A stretch of DNA of 60,482 bases, the filler included, from Sphacelaria rigidula (taxonomy: Eukaryota), in assembly GCA_964200075.2 (NCBI GenBank). It is 7 parts of 7 records of this genome, joined end to end, with 100 filler letters (N's around TTAATTAATTAA, not from the genome) between each part and the next. Parts side by side here need not be neighbours in the genome. Positions count along the whole stretch, not along the records: positions 1 to 8,555 come from CAXNAA020010791.1; 6 more parts are not named here. One strand, written 5' to 3'. The notes beneath the pieces are model-generated. The model was not told the DNA's origin, made no database searches, and was given only the letters and a program-made list of their open reading frames with translations. Positions 1 to 60,482 of the stretch are shown here, in pieces. How positions within the stretch are numbered: the stretch's first letter is position 1; each line of letters opens with the position of its first letter. Made by a program: the position numbers and the translations under genes.

Positions 1-1720
1 AAGCAAAACAAATTCGGATAATCTTTGAGAAACTAAGAAATTACGGATTCTGCATACTTCTGACGCTGACTACTGCATTGCGAAAGGCATTTGATGATGA
101 CACCATTTTGGGTGATGGGCGTGCATCAGCCTGGAAGTTCAGATTTAATGTGGTTGTGCCTACCCTGTGCCGTGTGTGCCTCACTAGCTTTCAGTGTCGT
201 TCCATCTCGTGCTTTGAGCATCAACTTTCTCTATCCATGATAACACGTATTACTGTCTTTGTGGTGGTTTGGTTTCCACAGTGTTGTGTGCGTCGTCTCA
301 TGTTTTTACTGTCTTACGGACTCATTAGTGGGTGCTCTGGGTTCAACCGAGGCCAGAAGATATCGGCATTGCCATCCTTTTGGGGGGTTTCGCTAAGGCC
401 GGCAAACCATGAAGTGGGCCCAAAGCGATGCGTGAGGCTGAGCACCAATGAACGGCAGCATTTTCTGCGGACACCAGCAATCGAGCAGTATGCTTCATCC
501 CCCGATAAAGAGTTCCGCGGAGCGGGGGCATGGCTCCTGAAAACGTATTTACGAACCACCTTGGCCCCTTGGGCGAAGGAAGAGAATCAACCGCACTTGC
601 ATCAACCGGCAGGCCCCAGCATGCCATTTTGCGTCGAGATACCTGCCTTGGCCAAGCTTATCCATCGCCCGCGACGAAAACAAATAACAAAGGAAACAAA
701 TGATCACCACACAACTGACCCATCGTTTGGATTTATCAATGCACGCCTCTACCCAGCAGCCCGAGCACACACTCATGAGAATCGCAACCTAGTCCCATCA
801 TACATGCGTTGGCGACTGAAAAATGAATCAAAACCGCCACAGCAGCAGCAGTTAGACAACAATCAAAGGTCGCACCGACAGTGACCGAATCATGCACGCG
901 CAAAATTTCGCCGTCACCGGGGCTAAAACCAAAACACGGGGACTTGTAAAGCTCTCGCCTTGCAGCTCGAGCCGTTAGAAACGGCTAGCCACCCCGACAC
1001 AAGAAACGAACGTTTAAAACAATCGAAATACAGTATTTGAAGCCCTGGCGCTACAAGCTCCTAATGGCCATCAAAAGCGACAGGTCTCCCTCTTTCAGGG
1101 AAACTTTCAACAGCTGCCTTGACGACCGTAAGAAAGGGAAACAAAATAAAGCGGGTGTCGATGTACATAATAAAAATGTTCTCATCTGGAAAAAAAATAC
1201 AAGACGCGCTGCCCGTCGTTTCACGCGACGGACAATGCAACTTCACCCATTGTGCATGCAAAAACATGCCGATACAGCATGCCGAATCAAACAACGCTCG
1301 GCCCTGTAATTGGGTTGAAAAAAAGTCCAGGTTGTAAAAACAGAACCGGCAACAGAACGCTAACTTGCTTACTGAAATTGATGATGTCGCGGGGGGCTAT
1401 ACCCCGCCCGTACTCGAAGGGTACCACTTCGTATATCGCGGCACCTAAGCTGCATGAAAAATCATCAACATCAGCACACTACCGTACACGTGGTCCAAGT
1501 TGTGTCGCCAAAGTCGAAAACACACTAAAAATCAAAACAGATAACCCACCTCCACCATAATCACAACAACGTAATGCCAAGCCACACCGTATTTTGAGTG
1601 TAAACATCGCTCCCCTACAACCTCCCCCCCTATAGGAATTAGAAATACGAGAAGTAGTAGTGAATCGGGTATATCTCCACCCCCACCACCCTCACTCCCA
1701 AATGACCACACGCACGAATG

Positions 1721-4700
1721 TCAAACTGGATCCAACCAACCACCCTCTTCCGCTATCCCTCGTGGAGTGTGACTTCCCCCTCGACGAGCCGTATCGCGGG
1801 TGGGCGGAGATGCCGCCCGCACCACAACACTACCCGCCGCGGCATACGCCGCACCAGCCTCGTCCGGCGCAGAAAACCGCCGGACAAACGAAGACGCGGA
1901 ACTCGCGCGCCCCCCACCCGCCCCCGTTACCCCTCCACCCCCGCCCGTTACTCCTCCTCCCCCCCCACCCGTTACTCCCCCGCCGTCCCCACCGCCGCCT
2001 GATGATGCGATAGCTACGACCGAGCCTTCCCCTCCGGACAGCTCATCACCGCTTGCGTGTTCGGCCCCGGAGGCGATACCGCCGCCACCGCCGCCACTCA
2101 CCAAACTCCCGCCGCTTCTTACCGTGACGATCCGACTCAACCTCAACACTTGCTGGATGGCGTGACGACACACAGGACACACGGAGGGAGGAGTGACAGC
2201 CAGGTGCTGCGCGCAGGCGTAGCAAATCCCGCTGTGTCCACACTCCATCAACACAGCGTCAGCTGGCCTTGTGCAGCAAATATAGCACGTCGCGGACGGC
2301 TGAGACGGGGTGCCCAACACCCCCGCTTCCATTTTCCTCGCCACAATATCCTCTTCACTCTCACACCCAGCCACCATTACCCCTTCCCCACCCTCTCGTA
2401 TGTCGTCATCATCTAACCCTGCTTCTGAAGACATACCTCCGTGCCAACTCAAAACCCGCGTCATGCCAGCACCTCCAGCCGTGCTCCCGCCATGCCTGCT
2501 TGCGGTGCCCAATCCACTGTGGGAGCTGTGACCGTGTCCACTGAAACCATGGCTACTCAAGCCGTGAATACTCATGTTGTGGTGGCTGTTACTGCTCAAG
2601 CCGTGGCGGCTGCTGCTGCCGCCTTGAAGCAGGAATGGCGGGAGATTCGTTGGCGTTGCCCCTTGCTCGCTGCCGAAGGCCAGCAGAATCTCCGGAGATG
2701 GCGTGGACCTCAAACTTGGATCAACGCCGCCGATGACGTCTCTCGGATCTTCCTCATCATCTCCGTCTATTGACAAACCCACCTGAACAGATATGCGCGG
2801 GGACACGCATTTTTGTACTTTAGATTGGGTGTACACACGAACCGTAAGTGAGCGCACAGCCTGCTCCTCTTCTCAACTCATCGCGGCAAACGATTAGTAG
2901 CGTTCATTTCGTTTGGTACACATGAACAATACTGTAATATTGAGAAAGGGGGGACAGATCGTGTGGAGCGCACCATGCGTCGGATGCGCTGGGTAACGCC
3001 ATAACCATCACGTCTTGCTCTGATTTTTCGCAGCTTGCCTTCTTAATTTCGCCGAGTGAGGCCCAGTTGTCATCCCTCTACGCAAGAGCACAAACAAAGG
3101 ACGCACTCGTATTTTCGAAGCGATCTCCGAAGATATCCTCACCGCTGCAGATCATAAATCGAAGTTCAGGCTCTACTTTCGCATTGATGAACACATAACC
3201 GCACACCAAAGTATACTCGGACAGACCGAAGAAACCTGCGGTTAGACTAACCTCATGGTGAGCATCATCGTCATCGCCATCAGCATCCGAGGCGTAGCTG
3301 CCGTAGCTGTTCAGGTCGTAACTGTCAGTCACGGAATGCGTCCCGGAATCCGCCTGTAACAGACCCCGATCATATCTCTCATTCTGAACCAACGGGTGTC
3401 GAGCAGAAGCAAGGTAAAAACAACGATAGAAACGGCAACAACGAAATTAACAGCGACAACGATTGCCTCGTGTTCAGAGCTACACTACGCGAGCACGACA
3501 TCTGTGGACTGCATGGGAGCAAAACATGCAACGCACCTGCTGCTAATCAGCACGCTATACTAACGGCACGTGTAGTCTCCACGAGATAAGGGCAAACGGC
3601 AAAGGTGGCGCTGGATCGAGAAATCGCCTACACGCCACGGACACCAGAAATGTGATGCCGCTCTGATATTTTCTCCCAGGGCTACAAGAGCCTCATCACT
3701 CAACAATATCTGGCGTGTTCTAAAAGCTCCGCTTTCAACCTTCACGCCGACATACGCATCGAGGTGCATGCAAATTGTTGTGTGAGTATGGTCGCCCCGG
3801 TGGCTCAGTTGGTAACCTCGAAACCTTCTGACGGTTGGGTCGTGGGTTCGAATCTCGGAGCGATCTGGGATTTTTTCTCACACAATGCTCAACAGTGGAG
3901 AGCGACCATGTCGTGGGTATACGAAATTCGACTGAATGGTCGACAAGGGAAGGAGACTGCTGGACTCCTCTCGCGATAAAAAATAAAGGCGAGCACCGCA
4001 GAATAAAGATGGAGTATTGAAAAAAAAAAAAAACGGGGCAGGCCTACCAACAGACCAACCCCGGCGGGGGGGGAGACAAAAAAAAAAAAGACGAGACCGG
4101 CGTCCAGAATAGATGGGACGACAACATATACACAACACACATACGCGTGTGCGTGTGTAATGCAACAAACGACAGGTATCCGATCTTAGCACATACCGTC
4201 ATTTAAGGACGAAGATATTCGCTTCGCTGGGTCGTCAGTATACATTTGCAATACATATCCGTGCGTACCTTGGAGGCAAGTCCATTTCTGCCGCCTTGTC
4301 TTGGAGACGCTTCCTCCTCAGACCCAGCTCTCTGCTGTCGCTCCGACGACATGGAAAATCGCCCTCGGACCTACTCGAACCGACAGACACCACGAACCCA
4401 TAGGGCAGCAACGTGGCGTGAACGTTGTGTACCTCTTCAAAATATTCTCCGAATCCCAAAACAAGAAACATAATGCAGGTGCACTACGAACCAACCGTAA
4501 CCATGGCATTGGACATGGTACGAAAAGAGTCTACAATATATACATTAAATAGATTATGGATAAATAGATAGGTCGGTATATATGGGGGTGGATGAGTCAG
4601 ATACACCGATACCGAAGATGACCATGAGGAACACCTGCGGGTGTTGAGTCTGTGCACCTCGAATATTCAATTCCTGCGGGGTGTTATTCAGGGAGTTTGT

Positions 4701-7700
4701 GCACAACGTACCCCGATGCAGTAATGTGGATGCCAGCATGACGCTAAAATCAGCCAAAATCTCTCAGCCGGCGGTATTACTCATAGGGGTGGTATTTAGC
4801 GTACGGGTGTAATGCTGCGTCATGTACAGTACACGCCGGCAAAAACGCGTGTAGGGGGGAACTTCAACAGTGAAACTGTACCCGGCCGACGCCGCTGTCG
4901 CACGGCATAAAACATCCATCCACCCCTCTCCAGTATAATTTCATTACTCGATTCGAGTGTGAACACCGGTATTCGGATTGAGGACCGACGGCCGGATGGG
5001 TAGGGTGACTCGTGTACAGAGTCGAGCTAGGGGACACTGTAGGAGGTGTGGTCGGTGCGGGACATCGTCGTCCCAAGTCCGACACTAGCTGGGTGGGGGG
5101 GGGCACTCCCACCTTGGTGCCTACCCATACATTCGCTAGACACGTCTGCCCTATGGGGCGGACATGTCTGGCGGAGAAACTGGCAATAGCAAAGTGCATG
5201 GTGTGAGGTTCCTTCCTGTCCTCTGGGGACGAAAAAAAAAAAAAACGGTATTCGAATCTTTGCCGACAGTCTTAAGTGCTCCTGGCGTGCGGAGAAGGCA
5301 TTTTTGTCTACATCGACGCCGCAGGCGCCGATTGAAAGTCCACCAACGCCGCACTTTGCCTACGGAACACTTTGCACCCCCCTCGCCAGAGGGTTCTCGG
5401 TATGCCTTTGGTTGGGGTTAGGGTTCAAGATTAGAGTTAACCATAGTTCGAGATAGCATATTTCCAAGAAATTTCTTGTCCGACCAGGTGGCAAACTGAC
5501 CCACTCCCTCTTCGATGTGGCAACAACTTGGTGAAGTCTGGTTTCTCCCGACTGACGCAACAACTGCGTGCATCGAAAACATCTCCACTCGTGCATACCT
5601 CTGACGCAAAGAACGAACTCATGGAACATGTACTCAGTGCTACCCATCGCCTTTTTCCCTCATGAAGGCATGTCCCACAAAAAATAAAAACACCACCGCT
5701 GAACACATACCTCCCGCGTACCCGTCCCCGCAACCGCCGCCGAAAGGCTAGGGCCCCCGCGCGATAACCTGTTGCCTGGTGGGAAAATATTCTGCAGCCC
5801 GTGAAAACTCCTTGAATTTCGGGTTGGGGCTCCCCTTCCCCCTTCCGCCCCAACGGCGCGGCCTCCGGCCCCTGCATCGCCCCCCCGCCCAGCTTGGCGA
5901 GCACGAGATGCTCGTCGCCGTTGTCTCCACTCCGCCAGCTGCATCACCCAGCCGTGATTATACGAAACACAGATATATACATGGGAACAATATTAATAGT
6001 TGTTGTTCCAACACTCGTGCAGCAGTTATTTTTCGCCTATTCCGAGTCGATGCTATTTAGTCACAACAGCCACGTTATGGCCGGTCGTTCATATCTTCCA
6101 AGTGAAGATTCAAGGTCAGGTGGGGTAACTGCTTTTGTCGGTGCCCCTAGCCTGTGCTGTATGTGGTAAGTAGTTTTTGATATGGCGCATTTCAAGGACG
6201 GGGCCACCTTTATGCTGGCACTGCTCGAAACGGTTTTCATCACTTGGCGTCTACCTCACTTCAATACATGTATCTACCTAAAGGACGCGCATCCAATTTC
6301 TCACAAGCTTGCAGCGACATACATGCATCATGCATCATGCACAAGCATCGAACTCCCGTACAGCCGCCGGCACAACTCACTTCGCATATTTCATGTTTCG
6401 TTTTCTTTCCGCTCCAATCACCGTTCAGTCCACCGCAAAACACGAGCACAATAATGTCGTGAATGCTGTTAGTACATTCCGTTGCGGAGACGCACTCCCT
6501 CAATAACCTCCAACATACGTCACACAATATCCGGCCAGCGTCGCCTTCTGTGAGTGTACATTAACCCCGTTTTTTTATAAATAGTTTCAAGCTCTCAAGA
6601 AAAATATGCCCGATCTGCGCTTCCCCTTCTGAAAGCCATGCCCACTCTTACATTATGTTCGAAAAGCGCTACCCAATTGACAACCGCCCCACCTGCAAAG
6701 ACATTCTTTCCGACTCCACGAGATGCCGGTCAGCCTCCCCTAATCGCCGAACGAAGGATACGGACGCCCGCCTGAATAGCGTAGAGCTCTCTCGCATTAA
6801 TATCGTGGGCGTAGGCCGCGCCGAGGCATTACGCCTGGCAGCAGCCGGCGCCGCTTCCGGGAATACCCCGGCCGTTGACACCTCCGGCCCGTTGACACCA
6901 TTCGGGTCGTGAGCTTGCCGAAACGTCTCCTCAACCGTCCGCATCGTCTGCAGTAATCGAGATTGAGATGCATCACGTCGGGACTTAGTGCGGTGGGATG
7001 GGGGGGGGGCATGGCGGGGACACGGCCTCGGCAACTATCAGCGAATACATATAGACAGGCGGACGGCGATTACGTCAGCTGAACTCGACAAGCATGGAGA
7101 CAGTGTAGTAGAGAAGCACAGGGGGCAATTTGTAGGTGTACACTAGCTCGGAGATGACATTTACAGCAGGGAGAGTTCAAGTTGAGTAAGATGAGTCCAG
7201 ATATTCCAATTCCGATTCGTCTGAAACTGAACGCAGTACTGGTCAGCCACCAGCCAAAAGCGACAGACACTTGAACTCATCCTGTTCAACGGGCCCTCCG
7301 CAAGCCGACATCGGCGAGCGAAGCGATCTCCACACTAAACCCTTGCCAATATTTGAAACCATTAGCATACATCTTACTGTCTTTAGGAAGGTGCGCTGTA
7401 CAATAACACGTAGAGTCTTTTTCCCTTGGTACGAACAACATTGCAAAACACGGACGAAACAACTTCACCGGACCCAGCTAGCCAGCAAGGTAGCAAGGCA
7501 GCAAGTCAAGCACATCATCATCGCATGTGAAAAAAAAAAGCAAAAGTGGCAAGTTGACCAGCTAAGCAGACACCGTGAACCACACACGAGAGCTTTCCCC
7601 CTGAGTTATCCCTGCAGCCATCACATACATGGTCATCATCATCACAATCACTATCGTGCTGCTCACCCGAACGTAGTGACGCGTGATGAGTAATAACACC

Positions 7701-8270
7701 GGCAGAAACACAAGGATCATGGCGTACAGGGCTATTAACGGCGCCAGGATGGTCCTGGCCGGAAAATCTTCGTTCCCATCCAGCTCCAGCGTTAGAAAAA
7801 CCAAAAATAGCAAGGCGCAAAACGTCAAGCTTTGGCAGCAGCGAGAACAAAGACAGGAACGACAACGACAACGAGAAGGGAGGGGGCGTACTCATTTGTT
7901 GCTTGCCTTAGTCGTTTGACCATTGACCACGCATCCATTTCGAGACGAAGCACCAGGGGCGGGGGTATCCATAACCTTGCATGTTGTAGTCACAAGATCA
8001 TTCAGGGGTGGGGGGGGTTGGCGCAACAACAATCTCGAAGGAGTTGCGATAAACTCCGGGAGCATCTATGTTTGGCATCTGCACGACTCGGTGACAACAT
8101 CTAGGCACAATGGTGAGGAAACAGCAAAAACGCTCAGTGCGAGATAGTACGTCGAAATAGAGCGGAGAAGTAATGGAGGGGCTGCGGATACGACGGGGCA
8201 AGAGAGCTGCTGATTCTTCATCTTTTTCGTTATACTTCGAATTCCTCCCGTTCCTCCCGACGAGTCCATA
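1721..8270 (-). CDS. Partial (5'-incomplete) spliced gene for a transmembrane protein with a C-terminal RING-HC (C3HC4_3-type) finger, probable membrane E3 ubiquitin ligase; TM segment resembles TMEM185/Fragile-X-F-associated family. Exons 8270-8151, 7829-7667, 6947-6693, 3353-3252, 2782-1721
   Basis: GT-AG junctions with compatible phases (2,0,0,0) give one frame: ...LLLRSIST|LTFCALLFLVFLTLELDGNEDFPARTILAPLIALYAMILVFLPVLLLITRHYVR|TMRTVEETFRQ...MSLQ|ADSGTH...AHHE|VGLSIDG...CYICCTRPADAVLMECGHSGICYACAQHLAVTPPSVCPVCRHAI...stop TGA at 1723-1721. Confidence 0.85.
3790..4160 (+). mobile_element. tRNA-derived SINE, copy 1 (in an intron of the RING gene)
   Basis: Head with Pol III A-box TGGCTCAGTTGG and B-box GGTTCGAATC, followed by a ~300-bp body shared with 32176-32552 and ending in a CA-rich tail. 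Confidence 0.8.
5371..5440 (+). repeat. Interspersed repeat containing degenerate TTAGGG-like units (also 23855-23930, 46414-46482, partial 31626-31680)
   Basis: Shared TGCA(T/C)CCCC..GCC.GAG.GTTCTCG block followed by GGGTTAG-like motifs in four contigs. Confidence 0.6.
7882..7954 (-). mobile_element. ~72-nt G-tract-associated short repeat, copy 1
   Basis: GGGGGCGTACTCATTTGTTGCTTGCCTTAGTCGTTTGACCATTGACCACGCATCCATTTCGAGACGAAGCACC; further copies at 14533-14595, 16682-16708 and 16772-16793 (partial), 47113-47185 (opposite strand, diverged), 48938-49008, 49051-49150, 52039-52103, 54965-55036, 56758-56782 and 57095-57140 (opposite strand, partial). Confidence 0.85.
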
Positions 8271-8555
8271 CTGTTGGATCAAGACACTGACCTACCCCTT
8301 TTCTCTCCTCCGGCACATGCCTGACACTGTGGTATCACGGAGTGCACTCCCGCACTGCATGAACGTTCAGCGCTTCTCACCAACTCATGTTTTCGTCGAT
8401 CGAAAGCAGATACCCCCGAAAAACGAAAAAAGACATTGTCCGGGATTCGAACTCACTCGCAACTCCGACCTACATCGGTTCTTCTGTATATCACTTTTCA
8501 GACCACCGGACGCGGCGGTTACGGTGGAACGGTTTTTGGGTATACTTGACCCTTT

Positions 8556-8655
8556 NNNNNNNNNNNNNNNNNNNNNNNNNNNNNNNNNNNNNNNNNNNNT
8601 TAATTAATTAANNNNNNNNNNNNNNNNNNNNNNNNNNNNNNNNNNNNNNNNNNNN
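8556..8655. other. Artificial contig-joining spacer (also 17211-17310, 25866-25965, 34521-34620, 43175-43274, 51829-51928)
   Basis: Same 100-bp N-run/TTAATTAATTAA/N-run block six times, separating contigs of near-identical length. Confidence 0.98.
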
Positions 8656-8737
8656 GTTGCTTCTCTCTCTGGTGATATCGTCATCGACACGCGTGTACAC
8701 CGCATTTCGTTGGGTGCACCTAGCCAGAGTTGCTTAA

Positions 8738-8841
8738 CCCTTAGACCGCGGTGCCCGTAGTCCATCTGGACCACGCGTGTACTTTTTTCAAGCGAATAAT
8801 GATGCCGATTCAGCAGGTGACCTACTCTCGCGGTCTAACGG
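8738..8841. mobile_element. 104-bp piggyBac-like MITE
   Basis: TTAA|CCCTTAGACCGCG...CGCGGTCTAACGG|GTAA; the homologous host repeat at 22915-22940 has a single empty TTAA; related units at 33710-34017. Confidence 0.8.
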
Positions 8842-9009
8842 GTAACTTCTGCTGCGGAGGTTTGGGAAGGAAGATACTTTCGCTCTGTCTTACTCTTTCG
8901 TATCTCCCCTGCAATAGAGAAATGGGACTTCAACCTCATTCTTTGTTTCAACCCCAAAAATTAGGATCGGCTGTTTACTGCTCCCAGGTGTTCACGCAGC
9001 CAGCGTGTG

Positions 9010-9826
9010 CTCCAGAGTGCAGCATGGACGCACCCCTCTGCACTACGCTAACAACACTTAGATCACAACTATAGGTATCTTTAATCACTCCGCATGTCAA
9101 GAAGATCTCCACAAGTGTTTGATCTCTCTTTCACACACACACATCAACTGGCGTCTGGCACGCTCTTGTCGTCGGGCACCTAGAGGGTCACATACATGTC
9201 GGGTAAAATCAACGATGAATATCACCCCCCAAGTTCAAATTGGATATGTTCTTTTCGCCGTAGCACCGCCCTTGCTGACATGTGTGTGACAGATAACACT
9301 AGTAGCGGTGACGGGAACATTGCCCTGTTTCTCAACGACATGTTTTTCAGCGCACAGAGGCGCGTCCTGTCCAGAAAGAGAGGCAGAGAGAAATCGATCT
9401 TTGCATTGGTGAGCTCCAGAGACAAGAAGAGACGAAATCCCTCCGCACCTCGATGTTCTTTGGGGGGCTGTGCGCAGCAACATAATAACATTCCTACCGG
9501 CACATGAGAAATTCGGTACATGCTGGTAACATCCATGGTGCCAGTCTCTCGAGCGATTGGTAATCGCCGACCGAGGACGCACAAAGGACACGGGCGAGGA
9601 GCTTCCTCCCTGTCGTTGCTTCTTTCTTTGGTGATGTCGTCATCGACACGCGTGTACACCATATTCGTTCGGTCCACCCAGCCACAATTGATTCACTGCT
9701 GCAGAGTTTTGGGGGGAAAGATGGTTTCGCTCTGTGGAACTGTTTCGCGTCATTCCTGCCCAAACGATATGCCACTTGAACCTCATTTTAGAGATTAGCC
9801 TCAAAAATAAGGATCCGCTATTATAT
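9010..9826. repeat. ~800-bp interspersed repeat family R1 (second copy 22293-23057, partial copy 8656-8890)
   Basis: Colinear similarity between contigs 2 and 3, e.g. GACGCACCCCTCTGCAC...TCGTCATCGACACGCGTGTACACC...GGATCCGCT.TTATATC. Confidence 0.85.
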
Positions 9827-9832
9827 CCTCTC

Positions 9833-10171
9833 TGTAGTGACATATCAGAGACTGATGACACACATGTATGAAGAATCAGCGCATGCAGGTACAAGGTAGG
9901 AACGGCCCGAAAGGACCAGATTACCGAGAACCCTGTAGTGCCAACGATACTAGACAACTTGGGGTGATGATGCTGATACTAGGACGGTCCAACATCCCCC
10001 GAGGAACTGGTCGCCCCCAGGCGACCATTTCTTGTCTAACCCACTTCTTGCCTAGATATTGTAAGAGAATATCATCGCTAGCCTCGGACTTCTTTCGGAA
10101 TTAGGACGACACGTCCAACGACAGTCTCCCCCTTAGGTCTCTGTTTACCCTAGCGATAGGCCTTCCTCACA
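9833..10171 (+). repeat. 5' LTR (339 bp)
   Basis: TGTAGTGACATATCAGAGACTGATG...CCTTCCTCACA, repeated at 14392-14513 plus 15100-15332. Confidence 0.88.
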
Positions 10172-10344
10172 TTGGCGACACCAGAAAAGGACTCAGGCAA
10201 GAAGGCCGTAGACGTACAAAACTAGAACGAGAACCGACTGCTCCCCGACACCGGAAACATTAGGGTCCTCGAAGGAACGCTACTCCAGGTGAAACGTATG
10301 GGTCATGTGCAAAAGTGTTGAAGTTGAGAGGTATGTGTTTGGTT

Positions 10345-10530
10345 CAACGCGAAATTAGCCCCCTCAGTGTGCATCATATGTCACCCGCATTGCTAATCAA
10401 ACAGCCAAACGCGAAATTCGACTCCTCAGTGTGCCTCATATGTCCCCTGTATGGCTAGTCAAACAGCGAAACGCGAAAATAGTCTCATCAGCGTGCATTA
10501 TATGTCACCAGAATGGCTAATCAAGCAGGA
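10345..10530 (+). repeat. Three tandem ~62-bp units in the retrotransposon 5' leader
   Basis: AACGCGAAA.T...C.CAGTGTGCATCATATGTCACC...GCTAATCAAACAG three times. Confidence 0.8.
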
Positions 10531-11899
10531 AAACCACACTCATCAACTAATATTTCACCACCATAGTGCGAAAGGCACGGCAATTGATCAAGCAAGCCGA
10601 CCTCTGGGAACGCGGTGACTTGAAATAGGACTAACAAAATATTGTATCCAACCTGCGAATGCGCGACCTTATCATCCCCCACCATTTAGCAAGCAAAAGA
10701 AGGTGTATTAGATGGTCTTACCGCATCCCAGGTCACAAGTTGAGAAAAATTGAAAACTACAGACAGTTCAATATTTCACACCTCAGTACGCGTGCAAGAG
10801 AGAAAAAGGGCCAACCATGTGGTGAAAAACATCGGAAAGAAGCGAGTTTCCTAGTTAGTACAGTAATTCCTCCGGTGGGGCACCAAAACAGCCCTCAGTT
10901 GTGACGTGAAAGTACATACTAGGAGCAGAACCTGAAAAAAAGCACGATGAGAGTTGCTTCTTAAGCAGCCTTCAGAGCAGCCGTGGAAAAAGCATACACC
11001 GGACAGAGGTCCGTCATCGTCTAGATGAAGCTCAACTTATTGAGGCTCTCATCATGCTACATTCTGCGTCGTACCCCAATGAATCGGTAGCGTTACATTC
11101 CGCGTGGACACCTACGTTCAAGCGACAGCCAGAATGACCAACAATATTATAAGCAGGGGCTGTTGATTCCAAATTGAAACACCAGTCTTCCTTTTTAAAC
11201 CTGATCTTGGGCGATCACTGTTATGACTCGTACAACGCATCATCACTACTGTAGGTATACAGATACGCTCTGAGCGTTATCCTGTGCATCAATATTCGTT
11301 AGAGGCGCAGCCGGAGTGAATGGTACCCCGCTGAAAAAAATCACAATCGATTCCACAGCAGATGTACCATGTATCAGCAAAACAGTTCATAGATGGACAC
11401 CCGGTCTTAATGGCAGCTGATATAAAACCAGTACCACCAGGACCCATGGATCTCAGAAGCGCGGACGTTTCCCCCATAAACGTCCTAGGGTTCCCTCATG
11501 AAATGGCAGTATTAGCTGAAACGGAAAATACCCCGTCAACAACAACAACAGCTGTCGTGGAGCCACGCATAATAACCGAAGAAGACAATCGATCGCCCTG
11601 TACCTCAAGCATCCACGCGCATCATTGTTGCAAGGACAGTATGCACGTGGTCGGCAACGAATAACCCACCAATGGTGAAAATCTCCAAGTCGTCGAGCCG
11701 ACACGTAAACCCGAAACGCAATACGATTTTAGGCCATATTACCTCAATGCAAGAGACGAAAAACCGGGGAAAATGCATAATAATGATAAGAGACAAAAAC
11801 CGGAGAAATTTCATGTTGATCCGTGGACCCTCTCACGACTGTTTGCGCTACTCCAGAGCGACAAGAAGCTGAAATCAAGCCGTTGCTCACACGATTTTG

Positions 11900-13290
11900 T
11901 CGTGACGTGCCAGAAGATCCGGCGCTGCAAATAGCAGAACCACGGCATCAATGTCAAATATCAGCTGGGAAGCTCGATCGTTTGAAACTGGTGCAAAGTG
12001 ACCGACATCTGTCAGTCAACCGCGAAAAAGTTGCAAAAAAACTAACCACGGGAGTACGCACACTATGTCGCGGTTGCCAACGCCGAAAGAACCGTCCACA
12101 ACCGGCCAGAATATGCCGATGGGACACGTTCCGGTAGGACGGCTATAAGAAAGAATGTCGGCAGACCTCATCAAATGCAAAACAACTTCGATGTCAAAAG
12201 CTGGGGTGCTCTGTAGATAGGTATTGTTCATAATGGACCACCTCACAGGGTATGCCTTGCTAATTCCGGTACCAAATAAACAAACCACGTCGATAGCCAA
12301 AACGTTTATCGATAGATTTTTACCACATTTGGCATCCCGGAAAAGCTGCGTTCAGATCAAAGAGTCGATTCGGAAACGAGCTAATATATGCACGGCAACA
12401 AGAGCTGGGTTTCAATGAAAGTCGCATGACACCGTTACTCCTGCAAGGTAATTCAAAGTCGGAACAAATCCACTCCACCATGCATGCAATGTTAGCTATG
12501 CATGTGTCAATTGGAAACGAAAATTGGACATTGATGCTTCCGTACATATAAATGGCGTACAACACATCCTATCACAATACAGTACAGGAGATACCATTTT
12601 CTTTTTGTTCGGAAGACAACCCGGATTACCAATCGACATCATACTCGGCATACCTGAGCAGAGCCAAGCCGCAACACCTGACGAATTTTCCAAAGAAACA
12701 CGGGAAAACCAACAGTTTGCATTTGACATTGCGAGACAAGCTCTACGAGAAAGAGCGAACAAGCAAGAAAACGGGAACAAAGTAAAAACGTTACCAGTGT
12801 TCAAACCCGGTCAAAAGGTACTCATGTACCGACCATACCAGGATTTAGAAGGACCGAACCCGCAACTACAATTACCATGGAGAGGACCTTTCATGATAGC
12901 CAAGAGACGATCGCTGGTTATATACAGAATCAAAGTAGGCGACCACTCTAAAGAAATGTCAGTACATCTCGCTCATTTGAAGGAATATCACCCGAGAGAA
13001 ACAGCGCCAGCGCCAGACTTTGACAAGTGGAGCAAGTTGTTCCTATGCAGACGGATACCTCTACCGGAGATGGACCAAACAGACGAAACATTGCCTATAG
13101 TAGAACGTTACACGTCAAAAATGTGATAGGTCACGCTCCAGGCCCAGGTCGGAGAAGTCTGCATAACTATAAATATCGATTGAGATTTAAAAGCTACGGC
13201 CCAGCAGCTGACCTAGCCTATCGAGCTGACGAAACTCCACAAGGTAGACATCTCATCGATATATACCGTCATGACAATGGGTTAACAGAG
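11900..13290 (+). pseudogene. Gypsy integrase plus chromodomain, with frameshifts and stops
   Basis: CRGCQRRK (HHCC end), MSADL...IMDHLTGYA, FGIPEKLRSDQ, MAYNTSYH, LFGRQP, QLPWRGPF (GPY/F motif), VHLAHLKEY, then YKYRLRFKSYGPAADL chromodomain-like. Confidence 0.88.
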
Positions 13291-13589
13291 TGCTCGCATC
13301 CGGACTCGAATCCAAAAATACCGGGAGAAGGAAACGGATATGATTGTTCAACAGACTGTTCGAGCGTCCCAGCGAAACGCTCAAGGGTTGAGCAGTAGCC
13401 TGGGGTCAAAATTCGGAAATCAATGAGAGTCACAAAAAAAATAGCGACCAAAAAACAATGCAGACATGAACGGAAGAATATCTGACATGTCAGCGGTGAG
13501 GGGAGTGCAACTTCCCAAGGAAGGTAGCCTCTCAGCAATGGGGCTTGCTGACAAAAAGCAAAGATCATTTCGATTATGTTTCACCAAAG

Positions 13590-14120
13590 AACACAATGTT
13601 CACAAAATAACATCATACCCACCGCTCTGTTACTAACGCGAGGATTTTGTCCTGCTCCGGTGCCAGCAGAACTGGAGGCATCCCAGAATCTGGGCATGAA
13701 TACCTCAAGCGCCCGTGGACCGGTCAGTGTCCCTTTGCCCGGTCATGTATAACTAACTTATGTAGCCAGCACCAAGGTGCAAATTTATCCCATAAAAAAT
13801 GTGTCACACATGACATCGTTACATGACACAAAATGACAAGAAGCAAGGGTCATTTTGACGGTGTTTAGCCAAGAGAGCACAATGCTCACAGGTTCAAAAC
13901 ATCTTATTCGCCGCTTCGTTACTAACGCGAGGACTTAGTTCTACCCCGGTGTTAGCGGAACCAAGGGCATCCCAGACCCCGGTCATAAATAACCCAGGGG
14001 TCCGTGGACCGATCACTGTCCCAGTGCCCAGTCATGCATACCAGCAGATGCAACCAGCACCAAAGTGCAAAGGCATCTGATGGAAACATGTCGCATATGA
14101 CACAGTAGTTACATGACAAA
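13590..14120 (+). repeat. Two tandem ~290-bp units in the retrotransposon 3' UTR
   Basis: CACAATG.TCACA...GTTACTAACGCGAGGA...CCGTGGACC...CAGCACCAA.GTGCAAA...GTTACATGACA at about 13590-13830 and 13878-14120. Confidence 0.8.
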
Positions 14121-14511
14121 GAAAGACCAAAATTAAATGGTTTGTAATACATGCACTCTTACTGACCACAGGTAACTAAAATTTCCTGGGGGTGTTTACT
14201 CAATGCCACATTATAGAGAAGGGCTACCTTTGCGAATAGCGGTGGCGTGACTCAATCAATGATTGTCACTCAAAGCCGTTTCCACGATTACATCATCAGC
14301 GAAGCTGATGATCGCCTCGTCCCACCAACAACAGTTCTGATGAGCTTGAGGCGCATAAGGGGGGGGGGGGAAGGGGTGGAGGACTCCTCTTCGTAGTAAC
14401 ATATCAGAGACTGATGACACACATGTATGAAGAACCAGCGTATGCAGGTACAAGGTAGGAACGGTCCGAAAGGACCAGATTACCGAGGACCCTGCAGTGC
14501 CAACGATACCA

Positions 14512-14842
14512 GAGTCATCCTACGATAGGGGGCGTACTCATTTGTTGCTTTCCTTAGTCATTTGACCATTGACCACGCATCCCTTTCGAGACGGATCATC
14601 CTACGATAGGGGGGGGGTATTTTGGGCCACTTCTTGCACGAAATTCCGAGGCAAATCGTCGTTGAAAGCAGCAACGGTTGTTCAAACGAGCTTGTTGTGG
14701 ATTCATAACGCCCATCCATACTGCCTGATACCGTTTGAAACCAAATACAAGCGCAACGCAAGTGTGGCAAGTTGTCTGACACACCTATGAGCCTCTTTTT
14801 TCGTCCAACCAAACACCCCCCCCCCCTATCGTAGGATGACTC
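14512..14842. mobile_element. MITE nested in the 3' LTR
   Basis: TIR GAGTCATCCTACGATAGGGGG ... CCCCCTATCGTAGGATGACTC; the whole insert 14514-15099 is flanked by CGATAC(C/T)AGA duplicated at 14504 and 15100. Confidence 0.75.
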
Positions 14843-15439
14843 CCCACACCCCCGACAGCCCCAGACCTCCCCGAAATAACCAATCCAAGAAGACCCCCCA
14901 GACCATTGTACAAAATCACAAAACACGTGATGGCAGTGTTCGAGAAGCCAAAGCATTACCTTCGCGCTACACCGTGTGCTCGTCGTCCATCGCTGTCGGG
15001 AGCTATTTCGGAAATAAGGACCAAACGAGCTAGCTCATGATCCGGATCAGTACTCTTATAAGATGTAATATCCAGGTAGCTCATGATATGTCCGTCGTTC
15101 GATACTAGACAACTTGGGGTGATGCCAGGAAGAGCCTGATACTAGGACGGTCCAACATCCCACGAGGAACTGGTTGCCCCCATGCGACCACTTCTCGTCT
15201 CACCCACTTCTTGCCTACATATTACAAGAGAAAATCATCGCCAGCCTCGGAGTTCCTTCGGCATCAGGACGATACCTCCAACGATAGTTTCTCGAGTACG
15301 TTTCTGTACCCTAGCGATACGCCTTCCTCACACACACATATATATATATATATATATACGTACATTCTAAGCGGCTCTCACCAGATGAGGAAGGATGCTT
15401 TTGTCGGCTTCCTTCAGGTTTCTTCAAAAAGTTGTTGCG

Positions 15440-15990
15440 GAGTTTTCCCGAACTCCCTCGAGACGATGAAAGAGGGAATACGTTTATGATGAACGAAGTG
15501 CCGCCGTTGGTGTTTCGGGAAAGAGTTCTTGTTGCTGAAAACGTTTTACAGATGTGAACATGGGATATCTCATAGGTGGGAAACTCCCTGCCCATGGCGA
15601 TTCACCAATAATAATAGGACATTTAAATGCCCAAGCTTCTTGACCGAGGTGTTGCCCACCCAACTTTCCCCGGCAATGTCTCTCGACTACACGATTACAT
15701 GTCTGGTAAAACTCACCAAATGCAGCTTTACTGCAGGATGTCAAAAATGCTTTAGCCTGTTGATCAATAATACCGGCATACAACCAGCCCCCTCCAAACG
15801 CAACGCGATTGCTCAGAGGTCACGTCCATACAGTCGAAAAACTACGTTCGTTTCTAGACCCACCGGGTACCTTGGACAGTTTCTCCAGGAGCGTAGGATT
15901 CTAGTCGCCCCGCTGACCGATATTCTAGATAAGTAGGAAAGCCAACAGTATTGCTGCACGATGTAGGTAAACGCGCGCTCTCCTTTTGCT
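15440..15990 (+). pseudogene. Ty3/Gypsy reverse transcriptase remnant from a separate element
   Basis: VKLTKCSF...LLINNTGIQPAPSKRNAIAQRSRP...TGYLGQF...ILVAPLTDIL matches the Gypsy RT palm-end/thumb pattern. Confidence 0.7.
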
Positions 15991-16681
15991 GTCAAACTTA
16001 TGTGCCGTACAACTGCAGCAAGACTTCACCACCACAATCCGGTTGTCTCATGGTGGCTCAGCTAGGATATGGCATACGAACTAGAGACTCGCCCAATGAC
16101 CATCAATGTACAACTCATGCTTGTGAGGTCACGTTTCTTGTCATTTATGTGCTTTGTCTCCGTATATTTAGTACAACGTAACTCATTGTTATATTTTTAT
16201 TCGGCATGCTTTGTCTATTTTATTTTTGCCATGATTGTGTCTACAGTTTCACAGGATTCGAGAACCTAGGGGGACGGCTGCTGGAAAGGTTACAGAAATG
16301 ATCTTGGCCCCAGAGAGAGTACGTTTCACGCACACTCTTGCACAATCGTACCCTACCCGACGACCCGACGCCATGCTACCGTCTGATACGTTTCCCTTCG
16401 AGCTCTGGACTGGTCGTAAACATTACACACGTACCACCGCTGTCTCAAAAGCAAGAAGTTCCTTCCATATCCGCCCACCCCTTCCGAAACACCTTATACC
16501 CGAAGTGTCTGCGTCCCACCTTGAGGGGGACCAAACTGGAACGCTACACCCACATTCCACCTGACCCCTGAATTTGTCCCCGTGTTGGACTGCATTGCCT
16601 GTATCTGTCACCATGTTGGATTGTCGAGAACTCTCCGTTGTGTCAGGCACTGACGGGTGGGAAAAAGGGAAAGACTTCAAA

Positions 16682-17040
16682 GGGGGGGGGGGGGCGTACT
16701 CATTTGTCTTGCGCATCCAAGTAATTCCCTTAGCTGCTGTAATATGCACTGTTCCCAACTCCTTCACCAAAAGGGGGGACGTACTCATTTGTTTCGAGCA
16801 TCCAAGTAATTCCCCTGGCTGCTGTCATCTGTACTGTTCCCAACTCCTTCACCAACTTCACTGCATCCAAGTATTCTCTGAGCTGTTGCAATCTGTACTG
16901 TTCCCAACTTGTTCACTAATTTTATTGCATCCAAATATTCTTTTATCTGCTGCCATTTGCACCGTATCCGCATCAAAATATTATTTTAGCTGCTGCCAGC
17001 TGCACTGTTTCCAATTTCTTCGGCAACTTCACCCCTTGCT
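16682..17040 (+). repeat. Minisatellite of about five units (core ~57 bp)
   Basis: CATCCAAGTAATTCCCT..GCTGCTGT.AT.TG.ACTGTTCCCAACTCCTTCACCAA units with progressive decay. Confidence 0.8.
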
Positions 17041-17559
17041 CTGCCATGTCTAATGCTAGTATCAGGTCATCAAAGACTACCTCGAGTAGAGAGGGTGTAA
17101 CGTATATCCTGGTGCGAGTAACGTACATCCTGGTGCGACTCGTTGCAAAATAATAGGGTTGCCAGAAAAATGAGAACGTATTTTGAAATGAGAATCAACC
17201 GCTCCCCGGGNNNNNNNNNNNNNNNNNNNNNNNNNNNNNNNNNNNNNNNNNNNNTTAATTAATTAANNNNNNNNNNNNNNNNNNNNNNNNNNNNNNNNNN
17301 NNNNNNNNNNTCGTTGCTCTACTCTGCTGACTGCCGTCTGCAGAGACGTCGCGCACCGTATCAATATGTAAGTACCCAATTTCGGAACAGCTATGGAAGC
17401 AAAACAGTTAGGGGCGCGAATCGGGGGGGGGGTGTTAGCCCCCGAATTATGCCAGGCTGTTCGAACGGAATTTTATCGATCATATACAACTCATCCTCGT
17501 TTCTTTTCTTCCATGTGGATACACTTGATCAAACACATCATTAGAACGAGCAAATCGTG

Positions 17560-19000
17560 CGTTTAAGCGACGTCCTCCGTGTTCAGGCGCTAGACACACG
17601 TCCACACCCCTGACACACACTGCAAGATGACGTCTTTGCTTCTCAACTCTTGTAGCGTTCGCTGAAACTCTGCAAAATAAATACTTTTCGCCGCCTGATG
17701 TGCCGAGCGTGGGACGTTTCCGGAAAGCGAAGCCATCAGAACTGCTGTGTTGTTTTGTCTTGGCTGTAGTAGTCTGTGCTCCACACACCACTGCAAAAGT
17801 ATCTTGTTTTGAGTGTACTAGCCTGTACTCCATTTAATAGCGTCATGGTTCGGGCAGTTCTTCAAAAAGTTCTGCTCGTTTTTTAAAAAATATTCCGAAA
17901 AAATGGGAGTGTTTCCTGTCACAGAAATCTAATGCCGAATCTGGATTAGCCTGAGACAACAACCAATTTGAAAATTGGAAGAAGAGGACATTATTGTGTA
18001 AACGACCCTCATGCGATGCACTCGAAGCATATCCCAATAACCTGCAATTGCTTCCTTTCTCAAGTCGTCAAAATGGTCCTAACATGAAGGAATGCGCGCG
18101 GAGTTGTGCTCTGCACTGGGCATCTGATGTGCACGCTTTCATGCGTGTAAGTGCGGAGATAAATTGCTCAAACGGTTGTGATTTTAAACTTTTGATGTCG
18201 CTAGCGCGATTTGTTCGAAGGACGGAAGCGCGTGGTTGTACATGGGATACATACTGCTGTCGCAGAAGTCTGCGCATATTTGTCCTCTGCATCTCAATAC
18301 AAGACCAAAATTTTGCAGCCTCGCAATACAGGTGTATCAACATCACTATGTAGCGATAAGTTGATACGTTGGAAAGCAGATTCAATTTGTATGGATATCC
18401 TGGCATATTCCATAACTCTTGTTGACAGGTGCCGTCACAAAATATATGCACATGCGGGAAGGCAATGTGGCGTATCACCAGGGGACAAAACCCATCTTGT
18501 AGTATCGCAAAGTGTTCATGCCATACAAACAGGTGGATGCACAGATAGAGCATCCAGCTACTGCAGCAATTCGCATATCGCCGAACTCCGCGTCTGCGCA
18601 CAGGGTGAATAGCCCCAGTCTCATGATCCAAACGTTATTTCAGAAGGGGCTAGCGATGACGTTGGGAACCGTACCGGGTATTTTACCCCCGTAATAATGA
18701 GGCATATGCCATAGCAGCACTCGTGGACTGGTCACATTACAGCATCTTATGACTTGCGGCAAGGCAAACTGCACGCACCATCCGGCCGCAAATGCCGTTC
18801 GGCTGCTCGCCGTCTCTTCATTTGATACATGCTTTCACACACCGAGCACGCAGCTAGCACAGAAGTGCTCGCATTTATGCCTCAGGTTGTGCGCGCAGCA
18901 ATAACAGCGGCAGCGATGTCATTCAAACGTTGAAGCAAAGGAGGATTTCACTTTAATCTGGAAACGATAAAAAAATATGCACTCCTTGTACTTCGAGAAA
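17560..19000 (+). pseudogene. Academ/DUF6589-like DDE transposase remnant (approximate limits)
   Basis: One frame with stops gives, in order, GLA*DNNQF (17943-17969), CISIQDQNFAA (~18290), LYGYPGIFH (PGIFH 18399-18413), VFYPRNNEAYAIAAL (~18680); the order matches the DN / DQ / GxFH / F....G...YA motifs of Academ-type transposases (recognised by eye). Confidence 0.5.
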
Positions 19001-19459
19001 ATCTCATGCCACCACAACTGCAACATGGCCGCGAATAACGGACTTCCCCGTGTTGTGGGCGCTAAATTGCCTCCCAGGGTTTTTCAGGAACCCGTTGTTT
19101 TTTGCACACACCACTTGTTCAAACGAGGGGCCCATGTTTCGTCATGAAAAAAAACCCCTAATATCACAGCAGGCCGCGCAACTCTGTCCTCTACACCTCT
19201 ACGCAGCGAAAAAGGCTGCAGCCCTATCCTCTGCGCACAATATCCGCAGAGGCATCAGAAAGCGACAATCCAAACGTCAACCAGTCGTGTCGTATATTCA
19301 TGCAGGACATGCAGAACACACAACAAACGAAACACTCTGTGCGAAGGATTCTCCTTCACAAATCGGCATCACTTGCAGTTTAAAAATCGTGTGAATTATG
19401 CCGATTCCCCGACTCACTATCCCCGGATCGAAGAAAAAGTCGAGACTCCACTACATACT

Positions 19460-21430
19460 CCTAACTTCGCGACCGACACCAGCGGACGTTGCTTATCTCA
19501 GCCAAAACACGGTCTCCACGCGCGATGTCTAGAACAAGCTCGCGAGTCATACGCGCTACGGGTTGCTGTTCGCGAATGGCAGCCTTTGCTTGCCTCGCCC
19601 GCTTCACCGCCCCCTTGCCCGCCGCTCTAATTTCGTCACCCATGGCACACTCTTTCATGATTTAACTCGACTCGGCGGACTTGTATAACCCTGCGCGCAC
19701 AAAATCCAAAAAAGCTGTGTCCATCGATCTCGTGCATGTATCGTACTTGGGAAAAAACGACTCCACTAACTGCTGATGGACGGGGACAAAATAAAATCGC
19801 TCGCAAACCATCTCGTACACGGCGGGGAATTCCCACACAGACGGAGGAATGAGGAAGTGCCCTAGTCTGCGTTTTCATCAACCGCCGCTTCACCGTACGC
19901 GGACTCCGCGTACAGTTCTAGACCACTCCTGAGACACTCATCCCGACTAACAAGAGAGAACAGCCCAAGCGTCAACTCATATTTCGTCCTGGTGCCGGCC
20001 TTCTCCTTCAAGCACTTCGTGAGCTGCTCTCGGTACCCCCTTTCTCTCTGCGAACGCTGGGGGTCAACAGACATCTGCGGCCAAAAAACATGCAGAAAAG
20101 CACGCGTATACTCGGCTCCTACTGCCTGCTCTACAGCTCTCCCCCCCGTGGCCCATTCGTTTACGTGAAAGGATTGGCACCCAATGCGCGCCAGGCTCAA
20201 GGGTGGCTCCTGGTGCATATCCATCCATTTGCTCCACCGCATCTTTGCCTCGGCAAAAAATCCTTTGCTCTCACTGAAGTTCATCATAAACTGCTCTGCC
20301 TGCACCACGAGGAAAACCCAACGACCAATTTCACACGGACAGCAGTTAGGGCGTGTCGACAGCAGCATCAGTACCAGCATCTGAAGCGCGACAACCCCAC
20401 TCGCATCAACAGCCAGAAAAGGCAGCGAGGAACAGCATTCGCGTTCAGGCTAGTATAACCCGTGCGCTTTGAAACCAGCACGGGAAATTTAGAAACGAGT
20501 GCAACATATGAATACGATCTTGTTTGGTATGTTGGGTAAGAGAGAGAACGACATATCCAACTCTTGCAGCATCTACCGATGCAACAAACAGCCTGTTCTA
20601 ACTTCCACCGCCCATCCACACGCAAGTGTTGTATGAAGGGCACGGCCACCTACCTCTGCCAGCCTGAGGGTGGTTCGCACGATGTGCAGCAGCTGAGGGA
20701 AGAATGCTCCGTGGTCTCGCCGCAGTGTTTCCAGCCTTTCCAAGAAGAGGAGAGACAACTCCGGGATCTCCACAAGGCGACGGCCGGGCAAGAGCTGCTG
20801 CCAAACCCCTCCACTGCCCTTCAAAAAGAACCCCCCCTCGCCGCGAATCCAATTGTACGCCCAGTCCAACAACAGCTCTCCAAGCTGCGCCGCAAACATG
20901 ACTTGAACACGGATTACGAAGCATGCAGGCTGATTGCGCCCAATAATTTCGAAAAGGGGTCGCCTTCAGGTGTCTAGGGGCGTACGTGCAAAAGAGCCAT
21001 GCAACCTGCTCCCATCGTTCCACCAGAAGCTTCCTACCTTCGCAGACAACCATCCGCCGCGTCTGGGCAGGTCGGACGAACTTCTTGTTCCACTTTGGTG
21101 AGGGATGGGGGGATTCCTCGTGGATCAAATTCTGCCAACGCTCGAAATCACCGTTGTCCGTGTTTGAGCGACTTGTGTTGTACCAAACCATGCCAAGAAG
21201 GGAGCAAACATGATCCACGTCCTACTCATGCCACGACCCCTTTCCAAGTGGATCCATGAAATATTTGTTGGTTACGCCTGCCGTGATGGAGAGGTGGAGG
21301 ATGTGGAGTACACACCCCAGACGCTCCGCGTGAATCGTAGTGGCTTCACTTTCAGTCGTCTCTCCAGACTCCATGGAGGTGCTCGTGAGCCCGCGAAGCG
21401 GCTGCCGTTCGGGTGTACTTTGGGACATGG
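19460..21430 (-). pseudogene. hAT-like DDE transposase remnant with a spliceosomal intron (20653-20381)
   Basis: LGCVLHILHL (CxxH, 21314-21291), FVRPAQTRRMVV (TRW-like), RFYFVPVHQQLVESFF (C-terminal catalytic-E-like, ~19790-19752); phase-0 intron GAG|GTAGGT...TTCAG|ATG; stops and one frameshift. Confidence 0.68.
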
Positions 21431-21804
21431 TGTGCAGGTCGCTGATTACGGGCTGCTCTCGGCAGGGTGTGGTTACCGGGCATCAGGGCACTTCTCTGTA
21501 CCGTATGCCCAGAAAATATGCCTTGCGGCTTTCGCTCCGCTGACTCTTTTCGTTTTTTTTCAAACTCTGTGTTTTTGGCCCCCAAAGAGTCGATAGATCA
21601 AAGGTGTTTAGCCCTCAAGAGGCAGCGGAGGAGGGGTGCACCGAAGGCCTTCTGCAGAAGGCCTTCTACCATTCTGCGGTTATATTCCGACCGACCGGAC
21701 GGATCCTTCGTTTCTGACTGGCCAGGTAGATTTTTCCATCTAGAAGAGCCAGGACACTTTCTGGGCAAAATTTCCTATTTGTTTTGTGCGCGATTCGCAC
21801 CCCT

Positions 21805-22198
21805 AACAGTTCGGTTTGAAAACTACGTCCACATGATTGAAATGAATTTTGTTACCTGAGGGAAAGTGGCCGCTTTTGGCCCGGCGAGACCTGCGCAGAT
21901 ACTGTCGAACAGCACTACCAAACTTTGTTGGCATTGACATGTGCGAATCAGTACAGACCGGAACAGAAATCAGTTCAACGTTCTTACTAGAAAGCAACGA
22001 GCATGAAACGATTTGAACGTGGGAAAGGGTGGATTTTCGCACAGGAGAAACTCTCTGTTTCCCCATGAGTGTCACATGCACTCGCAAAAACTCTGTCGTC
22101 GTTCTTTCATATCTGGCGAGGGGACGTGGAAGCCACAGTTCCTGAGGTAACAAGAGTCATTTCAATCCTGTGGACGTAGTTTTCAAAACCGAACTGTT
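21805..22198. mobile_element. ~390-bp MITE inserted in the right arm of the larger element's inverted repeat
   Basis: ~55-bp imperfect TIR AACAGTTCGGTTT(T)GAAAACTACGTCCACA(T/G)GATTGAAATGA...TTGTTACCT.AGG at 21805-21861 vs 22141-22198. Confidence 0.8.
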
Positions 22199-22292
22199 TT
22201 GCTTCCATAGCTGTTCCGAAATTGGGTACTTACATATTGATACGGTGCGCGACGTCTCTGCAGACGGCAGTCAGCAGAGTAGAGCAACGAAA

Positions 22293-23057
22293 GCTCCGGA
22301 TTGCAGCGTTGACGCACCCCTCTGCACCACGCTCAAACAGTTAGGCCAACCACATATTATAGGTATTTTTTCCCACTCCGCATGCCAACAAGGTCTCCAC
22401 AAGTCTTTGATCTCTCTCAAACACACACCTCAACTGGCCTGTGGCACGCTGTTGTGCTCGGACGCCTAGATGGTCACAGATCGGGTAAAATCAACGATGA
22501 ATAACACCCCCCACGTTCAAATTAGATCTGTTCTTAGTGCCGCAGCACCGCCCTTGTTGGCATGTGTGTGACAGAGAACAGTAGTAGTAGCGGTGACGGG
22601 ATCATTGCCCTGTTTTTCAGCGCACAGAGGCGCGTCCTGTCCAAAAAGAGAGGCAGAGAGAAGTCGATCTTCGCATTGGTGAGGTCCACTGGCAAGGAGA
22701 GACGAAATCTCTCCGCAGCTCCATGTCCTGGCACATGGAAAATTGGGTACATGCTGGTAACATCAATGACGCCAGTCTCTCGAGCGATTGGTATTCGCCG
22801 AGCGAGGACACACAAAGAACACGGGCAAGGAGCTTCCTCGCTGTCGTTGCTTCTCTCTCTGGTGATATCGTCATCGACACGCGTGTACACCGCATTCGTT
22901 GGGTGCACCTAGCCACAGCTGCTTAACTGCTGCAGAGTTCTGGGGAGAAAGATGGTTTCGCTCTGTGTAACTGTTTCTCGTCGTCCCTGCAAAAAAGATA
23001 TGCCGCTTGAACCTTATTTTGAGATCGACCCCATTTTTCAGGATCCGCTGTTATATC
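22293..23057. repeat. Interspersed repeat family R1, second copy
   Basis: Colinear with 9010-9826; 22846-22914 nearly identical to 8656-8725. Confidence 0.85.
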
Positions 23058-25965
23058 GGTATCGGAGCGTAGGAAACTGATGAGGGAGCCTCCAATTACA
23101 TAGAACGATGTTTTCGTGAGATTGAGAGTGTAGTGGATACGATTGAGAAGGAAAAGGTCAACTAGTGATTTAATCGTTTCAGTTCCGAAATATCCCGCCG
23201 CGGGGTCCTCACCGAAGCAGCGGGCTAACTCACGGTTATTAACCTGTGAAGTACCGGCGCAGAGATGTTCCTGTGAAGTCAGTATTGCGCCAAAAGGAAA
23301 ACAAGTTTTTTTCGGAACAAAATCTTGACCGTTTTGCTCTCTAGTGCGTACTGCTGCAGCGCAGAGCACCAGATGAAGCGATTTTGAACTGTTGACTGTG
23401 GTTTGCACAGCCTATGAGCGATGTTTCAGCGCCTCGCAGCGGCTGCAGCGCGCTTAGGACCGTGCGCCATGAAGTGCGCAGCTATACAGACTGTATGCCG
23501 ATCGGTGCACTACAGATGGTCATGGTCCGGAAAGGGCTGCAGTACAGACCGGTGACAGTTTGCTATCGCATCGACCGCCCAGTCGCTCAACATATCTAAG
23601 TTTATGCATCTGCGCATGCATATATGCATTTGCCTGTAGTGCGACACTGGTAGACCTAAAGAAATGTACATACACAACAATAGGTACTCGATTTGACTTG
23701 GTTTCAGACTAAAGAAAGTTCTGAGAAAAATCATGATTTGGGGCAGGTGAGCAGTGGTGAGCAGCAGAACCAGGTCGTCTAGAACGTGTTTTGGTCCAAA
23801 ATCGGCTCAAAGGCGTCGATTTGAGCTCTCGCAACGCACGCTTCAGCTAAGAAACTGCATCCCCCTTGCCCGAGAGTTCTCGGTATGCCTTGGTAGATGT
23901 TAGTGCTAGGGTTAGCGTTAGAGTTGGTGGCATCTCCATGGTACCACCCATTGTTCACGTACATTTCTGCAAGTTCCCTCTGTGAAGTACTTGTGCAGGG
24001 ATGCATCCTTGTCACAAGGACATCTCTGTCACAAGGACGTTCCCGCGCCGGTACTTCACACAGGTGCATCCTTTGAGGGAACTCCCTGTTACGGGTTGCA
24101 TGACCACAAGGATTTGTCACCCCCCTGCGCTTGTCGAGCACAGCTGACCCACAGTGAGGACGTTTGCTCACGTGTGTGCCTTGTTCAATTCGCCAACGGC
24201 TCATTGTACGATCTTGTTTTTGCTGCTTGAAGAGGCTTATGTGGTTCGGGATCGACACCCCGTGATAAAGAGCCAGTGTGGACGACTTTCGATCGCCAGG
24301 ACACGCGCCACAGGTACCAGATGACACTCAAACCTGAAAAGTAATGTATCGCTGCACCTTTTTCGTGCACTGCAAAAGAAAGAGCGTGATGATATGCCTT
24401 GCCGCCTGAGGAACTCGGCAAAAGTGGTGAAAAAAGTGACATGATACATGTACATGAATATGATATGTATCAATATGGAATATCGATACGCTCGATAATT
24501 TGCCTCTTCTTTGTCACAATAGCTCAATTTCTCGAAACCGTTGTCACAGAGACGTAGGGGGGTGGTACATGGACGATTTTAACCAGAGGTCCAGAAAAAG
24601 GTTGCGCTCTTTCACATGAGCAGTCACCGCAGTGACCAACTTCCTCCTGTGTGTTTGGCGTTTCCGCAGTGTCAACAAGTGCACTTGCGACGATAGCTGT
24701 AGAGCGGTTGCACGATGTGCAAATGGATGCAGTATCTATTCGTAAAATAAAAGGCGGCAGAGTAGCCCCTGGTGCCTCGTGGGTTTGGTGATATGATTCA
24801 GCGGGGGTGTTCACCAACGGCAACACACGGGTGGCGTGGCGGAGTAGATATGAGGTCACGATCAATGCAAAGCTGCAGATAACAGTAGAAAACAGCTGTC
24901 CTTCGGAGTATGAGGAGATGATACTGTCGCTTCGCCTTCCCTGCATGTTTGATGAATGTTGGATTTGTTTTCCCCTCCATCCATTGGTTTGAACTTTCTA
25001 ATTGTTGCGATCTCAGGGGTTTTGTCTCCTTGGTGACATACAAATATATAGTTATGGCATCCAAAACTTGAAACTTGACGCATGCTGCCGACGTTTCCTG
25101 TTATTGGTAGTGAAAAACGTTGAAGACAAGAGCGCGCATTTGTTTTTTGTGCATGTTCGAGGTTTGACACGTTTTCTTTTCTAATGGATATGCAGAGTCG
25201 AGGAATGCGCCCATTCGATCGAAACACACGGAGAAGTGGCCGTAGAAATGAAAACAGTATAACCAATACCACACCCAGCCCGCTGTGATCAACCACCTCT
25301 TGCACGATGACGAGAGATATTCGTGAGACAGCTTCATCACCGCATGCCACCGCTGCTATGACGTCAATGTGCACACTACCCGCTGTTGTACATCATGTGT
25401 CCACTGCTGTCCACCGGACACTACCGTAGGTTGCTCGAGATACCACACCGTCAGGAGCGATTTCCAAAGCTCGATTACTTTCTCTCGACGAGATGGTTGC
25501 AACGCTGCCCCGTTCAGCGCTGGCATCGCTTCTGGTGAGGAGTAAGAGAGCTTTGAAAATCTTTCTAGGGGATGTGGTATATTATCACATCATATTTATT
25601 GCAGCCGTCGTACTACTGGTAAACTAGCATTTCCATCCCACTGTACTGTTGAATGCGGCAGTACACGCCATGTACTGTCTGTACTGCACGTCATCCAAAC
25701 AAATCATTTTCGGCAGCCGGTGGGTGCAGCTTGGCATGTGGATCCTTCTGTTCAATGAGGCAGTGCAGACAGTAGGGTACTGCCTGGTGTTGTCTGTATT
25801 GCACGTTGTCCACATATCTCACGTTGTACGCATCATTTTTACTACAGCCGTGCGTACTACTGTTGNNNNNNNNNNNNNNNNNNNNNNNNNNNNNNNNNNN
25901 NNNNNNNNNTTAATTAATTAANNNNNNNNNNNNNNNNNNNNNNNNNNNNNNNNNNNNNNNNNNNN

Positions 25966-26932
25966 TGCGACCTTTGATCTTGGCACTTGAACAGTAAGGG
26001 TTGGCTTGATGGAGCTTGGGGCGGGGTCGAGTGTGGGCAACCAGTCTTGGACGAAGCGCTGTACTGCGCGGCGAGGCCAAGGACGGGAGGAGCAGATCCG
26101 AACGAGGTGGTGAACGGGCTGTCTTCGGTGGCTGGGGCGATGAACTCCAAATCCAGAGAGGGTGACTAGTTCCGGAGAACTGTTGGGAGGTTCTGAACTG
26201 CCGTCGTTGCTTGTGTCGTGTAGAGTTGTAACAATGCTATAAAATGAGGTTCATCAATTAAATGAAGTTCGAGACCAAAACAATTATTTCTCCACACTTT
26301 CAGCGATGGTGCCCAATGACTTTCTTGTCGACCTAATGCCCCTCGATCGCGTAGATACTTCTTCAGCGCATTTTACCGACTCTGCGAGCTTACAGCGCTG
26401 TCCGAAACCGCCATTTCTACTTATTTTTTAGGGGGGTGATATCAGGGAAAACAGCGGTTTCGGTCAGCGCTGTAAGCTCACAGAGTCGGTAAAATGCGTC
26501 CAAAAAGTATCTACGCGATCGAGAGGTATTAGGCCGACAAGAAAGTCATTGGGCACCATCGCTGAAAGTGTGGAGAAAGTACTGTTTTGGGCTCGAACCA
26601 CATTCAATTGATGAACCTCATTTTATAGAATTGTCTGTTTTGTGCTTTGTGCTGCCTTTTTACGGCACAAAACACAACCCTACACTACCCAGAAAATGAC
26701 AGCAGAACCTCCCAACAGTTCTCCGGAAGCAGTCACTCTCGCGGAATTTGGGGTGCATCGCCCCAGCCATCGAAGAGGCCCCGTTCACCACCTCGTTGGG
26801 ATACGCTCCTTGCATCCTTTGCCTAGGCACGAAGCACGGCGTTTCGTTGAGTAATGATTACCCACAACCCGCCCCCGCCACAAGCTGCATCAAGCCGACC
26901 CTGACTTTCGAAGTTCCCAAAACGAAGGTCGC
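25966..26932. repeat. Long foldback inverted repeat (arms about 25966-26411 and 26454-26932)
   Basis: e.g. TTTCTCCACACTTTCAGCGATGGTGCCCAATGACTTTCTTGTCG vs CGACAAGAAAGTCATTGGGCACCATCGCTGAAAGTGTGGAGAAA; TTCCGGAGAACTGTTGGGAGGTTCTG vs CAGAACCTCCCAACAGTTCTCCGGAA. Confidence 0.9.
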
Positions 26933-27510
26933 GATATCGCCAGGCGTGTCGACGGGCATCAATTTCGCCGTGGCGGACATATCTTGGGCAGATGTTTTCC
27001 GTGTTGAACTTGCGTCCGCTCTTTTGGTGTTCGCCAAGTGACGCCCTTCACGGTCTACGATCGCCAGAGCTATCATGAGTTGTAGGCTGCGTGTGGGTTT
27101 GGTTGAACCCGAGTGTTTTGCTGAAGTGGTGGTTGAGCCGTCCTTCGATGTATCTCATTTTCTTGTTGGTAACAACGCGGCGTATGTCCTCTGTACTCAA
27201 CAATTTGCTGCTGCAGCCTTTGCGCCGACGAGTGTTATCGGGCAATCTTCCCTTCTTCGTCCTTCGACACGTTTGAGTGCTATATGATCGCTTATCTCGG
27301 TCTCCTACTGGAGGTTCACGTACAGCTTTTGCTTCTGCAGCCAACTACAACTGTCCCATCGTTATGATCAGTCAATAAAATATGCCGTTTTGCCGCACGT
27401 CCCATCGCCACAGGTTACACCAGTTGTACAGAAGAGAGTATTGTGAGAATATATGGTATTAAACATCGTGTCGACTTGACTATTTTGAAAACAATTGTCT
27501 GAAAATGCAG

Positions 27511-27587
27511 AGAATGCTGCGAGGGCTATAATTGGAGGCGGAGGGATACACCAGGAATATCTACATCAGCAAGAAACGCTGCGCGAC

Positions 27588-27637
<50 letters not shown>

Positions 27638-29507
27638 ACATCATCAACGGCAACAAGATCAAGAACAACAACAAGAACGTCAACAAGATCAAGAAAAAGA
27701 TCAAGAACAAGAAGAAAAAGAAGAGGAAGCGGAAGTAGAAGCAAGAGCAGAAGCAGAAGCAGAAGCAGAGGCAGAAAAGGAAGCAGGAGCAGGAGCAAGA
27801 GCAAAAGCAGAAGCAGAAGCAGAAGCAGAAGCAGAAGCAGAAGCAGAAGCAGAAGCAGGAGCAGGAGCAGAAGAAGAAAAGGAAGCAGGAGCAGGAGCAG
27901 AAGCAGCAGCAGAAGAAGAAGCAGGAGCAGCAGAAGAAGAAGAAGGAGGAAAAGGAGGAGGAGGAGAACAAGAAGAAGAAGAAGAAGAAGAAGAAGAAGA
28001 AGAACATGTTCAGCAGCGCGCCGCTACGCAAACACCGGCCTTACCTACCCTCGCTGCCAACGGAAGTGGCGGCAACAAAACTACCGGCAACGTCAAATTT
28101 ATGCCTCCACCCGGACTTCCACCCGCCAGGGATACCAGTGCCCCTGTGCAGCCGACTCCGGTGGGACTCGGCGGCGTCAGCAGGGAGACGGGTTATGAAA
28201 GACGGGCGCCAAGCGACAAGGCAGCGTCTGCTGCGTCACCGTCGCCGCCGCCTCCGTTAGCCAGCATCGAGGAGTTGCTCGTGTCGGTGGGGTACTTGTC
28301 GCTGCTGCCCAACTTCCTTGAGCAGGAGTTCGATGTTGAGTCTATCGCGCTCATGACGGACAAAGATTTCGAGGAGATTCGGGTGCGTGTTGTGGGGTAG
28401 GCGGGGGGGTGTTTGTTTGCTTTTCGACTACCCGCAGTCGAGTCGCTATACGTGGGTACGCAGAGTTTTGTTCACAACGTCCATGTGGGCTATCGTATGC
28501 CGATGTTTTTGCGACTACCGAGCTAGGGAGATTGCGCTACCTCCGGGAGACTTGATGTAACCTCCCGAGAAGATTGCAGCGCGCTTTTTCGACCTTCCTC
28601 AACGACCAGTTTGACTTTGGGACAAATCCGCGACTCGACAAAATATTCCACCACAGTGTATCAACATAGGAAATAGCCCCCCCCCCTCTCCGTCCTGATA
28701 GATTTGGAAACAGCTCGTTGATGGCTTCCTGTCATACTCGGCTTATAATGTACAACATCTACGGAGCAACCATTTTGTGCAAGACCCATCACTTATCTCA
28801 CCCCCCCTCCCCCCCCAAATTAACATATATACATGATGTATTACCACAGGTAGCCAAGGGTCCCCAGTTGAAGATTCAGCGTGCGTGTCGCGAGGCGGGG
28901 CTGTTGTCACACGAAAATACCCCCGCCGGCTACCCCGGATTGGCGTGGTCCCCCGCTGGCCCTACTAACTAGGGCACTTTGTCCAGTGACGGTGGTGAGG
29001 ACGCTAAAGGCGCCAAGGCGACTTGGGCGAGTACGAACGCCCCTGCCATCGATTGCCACGTATGCTTCGAGAGGCCGACCGAGGTGAGAGAGAGAGAAAA
29101 TCTGACTCGCAGTTCTTCTTCAAGGGAACTATATATATCCATTAGGTCTCCTCTCTATGTCATGATATCGCCGACATCCGGGTACACGTATCGGTCCAGC
29201 GAGAAGGCTTTCATTTTTTCTTAGTCATGGGAGAGCACACCAACAACGCCATTTCATATTCTTTCAAAGAACGGTTTGTCAGAGGATCCAACGCGCGACT
29301 ATCGCCATTCGTTTCTTTTGTGTGTGTGTGCGCGGGGAATTCGGCGAACTATGTCCAACCTGCTTTTTGTTGCGTGTATGAAATCAGGTGACGTTCGTGA
29401 AATGTGGACACAAGATTTGCTGCGAGAGGTGCGGAAAGAAGCGGGAAGGCAGACCATGCCCCATCTGCCGCAGGGTTATCCACTCTGTTGTCAACTTTTA
29501 TCAATAG
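27511..29507 (+). CDS. Partial spliced gene: polyQ and Glu-Ala low-complexity region, SAM domain, C-terminal RING-HC; in-frame TAG at 28970-28972 (pseudogene, error or readthrough). Exons 27511-28382, 28850-29083, 29388-29507
   Basis: SAM: LASIEELLVSVGYLSLLPNFLEQEFDVESIALMTDKDFEEIR|VAKGPQLKIQRAC; RING: CHVCFERPTE|VTFVKCGHKICCERCGKKREGRPCPICRRVI; both introns GT-AG phase 0. Confidence 0.85.
27591..28004 (+). repeat. Coding microsatellites (CAG)n, (GAAGCA)n, (GAA)n
   Basis: Direct read; encode polyQ, (EA)n and polyE. Confidence 0.95.
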
Positions 29508-29825
29508 CTTGGTTTCCTTTCTTCCTTTCAGGACACAACGTATTTTCATTGAAGACAACACTAGCACATTGAATATGATTGTTGAAGAGAACGTAGCGTA
29601 GATGATTTTTCTCGCACAACGAGGGCAGCTGACTTTTGGCGATTGACTTTCTGTCCTTGGATTCTGGAGATTTTAAGTGGGCTTCTGTGAACTTGCAGGA
29701 AAGAAGAGGGACCCTCAAAATAGTTTTGAGTGCTTCGACATGACTCACGCATGCCTTCAAAGTTGAGCGGCTAGATTAAAACGTTAGGAGCTGTAAGCAC
29801 TGATGGCTGAAACGACCCAATAGGC

Positions 29826-30375
29826 TGTATGTGTATGCTGTCTTCCCATTTATTCTGGACGCCGGTCTACACCTTTCGGTACCTGTGGGCGCATCAGTCG
29901 GGTGTCATATGGAGGGAATAGCTAATGTACTGGCAGGGGTCTCTCAGTATGAGTGCCAGGAGATACCATGGTGCCAACCCACCCAGCTCCCACGTGGGCA
30001 ACTTCACACAGACCTTTAGATATCCATCAAGAACAATCACAAGAAGGTTCATCCATGTTAGACGGCTGATTAAGAACTCACGTGTTTCATAGCCTCATGT
30101 TTTAGCTACAAGCAGCTCTCTTACTCAGTACAGCCGCAGGGCAGCTATAGGAGCAGAGCGTAGTGATGGCCCAGGGTAGACCACGGCAGGGGCAGTAACT
30201 GTTTGAGATGGGGCAACGCGGCCTGCGGCCGGGGCTGAACAACCCTAACTAATGACAGTAGTAAACGCAGTAACAATGCGTCACGGAATCCAGGGTCTAC
30301 GAGCAGACCCGCACAAATTATAGCTTGCGACGCCTCTGAGCTTCATCACACGGGGTCACACAGGAGAAAGGGCAC
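29826..30375 (-). mobile_element. 3' part of the SINE family, split by a ~430-bp insertion
   Basis: GTCTTCCCATTTATTCTGGACGCCGGTCT is the reverse complement of the SINE tail at 4094-4125 and 32500-32530; resumes CGGGGTCACACAGGAG at 30351. Confidence 0.65.
29915..30345 (+). repeat. ~430-bp interspersed repeat (second copy 41018-41432, opposite strand)
   Basis: Shared AGCTCCCACGTGGGCA, TTACTCAGTACAGCCGC, GAGCAGAGCGTAGTGATGGC, CCTAACTAATGACA, CAGGGTCTACGA.CAGACC. Confidence 0.85.
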
Positions 30376-32175
30376 CCTGCCGACTAAATAGTGGTCAAGC
30401 TTCAAACAAAACGTGTTCGATTGGAAGCGCTGTTTTCAGGTTTTTCGGTTGCGACGACTCATCACGGTTTCTGTTTGATCTCAAACTTTGGGTCGACACG
30501 AGCATCTGACCCAAGCTTCGAAAAACAAATGCAATCCACGACCAATTTCGACACGAGATCAGGGATCACCGGTCTTTGAGGGTCCTGCGCGTGTACAGCC
30601 CGCGGTTCTCGCTCAGATATTTTCGCTCAACCGGACCGATCCAGATCTTTATAATGAAGAACTATATTCCTTTAATTTGTCTATTTCCTCGATACTCATC
30701 GCGGTACAGCCGACGAAACGCATCGTTGAGCAATATATATATATATATATACGGTCAATAACTAGGTGAAAGGTTTCTATTATTTTGTGTCACTCAGACA
30801 ACACAAAATGGGTAGTGTGTCCTGAGGACAACCTGCTTCTTATTCTAACACTCTCGAGTGAAGGTGACAAATCATCTCCGAAAAAGTCGATTGAGTGAAT
30901 ATACCATGTTTTTAAAGTTCGACTACTGCATATACTACAACAAGGAACACAAGGAAAAGAATTTTCGAGCTGCAAAGTGACTCAACCCACATGCACGTAA
31001 AAACCCTCAGCACGAAGTAAAATCACTCGGTTGGCGTACCCATGCTGGTACTTCGCCACGCATTGCCAAGGAGAAATGCACCACACATACTGTACTACAG
31101 CTTGAATACAGCTTCATCGCCTAGACAAGGTAACAGTAGGGCACCCCCTAGACAATCATTTACCTCCATTGACAATCTTGACTCAACCGAATTACCACAC
31201 ACTCGTAGTCATCTCCCATATCAACCCAACGAGAGGTCATAATCCAGCACTTCCAAGACGACATCTGACGCAACAACAACCGAACCGGCGTTGGCTTGCC
31301 ACACCACAAGGACAACGCAAAGTGTGCGTACCCAAGACAGCAAAATTGGCACGCGTATGGCCGGGCACGACCGTCGCCAACAAGCAGCGAGCGAGCAGCT
31401 GTTGTGACCGCAAGGCATAATATCGGAAGGCAAAACAAAAGGGGGAGCAAATTACGAAAGCACGCACACAAACATGCACATCATACTACAGCTGCACGCT
31501 TGTACGCGACCAAAGAGGGAACGCAACACCAACTAGAAAACAAAATACTGTAAACGAACGTCACAAGCGTTATCGCACGCCCCCCGGACATGCTGGATAC
31601 CACTACCCGCCACTGCGCAGATCTAGCACTCATGCCTCGGTCGGGGTTAGTGTTACGCTTGGTGTAAGGGTTGCATGGTGGCATCGTTTTTATAGAACGA
31701 TAACCATTGTTTCTCATCATCTGGTATTCAGTCCTCCATTTTGCGTGGTATATCATGGAAAGCGAAAAACACTTCAAACTCCACCCAGATGCCCTCCACT
31801 CGCCCACTATTGCACTAACAACGCCGCCACTGACAAAATCTTACTGCCGTGGACTGTGGGTATTACTACAAAGGGAGCACATGGGACTGCCACCCCCTCT
31901 AAAGATCCGAATATCTGTGTTGACAGTTGAATCAAGTTACGACCGACCGTGGTTTCCGACCATTCGGCAATCTCTGATGGAAAAAGCTCGGGCAGTCAGT
32001 TTAACCCTTAGATGATGAGAATATAGAGTTTCGGAAGATTTTGTTTCTGATCATAGAGTCAGAGTGCAGAGTGGAATCGTCGAAACTTCAGAGTGGACCT
32101 CGAGTGGACGCTAAAAAGCTCATAGCCGAAGGTGATGTGACGTGGGTTGATGTGAAAAAAATCCCGCAGTGAGTG

Positions 32176-32552
32176 GCCGCCCCGGTGGCTCAGTTGGTAA
32201 CTTCGTAACCTTCTGATGGTTAAGTTGTGGGGTTCGATTCCCGGAGCGATCTGGGACTTTTTCTTATACCAACCTCAACAGCGGAGAGCGACGATGTCGT
32301 GGGAAGACAACATTGGACTTAACGGTCCTTCCTCGAGGGAAAGGGACTTCTGAACCCCTCTCGCGATAAAAAGTAAAAGGCAAGAACCGCAGAAGGAAGG
32401 TGGGATACTAATAACAAATAAAAAAGAAAAACAGCTCCTGTGTTGACCTTCGTCCTGTGTGATCCCGGCTGTGCCCGCATATCCCGAAAGGCGTACAGTA
32501 GACTGGCGCCGAGAATAAATGGGACGACAAGACATCACACAAACACACACAG
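32176..32552 (+). mobile_element. tRNA-derived SINE, copy 2
   Basis: GGCCGCCCCGGTGGCTCAGTTGGTAAC...GGTTCGATTCCCGGAGCGATCTGGGA plus a body homologous to 3790-4160. Confidence 0.8.
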
Positions 32553-32777
32553 TGATTGGCCGCAGGTTGTGCCGCCGAATGAATGTGCGATCGCCCATCG
32601 TGCAGTTAGGTGCAGTTTGAAAATGCACCAGCCTGCACAGAACTTACTGTACTAAACCCTGCGGCATCGTACACCACGCTTCATTGCACCTGTTGTACTT
32701 CTTCAATCCACCACGGTGCACCACAGGGTGCTGTAGTGCTATAGGGGTTGTGCAGTGTAGAGTACAGCCAGTGCACA

Positions 32778-33447
32778 CTACGAATCGTTCACACCGTCTT
32801 CTTAACAGCTGAGGCTGGCAAAAATGAGGAACTGCACCCAAAGCAACGGCGTGTATCCGCCGTGTATTTGAATGTTCGCTCTCAGCACAACCAAGCGGAT
32901 GCTGGTACCGTGGCAGCGCCAGGGAGGTCTTCTATTTGCGATGCAAAGCATTCCTACTTCGTGACTGGTCCATTGTGATGAGCATGACAGTTATGACTCT
33001 CTTCCCACTCTAACCCTGAATATTATACTGTACAGCGATACCGTACAGAGAGTCAGTTGTACAAACAAAGGTAGTACATACAGTACGGTACGCAGCACTT
33101 TCAAACAACAGCCGACCTCACCCGCATTGCGATGATTTCTCCACATGCCACCCATCACGGTGGTGCAAGACGTCATGATCTGTCACGGGATGGGAATACA
33201 GCCAGGTAGGTGTAGTACTGCTTGCGCGCTGTAGACTACGAACCGTTTCCACCGTCTTCTTCCAGCTGAGGCTGACAAGAGTGAGGAATTGCACCCAAGT
33301 CAACGTGTGCCCGTCGAGCATTGGAATGGAATATTCACGCAACACAACCAAGCGAATGCTGATACCATGGCGGCGTCAGGGAGGTCTTCTGATTGTTTTG
33401 CCAAGCTTTACTTCGTGAATGGCCCGTTGTGATGAGTATGTCAATTT
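32778..33447 (+). repeat. Diverged local direct duplication of ~215 bp (32778-32992 and 33236-33447)
   Basis: CTACGAA...CACCGTCTTCTT..CAGCTGAGGCTG...CACAACCAAGCG.ATGCTG...CAGGGAGGTCTTCT...TTGTGATGAG twice. Confidence 0.8.
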
Positions 33448-33709
33448 TGATAGATGATGAATGTCCCACTTTGCTTGTTAGGGTGTGTTGACTTTGGACT
33501 GGACGTGACGATGGCGGTGAAGGTGGGCGTGGTCCTTCTTCGTGCCGCTATGAGCTCTGAAGAGGAACAGCTGTTTTCAGAGTGAAGTGATGCAAACGAC
33601 CCACCGACTGAAAAAAACGCTCTGGAACAAACTTCATAGCGGAGAATTCACCGTTACCGGCTATTTTTCCTTCCAGTCTGACTCTATGATTTGAAAAAAC
33701 GTTTTCCGC

Positions 33710-34017
33710 AACTCTCTAAAATAGATCATACGTTAAATTGGCATCAAATTCACTTGAAAAAAAGTATGCATGATCGAGATGAACTTCCCTCGCGGTCAAA
33801 ACGTTAACCCTTAGACCGCGAGGGGAGTCCATCAGGACCATGCATACGGCTTTCAAGTGAAATCGGTGCCAGTTCAACAGATGACGTACACTCGTCGACA
33901 AAAGGTAAAAGTTGACTCTTTGACCGCGAGGATAGGTCACCTGCTGAATCCGCATCAATTTTCACTTGAAAAAAGTATGCGTGATCCAGATGGACTACCC
34001 ACACCGCGGTCCAAGGG
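33710..34017. mobile_element. Cluster of three ~100-bp piggyBac-like MITE monomers in alternating orientation
   Basis: ...CGCGGTCAAAACG|TTAA|CCCTTAGACCGCG (33804-33820) ... CGCGGTCCAAGGG (34017); internal sequence matches 8738-8841. Confidence 0.72.
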
Positions 34018-35399
34018 TCACCCTGACGACGATGCATTGACCACGATTGGTAGTGGAACAAGAATGCTTTTCAGCAATACGTCGTCATCAATCAACCCAA
34101 CAATGACTATATATAATTGGATTGCTAAGAGCTCTGGCCTGGTCTGCCAAGCGCTGTATCACAGTGTATCTCACTGTAAACATTTCCGCGTAAAGAACTC
34201 GAAAGTGGGCAATGCTGTTCGTCGTTTGTTGCTAGCATTCATTCGCTCGATTGATGGAGATTCTGCTGCAGAACAGCATAAAATACCAGTGGCCGCCCAC
34301 GGCTATACGCTGGTGGGTGAGATGTCACTGCTGATTATTGATTGATTGAATATCTCACACTAGCTGGTTGCAACACCATCCAGCCTGTGGTCAGGAGCAG
34401 CAAAAAGAAAACATCATTATAAAAGAAGAAAGAAAGGAACAGAAAAAGACGAAAGCAACGGCCTGTGACGCTAGCCAGCGCTAGAATGACAGCGTCAATA
34501 TGCTTGTTCGAGGGACTCCCNNNNNNNNNNNNNNNNNNNNNNNNNNNNNNNNNNNNNNNNNNNNTTAATTAATTAANNNNNNNNNNNNNNNNNNNNNNNN
34601 NNNNNNNNNNNNNNNNNNNNCTCTGACCCTTTTATCTGTATCCCTGGAAGCCAGTACAGCATCCGTTGCTTGGACCAACCATCGACGATGCCACACAACC
34701 GCCCGTTGGTGACGGAAGAGCCTAGCTTGATCCTGACACCAGACCCAAGATCGCAAAAGAACGGTGTTCCACAACCCCCCGCGTTACAAAAGATCGACGC
34801 GCTGTTAGTTTTGAGTCCAGTCAATGTGTCGATGCGGAGAGACTCGGAACCCATTTTTGGGGAGAAAGGGGCGTGGTCGTTGTGGCGTCCGTAAACGGCG
34901 AATGAGCGGGAAAAGAGCCGAATGTGTGGGCGCCATGGTTGAAGTTGGCGCGTAGACTTCCTTGCGCGCGATGTACCACATCAGGTACAGTGTAGAGAGC
35001 GATGGCCTAGCACAGGTACGTTCTCGGCCAATCGGTGGCCCAGATAAGGTACGATTGAAGAAGAAATCCTAGATCCGGTATACATAGGCGAAATTTGGCC
35101 TAGAAGAAGAAGGCGGCTTTTGGAGGCGACACGTCCGTTTTCGCGTGGCCGTATCTCGCGAGTAAGATGGTTATTCTCCGTTTTGTTTCGAGGCCCGGGT
35201 GCCAATGGTCCCCCCGAATGATTTGCGTGAAAACTTCGGAGCGAAAACGGTCAAAATGGCGTGTTTTGCAGTTAACGCGTTTCTGGTAAGTTTTCGTACC
35301 TTTCTTGGGCAAAAATCGAGAAGGTATACCATTTCTAGGACATTGCCCTATATTAAATCGACCAAAAAGAATCCGTCATAATATGTCATAATCCATCAA

Positions 35400-37800
35400 A
35401 ACGTTAATGTTGCCCAACCGATCGACCCCTAGATCTTTTTCGTGGCCACAGCACATGTTTGGCAACACTTGAATATCATGTCGAAAATCAAACTCAGATG
35501 AAAGGAAAATTTCCGCCATGTCGTCATCTCGGTGAAACATTAAAAGCCGAGACTGAATCACCACAATCAAACTCAAACCGGACTACGGTCAAATATTTCA
35601 AACAGTACGAAGCGTAATACCGCAATCCCCACGCAAGATCGAAGCCATGAGCCTGGAGTTTCACGCGGTTCAAAAGCGCGGTAGTTATACTTTTTCTTTC
35701 CCCAAAATAATACCCGACAAATCCCAAAAACTCCTTTTATGCATTCCAATTACTGTTCCAAATCTAATTACCACTAGTCGAATCATTGCAGTCGGACAGT
35801 AGTCACATTATGGCGCTTTCACTCAAAATCAATCTATCCAATGCATGAATATATCATCAAGCTGAAGTAGTCAACAAATAACACTTGACATGGCCACATT
35901 CGGAGTATAATGTCCTCCAAACTTCATCTCCGGCTTTCTGCTGTTTTCCATGGTCACAAGCCCCCTGCTCTATCGTAATCTGCCATTGATAAAATGTATG
36001 TACCCGAATTTAAAACTATATCATGTCGCTTCTGCATGTATGTGATGAAGAAATATAAGATTGGACTTGACGCCTTGTACGGCGTAGACATCGGTCAACT
36101 GTATGTACAGGGAGGTCTTTGGAGGGGATTGAAATATCCAAAGATCCCATGTGGAATATCAAATTTAGACTACTTACTGCCTTGGCTGGGAGTTTGGTTC
36201 CATCATTGTGAAGTTTTCCATGCCCTGAGGAGAGGGTCGTGAATCAAAAACGCCATTTACATTACCTGTGATGTGGTATGCAGTGCCGGTGTCTGCAATC
36301 CATTCCTCTGCACTATCACTTCTACTAGATGCAGTCCCACTACGTAGCACAACATCCCGACGTGAATCAAAATTACCAAGCCGAAAACGAGACTCGCCTT
36401 CGGGCATTGAACGCGCCATGTATAGTCGTGGATGCTCCGAGGTGGACGTATCGGCAGGCAGAGAAGACGTAGCGAGGGGGGATGCCTGCCGCTGATGCTG
36501 CTGATATGGGTCGTTTGGTGGAGCTGCAGATTGGTATTGTTGGTGACGAGGGCTATATTTCGGAGTAGGATAGTAAGACTGTTGCTGTTGTTGTTGATGG
36601 TGTTGCAACTGGGGTTGCGGTTGCTGGTAGTCGCCATGATACTGAGGTAGTTGCTGCTCGGGATAGCGATTGTATGGAGGTGGGAGCTGTGGCTGTTGCT
36701 CGGCATAATATGGAGGCGGGAGCTGTACGGAATTGGCGAACCCTGCGTCATGAAAGGTATTTCCGTCTCGTGAGAGGAAGTTGTCATCAGTGACGGAATC
36801 CTCGGGTCGCTGTACAAAATTCACATGGCCGTTGGAGCTGCTGCTGTAGAAATCACGAGGGGGTGGTTACCCGCGTGTTGTGTGGAACGATGTTCTGAGC
36901 TGAGATCTTGATAGCCATGCCGGCGATCGACATTTCTCCGCCCATCACATCGTCTATGGGAATCAATAACTCGACCATAGCATATACTGCAGTTACGAAC
37001 ATTGCATCATGAGGATTGCGGGCTTGGAGTGGGATTGTTGTTGTGGGATTGGCCTGGAGATGAGGAATGTGGACGGGAGTCATATCTCGGTGATCGTTCA
37101 TGGTCAGGCGAACGGAGGTTGCGGTGTGAGAAATGATGCCCATTGCGGTCTGAGCCGCACTCCAAGCAGTGTTTTTTTCTCCTGCCCCTCATATTCCCGC
37201 GTCGCCTAGCCGATACGTCACTGTTGGAGGCATCATGAACTATGGCAGAGAGAGCATGGTTGCTTGGTGAGTCTACCCTACTGCTAGATAGTTCCAACTC
37301 TGCGTGGGCAGTTTTCACCGTGCGGTGCAGGGTCTCAGTGTCTATCTCCGGCATGGCAAGCAGCATACCTTGCTGTATCTCATATTCCGACGACAGCCTA
37401 CGTGCATAGTGCCTGTTTGCGTCAAACTCCGAAATTACGGTACCGTGATGATGTCTTTTGTGACAAATTAGGTTCGCCCTGCTCAGGAAAACCAAAGGGA
37501 ACTCGCCCGGTGACATCTGTAGACCCGTCCATTATTGTTCGAGGCGAGCTTTCTCTGTAGTGGGGGAAACCGTGTATCACTGTATGAAATCGTCCCACGA
37601 TTCGCTAGGCAAACTAAGTATTGCAATTTTTCGACCATGCTAGGGACGATATTTTTTTCGAGGAGAATGTCGTGAGCTCGTTGTGCTTTTTTTACGGTCT
37701 CATACCCGTGCTGCCTTACCAACTCCTCTTCCGTCTCATGAAATACACGGCATATGATCCTGCACAAAAAGATCATCATAGCATTTCTCTGCACGAAAAT
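35400..37800 (-). pseudogene. Ty1/Copia gag-protease remnant (approximate limits)
   Basis: EEWIADTGTAYHITG (Copia protease W..DSGA..HMT) in ORF 36174-36824, preceded by a Q/P/Y-rich linker and gag-like ANRHYARRLSSEYEIQQGMLLAMPEID. Confidence 0.72.
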
Positions 37801-38171
37801 ACCCGATTATCCACACATGAAAGACACGATACTTTGACTCCATGCTCCCTCCTGCTTTCGCACAACCGTCTCGATGATGGATACTCGTATTATTACGCAC
37901 TCTTACAGTTTATGATTGGGCGCGTGACCCTCCCATGTAATTATCGTATTGGAACTCAGAAAAAACTCGTGGGTTACCTTTGCTGGTCGCGGTTTGCTGT
38001 ACTCATCGAGGGGCTACCCTGTGCGCCTGTGTGTAAATGCATACTTCTTTCTCTTTCATAATCTGCAATAGCGTCGGGTTTTGCGGCCTCAATAAGCTCT
38101 GCGTCTTAATCTTTCATAAGCCGCAGCTTTTCAGTCAACTCTTCCGTACCTCATTCCCTTCTAGTAGCCAT

Positions 38172-38330
38172 TGCTCAAACTGTAATAAACGCTCACTGCG
38201 TGGCTCTGTCAAATCGGCTCAGCGCGCCATGACTGCTGCTGCTTTCGCTCAAACTGTGATAAACGCTCCCTGCGTGACCCTCTCAAGTCGGCTCAACGCG
38301 CTATGACTGCTGCTGACTTTGCTCAAACTT
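38172..38330 (+). repeat. Two tandem ~73-bp units
   Basis: GCTCAAACTGT.ATAAACGCTC.CTGCGTG...TCGGCTCA.CGCGC.ATGACTGCTGCTG twice. Confidence 0.8.
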
Positions 38331-39957
38331 GCTTTCTCCCCTGCTACCTGGCTGCAATCAACCCGTTCCAAATCCGCTAGCGTAATCAAACAAGGGAGTG
38401 CCTATTAGAAGACTGGCTCTGGACAGGCGAATGTGTAGTCACTTCTTCTTGTAATAATTACGTACACCCTTCACTCACCAAACATCAACCGTGCAAGCTC
38501 CGCCAAAGCTGCGTTCTCTCCCCAAATTGCAGTACCAAAAAGCACACACTGAACAACGCAAGGTATGACTGCACGGCGGGTTCCCTTATATGCGATATAT
38601 CCCGTCATAACACAACCCGTTACCGCAGGCGATATCCGATACCCATGATATGCCATCAATCTGCCCCGCATGTACCCATAGTAATCCACGCACACATGCA
38701 CTAGTGTTTAGCTCGGCATCATTCAATTACCATATATGTGATTTTTGTCAGTGGGAATCTGTGAAATCTCTCGATTCGAGTTCGGTGCGCGAATATCTCA
38801 CATTGGTATACTCAAACTTAGGGTGGCGCACTATTATACTTGAACTTAGAATGGTGCACCGTTTTGGTGAGCTGCATCATCAAGGGTTGACGAGCGTACG
38901 AAGCCACACTACACGGCGACAATGATATGGCGGAGCAAGTGGAAATCCCGTCGCCACATGTGGAAGCGCTGAAGAGCGACCCATATGCATTTCACGTTCA
39001 GCTGGAAGAGGTGCCTGTGAAGTACGGTCAGGACGCTGCCAGGCGTTTCCCTGAAACATCTGCAAGAGCGGTTAGAGCAGCCCATTGCTCCCCGGCGCAC
39101 ACCACCCGCCCCGCTCGCTTACCAAACGTCAGCACAGTAACCGCAGCAAGGGAAAACGCTGCGAGCACACAGGATGATGTGGAAGACATCAGGCGGACGT
39201 GATTGCTAGCGTTCAGACAGGCGACATACTGGCCTTTCGCAACCACCGGGACAGCCTTTCACAACCAGCCTAACCCAACTATAACTACAGTTAGTGAACA
39301 CACTTCACACTTCACGACAGCCCAGTACAACTGAATAACGATGTTACGGTGTTCCATGCAAGAAGACAGCAAGTGTGTAATAACATTGCACGAAACTCCA
39401 ACGCCGCCCACGAGGACAGACGGTCCGAACGCGATAGCGCAAGCCGGAGTAGTACACCTCACGCAGCACAAAGTGGGGCTCTGCAACGTTCAGGCTTGAT
39501 CAACCCGCATTATAGAGGTGGTGTCGTGGAAACGTACAGCAGACAGCGCAGGATGATATATGCGGGAAGATCACAGCCTACGAAGTGACAGCCTGTATCA
39601 GATATGTCAAATTAACGCCCCCCGCCTACGCTGCACCAGGAGTATGTATAACGGCGGGGTATATGGCATCCTCGTCGCCGTTATGGAATGATCAAAGTGC
39701 AGCGTAGTGCCGTCTAAAGGCGGACGACGGAGTACAGTAACGTGCATGGCGTGAGTTTACACTCGAAATAAGCTGAAAATATCATCATGACAGGCAGTAT
39801 AGAGGTGTAGGATAACACATCCCCACAGGGCCTGACGGTGACTATTTCCGAATACAAACAGTAGACGGGGGCCACGCCGAATATAAACAACCATTTCTTG
39901 CTCTGAAAAACCGTCAAATGTAAGTCGTCAATTTTCCATCAACGGTTCCATAAGGGT

Positions 39958-40407
39958 TAAAACACGGGATCTTACAAATTGGGGATGGATCTTTTATTGG
40001 GGATGAGAAACCCGGAGGATTTAAAATTTCGTACCCACACCAAATCTTCGAAATATGATTATATTTTTTCACCGATCGATAGCTATTGACAACTGCTACA
40101 CGCCATTCAAATTTGGATGTCGATCACCGAAATGTTGGGGTCCTAGGTGAAAAACCAATTTCGGAACCATTTTGGCGTCCGTTCGGACACCCGGAATTCC
40201 CCACAAATAGTTTTTCACCTAGGAGTCCAGCATTTCGGTGATCGAAATCCAAATTTATATGGGGTGTAGCAGTTGTCACCAGCTATCAGTAGATGAAGAA
40301 ATGGAATCATATTTCGAAGATTCGGTGTGGATACGAAGATCTTAATCCTCCGGGTTTCTCATCCCCAATAAAAGATCCATCCCCAGTTTATAAGATCCCG
40401 TGTTTTA
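39958..40407. mobile_element. 450-bp palindromic (foldback) MITE, copy 1
   Basis: TAAAACACGGGATCTTA.AAA.TGGGGATGGATCTTTTATTGGGGATGAGAAACCCGGAGGAT with its reverse complement at the other end; arms ~210 bp. Confidence 0.9.
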
Positions 40408-40694
40408 TGGGCATTAGTCAGATTTGTAGTTTGCAGGCCCATTTGCCGGCCAATATTTAGAGCTGCACCCCAACATTTGGTATGGACAATACATGAGGCA
40501 TAAAGAAAAAAAGTACGAGTGCACCAAAACCTTTGTTTTCGAAGAGTTATATGCATGAAATGTAGGCCATGAAGAAACATTACGAGTGTACCAAAAGGTT
40601 AAAATCAAAACTCTTGGTACACTCGTAATGTTTTTTGTATGCTTCATATGTATGCTCTATGCATAACAATGCATAGGGCGTAAACATGTAATTA

Positions 40695-40952
40695 CAAGGG
40701 TCGGAAAAATCAATTATTCATCTGGAAATTACTTGGTTTAAATGTAATTGATTCGAATCGTACAAATCAACCCCTAGGCTTTGTTTTCAGCGTTGCAACC
40801 CAGGTACACACAACCCAGACACGTAGAATGGCGCAAACGTTGCGTGGATACCCCTTGAACCAGCGGTCAACCTTTTCCTCCCTTTCGGGCAATCAGGCCA
40901 AAGAAATCGTGGATTTGGTGATTCGAACCCATGATGATTCGTCCTAACCGTG
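40695..40952 (+). repeat. ~255-bp interspersed repeat (also 44447-44696 and 49579-49843)
   Basis: CAAGGGTC.G...GGAAATTACT...GGCTTTGTTTTC.GCGT.GCAACC.AGGTACA...TTGGTGATTCGAAC...GATGATTCGT...AACCGTG three times. Confidence 0.88.
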
Positions 40953-41017
40953 AATAATTAGAAGTGTACCATTTGTTTTTATTCATGAGTTAAGGGCATG
41001 ATGTGGTAAGCTTGGTG

Positions 41018-41432
41018 GCATAGCAAGATATCACGATGTGCAGGTCTGTTCGTAGACCCTGAGTTCCGCGATGCGTTGTCATCGCGTTTGTAATTGTCAT
41101 TAGTTAGGATTGTTCCGGCGTTGCCACATGGCGTTGACCCACCTCGACCAGCTACTGGCTTGCCTGGTTTACTCTGAGCCATCACTACGCTCTGCTCATA
41201 TGGCTGCGCCGCGGCTGTACTGAGTAAGAGAGGTGCTTGTAGATATAACATTATGCTAAGCAAACACGTGCGTTCCTCGTCAGTAGTTTACACATGAATG
41301 AGCCTACTATGTTATTGTTCATGATGGATAGTTATAGGTCGTACGGTGTGCCCACGTGGGAGCTTGGTTAGCTGGAACCAGTGGTATCTCCCGGTACTCG
41401 TACTGAGGGACCTCAGCCAGTGCATTAGCTAC
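41018..41432 (-). repeat. ~430-bp interspersed repeat, second copy
   Basis: Reverse-complement match to 29915-30345. Confidence 0.85.
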
Positions 41433-44099
41433 ACCATCAATATGACAATTGGCGTCGATAAACGGACCCCGTTCCTGCTTGGTCAGGAGGTCTTTGTGTT
41501 CCTTAGCGTTGTGTGTTTCTGCTCAAGCTGTAGTCAGTAACTCGCTTTCATTTTTCTGCGTTTTTTTACTTTTATTTAGTGAGGCGCCCCTTTGCTATTC
41601 TGATTGTCATGAGCGTCAGCTTGCTCTGGGTTCAGTTGATTGTACAACAGTAGTAAAGACTACTGTACGTTGCCCCCGCTTCGCGTATTAATGATGCGCA
41701 TCTGCCCCCCCGTTGGTACACTGCTTGTAGCTGCTGAGTGATTTGCTGTAGCTGCCCTTTGGCCCTGTTCCCGCTTGTCTACATCCGCGTAAGTGCCATG
41801 GTAACGCTCTTTGTTAGTTTCCCGACTACGCGTCGATCTGGCCGGAACTACGTTCAACTTCCGCCTTGTGCATGTAGCCAACCGTAACTCTGTCTCACTA
41901 CAGTGTGTTCACTCTGCTTTCGAACAGGGTATCGCACGCGCCACTGTGCCACGTGCGAACTGTGTGCCCGCCGATCACTATTACATTGGTGGTGGTTAAT
42001 AGTTGGTTTCGACGGCTCATGCTGTAGTAGCATATGGTTGATTTGCCTTGTGCCGAATTAAAACGCCCCTCCCCCTGTCCCTCGGCGAGCACCCCAGAGT
42101 TTAGATGCGCAACCCCCCCCCCCCACCACCCTTCCCCCCGGACGCCCTTTTGTGTGGTGCGGTACCCCACCGCGCAGCATGGTTCTGAGGTGAGGGAAGC
42201 TGAACCGTCAGTCGTGGAGACTGTAGCTGCCCCCTGTGACAGCACACGCATGTAATACCGGACGTCGCGTTGTTGACGTCGGCCCAATTGATTCGAGTCT
42301 ACCCTGGTTGATTTCCGCCGTTCTAGGACAACGCCGCCTGACCGATTTCCTTGTTATGGTGTATGCTTTGCGTTTTCCATCAGCGGTACTACAAGTCGAG
42401 ACTCTTTTCAGGACTCGCCTGATGATTGACGAATTATGGCGTTAGCGACAAAATTTGCCTTCGGATGTAAGCCCACGAGTTTTGCGTAACCACCCTCTCG
42501 ATGTTTGCTCACATCACTCCAGTCAGGCCTGATTAACCTTTTCCTGCATTCACAGATGACTCCCGTCGGGAGTACTGTGGCTTTAGCGACAAAATTTGCC
42601 CTCGGATGGAAGCCCACAAGTTTTGCGAGACGACCCCACGATATTTGACATCACTTCAGTCCGGTGCGATTGAGCTTTTCCTTGTAGTATCAGATGGTCC
42701 ACGCCCCTTGTCAAGGGGAGAGAAACGGCCCCGCAACCGCGCAGAGTTTTCGAGCGCACCATGTCCCCCCTTATCAGTGCAAAGTATAATCGTTTGCTAT
42801 ACTATGGAAACATACTTGAGCTCGAACATTTTCTTTTGTAGAAGAGACGCCTTCGGACACAGCCCACGTGGCCGTTCCATATGCCGCTGCCTTGGCTGCT
42901 TCCCAGCACCTCCCCCCCCCGATCTGGTCAGGTATAAGATCGTAGCCCCCCAACACCGGTTGTATCGTAGGCCTATACTTGAGTTGCTACAACACACTGT
43001 CCGCATCCTTCGGCGATGCGGCGAGCGATGACCTCACCTTGGCGGATTTCAAAACCCCTCAATCCGACCTGGTCAGATATCTGATCATAGCCCCCCCCCC
43101 CCCCCCCCCCCCCCCACCCACCCCAACCCCCCCAACCGGAGCCCGGCCGCGCCCAACAACCACCAACCCCGACANNNNNNNNNNNNNNNNNNNNNNNNNN
43201 NNNNNNNNNNNNNNNNNNTTAATTAATTAANNNNNNNNNNNNNNNNNNNNNNNNNNNNNNNNNNNNNNNNNNNNATTGTATTAATCGTCTAACCAAGGGG
43301 AAGGTGCCCATCTGCTCAAAATTTTGAGCCCATATTTTCTCGTTGATTAAACCCCATGTATAGTAATTTCTGTACCTGAGGGAGATAGCGTCCATACTAA
43401 AATCTCCATGAAACCCCCGATCGATGCACTCAGCGGATGGCGACGAATTTTGGTGTGGACATTCCCTGGAGCACGAGGAGACGATAGATGCCCTCACCTT
43501 GACCTAATTCGTTATCTATCTCGAGAGATGGCGCACATAATTTTCCACACTAAAATCAGTATATTACGAGCAGATGCGTTAGATTGGCTAAACCTGGATA
43601 TCGCGTCTCATTTTTTGAGAGTTATGCTATAAGATTTCGTATGGAGAACCGCTAGTGCATAGTAAAGCTTATTTACACACAGCTTTTTCAATATTTTCCT
43701 TATTTTTCATTTTTTTCGGGTTTTTGGGGTAGTTTTGAGGAAGAATGAATACTGCTTTTGGGCCTCATCTCAATTATTTTACTTAATTTTTGTAGTTGTA
43801 ATTTGAAACTCAGGGTAAAGAACCAGATGGGTATGCTGAATGAAGAAAAAAATGGGCCCTCAGTTTTTTTCGGGGGGGGGGGAGAGGTTCGGGCGTTCTC
43901 GTAAAACAGTGGCGGTTTCCATGCTAAAACGCCCTGAACCAGTGAAAAAATCTGAAAAAATCAACCTAACCCACTCTGTTCCGTCAATTATGCCCTAGCC
44001 ACGGCCCACACAAAGTTTCAATACACAAACACCAAACGTGGGCCGGTAAATGGCTTGCAAAATACCGTTCCGAATTTTTTCTGACCCTATCACTAAACG

Positions 44100-44371
44100 G
44101 CCCATACTACGACCAATACTTGGAGTTGGACCGTGAAATTTGGTATGGACAACGAAAAGGGAATAATGAACAAAATTACCAGTGCACACAAGGTATTTTT
44201 TTTGTTTTTTCATGAGTTAAGGGCAATAATCAGCTTTCAGATATCGGTAAAACATCCCTCACCCATGGAAAAAAAAAACTCAAGTGCACTGGTATTTTTT
44301 TTTGTTATGCCCTATTCATTGTCCATACCACATTTCAGGGTCCAACTCTAAATATTGGCCGTATAATGGGC
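44100..44371. mobile_element. ~270-bp MITE with long imperfect TIRs (related segment 40436-40625)
   Basis: GCCCATACTACGACCAATA.TT.GAGTTGGACC.TGAAAT.TGGTATGGACAA vs TTGTCCATACCACATTTCAGGGTCCAACTCTAAATATTGGCCGTATAATGGGC. Confidence 0.75.
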
Positions 44372-44954
44372 TTGCAAACTACAGAATCGCTTCTCGGCTG
44401 GCCCAGCTCGTATCGTAGGATGACCCTGAACCCCCTTGGAACCGTTCAAGGGTCAGACAAAGCAATGATTCGTATGGAAATTACTCGGTTTTTGTGTAAC
44501 TGATTCAAATCGTACGAATCAATCCTTAGGCTTTGTTTTCAGCGTTGCAACCCAGGTACACGCAGCCCGGACACATGGGATCGCGCAAAAGTTGCGTGGA
44601 TACCCCTTTGACCAGCTGTCAACTTTTCCTCCCAATCAGGCCAAAGAAATCGTGGATTTGGTGATTCGAACCCGTGATGATTCGTCGTAACCGTGGAACC
44701 GTTGATGGCGAAAAATGACAAATTACATTTGGCGTTTTCTTGGGCAAGGTACGTTTGCTTTTCTGCGATTGTTGGTGATTCAGCCCACCAAAACGCTGCA
44801 CCACTCTAAGTTCAAGTTTACTAATGTAACAGATTCGTGCACCGAACTCAAAGTGACGTTTTTCCCGTGACAAAAGCCCGCATTTGGGAGTGGAGTTTGT
44901 ACTGTTTTTCGCGAGGTCCGAAAGGGTTAAGAATATCAGGACGTGAGTGGCAAG

Positions 44955-44992
<38 letters not shown>

Positions 44993-45048
44993 ATATTTGG
45001 TGATTCTGATGACGACGGGAATAATGATGGATGATTAACAAAAAATAG

Positions 45049-48000
45049 ATCGAAGAAGCTGCTGGAGCTGAGGAGCATACTGAAGCTCCCGGAGATAAAG
45101 GCGCAGATTGCGGAGGGAGATATATCCGTGGAGGATTTAGAAAGCGTTTGGTTGGAGGCCTGCACCGTAAAAGTGAGAGAATGTACTAGTCAAACTCAAC
45201 TTGTGTGTAGTGTTCGTTCACGTCGTGAATACGTTCCATAGGGTGGTGCGTTGAGTACAATCGTTTTAGTGTTTTCATCGGATGTAAGGAGGGCGAGTTC
45301 CTGACGTTCCTGACGTTCCTGTGGTTCTCCAGCGGTTCCCTAAATAGCTAACTAAGAGTTTCATCCCCGTGTACAACAGCTTGCTACAGTAGCTGACCTG
45401 CTTCCCAGTAGAGATGTTTTTTTTTGCTCTTTCATGATCAATCACAACCTGACCTATGGATTACGTTGTCAAGAAGTGTACTGCGTACGGTATGGAATCT
45501 AGTGCCTAATGCAATCTACAATCTACGCAGTAGACGACGCTGTACGCAATACACTTGTTAACAGTGTAATATAGTCGTTGTTCAGGGTGCAGAATTAACC
45601 TGTGTGTATCCTCCACACTACTACTGACTGTGCATGTACATCCACGAAAGCTTTACTCAACCACCGTAGCACCAACACAACGGTAGTACCAACGAGTGAT
45701 GAAAAGCGGCTCATGGGGGTGTACTGTATACCCGATGGTTCCTGAAATTGTCTTGCGCGGCAATAGAAGCACAGGGTTACCTCTCTCTTTGTTTTTCACA
45801 TTTTATTTCTCCCATTTCCGTGTGTTCTGTGTGTCCGTGTACGTGCGTGTGTGCATGTGTCTTTGCCAGTAGACCTTACGCATTTCTTGTAAAATGATCC
45901 TAGCTTAATTTCGGCCTGCCAACGCAAACTTTGCTTGGAAATTTTCATCGAGGATGAGAACGCGGAGGATTAAAATCTTCGTATCCACACCAAATCTTCG
46001 AAATATGGTTCCATTCCTTCACTTACTGGTAGCTATTGACAAATAGTACACGTCATGCTAATTTGGATTTCGATAACCGAAATGTCGGGATCCTAGGTGA
46101 AGAACCATTTCCGGGGAATGTCGGCGGTCTGATGGTACCGAAATGTTGGGGTCCTGGGTAAAGAACAATTTCGGGAAATTCAGGTGATGGGATCGGATTG
46201 CCGAAATTCCCCGAAATTGGTTTTTCACCCAGGACCCCGACATTTCGGTTATCGAAATCTAACTTTGTACGACATGTAGTACCTGTCAATAGCTACCAAT
46301 AGGTGAAGAATGGAACCATATTTCGAAGATTTAATGTGGATACGAACATTTTTATCTTCCGGGTTCTCATCCTCAATGAAAAGCTCGATCCTCAATTTCG
46401 ATGATCGGCTGTCCTTTGCATCCCCCTTGCCCGAGCGTTCTCGTACCTCCTAGATCGGGGCTAGTGTTGGGGTTAGCGTTGTTTCAACATCGTAAGTTTC
46501 CGAGAACGTCCTGTCAACCACTTTACCACAAACGCGTAAGGGCACGACTCGTTTTCGTCCCGCGATATTTCCGTGTGATATTATGTGTGTATGTTTTTTC
46601 TTGTTTCACAGGGCTCTTGCTCCCCTTTGGGAAGTGGCGAGTCGTGGGGCGTGCGCACTGGACTGTCGTTCGATGGATTCGTACACTTCCTTAGGTTGTG
46701 CGAAAAGCGCGTGTCCGCGCCAAAGGGTGAGCAAATGCGAAAATAATGGAAGAGTGGTGTCATGAACCATGATATAAAATTTTACTGGGAACGAACGTTC
46801 ATGATTCGAAATTGTATCGTGCGACTTCAGTGATGTCGATCAAGCACATCGAAAGGGTACCGTTGACTCCCTGTAATCCAAAGGGCGCTGCTGCTCCCTT
46901 TGTTCCCAAACGATATGTCTCCCTGGGTTTCAAAACGGGTACGGTTGCCTGAGTTCCGAAAGGGTACTATGCCCTTCGTTTCGAACGGGTGCAGCTCCCT
47001 ATGCACTTCGGGCCGAACAATCGTACAGGGTGCAACTCACCCTTCATGCGACTCGCCGAGCATATCAGGGCGCTTCGCGGTTGGTGAATGATTACGAGCC
47101 TGGTCTGGCTTTGTAGGGATGCGAGGTCAATGGTCGTATGACAACAGCATGCAAAATCATGAGTCCCCCCCTCCCCCTCCCCCCGTCCTCCCTTCCTCTT
47201 TCTCCGGAACCGTCTGCGTACTGTTGTTTCGTCGCCGACGTGTATGTATCATCTATGCCATGTTTTGATGTGCAAAAATCTACCCTAAGATCTGGAGGCG
47301 TCGGCCGTGGACACCCACGATGGCCACATTCTCGTGGCTGCCCGACACCGAATGATGGGCTTGGTGCGCGCCACGATTACTCTGCATCACCGCGGCGGGG
47401 TAGGCGGTCAACAGGCGAGTGGGTATAATTGTGGTCCGTCTGGTGGTTTTGGATGTGTGTGTGGGGGGGGGTCTGTCTTGTCTGTTAGCCTGCCTACCTA
47501 TCGTGCTGTTTGTTTGGTTTTCGGTTCGGTGGTGTCGTGTCCAGTCTATCGGCTCGGTGGTCAGTCCAAGGTTTCGTGGTCGGTCTATCGGGTTAATGGT
47601 CGGTCTGTTGGGCTCGTGGTTTTGTCTGGTGGTCTGGTGGTGTGTCGAACAGATATACTTTCTGTCGGTCTACCGGTTCGTCAGTTTATCTACCCACCGG
47701 TTTGTCAGTCTAACAGTCCATCAGTATCCTGCCTCTTCATCTGTCCGTCTGCCCCGTCTGCATTCCTCATCTCTTGCCACTCATTCCCTTCTCGCTTTGT
47801 CGCTTTGTCGTTAACTTCTCTCAGGCAGGGTCGTATCAAATTAATTTCGTTTCAAAAACGTGAGGTGGAATCGAATTCGCTTATTTCTGATTCGCCCACG
47901 CTACATATTTTTCAGATGGTTGAGAATATGGATGCCGTGGGCGTATCAGGTACAAGCAAATTCGATTCCACCGTACGTTTTCGAGTCGGAAACAATCTGA

Positions 48001-48871
48001 TGAGACACTGCCTGAATACCAGTTAACCAATCCATCAATCGCGAAGAACCAAGAGGGCACGCGTTTTCTCCGCTATGACCCAAAACGGGAATTCAGAGTC
48101 TCTTCGTCTTCAATCTTTTTCATCCAATTGAAAAGCCGAAGAACCCAAGACCAAAAAGTCGTACTCTACTAGTATTATAGCAGTCGGAGACGTACCGTAC
48201 GCGTCGCTCTGCCCCTCTCCACCTGTACTTGTATTTAGTCCCGAGGCAATGTATTTAATGCACGCAGTGGACCTGCGTAGAGCATGGGAACTGAAGAAGG
48301 AGTGCCTTTTGTCGAGTTCACCGGCTTGGTGATTATGAGGCGTTGGTATACGGGAAGTACCTGGAAGTGGAGTGTGATGTATGTCTAGAACGCTTTCAGG
48401 CTGGGGCGTTGCCACACGTTTTCTAGCTCCATCTGCTGTATGGATGTAGTATAGATGTCACGGTAAGGATGTGTTGATGCATGGATTTAGTTCGAAGTAT
48501 CCTCACGGGGATCTGCCGGTCTGTGTCCGTGTGCCTGTTCGTCTTCCCTATATTTGTCGTTCTCGTGTGGGTCTCTGTTTCTTCGTGTGTCTGTATCTGT
48601 TCTGTCTGTCTCTGTCTGTCTCTCTCTCTCGACGCTGTGTCTCACTGAAAATGTATCTACGCATGTGATATGTTTGCTATGTATCCAACCCGTACAGGGA
48701 AACGACAATGACGACGCCGCTTTGGGCGATAAACTCCACCACTCCATGGTGCGAGCTTCCCTAGAGCACGGTTTGGCGCACCACACGCCGGAGACGTTGC
48801 GCGAGCTGATGAGGACGGGAGTGTACAAGGCTTCCGCCGAGGAGGCTAAGCTTGAAAGACAGGAAAGAGAG
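45049..48871 (+). CDS. Two internal exons of an unidentified protein gene (45049-45172 and 48698-48871)
   Basis: AG|..|GTGAGA junctions, phase-compatible: SKKLLELRSILKLPEIKAQIAEGDISVEDLESVWLEACTVK|GNDNDDAALGDKLHHSMVRASLEHGLAHHTPETLRELMRTGVYKASAEEAKLERQERE. Confidence 0.62.
45943..46382. mobile_element. Palindromic (foldback) MITE, copy 2 of the 39958-40407 family
   Basis: GGATGAGAA..CGGAGGATTAAAATCTTCGTATCCACACCAAATCTTCGAAATATGG with its reverse complement at 46310-46380; internal duplication of ACCGAAATGT.GGG.TCCT.GGT.AAGAAC. Confidence 0.88.
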
Positions 48872-49876
48872 GTGAGAAACGGTACCGGCATGAGGGTATA
48901 CGGTTAAACAAAGGGGGTTTGAGGGGGAGGGGGGAGAGGGGGGGCTCATTTGTTGCTTGCCTCGGTCATTTGACCATTGACCACACACCCCTTGCGAGAC
49001 GGAGCACTGTTCCCACTCCTAATAGAGACGCCTCCAACATTTCGGTGCATGGGGGGGGTGAGATACTCATTTGTTGCTTGCCTTAGTCGTTTTGACCTAT
49101 GATGGTCGTTTTGACCGTTGACCACGCATTCCTTGCGAGACGGAGCACCGTCAAAGGGGGTGGGGGGGGGGGCGGACGTGTTCGGTATCTACACAGTATA
49201 TGGTAGTGATGACTGCTTGCTCAGTGGTAGTGCGTACTCTTCTCAAGAGTCAAATCCGGGCTTCGAAACTCCCTGTAACCATCGTACAGTAACTGTTTTT
49301 CATGTGCGATGGAAATTGCCGAAATATGCACCTTGAAAAACGATAGATATTTTCAGGCAAGATGGAGACACGTAATACTGCCACATATCGAATATGTGGA
49401 CAAGCTCTGATGAGACGGTGATGGTAACCTTGGAGAATATCCGAGGTGGACCAGTCTGAGCAGCTGAGCGGCCCCGGATTGTACTGTTGTCAAGAGTACA
49501 CACGGAGGAGGGGTTCTGGAGTCTGTAGTGGGGTTGCAGTGTGTTTTTTCTGTTTTTGTTGTTGTGGTTGGAATTTTGCAAGGGTCGGATGAGTTGATGA
49601 TTCGTCCGGAAATTACTTGATTTTAGTGTGACTGATTCGTACAGTACGAATCAATCCTTCGGCTTTGTTTTCTGCGTCGCAACCGAGGTACAATACGCAA
49701 AGCCTAGGCCCGTGTAGTGACGCAAAAATTGCGTGATGACCGTTTTGACAAGCGATCGACTTTTTTTTCTCTCTTTATAGCATCCGGGCCTGAAATACCG
49801 CGGAGTTGGTGATTCGAACGGGAGATGATTCGTTCGAACCGTGGAATTTTGTCAAGGTGTTATTTTGTTGAGTTTG

Positions 49877-50021
49877 CACACCCTGGATAATGACAACATA
49901 TTTTATTGTCAAAATTGTATAGCGGAAAGTATCGAGTATTGCATCTATTGCAATATACAACAGATTCCATACTGTGCGCGGAATTTTTTTACAGTGGGAT
50001 CTGTTGTCCAGGCAGGGTGTG
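49877..50021. mobile_element. ~140-bp MITE (also 54427-54570 and 56252-56389)
   Basis: TIR CACACCCTGGA...TCCAGGGTGTG with shared internal sequence in three copies. Confidence 0.78.
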
Positions 50022-50131
50022 TTAATTTGTCAAAAAGAAGGCTAATTCTGTGGTTGCCTATTGTGTGGCGCGAGGAGATAAATAGATATGGCACACACAG
50101 CACTGTGTGCGACCTGGTCTATTAGACCGTA

Positions 50132-50967
50132 TTGTATGGCAGTCAAAAACGCATCTGTACGCAGATAGGGGGACCTCAGATCCAAAAACGCAATGTATGG
50201 ACCCCAATTTGGCCCAAATCGGGGAAGCTCAGATTCGTTTGTCACAATTTGAGAGCGGTTCTACACGAATCTAAGCGCAGATCCGTAGAAAATCGAAGTC
50301 CTCCGAATCTGTAGGAAGTGGCGTACGTTTGTTGACGTACGGTGATGAAGCAACATACGTATGATATTTTTGCAACAACAGCAGCAGACATAATCGTGAC
50401 AGCACAAACCGTGCCTGCAAGCGCGGGCTGCTGGAGCAGCTCCGCACGGGGTTTGATAAGTGGATATGAAGTGTTGACGCCGTAACCTGCGACGATGGAA
50501 ATATTTTATACTGCACTGTACTGCTGCATGTATCATCACAGCGAACGGTACTGTACTGTATCCTACACTCTGATGTCGCTGTACTTGCAGGGTGATGAAT
50601 GACACTGCACTCGTGAACTCTTGTCGCACACTGTGCACTGTTTCCGCAACACCGACTGTACCATCATGTATTACCACACGGCATTATTGTGTACTGTGAT
50701 TGTGCAGTGTACTGCGCTGCATCATACCCTAGAGTACCACGGTACGACGCTGCTCTTGAAGGATGATTCTCTACAATACCTTACTGTTCTTCGGCTTCAC
50801 TGTGATACCACACCCGCCCAGAAAATGATCGGTCGTGTTCAGATCAATTTCAACAAAACTGTGAAGCCATACAGGGATACACACGCATCTGAAATTCGCG
50901 AATCTGAGTCCCCCCGATTTGACCCCAAATTGGGGTCCCGCCGGATTCGGGATTGGCTGCCATACAA
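50132..50967. mobile_element. ~835-bp non-autonomous TIR element
   Basis: TTGTATGGCAGTCAA vs TTGGCTGCCATACAA; subterminal GGACCCCAATTTGG.CCAAATCGGGGAAGCTCAGATTCG vs CGAATCTGAGTCCCCCCGATTTGACCCCAAATTGGGGTCC. Confidence 0.7.
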
Positions 50968-50980
50968 GTCAGTCTCGGAT

Positions 50981-51110
50981 ATTGATTGATTGATTGATTG
51001 ATTGATGGATTGTCGCACTTTAACTGACCCCCCAGGGGTCCATCCGTGGTCGCATGATAAAAGACGTACCCAAGGAAAGCAAAACTGAAACACTCGCTGA
51101 AGAAAAGAAG
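50981..51110 (-). repeat. (CAAT)n-tailed retroposon-like 3' end (also 60062-60196 on +, partial 56160-56240 on -)
   Basis: Shared ...GG.ACGTC...CATG.GACCACGG.TGGA.CCC...GGGGTCA.GTTAA.GTGC.ACAAT followed by (CAAT)n. Confidence 0.68.
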
Positions 51111-52422
51111 GAACAGAAAAAAGTCGAACAGAACGACATACTTCGTCTGTCTCATGAGGCTGGACACTTGTGGTTGTACAAGCCCTTCACGATGTGATAT
51201 TTGATTTTCGATCTTTTTATTGCATTCGTCGGCGTTCTGTCAGCTAAAACAAACATGTTTTCTACAACGTGGGTGCTTGACCCATGCAGCCGCGCGGCCG
51301 AAAAAAATAGGTAGGTCGGTCCAATTGAGACGGCCATTTTTCGCTCGTTTCCCGGGAAAGCATGAGGGACCCGGGAACACGAAAAATTGCGGAAAATGGA
51401 CCAGAAAATGTGAAAATCGTGAGACCATCGTTGATTTCGGATATGTCCGTGATATTACCCTACGCACGCCCCATCGAACATTTTGTTGGCATGTAATAAT
51501 TGCTATCGCTCGACGTGGAAACGTCCAAAATCGGTCAATGATGGGGTATAAAGGAATCAAAAAGGGTTTAAATGGGGTATATTTCGGCGTAATTTTAGTG
51601 ATGAAAACAAGTTTCTTTTCTTCATCAGCTTCGTGTGCGCTTCACCTCTCTAACCAACCCAACCATGGGATGATCATCAACGTTGAAATACCCAAACGAT
51701 TAAACGCCCATAAGTGCCCAGACTCACGAGACTGAGGGAGTAGTAGACTAAACGTTAGGGTTGGGTCCTGGACCAGTGTCTACTGCCAGTATTCCTGTAC
51801 TGGCAGTACTACTTGTACTGGCTGAGAGNNNNNNNNNNNNNNNNNNNNNNNNNNNNNNNNNNNNNNNNNNNNTTAATTAATTAANNNNNNNNNNNNNNNN
51901 NNNNNNNNNNNNNNNNNNNNNNNNNNNNGACAGCCTACAATGAGTTGCTTTATTTTCTGGTATCGCCACTTCCAGAGACAGCCACGGCTTTTACACTGCC
52001 TCATGGGTGTCTAACCATGATTTGGGGGGGAGGGGAGTAGGCGTATTCATTCGTTGCTTGCTTAAGTCATTTGACCATTGACACCGCATCCCTTTCGAGA
52101 CGAGGTAGAGAGGCTAATGAAGTCGCAGAAAATCACTTGTACGATGAATGAAACTCCTTTTTTTTTAAGGCCCATAATGGCTCGCTGTACGGGTTGAAGT
52201 TGTTCCCTTCCTTGTGTCATCATCCATCCATCAGATATTGATTTTTCATACATGTCTATGGTGGCTGTTCAGGTGGTGTTTGGTGTTACAATACCGTGCA
52301 GTCATAATCCATGGAGGGGACTTTAGGTTCCTGAGCACACCCTGGTTTTTTCATTCATCAGTAACGTTACTTTATTTGGGCACACCTTCTACTGCGATTG
52401 GTAATTGGTTGAACAAATGCAG

Positions 52423-55400
52423 GCGTCGGAGCTCTTCGGGTCGCGGGCTTGAGGCCTGGTTTGTTTCGCCAAATCCCAACGTCGATGGGTCTTCCGGTGA
52501 AGAAGATGATGATGGTCAAGGGCCGGCTCGCCATGGTGGAGAGAGGAGTGGGTCCGACCTGGAAGAACGGGAGGAGCTGGGAGATGACGGATTGGTGAGG
52601 AAATGAGGGGGCTAATTTCGTTGCTGTTGATGAGGGAGAGGCAGGCAAGGACGAGGAGGGGAAGAGACGGGAGGCGAGGGGGGATATTTTGTTTGTTTGC
52701 TTCTGAAAAGTGTTGCCTTGTTATAGCTTGTCCGCACGTCCGTCCGTCTGCTTTTTTTTTTTGTGCAGATGTCGCACCAATGCTATCGAATGACGGTACC
52801 TCTTGTTTGTTTTTCTTTTTTCATCTTGATTTTTTACGCTCGTTTTTCGTGATTTTTCTTGTTTTTTGTACTGCATGTTTACCACAACTTGGATAATGCA
52901 CTCCTTGTCAATGGGTTGTCCAGGGTGTGAGATGTACATGAGACATGATACTTGTGGTACGATGTTTTGTGCTGAGTTATAAGCTTGTACAATAATAAGA
53001 GGAGCACTGTTGTGTTAGATTATTGTTTGAGTCCCCGGCGCGTGTTACATTTTTTTTTTTTGAAGATGCGATCCGTGGTAAGTTAGTACAGTATGGTTTG
53101 TGTTGGGTATTGCGATTTGTTTGTCAGCGGAGAATAACGATGTTGCTTGCGTTGATCATATTTCTTGCGTTGATTGCGTTTGTGAACCCTTTTGCTGTGC
53201 ATGTGTATATGTGTCTGTTTGTTTGTATTCTTGCGCTTGGAGTACCGTAAGTTGCTCTGTGATCGCACAGGGGTACGTTCTCACGACTCCTGTGCGAACA
53301 CCGCGCCCCCTGTGCGAGAATCGAAGTAAACAATTTGGTACTGCTTTTTCATCGCACACCCCTGTGCCATCTCAACGACACGTGCGATATTGCGTAAATA
53401 ATTTTGATGACACCAGGGTCTTTGAACGCACACCCTGTGCGATAACCCCGCCATGTGCGATACTGTGCAAATCTTCGCCGGTGTGAAGGAACAATCTGCA
53501 ACAGTACTGCCGTAGGAACAAGGTCTGAAGATACCTGACACATCGCAAGTACACACGGGCACACAGCCACAGCACGACAGCATCAAGCACACCGCACGAG
53601 CCTACGGTAGTTGTTGTGGTACAGGTATACCGTTGCACGAAATGTCGAAGAGAGAGACGAGGCTCATTGCAAGAAATATCGTTCGGTGCCAGTACGCGTT
53701 TGCTTTCGGGCTTCGTTCTTTCCGTCGGTGTTGGCGTTTAATGAAAGATTTCGGCTTTGGTGGTTTCATCCAAGGTGCACGACAAGAACTGGATTAAAAT
53801 AAGTTGAAAAAGAAAACCACTCCGTATGTTTCTTGTGTCTGCACTGCCACACCGCAGTGCGTAGTCCAGACAAGCCCTATGACGACCAGTGGAATAAATA
53901 CAAGAATCGTGGCAACTCAGGCTGTTCACCCCAAAGATCCATTCGCGCGCTCGCGTCCTCACTTGAGATCGCACCCCTGTGCGAAAAACCAATTAAATCA
54001 TCTCAAGCCGTGTTTTTGATCGCACAGGGGGGGCGTTCTCACGACCCCTGTGCGAAATTCACGCCCTGTGCGATCACAGAGCAACTTACGGTATGCTCTA
54101 TATGTTTCTTATTCGAAATGGTCCTCTTGAAGAAAAAATGTTTGGTTATGATTCGTAATCATCCGAAATACGTCTGCTGCGCGCGTTCTTCCTACACCAT
54201 GTTTTTTTCTTGAGCATTGGAATATGTTGAAAAAAAAATAATTCAAAAGAAAAAAATGCCTTTTTTTCACCAATGTCTTGCACCTGGTGAGAGCACAGCT
54301 AGCATAATGTCAATCAATCTGCAACGTGTTGCGACCAGGAAATATCGACGACCCCGTAAAACGGGTATTTACGTGACCGCAATAATCTGCCGAAGACTCA
54401 TCACGTTTTCACAACTGTCACTTACGCACACCCTGGAAAGTAGATTACACTGTCAAGACGTGTCCTGCGTACATTATGAAGTCCATTGTTTTTTGTAATA
54501 CACGCTATAGTCGATACTGAACGCAGTACAATTTTTGACGGTGTAATATTTTGTCATTATCCAGGGTGTGGATATTGTCAACACTCGGCGAAGAAGTTGA
54601 TCGGTCGTTGGATTGATTTGTCACGCGCTTGAAGTAGAGCTAAAGGAAGTATTTGCGTTCATATTTCGCTCGTCGTGCATCGTACACGGGCAGGGAGAGC
54701 GTCCAGAAGAACCACGTCTGCAAAACACCAATAGCTGGGGAGAGGTGCCAAACTCGAGCGACGAGGACCACCAGGCCGGGATCGCCGCCAGAAGGCCACG
54801 ACGAGTGAGTCGCACGGAGGACGGCGGCGGGGGGGCCGATAGCGATGGCGATGACGTGGCCTACCTGATGGAGCACAACGCTTGGCTTCTTGAGCAGCTC
54901 GAGGCAAAGGACGGTTCGTGCTCTAGGGTGGTTGGTAGTAGGAAGAAGGGAGTGAGAGAGGGGAGGGCGTCCTCATTTGTTGCTTTCCTTAGGCGTTTGA
55001 ACATTGACAAGGAATCCCTCGCGAGACGGAGCACTGGGGAGGAAGGGGGGGGTGCGAACGAATGATGAATCTTTAAGGTTGTGTTTTGGAGGGTGTTCCA
55101 GCTGAAATTTCGGTATTTACGTGCAAGTATGGAACAGGTTTTTTACCGGTAAATAGCCATCCAAACCATACCGGATTGATCGGAACAGGGGTTGATACCC
55201 TGCCGGGCCTTGGTGGAATGCTCGGCACACATTTCGGTATGGTTTAGGATGTTACCAAGAACCCCCCATTTCAGAGTATATATACATATATATATCCTAC
55301 AGAGCACAACCTTGGAAATATGGATTATTGCTATCGTGATTTAATTTTGCATTTTACTTCATTTTGTTTGAGAAACCAGAAAATCGTGCAGAGAAGGAAA

Positions 55401-58400
55401 AAAAAACACAAACAGTTACTTACTTTTTTGAAGCGGCGGACTCGCAGGTGTGTGCATGAAAAACAAAACAAAACGCAGCAATGCACGACAGAAAGCGTGT
55501 TCGGGTCATTGGAAAAAGAGCGCGAGAGCTGTCCAGCCACAATACGTTGGCAGGCAAACTTTGCCGTCTCCTTTGATGAAGAGCTCGAAACAAGAGGGAA
55601 TCCTGTGGATGTTACTTCAGCTTAGTGTGACTATCAATATTCGAATCTCCTGTGGGGTCGACAGTCCCAAGTGCTTCTCAACACTACGACATCGCGGGAT
55701 CATTATCCAGACCTTAGGAGAGCACAAACCCCAGCCACGGCCTTCATGGCTTTTGCGTGTCGAACGATGATCGATACAGGGTAGTGCGTGTTGTGGTTAC
55801 CTTTTTTTTTTTTTGGAGGAAGTATTAGTTGATGGAGTATGGCACAAAACAGCGCTATCAAATTTAAAGGGGAAGGGGGAAGGGGGAAGGGGGGGTGCAC
55901 TTTTCGATCAGCATTTTTGCATGAAAAAATAATGGCATTGGATTTTTTTGGTTTGATGGAAAAGTTCCTGGTTACATTTTTTTTTTTCCCCGCGAAATGA
56001 AAGCGCCAGGAAGCACTTTTCCTCTCTTTTTATCTTTTCATCTCCTGTTCCCATGATAAGTGGTATTTTCACTGTTTGACGGCTAGGGTGGGTCAGCCAG
56101 CTGTTTGATCTAGTGTCTTGACTCATCGGTTTATCGATTTATCGCAACTATGCTGATGCCTCAGGAATCCAGCCGTGGTCATTATCCACATGGTGGACGT
56201 ACCCGAGATGAAAGCAAAACGGAAACACTGGCCGAAGGAAAGTGAAGAAAACACACCCTGGACAAAATATTCTATTGTTGAAAAAATGTAGTGCGTACAG
56301 TATGGAATCCATTGTCTGCTTCAATAGGCGCAATAGTCGATACTGTACGCAGTACACTTTTTGACTGCGTTTTTTATTGTCCAGGGTATTGAAGCAAACA
56401 GCAAGGTGGAATAGACATAGAAGACACTAAAAAGAAGAAGCCCTCCCCACCCCCTCCCTAGGTAGCAATGGAGATTGGAGAGTAGAACCCATATGGTGGG
56501 GGATCGTAGGCTACACAAGGAGGAAAGGGATGTGTTTGCGGGGTGGGTGGGTGGGTGTGGGGAGTAAACGAATGTAGCATGGAATCGTTCGGTATAGTAA
56601 GACAGTACCGAGAAAACAATCGCTATGCTAGGAGATAGACGGTGGCCACAGATGGCGAAACAGGAAGGGGATGTGTGAGGGTTACTGTGTCATTAATGCA
56701 TGGGAAAAACGTGAGGAGCGCCCAATTGTTGGAGGTGTCTTCTTTAGGAGTAAGAACGGTGCTCCGTCTCGAAAGGGATGCAACAAGGTTTTCGTGAGAT
56801 TGAGGGTTGGGTGTGGGTTGAGAGTGGCTTTGATCATTCGCTTTAACTTGGCCAACTTTTCATTGCGTGTGTGCTTCTCGTCGTCTCATCACTGCCATGT
56901 GCTTACAGCCACACGTTGATTTCCTACTCAGGGGTTTCGAGGGCCTCAGTGGCGAGCTGCTACAGAGAGAATATTGGGCCTGGTAGAGGTGCATTTCGGA
57001 AATGAAACGGCTTATTCACTAATTGACCGCTTTTCACTCTCAGTCATACCTTCAACTCTCAATTTCACGAAAACGTTGTTATGCCTGATCTATAGTCGAA
57101 TGACTTGAGGTAATCAACAAATGAGTACGCCCCCCCCCCCCTCTCCCCTCGTAGAAACGTCCGGCCTTTGCAGCATGGGTTCAGATGGAAAAGGTCTTTT
57201 GCACAACAACACATGCATGCATACCCAATTGTGAAAACAAGGAGCCGTGGGGATGAAGTGCAGCTCATCCATTTCGGCCACAATGGCCGCTATTGGATCG
57301 GCATAATTTTCACTCAACAATGTATGGAAGGAAAAGACAGACGACCCGACCTCACCCATGCGGTCAATTTCGATGTTGCTGCTTGTCTTGCTCTTCTTGC
57401 TCTTCTTGCTTGTTGGCGTATATGTAGGGGAAGGCGTGCACATGTGTTGGTCTTGGGCGCTCACTCGCCGTAGAGTCAAATCAACGACTCAAAATCGCGC
57501 AGTCGCCGTGTGCAACGAACATGTGGCGTTGAAAAATTGTGTCTCGCGTGTCTTTTATTGGCGGGAGTGGGCGAGGACGAAGGCTGTTTTTTTTCTTCTT
57601 TGATTTCGTGTTACTATCCGCCTTTTTTCCCCTTTTTTTTCTCCTGCGTACGTATTTATCGTGTTTTTTTTATTCTTGTTTTGTGCGTGTTCAGGTCATG
57701 CCGCGTACTGTAGTCTAAAGCTTGGGAGACGCTACGATCCTGGTTGCTGTTGTACAAGAAATATGAAGCGTAATCGTTGACTTATCGACGTTCTCTTTTT
57801 CTTCTCTTCTTCCGTTTTGGATGCTCGGGAGACGATTTTTTGTGTAGATATATATCTTTCACGTTTTGTGTCCATAATTTTGTCTTGTTGATATTATTCT
57901 CATTGTTCTCCCCTGGTCCATAATGCCCCAAACAACCGAGAACGCATCATGAAAAAAAAAAATGGCAACCCATCCACATCCCAACAATCAATCTATTACC
58001 TTACCAAGAAAGTAATTATGACTGGTCACCGACGAAGCTGTTATTTTTTTTCACCCGACTTGCACTGCTGTCATCGGATGTATTTATTTTTATTTTATAG
58101 TGAGTACCAGTATGTTATTCACCTTGTAATGATGACAATTTGGTTGATTCGTGTGTTGTCCGTACATCGACTTGCATGCTGCACATTTCTCTCTCGACTA
58201 TCCGTTCGTTGAATTCATGTGCTCGCCCCTCCCCCCCCCCCTCCCTCCCTCCCCCTTCCGCGCGCGCGCCCCCTCCCTCGCCCACTGAGTATATTGAAAC
58301 ATTGCAGAGCTCATCGAGGCGCTCCGAGCACAGGTGGAGGAGCTCGAACTCGGCGGAGGCGTCGGCGGCCGCAGACGCTCGTCCATTCCCGGAGTCCTTT

Positions 58401-58591
58401 CGTTCGGGGCGGGAGGGTGCAGGGAGAGAGGAGAGGGAGGGGGGGAAATCGGGGTGCTCGGGCGAGGCCTGGGGTTAGGGCTAGAGCTGGATTGCTCAGA
58501 CGACGACAGCGATGACGACGAGGACGAGGACGACGAAGATGTTGATATCCGTCGACGATCTGGACGCAGGTCCTTCGGTCGCGCCGGCGAG
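52423..58591 (+). CDS. Three internal exons of an unidentified acidic, coiled-coil protein gene (52423-52594, 54694-54913, 58308-58591)
   Basis: CAG|..|GT junctions, phases 0 and 1 join in frame: ...EELGDDGL|GERPEEPRLQ...VAYLMEHNAWLLEQLEAKD|ELIEALRAQVEELELGGG...DDDEDEDDEDVD...GRAGE. Confidence 0.75.
53245..54091. mobile_element. 847-bp non-autonomous Tc1/mariner/pogo-type element
   Basis: TA|CCGTAAGTTGCTCTGTGATCGCACAGGG...CCCTGTGCGATCACAGAGCAACTTACGG|TA perfect 28-bp TIR, TA target duplication, many subterminal CCCTGTGCGA motifs. Confidence 0.92.
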
Positions 58592-60482
58592 GTGCGGGCC
58601 ATTTAAATGTTTTGCTGCCAAGGCTTTGCCGCGTGAATGGGGTCAAAAGTTGCTGTGTGGCTATTACAGCTGGCTGAGCAATACAAACCGATAGAATGGT
58701 AAGGTAGCGAGTGGGCCGGCTTTATGATACGATGCGATTGGGCAATGTCTAGGGAGGAGACAAATGTGACTTTCCACATGGCAAATCGTTAGCTTCTCCC
58801 TTTCATTTTTTTTTTTGCAGCTAGCTCCCTAGCCCCTTCATATGGTGATCAAAGAGTCGTGACAGTATTGTACACAATTATCGGTACAGAGGAGAAGAAA
58901 ATATGTTCTGGCGAAGCTTTGAGTACATCATGATGCATGCATCGGCAACTCAGTCTCCACCCACACGGCCCTGTACGCTATGATCGTTCCACTTCACGGT
59001 AGTGCAATGGCATGTACAGTAGCTAACACGGAGGTATCGGCGGCTAAGGCCTGGAGGTACCTTGGAGGAGATGTAGTTGTTGTTCAAATAGTGCGATACC
59101 CTCCCCCCCCCAATTTTCCGGTTGTGGGACGTTTGAGACCTCCTGTCGGTACGTATCATTATAAGGCGCTTTCACTCATACCTGTTACGTCCAGTGTAGC
59201 TTACATCTATGGCCATAATGGCATGAAAAAATTGGCTTTAGCTCAACGTTGGTGCAGACTGCGAAGGTGTGGTGCTGATAAATGGATGACAACGCACGTT
59301 ATCTGATTTCATAAGCACGACGAGACCAAAAGGGTGCATAACAACTGCCGTGATTCGCTGTACAGGAGTGCTAAGACTGACCAGCAGGACGCCGTTGTGT
59401 CAAGTCGCATCGACTGCTGATGTGTGCGCTCTGTTTGCCGTGCGAACCTAAAATAGCGACAAAAAGCTCACAGCACACACAGCAAAGCACGCAGCAGAGC
59501 TGTAGGTCGATCCTACTATGAACCCGACACAATTTGTCGACGTAAGCTAGACGGAACTGTACGTTGTTGTTAATGTCGAACCAATCATATGCCAAGGGCT
59601 TCGAGTTTCGGAAGAGCTGCCTCATACCTCATGCTCCGTACCCGGGTACTGTACTAAAAACCTTTCTCTTGACAACCGCCGGGCCCGATTTTGGTTCCCC
59701 AGTCCGGAGCGGGTTCGATCCGAAATCTAGGAATTCCCCCTGAAACAAGAGTGCAAAGTGAACAGGATCTCTTTTCGAAAGTTGCCCCCAAATCGTCCCG
59801 GCAGTTGCTTCGGTCGTCCCTAGAGGCCCGGGCGTGCAGGAATTTTTTTGGTTACAGTTGCGGCGTGCACTAGTGACTGTATATGTCGTCTGTCGTAGGT
59901 AGAAGAACGACATGGAAGACCCTGGTCTGATAACATGAATATTCTGTGCTTCAAAGGCAGAGGTCGGCCATTTATATTTCTCGTATTTTTTTTCTTCTTC
60001 GTCTACTTTGTGGCTCTGTTCCACGTTATCGTCTTTTCTTTTTTTTTTTCTCAAGCGAAATAGTCGTTTTTCTGTTCTGTTTTTTATATCTCGGGCACGT
60101 CCATCATGTGACCACGGCTGGATCCCTGTGAGGGGTCAAGTTAATGTGCTACAATGAACCAATCAATCAATAAAATAAAATAAAATAAAATAAAAAGCTG
60201 TCGAAGCAAGCGTTCCCCCGCGCCCCGCGCCCCGCGCCCCGGGTGTTGGGGACTAGGGAGGATATCAGAAAAAAAAACAGTGCGTGATTTCGTTTTCACT
60301 TATTCTCGATGAACCGCCTTGTATCGCTGTGTATTAGGCCATCAAATGAAAAGTGTACCAGTGTGACGGTCTCCCGCTCTTTTTTTTTTTTCATTTGTAG
60401 TGCCTCTTCGGTTTTTTCATGAAATCTCCTCCCTCCCCTTTATTCATCTTCTTTTTATCTAAGAATCAAAGTAGGAGGATCG

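Follow-up and report, generated by a model that had tools for sequence, protein, structure and literature searches.

What is a repeat of about 72 nt that occurs thousands of times in a genome and nearly always ends in a run of G or C? The question is raised by a stretch of 60,482 nt from Sphacelaria rigidula (GCA_964200075.2), here called the window: seven contigs of ~8.6 kb with N spacers between them, from an assembly of 244 Mb in 27,214 contigs. A sequence-only reading had described there a high-copy element with a fixed (C)n end, and had proposed either a small structured RNA or a LINE 3' stem-loop retroposed into poly-G tracts. We find no separate small RNA: the repeat consists of LINE sequence, namely the coding 3' end of the element. 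Its orientation on the opposite strand is supported, and its abundance is confirmed. LINE-tail copies lie at the reported positions in four of the seven window contigs, with their G/C-tract ends kept, and the genome contains 5,038 exact matches to a 15-mer taken from the 3' end, compared with 3 for the reversed control. Copies depart from the column majority at 5-9% of positions; from this decay and the number of exact matches, we infer well over 10,000 copies.

The identity of the repeat emerges from what lies upstream of it. In the 30 best genome matches, the C-run end is constant and the opposite end either stops early or continues for hundreds of bases; the shortest copies extend 18 nt and the longest over 5 kb, reaching RT and APE motifs. 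The 72 nt themselves consist of the last ~21 codons of an ORF, the TGA stop, the 5 nt GTACG, and the C-run. The sequence-only reading had suggested looking upstream for an RT/endonuclease ORF, and a single EN-RT ORF is found continuous with the tail. Walking upstream, the RT motifs QGCTLSP and FADD are followed by the APE endonuclease and then by a 5' region of 62-63-bp tandem units, with a defined start common to three copies. There are 7-9 such units in L071, L075, L076, and L077. No second long ORF is present in three decayed 5' regions, and none survives among the copies seen. Near-full but decayed copies measure 5.7-6.2 kb, with insertions and deletions; no LINE copy that we saw is intact. 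Long terminal repeats are absent: in L071, L076, and L077, the sequence at the 3' end does not recur at the 5' end. The family thus combines the features of a LINE: an APE domain upstream of RT, a constant 3' end with variable 5' truncation, target-site duplications (TSDs) of variable length, and no LTRs.

Intact relatives extend this picture. The proteins P0002-P0004 are 67-71% identical to the Sphacelaria LINE and carry the same C-terminal peptide, with one residue different in P0004. Their EN-RT ORF spans 1,328-1,360 aa, Pfam detects Exo_endo_phos and RVT_1 in P0003 and P0004, and P0003 can be aligned along the copies of the Sphacelaria genome itself. At four metagenome loci, the DNA ends in TGA-GTACG-(C)n, one locus having one altered base. 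Ectocarpus proteins sit in the 90% cluster of P0004. Residues 1-165 of P0003 form an N-terminal extension before the endonuclease that is RRM-like by eye, as if an ORF1 domain had been fused; Pfam gives no match to these residues. More distant relatives (P0017, P0018, P0025, P0028, P0031, and P0046), some on contigs of 0.2-3 Mb, have an RT identity of 43-47% and a similar GCVVNG..AMA peptide right before the stop. This peptide may reflect an ancient, conserved RNA tail in translated form; DNA of the distant relatives was found in none of the viral or genome contigs searched. Nor did we see a sister LINE of the P0007 type in this genome, where the best match is 45% identical.

Other identities were considered and rejected. 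The near-complementary ends of the repeat could suggest a MITE or DNA transposon; this is excluded, as copies extend one-sidedly into the RT ORF. An HDV-like or hammerhead ribozyme is likewise rejected, there being no Rfam match and, by eye, no core motif of the consensus. The Rfam query that the sequence-only reading had put forward gave no match at gathering score across the window, and on four further loci (L083, L116, L127, and L134) only 3 sub-threshold, unrelated matches. There is no Pol III RNA head: the entire stub is LINE coding sequence.

The window illustrates the range of forms that the copies take. At 7882..7954 (minus strand) lies a 3' stub of 67 nt plus G and C5, made up of the last ORF codons (GASSRNGCVVNGQTTKASNK), TGA, GTACG, and the C-run, with G/C-rich flank on either side. 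A stub of 62 nt at 14528..14595 (minus strand) is flanked by 18-bp TSDs at 14515..14532, whose plus-strand end is G5, and at 14596..14613. Two further minus-strand stubs are found at 52037..52103 (~62 nt) and at 54962..55034 (66 nt, with C-runs on both sides). The copy at 48936..49048 (minus strand, ~110 nt) corresponds to P0003 residues 1328-1360 and stands head-to-tail with a stub bearing a ~20-nt internal duplication (49051..49151, minus strand). On the plus strand, 56478..56781 is a C-terminal piece of the ORF (P0003 residues 1250-1348, with stops within) that reaches into hairpin 1. Its 3' remainder, with C12, lies at 57081..57141 (plus strand), beyond an insert of ~300 bp with terminal inverted repeats (56782-57080); the repeats at 56758 and 57081 are therefore a single, interrupted copy. 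The window stretches 56478-56781 and 48949-49047 both match P0003 within residues 1250-1360. Thus, even within the window, copies continue into the LINE ORF. Finally, at 16682..16712 (minus strand) the extreme 3' end (~17-25 nt plus C13) is fused to internal LINE sequence in a tandem deletion derivative, whose second unit (16773..16859, minus strand) joins the 3' end to a piece from 864-938 nt upstream in the LINE.

Several neighboring features deserve mention in their own right. The tandem units of 16682-17110, each the last ~20 nt of the LINE plus a piece from ~900 nt upstream, have the appearance of a deletion derivative turned minisatellite. The ~300-bp insert at 56782-57080 has a MITE-like look, with terminal inverted repeats of ~23 bp and a 4-bp duplication, ATGC. 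Another MITE-like repeat of ~300 bp (14510-14840; also L008, L017, L019, L092, L162, and L173) is a repeated target of the LINE and of the partner family described below; its inverted ends bear G/C runs. Long, near-perfect inverted repeats with 100-200-bp arms occur at 26023-26875, 39958-40407, 44100-44371, and 46017-46308 and are probably MITEs or foldback elements. The window also holds a host exon with a C3HC4 RING-like motif (1721-2872, minus strand), a stop-free stretch that resembles by eye the end of a Gypsy-type integrase (12452-13126, plus strand), and a low-complexity Q/E/A-rich frame with, by eye, a SAM-like motif at its end (27489-28400, plus strand).

The LINE shares its tail with a non-autonomous partner. 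This family is ~570 nt when complete, non-coding, and represented by 4,471 exact 16-mer matches in the genome. Partner and LINE tails are 80-83% alike, and the C-run is common to both. In the window, the partner's 3' ~197 nt, with the common structured tail and C-run, occupies 47006..47174 (plus strand), so that the repeat at 47117-47171 is a member of this family; an internal piece lies at a contig start (51929..52018, minus strand). The 5' ends (L071, L076, and L077 for the LINE, L117 for the partner) have in common a motif of ~40 nt, 75-82% alike, which is possibly a promoter or a 5' RNA element. A hairpin inside a short stem can be drawn for this motif. In the partner (L117 and L074), the initial ~50 nt are a direct repeat of sequence close to the 3' end, which takes in most of hairpin 1.

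Does the tail fold? Since decay of the genomic copies is free of selection, structure is fairly tested by comparing master lineages. Between L081 and L082, third positions differ at 0/18 sites in the last 20 codons versus 63/180 upstream (p=0.001), and at 1/13 in the preceding 20 codons; synonymous conservation extends to about -120, past the 66-nt domain. Between the column majorities of LINE and partner, 1 of 42 paired positions differs versus 10 of 25 unpaired ones (p=1e-4; hand-counted). The sole paired difference, U-G to C-G, retains the pair, and both indels are unpaired. As the majority of these changes would be non-synonymous, the pattern tracks the fold and not the codons. The dominant variants of organism C also retain the fold: G-U becomes G-C at -46, and the loop GAAA becomes GCAA. 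Other observations weigh against the fold. Covariation, the check suggested for the fold, yielded no pair altered on both sides among 15 LINE tails. Single-sequence folds of LINE tails give z values from +1.1 to -1.9, mostly no better than shuffles; for the single partner tail folded, z is -2.55. In 9/33 partner copies, a C breaks one pair of hairpin 2. Overall, the two hairpins proposed from the sequence are supported by lineage differences that are confined to loops or keep pairs. We suggest that the LINE protein would recognize these hairpins, which overlap its own last codons, in a stringent form of 3' recognition.

Two details of the proposed structure fare less simply. The first loop had been called always GNRA, and in the window it is: GAAA at 7882, 14533, 52039, and 56758, GCAA at 48938 and 49051, and GCGA at 54965. 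Across 82 copies, however, 67 have GAAA, and of the 15 variants 6 keep GNRA and 9 break it, about the random expectation. The master loop states seen are GAAA and GCAA, the varying base being the third position of an Arg codon; the partner loop has 9 nt. The second detail is the closing stem, GUGCUC/GAGUAC (GTGCTC/GAGTAC in the DNA). It is predicted with a probability of 0.93-0.99 for the 66-nt stub, upstream sequence removed, but is out-competed when 90-130 nt of LINE RNA are included (at most 0.22). In the longer RNA of three intact-like copies, UGCUCC is predicted to pair instead with an upstream GGAGUA, at a probability of 0.4-0.9. This upstream hairpin, GGAGUA/UGCUCC, spans -78..-60 and is confined to the LINE; the partner does not have it.

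The apparent size of the repeat reflects a sharp hotspot of 5' truncation. We sampled 92 LINE copies (88 loci) in contig order, from 100 listed places among the 5,038 15-mer matches; eight of these places were left out, being near contig starts or already sampled. Contig ends or N interrupt 11 of the 92 LINE copies and 3 of the 30 in the partner sample, and these are omitted from the length counts. In 46 of the 81 uncut LINE copies, the 5' end lies 60-74 nt away from the 3' GTAC; in 25 of these it is at 65-66. The peak is one-sided, with 25 ends at 65-66, 2 at 67, and 19 at 59-64; the rate of 5' ends per nt is 0.089 at 59-67 versus 0.003-0.010 elsewhere. None of the 27 uncut partner copies ends at 58-85 (p=1e-8). 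Genome-wide counts of 15-mers, on which word decay also acts, fall from 5,038 at -15 to 4,080 at -65, 1,505 at -76, and 885 at -98. The hotspot is not restricted to Sphacelaria: among contigs from four runs, which represent four coded organisms and as many studies, the best-supported 24 of 342 loose ends include 16 on the 5' side, and 11 of these lie at -60..-68. An assembly artefact is excluded as the cause, given that TSDs adjoin many hotspot junctions, the partner has no peak, and the four other data sets agree; the fragmentation of the assembly nonetheless likely causes long copies to be under-counted. Also excluded, by 0 exact junction matches, is slippage between the two GAGTA words, which lie 71 nt apart.

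The hotspot coincides with the first base of the closing stem and with the top of the LINE-only upstream hairpin, and the leading explanations divide along these lines. Our best guess, offered tentatively and for this step alone, is a stall or cut at the upstream hairpin: the enzyme would fall off, or the cDNA be cut, at the hairpin of -78..-60, the 3' strand of which ends exactly at the hotspot. The partner favors this model, since it has the closing stem and lacks both the upstream hairpin and the hotspot. Reverse transcriptases would normally be expected to halt at a hairpin's base and not at its top, where the hotspot lies, which leaves the mechanism uncertain.

Alternatively, and less likely, the 66-nt stubs are a discrete, processed LINE RNA inserted whole as a short RNP. 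Processing would then proceed by 5'-to-3' decay or by an endonuclease, and would trim the RNA to a protein-held three-way junction closed by the stem GUGCUC/GAGUAC. The clustering of 5' ends at -65/-66, the first bases of that stem, with a one-sided tail, is what such trimming predicts, as is the high predicted probability of the stem once upstream sequence is removed; the recurrence of the pile-up in four other organisms is also in its favor. Yet the partner, with an identical closing stem, has no copy at the hotspot, and no Rfam ribozyme or other family matches.

It is improbable that the stubs are an independent, SINE-like family of ~70 nt with its own masters, derived once from the LINE tail. 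The sharp modal length and the existence of tandem stubs (L020) would suit such a family, as would T at the loop site -27, found in 11/46 short versus 2/36 long copies (p=0.03, uncorrected). Against it, the 46 short and 36 long copies agree in majority base at all columns with good coverage, evidence against a separate stub master and, together with the coding nature of the stretch, against the free-standing RNA of the sequence-only reading; the LINE branch of that reading stands. In addition, no internal promoter or RNA-gene head is seen in the stubs, and the hotspot is present in organisms with differing masters. Among the causes of the hotspot, we thus favor the stall or cut over processed RNA, and processed RNA over a separate SINE.

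How do the copies come to sit in G/C tracts? The (C)n end is fixed: 80 of 92 copies have at least 6 C among the 8 bases after GTAC+1, where the background is 0.9%. TSDs are scored in 26 of 81 copies versus 1-2 across five flank shuffles; they are ~10-20 bp long, and their first bases are the C-run. Many of the copies without a scorable TSD are pure C-runs or decayed sites. With the constant 3' end and the 5' truncation, these duplications uphold the earlier proposal of target-primed retroposition. Insertion into G/C tracts is upheld as well: in 55/81 copies, the 25 nt preceding the 5' junction contain CCCCC, versus a background of 2.4%, and the tract therefore predates the insertion. That the tracts are untargeted, being tails laid by the element or grown later by slippage, is very improbable: some 3' C-runs exceed the run in the upstream duplicate, and a few insertions (L092, L111, and L150) are at sites with only 1-2 C's, but the duplicated target includes the C-run, which also precedes the 5' junction far above background. 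Among 17 anchored cases, 2 hint that the C tail is RNA-borne, with 7 and 14 C's in the 3' run where the target had 3, and 3 point the other way, the C-run directly at the downstream anchor being much shorter.

We conclude with high confidence that the repeat is what 5' truncation leaves of a ~6-kb, single-ORF EN-RT LINE, its 3' end; the LINE is likely an RTE-X element related to Ectocarpus RTEX-1/-2 and likely inserts by target-primed reverse transcription from a nick in the G strand. The first nick would fall in the G strand of a G/C tract, and the freed G-strand end would prime on the C-rich end of the RNA, a G/C mirror of the T/A priming of L1. Mammalian L1 combines an APE nick, pairing of tail and primer, TSDs of ~10-20 bp, and 5' truncation with short microhomology. 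The Sphacelaria LINE resembles it in the proposed nick and pairing, in the duplications, and in the truncation; L1 differs in its A/T chemistry, its separate ORF1, and its relaxed 3' recognition. We know of no sharp truncation point so close to the 3' end in mammalian L1.

The sequence-only reading did not recognize the repeat as a known family, and here it was mistaken: a (C)n LINE with C-rich TSDs and a tail-sharing partner has already been curated in Ectocarpus (PMC12477816). In supplementary file 1 of that paper, the entry for RTEX-1_Ec32 (5,867 bp) reads "single EN-RT ORF; (C)n 3'", its TSDs being given as "C-rich"; that for RTEX-2_Ec32 reads "(C)n termini/TSD". Compared by annotation, the Sphacelaria LINE agrees with both in having one EN-RT ORF, a 3' end of (C)n, C-rich TSDs, thousands of copies, and frequent 5' truncation. 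The Ectocarpus elements measure 5.5-5.9 kb, and the decayed Sphacelaria copies, with their insertions and deletions, 5.7-6.2 kb; the Sphacelaria copies differ in being old (5-9% decay), with none seen intact. The entry for RTEX-N1_Ec32 gives a length of 607 bp, an 83% resemblance of its 60-bp 3' end to RTEX-1/-2, and a weak likeness at the 5' end (PMC12477816). Its counterpart, compared by description only, is the partner at 47006-47174 and not the 72-nt stubs: ~570 nt against ~600 bp, non-coding, a 3' end 80-83% LINE-like against 83%, a weak 5' likeness to the LINE, tandem copies, and C-rich sites. On the basis of this match of features and of the Ectocarpus proteins in the P0004 cluster, the LINE likely belongs with RTEX-1/-2 in RTE-X, the clade name being that of the Ectocarpus annotation; RTEX is placed in the RTE superfamily (PMC11203168). 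The main-text passages and supplementary rows of PMC12477816 that we consulted do not describe the tail structure, the ORF overlap, or the truncation hotspot, and the words "hairpin", "stem", and "C-rich" are absent from its main text.

A structured 3' tail common to a LINE and its partner has precedents. Stringent recognition of a 3' stem-loop by the LINE protein is described for LINE/SINE pairs such as UnaL2 and SART1 (PMC3747384), and the Sphacelaria pair is similar in that its common tail would be recognized by the LINE protein. In the described pairs, the tail sits within a 3' UTR and terminates in poly(A) or short tandem repeats; in Sphacelaria it is coding sequence and terminates in (C)n. 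For RTEX of green algae, the termini given are (CA)n, (CAA)n, and comparable repeats (PMC3747384). Searching titles and abstract openings, with Repbase, Dfam, and most subscription papers outside the scope, we found neither poly-C priming nor a truncation hotspot at the fold of a LINE 3' end described in any paper.

The repeat family is, in itself, ordinary: a LINE of this kind is already catalogued in Ectocarpus. Two features merit follow-up: a tail that is both coding and structured, and a truncation point that is sharp and lineage-wide. Priming of a C tail on a G tract, which we found elsewhere only as notes in a supplementary table, is here quantified, and the system provides a natural test of whether tail-primer pairing and endonuclease preference co-evolve. 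More than half of insertions have their 5' end in a window of 9 nt, where an RNA structure is predicted, and the partner escapes this; the two families together form a natural experiment on why LINEs truncate at the 5' end, a long-open question. A bolder and, in our view, unlikely model treats the three-way junction as a switch and a nuclease block: cutting or shielding at -66 would release an RNP of ~70 nt, to be inserted whole into G tracts by C:G priming. If true, the LINE would mass-produce a precise, SINE-like RNA from its own coding end, in several algal species.

What the first reader, a model, noticed from the sequence alone, without database searches (positions are those of the whole stretch)
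17311..22290. Inverted-repeat element holding two convergent transposase-like genes of different superfamilies
Seen: 99 bp at the contig start is a perfect reverse complement of 22192-22290 and weaker similarity continues inward (17407-17470 vs about 21730-21807). Inside, a + strand decayed frame with Academ/DUF6589-like motifs meets tail-to-tail a - strand decayed, intron-containing frame with hAT-like motifs. Established: described Academ elements pair the transposase with an XPG-type nuclease or a RecQ-type helicase, and hAT elements have one gene and short TIRs. Inference: a two-DDE-gene element, a Pack-type capture of two transposase fragments, or a chance nest. Both genes look 5'-short. 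The perfect outer arms contrast with the decayed interior; the 99-bp length ending exactly at the contig edge may reflect assembler k-mer overlap, so the true repeat may be longer.
Basis: partly seen in the sequence, partly recalled or inferred. Interest (0 to 1): 0.75.

Follow-up and report, generated by a model that had tools for sequence, protein, structure and literature searches.

The report
Decayed hAT-like gene between inverted repeats
A 5-kb stretch of an alga's DNA bounded by a 100-base inverted repeat holds one broken transposase-related gene, not two, and is most likely the worn remains of a jumping-gene copy.

Summary
The inverted repeat is real: 102 nt at 99% identity, 99 nt exact. 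Position 17311 is the first base of one of seven equal pieces joined by N spacers, so the left flank is not in the window.

The plus-strand "Academ/DUF6589" gene is not supported.

Read-depth shows a single-copy interior (17953-21695). The flanks have about 100-fold higher summed depth. A 394-nt foldback is nested in the right arm.

Best reading: a relic of a long-TIR, non-autonomous DNA transposon, or a chance nest, carrying one hAT-derived pseudogene. It is ordinary, with a mildly novel gene family.

The parts
17311..17412 (+). Left arm of the inverted repeat. The first base follows the N spacer, so the outer flank is not in the window.
   Evidence: 102 nt, 99% reverse-complementary to 22189-22290. 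The exact part is 99 nt. Summed word depth in run X1 is 2,448, against about 25 for the interior.
17403..17423 (+). Inner continuation of the arm. On the right side it lies beyond the nested foldback.
   Evidence: 19 of 21 bases match the reverse complement of 21791-21811.
17413..17882 (.). Left subterminal stretch. It is mid-repetitive in the source genome and unlike the right subterminal stretch.
   Evidence: Depth 2,448-3,020 in X1, 2,208-4,255 in X3 and 976-1,323 in X4. It has no match elsewhere in the window and no subterminal tandem repeats.
17883..17980 (.). Piece of a much more abundant repeat that ends at 17980.
   Evidence: The bin 17883-18168 has depth 44,346 in X1. Joints 17980->23103 and 17980->23109, and loose ends at 17980, are seen in other contigs.
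17981..19460 (.). Single-copy to low-copy stretch with no detectable coding homology. This is where the claimed 'Academ-like' gene lies.
   Evidence: Unitigs 17953-18658 and 18642-21695 sit at depth 27 and 25 in X1; bins 18455-19026 are about 4-fold higher. Pfam found nothing. A word-based homologue search found nothing. GC is 43-53%. Period-3 signal is 0.2-1.7.
19461..21428 (-). Pseudogene of a repeated, hAT-related protein family. ATG at 21428. CxxH (GCVLH) at 21317-21303. TAG at 21224-21222 where relatives have W. QTRR at 21068-21048 where relatives have ETRW. Frameshift near 20917-20910. TAG at 19864-19862 where relatives have K. Frameshift between 19847 and 19829. VHQQLVESFF at 19781-19752. 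TAA at 19664-19662. Stop at 19463-19461.
   Evidence: HMMER against 1.84 billion proteins gave 63 hits at E<=1e-3. All 106 tblastn HSPs of the 69 stored proteins fall in 19467-21440. The gene is colinear with the family alignment.
20300..20653 (-). GT..AG intron of the pseudogene, 354 nt. Its position is shared with relatives.
   Evidence: Sequence read. Seven relatives in alignment A6 end in '..EV' plus junk at this point, and P0005 reads through the same intron.
21601..21804 (.). Right subterminal stretch, mid-repetitive. It contains a 24-nt perfect palindrome at 21643-21666.
   Evidence: Depth 2,700 in X1, 2,833 in X3 and 1,361 in X4.
21805..22198 (.). Nested foldback (MITE-like) element that splits the right arm. 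It is flanked by AACAGTT/AACTGTT, or read more narrowly by CAG/CTG.
   Evidence: Arms 21805-21870 and 22132-22198 are 88% complementary. The DNA fold is -88.1 kcal/mol, z -8.4, and 0 of 100 shuffles fold as well. Depth is 4,047 in X1.
22189..22290 (-). Right arm of the inverted repeat.
   Evidence: A different, far more abundant repeat begins at 22293.

Best explanation
There is one gene here, not two.

The minus strand 21428..19461 is a dead copy of a repeated gene family. The named relatives of this family are all brown-algal. Its protein corresponds to the part of a hAT transposase that runs from the CxxH motif through the large all-helical insertion domain to the C-terminal Glu/hAT region. 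It lacks the BED finger and the two catalytic Asp. The copy is disabled by three stop codons and two frameshifts, and it has lost the conserved Trp of the RW motif. It cannot make a working protein.

The gene lies in a single-copy island of about 3.7 kb. On both sides are sequences with roughly 100-fold higher summed read depth. Their outermost 102 (+21) nt form an almost perfect inverted repeat. The right arm was later split by a 394-nt foldback insertion.

I infer that the arms are the terminal inverted repeats of a long-TIR, non-autonomous DNA transposon copy. In such families the copies share ends and subterminal DNA but differ inside. This copy would have carried the already broken, 5'-short hAT-derived gene as cargo or remnant, and it could have moved only with a transposase supplied in trans. 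It is now an immobile relic.

Shown: the repeat, the pseudogene, its family, and the depth pattern. Inferred: that arms and gene form one mobile unit, and which superfamily moved it.
For: Inverted repeat: 102 nt at 99%, E 3.8e-46.

Pseudogene and family: 63 hits at E<=1e-3, 34 at E<=1e-10. The gene is colinear over about 530 codons. Disabling changes fall at positions that are conserved in relatives.

Relatives: all 4 of the 4 named ones are brown-algal 'unnamed protein products'.

hAT-likeness from motifs:
- CxxH is present in 4 of 6 members that cover the site.
- ETRW is present in most members that cover it.
- HQQ..ES is present in 11 of the 12 stored proteins that reach it.
- The spacing is H-78-W-about 316-E. 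Papers give Hermes H268 and W319, and Muta1 as H307-W401-E419 (PMC4763223 and PMC5225508, passages and section 11).

Depth in run X1: interior 24.7-27, left flank 2,448-3,020, right flank 2,700-4,047. The two flanks are similar in depth yet unlike each other in sequence beyond 123 nt.

Age contrast: three nonsense changes imply about 4% divergence and about 8.7 expected differences between the arms. One is seen, P(<=1) = 0.0016. So the arms are younger than the decay, as when a defective copy is mobilised.

Literature context: MULEs have TIRs >100 bp, and their non-autonomous copies share TIRs and subtermini but have heterogeneous interiors (PMC5225508, passages). Ectocarpus DNA transposons often carry pseudogenised or DDE-less transposase fragments (PMC12477816, passages and Supplementary file 1 parts 2-3).
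Against: - The left flank is missing, so no target-site duplication can be read.
- The exact arm length of 99 nt equals a common assembler k. The outer end may therefore be set by the assembler and not by biology.
- No joint linking the left and right repeated flanks appears among the 15 joints shown; 103 more were not shown.
- The interior is single copy at >=90% identity, so co-mobility of arms and gene is not shown.
- Summed word depth is not a copy number, as the tool itself warns.
- Pfam does not find the hAT C-terminal domain, and PDB profile searches find no Hermes at E<=10.
- The N-terminal-half model is poor, pLDDT 33-62 over residues 1-127, and Hermes is not among its top 50 matches.
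- hAT elements have short TIRs, 21-23 bp in the Ectocarpus hAT families (PMC12477816, Supplementary file 1). The arms do not fit a hAT element.
Confidence: 0.5

Rival explanations
1. Chance nest. The two arms are independent or locally duplicated copies of a short dispersed repeat that happen to lie inverted around an old pseudogene in repeat-rich DNA. Arms and gene were never one mobile unit.
For: The surrounding DNA is a mosaic of repeats. The flanks have about 100-fold the interior's summed depth, 17883-17980 about 1,800-fold, and 22459-23030 about 40,000-fold. The right arm abuts another repeat at 22293. A foldback is nested in it. The interior is single copy, and no left-to-right joint appears among the 15 shown. 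The arms are much younger than the gene's decay.
Against: Two independent copies would have to stop being alike at the same inner point, about 123 nt, and be 99% identical, while most contigs laid on this 8.5-kb stretch are 90-95% alike. The left and right flanks have nearly equal summed depth, 2,448-3,020 against 2,700.
Confidence: 0.3
2. One element carries two convergent transposase-type genes, Academ-like on the plus strand and hAT-like on the minus strand.
For: Two tail-to-tail spliced genes are common in Ectocarpus DNA transposons such as Harbinger, PiggyBac-1, EnSpm-1/2 and KDZ-2 (PMC12477816, Supplementary file 1 part 2). In 2017 the Academ RNase H domain had no Pfam counterpart (PMC5751038, passage), so a Pfam blank does not exclude Academ.
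Against: No Pfam family was found in any of six read-through frames. That includes DUF6589, XPG and helicase families. There is no homologue for the plus-frame read-through of 18205-19383, and nothing above 25 bits in a lenient tblastn. Period-3 signal and GC are low over the left half. The left half differs in depth from the gene, about 4-fold higher in 18455-19026.
Confidence: 0.05
3. Assembly artefact. The first 99 nt of the piece are a de Bruijn-graph overlap or a mis-join, and the left arm does not exist at this place in the genome.
For: The exact match is 99 nt, starts at the first base of the piece, and equals a common k. Piece starts behave like contig starts, with 2 of 7 beginning in repeats. 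A joint '22149->22256, opposite strands' is seen at about single-copy depth in three DNA runs.
Against: Similarity continues for 3 + 21 nt beyond the 99 exact bases, on the far side of the nested foldback. A pure k-mer overlap would not produce that. An overlap k-mer at a contig end is normally supported by reads that adjoin it.
Confidence: 0.1

Closest known systems
hAT superfamily transposases (Hermes; Ectocarpus hAT-1_Ec32 and hAT-2_Ec32)
   Same: The family has CxxH, RW and a C-terminal Glu-containing motif in the same order, with a long spacer between W and E. The gene is spliced. Hermes residues 320-609 are the best structural match to a family member (PMC4763223, passages).
   Different: No BED finger and no Asp-Asp half are seen. 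Pfam does not recognise the hAT C-terminal domain. The flanking arms are 102 nt or more, against 21-23 bp TIRs in Ectocarpus hATs (PMC12477816, Supplementary file 1). The 8-bp TSD cannot be checked.
Mutator-like elements and Pack-MULEs
   Same: The inverted ends are longer than 100 bp. The flanks are shared by many copies while the interior is unique. The element carries a gene fragment (PMC5225508, passages). MuDR-1_Ec32 of Ectocarpus has about 117-bp TIRs (PMC12477816, Supplementary file 1 part 3).
   Different: No MULE transposase domain was found. The motif spacing is unlike Muta1, where W lies 18 residues before E. There are no subterminal tandem repeats. The TSD is unknown.
DDE-less transposase-fragment genes in Ectocarpus transposons (EnSpm-1/2 protein-1; the P-1_Ec32 gene)
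   Same: These are spliced genes related to a transposase but lacking the DDE part, carried inside TIR elements that are often pseudogenised (PMC12477816, Supplementary file 1 part 2).
   Different: They belong to other superfamilies by their termini and TSDs. I could not compare sequences, because no library sequences were available to the tools.
Academ (AcademX / AcademH)
   Same: Nothing was demonstrated.
   Different: There is no DUF6589, XPG nuclease or helicase match in any frame. The TSD of 3-4 or 9-10 bp (PMC10045372, passage) cannot be checked.

Membership tests
hAT superfamily | 8-bp target-site duplication | not testable with these tools
   The left flank lies outside the window, no genome is held, and the one read-laying run did not list ends at 17311.
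hAT superfamily | Short terminal inverted repeats (21-23 bp in the Ectocarpus hAT families, PMC12477816 Supplementary file 1) | tested here: not met
   The arms are 102 nt plus a 21-nt continuation.
hAT superfamily | Two catalytic Asp on an RNase H-like sheet upstream of CxxH | tested here: not met
   Family conservation starts about 8 residues before the Cys, and the upstream leaders are unconserved. The N-terminal model has no strands of 3 or more residues and low confidence. In the window the upstream DNA is repeat sequence. Missed upstream exons in intact relatives cannot be excluded.
hAT superfamily | CxxH motif and the conserved Trp (Hermes H268, W319) | tested here: met
   GCVLH lies at 21317-21303. 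4 of 6 members covering the site have C-x-x-H. ETRW is present in relatives but is QTRR in the window copy. Both motifs are shared with MULEs (PMC5225508), so they are not specific to hAT.
hAT superfamily | C-terminal hAT domain with the catalytic Glu | tested here: inconclusive
   The motif IHQQL.ES..S is invariant in alignment A3 and present in the window at 19781-19752. Pfam gives no hAT C-terminal family at E<=10. The resemblance to the hAT 'SER.FS' signature is from my recall.
hAT superfamily | Fold like the Hermes insertion domain plus C-terminal region | tested here: inconclusive
hAT superfamily | N-terminal BED zinc finger | tested here: not met
   No Pfam family was found in the six read-through frames or in 25 + 10 relatives.
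   There is no DUF6589 hit in 22 ORFs or six read-through frames, and no homologue of the plus-frame read-through. RepBase Academ profiles are not available here, so this is a weak negative.
Academ | Partner XPG-type nuclease or helicase | tested here: not met
   No such Pfam family appears in any frame of 17311-22290 at E<=10.
Mutator-like / Pack-MULE | TIRs longer than 100 bp | tested here: met
   The arms are 102 nt at 99%, plus 21 nt.
Mutator-like / Pack-MULE | 8-10 bp TSD | not testable with these tools
   The left flank is absent.
Mutator-like / Pack-MULE | MULE transposase domain in an autonomous member | tested here: not met
   There is no MULE or Transposase_mut hit in the window frames or in relatives.
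Mutator-like / Pack-MULE | Copies share TIRs and subtermini but have heterogeneous interiors | tested here: inconclusive
   The depth pattern fits, with flanks about 100-fold above the interior.

The most novel reading that the evidence does not exclude
The minus-strand gene represents an undescribed, brown-alga-wide family of 'half transposases'. These would be hAT-derived proteins that keep the CxxH-insertion-domain-Glu/hAT part but naturally start just before CxxH, with no BED finger and no Asp-Asp sheet. In one lineage the protein is fused to a Ulp1 (C48) protease (P0061). The family would ride in long-TIR elements as an accessory or regulatory protein and not as the catalytic transposase. 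That would make a new variant of DNA-transposon gene content.
Probability: 0.15. Interest if true: 0.55.

Novelty: new member of a known kind. Interest (0 to 1): 0.3.

Why it matters
As found, it matters little. It is a dead transposon-type relic in repeat-rich algal DNA, and the striking claim of two transposases of different superfamilies in one element does not hold.

The useful by-product is a repeated gene family in brown algae that Pfam and PDB sequence searches miss. Motif order and a modest structural match tie it to hAT transposases. Brown-algal DNA transposons are poorly classified; in Ectocarpus, 51 'DNA/Unknown' families are listed (PMC12477816, Table 1 passage). A profile of this family could help annotate them. 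It could also test whether DDE-less transposase derivatives are a regular part of these elements.

Tried and rejected
Genome and earlier findings
- No whole genome is held for the window.
- Earlier findings of this scan: nothing by place, sequence or words.
- Rfam: no match in the whole window.

Homology searches that found nothing
- The search for homologous proteins with the 195-aa ORF, lengths 'longer': none. Relatives of 354-434 aa do exist, so this word-based tool misses them. Its blank for the left half is therefore weak.
- Profile search with A2: only P0061 itself.
- ESM Atlas: no usable hit for the ORF or for P0068.
- PDB by sequence: phmmer and three profiles all gave 0 hits at E<=10.
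- The search for related loci with A1 failed because the alignment was too gappy. With A3 and A6 there were no relatives in JGI metagenome contigs, IMG/VR or prokaryote genome contigs.
- A 22-nt arm word had 0 matches in metagenome contigs.
- Lenient tblastn of all 69 stored proteins on the left half and on 21400-25865: nothing above 25 bits.
- Pfam on read-through frames of 22291-25865 and of piece 2: nothing relevant.

Structure searches
- Foldseek of the P0068 model against PDB: no match at E<=0.001.

Expression
- No RNA holder is listed for the stretch.
- Run X6, whose kind is only guessed to be RNA, has five small contigs over 19417-20838 at depth 2-4 and none bridging the intron. This says nothing firm about transcription.

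Readings considered and dropped
- The gene as a MULE transposase: the W-to-E spacing is wrong and no domain is found.
- A viral origin: no IMG/VR relative.
- 17981-23108 as one insertion into a high-copy repeat, suggested by the joints 17980->23103/23109 with sides of only 19-25 nt. Position 23109 is joined to many different upstream places (table 5c), so this is a repeat boundary and not an empty site.

Literature
- The Academ paper PMC7165386 is not held. Academ features are taken from a passage of PMC10045372.
- Supplementary files 2-5 of PMC12477816 were only word-searched.


Full report
WHAT THE WINDOW IS. The 60,482-base window is seven pieces of 8,554-8,555 bases joined by N44-TTAATTAATTAA-N44 spacers. 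Position 17311 is the first base of the third piece (17311-25865), so what lies to its left is not available. No whole genome is held. Two of the seven piece starts match repeats elsewhere in the window from their very first base: 51 exact bases for piece 2 and 99 for piece 3. None of the seven piece ends does. This fits pieces that begin at contig starts and are cut at a fixed length, but I cannot prove it.

THE INVERTED REPEAT. 17311-17412 is the reverse complement of 22189-22290 over 102 nt at 99%, with blastn E 3.8e-46. The exact part is 99 nt and the first mismatch is at 17410. Further inward the right arm is interrupted by a 394-nt foldback. Its arms, 21805-21870 and 22132-22198, are 88% complementary. 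It folds at -88.1 kcal/mol, z -8.4, and none of 100 shuffles folds as well. It is flanked by AACAGTT/AACTGTT, or read more narrowly by CAG/CTG. Beyond the foldback the arm similarity resumes for 21 nt, 17403-17423 against 21811-21791, with 19 of 21 matching. It then ends.

WHERE THE ARM ENDS. Three bases beyond the right arm, at 22293, a different repeat begins. It is 80% identical to 9009-9827 in piece 2. Two readings of the outer end stay open. The arm may truly end at 22290. Alternatively, the 99 exact bases may be an assembler k-mer overlap, in which case the repeat runs further out. Each reading needs one coincidence.

READ DEPTH IN PUBLIC RUNS. Eleven runs were listed, nine of which hold part of the stretch, from three studies. 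The labels are a coded organism and 'algae metagenome'. I laid Logan contigs of four runs on 17311-25865.
- Interior: in X1 it is covered by two unitigs, 17953-18658 (depth 27.2, no differences) and 18642-21695 (depth 24.7, five differences). Bins from 19599 to 21314 are flat at 24.7.
- Flanks: 2,448-3,020 on the left (17311-17882) and 2,700-4,047 on the right (21601-22172).
- 17883-18168: 44,346.
- 22459-23030: about one million.
- X3 and X4 show the same pattern.
Summed word depth is not a copy number, as the tool warns. Even so, the contrast is clear: a single-copy island of about 3.7 kb lies between much more abundant sequences. The left and right flanks have similar depth although they are unlike each other beyond the 123-nt arms. 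No joint linking left and right flanks is among the 15 joints shown; 103 more were not shown.

THE MINUS-STRAND GENE. Pfam found nothing relevant in 22 ORFs or in the six frames read through with X at stops. My one exhaustive HMMER job used the minus-strand read-through of 19865-20965. Against 1.84 billion representatives it gave 63 proteins at E<=1e-3, 34 at E<=1e-10 and 5 at E<=1e-30. Two of these are the window's own ORFs. All four relatives that carry names are brown-algal 'unnamed protein products', from Ascophyllum nodosum, Ectocarpus sp. CCAP 1310/34 (two) and Pylaiella littoralis. Ten more that I looked up have no name.

All 106 tblastn HSPs of the 69 stored proteins fall in 19467-21440 on the minus strand, and none falls elsewhere in the window. 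Aligned with the family, the window copy is colinear from about 21428 to 19461. It carries these defects and features (coordinates):
- TAG at 21224-21222, where relatives have Trp.
- A frameshift near 20917-20910.
- A 354-nt GT..AG intron at 20653-20300. Its position is shared: seven relatives in A6 break off in '..EV' there, and P0005 reads through it.
- TAG at 19864-19862, where relatives have Lys.
- A frameshift between 19847 and 19829.
- TAA at 19664-19662.
It is a pseudogene. The family is multi-copy, intron-bearing and often decayed. That is what transposon-borne genes look like.

IS IT hAT-LIKE? By sequence statistics it is not. Pfam finds no hAT family in the window frames or in 25 + 10 relatives. 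Three family profiles find no PDB chain at E<=10.

By motifs it is.
- C-x-x-H: present in 4 of 6 members that cover the site. In the window it is GCVLH at 21317-21303.
- ETRW: present in relatives; QTRR in the window.
- IHQQL.ES..S: invariant in alignment A3, present in 11 of 69 stored sequences, which is 11 of the 12 that reach it. In the window it lies at 19781-19752.
- Spacing: these occur in this order as H-78-W-about 316-E.
Papers give the CxxH His and the Trp as Hermes H268 and W319, and as shared with MULEs. Muta1 has D214, D283, H307, W401, E419 (PMC4763223 passages; PMC5225508 passages and section 11). The long W-to-E spacer fits hAT and not MULE. My likening of the last motif to the hAT 'SER.FS' signature, and the Hermes numbers D180/D248/E572 and insertion domain 265-552, are recalled and not from a call.

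WHAT IS MISSING FROM THE GENE. No BED finger and no Asp-Asp region are seen. Family conservation begins about 8 residues before the Cys, and the upstream 'leaders' are unconserved. The N-terminal-half model (P0022, 34 sequences) has pLDDT 33-62 over residues 1-127 and no strands of 3 or more residues. Hermes is not in its 50 listed matches. There are two possibilities. Intact members may have upstream exons that ORF callers missed, in which case the window copy is 5'-truncated where repeats begin at about 21601. Or the family may truly start there. P0061 is an intron-less 831-aa ORF that starts 10 residues before the Cys and ends in a Ulp1 protease domain (Peptidase_C48, E 1.1e-14), which suggests the second possibility.

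THE CLAIMED PLUS-STRAND GENE. Nothing supports it.
- Pfam has no hit, including DUF6589, XPG or helicase families.
- The read-through of 18205-19383 has no homologue in the word-based search.
- Nothing exceeds 25 bits in a lenient tblastn.
- GC is 43-53% there, against 52-56% over the gene.
- Period-3 signal is 0.2-1.7, against about 2-2.6 over most of the gene.
Two caveats apply. The word-based tool also missed true relatives of the other gene (against 28). And in 2017 the Academ catalytic domain had no Pfam counterpart (PMC5751038, passage). The claim is unsupported, not disproved.

PUTTING IT TOGETHER. Three nonsense changes imply about 4% divergence since the gene was intact. At that rate the two arms should differ at about 8.7 sites. 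They differ at one, P(<=1) = 0.0016. So the arms are younger than the decay, or they are kept alike by conversion.

The pattern has four parts: long near-identical ends, subterminal DNA shared with many other copies, a unique interior, and a broken transposase fragment inside. This is what non-autonomous long-TIR elements show. MULEs have TIRs >100 bp, and their derivatives share TIRs and subtermini but have heterogeneous interiors (PMC5225508, passages). It also matches brown-algal transposons as curated in Ectocarpus: MuDR-1_Ec32 has about 117-bp TIRs, many elements carry pseudogenised or DDE-less transposase fragments, and nested insertions are common (PMC12477816, passages and Supplementary file 1 parts 2-3).

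I therefore favour a dead, non-autonomous long-TIR transposon copy carrying one hAT-derived pseudogene (0.5). The alternatives are a chance nest of repeats around an old pseudogene (0.3), an assembly artefact at the piece start (0.1), and the two-transposase element (0.05).

VERDICT. The headline interpretation is not supported. The object is an ordinary kind of thing: a new member of a known kind. The gene family itself is unannotated and might repay a proper study.

Noticed in passing
window 8556-8655, 17211-17310 and four more spacers: The window is not one contiguous sequence. It is seven pieces of 8,554-8,555 nt joined by N44-TTAATTAATTAA-N44 spacers.
   Followed up: yes
window 22293-23057 and 9009-9827; also 8656-8738: A repeat of about 800 nt with enormous summed read depth, about 1,000,000 against 25 for single-copy DNA in X1. 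An 80% identical copy lies in piece 2, which itself starts inside this repeat with 51 exact bases. Pfam finds nothing in any frame.
   Followed up: partly
window 23104-23109: A sharp repeat boundary. In other contigs, sequence from 23109 on is joined to many different upstream places (22586, 22882, 22897, 17980), often with the letters AACAG between (tables 5 and 5c).
   Followed up: no
window 19381-19542: A joint skipping 160 nt is seen at about single-copy depth in three DNA runs (30, 40 and 23), with sides of 28-30 nt. It is possibly an allele or a close paralogue with a deletion just downstream of the pseudogene.
   Followed up: no
window 22149 / 22256: A joint between opposite strands at about single-copy depth in three DNA runs (44, 27 and 13). 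It is unexplained. It may reflect another arrangement of the foldback and arm sequences.
   Followed up: no
window 12452-13123 (+): A 224-aa open frame with a weak match to the C-terminal domain of a retroelement integrase (Integrase_p58_C, E 0.0067, below the cut-off). It is probably a decayed LTR-retrotransposon remnant.
   Followed up: no
window 1724-2872 (-): A 383-aa open frame with a RING finger (zf-C3HC4_3, E 4.6e-12). It is the only clear cellular-type domain found among the 95 long ORFs scanned outside the finding.
   Followed up: no
window 16688-17043: Diverged tandem-like repeats with units of 43-85 nt, just before the end of piece 2.
   Followed up: no
P0061 (831 aa, unnamed Logan/ENA record): A distant, intron-less member of the gene family is fused to a C-terminal Ulp1 protease domain (Peptidase_C48, E 1.1e-14).
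   Followed up: partly
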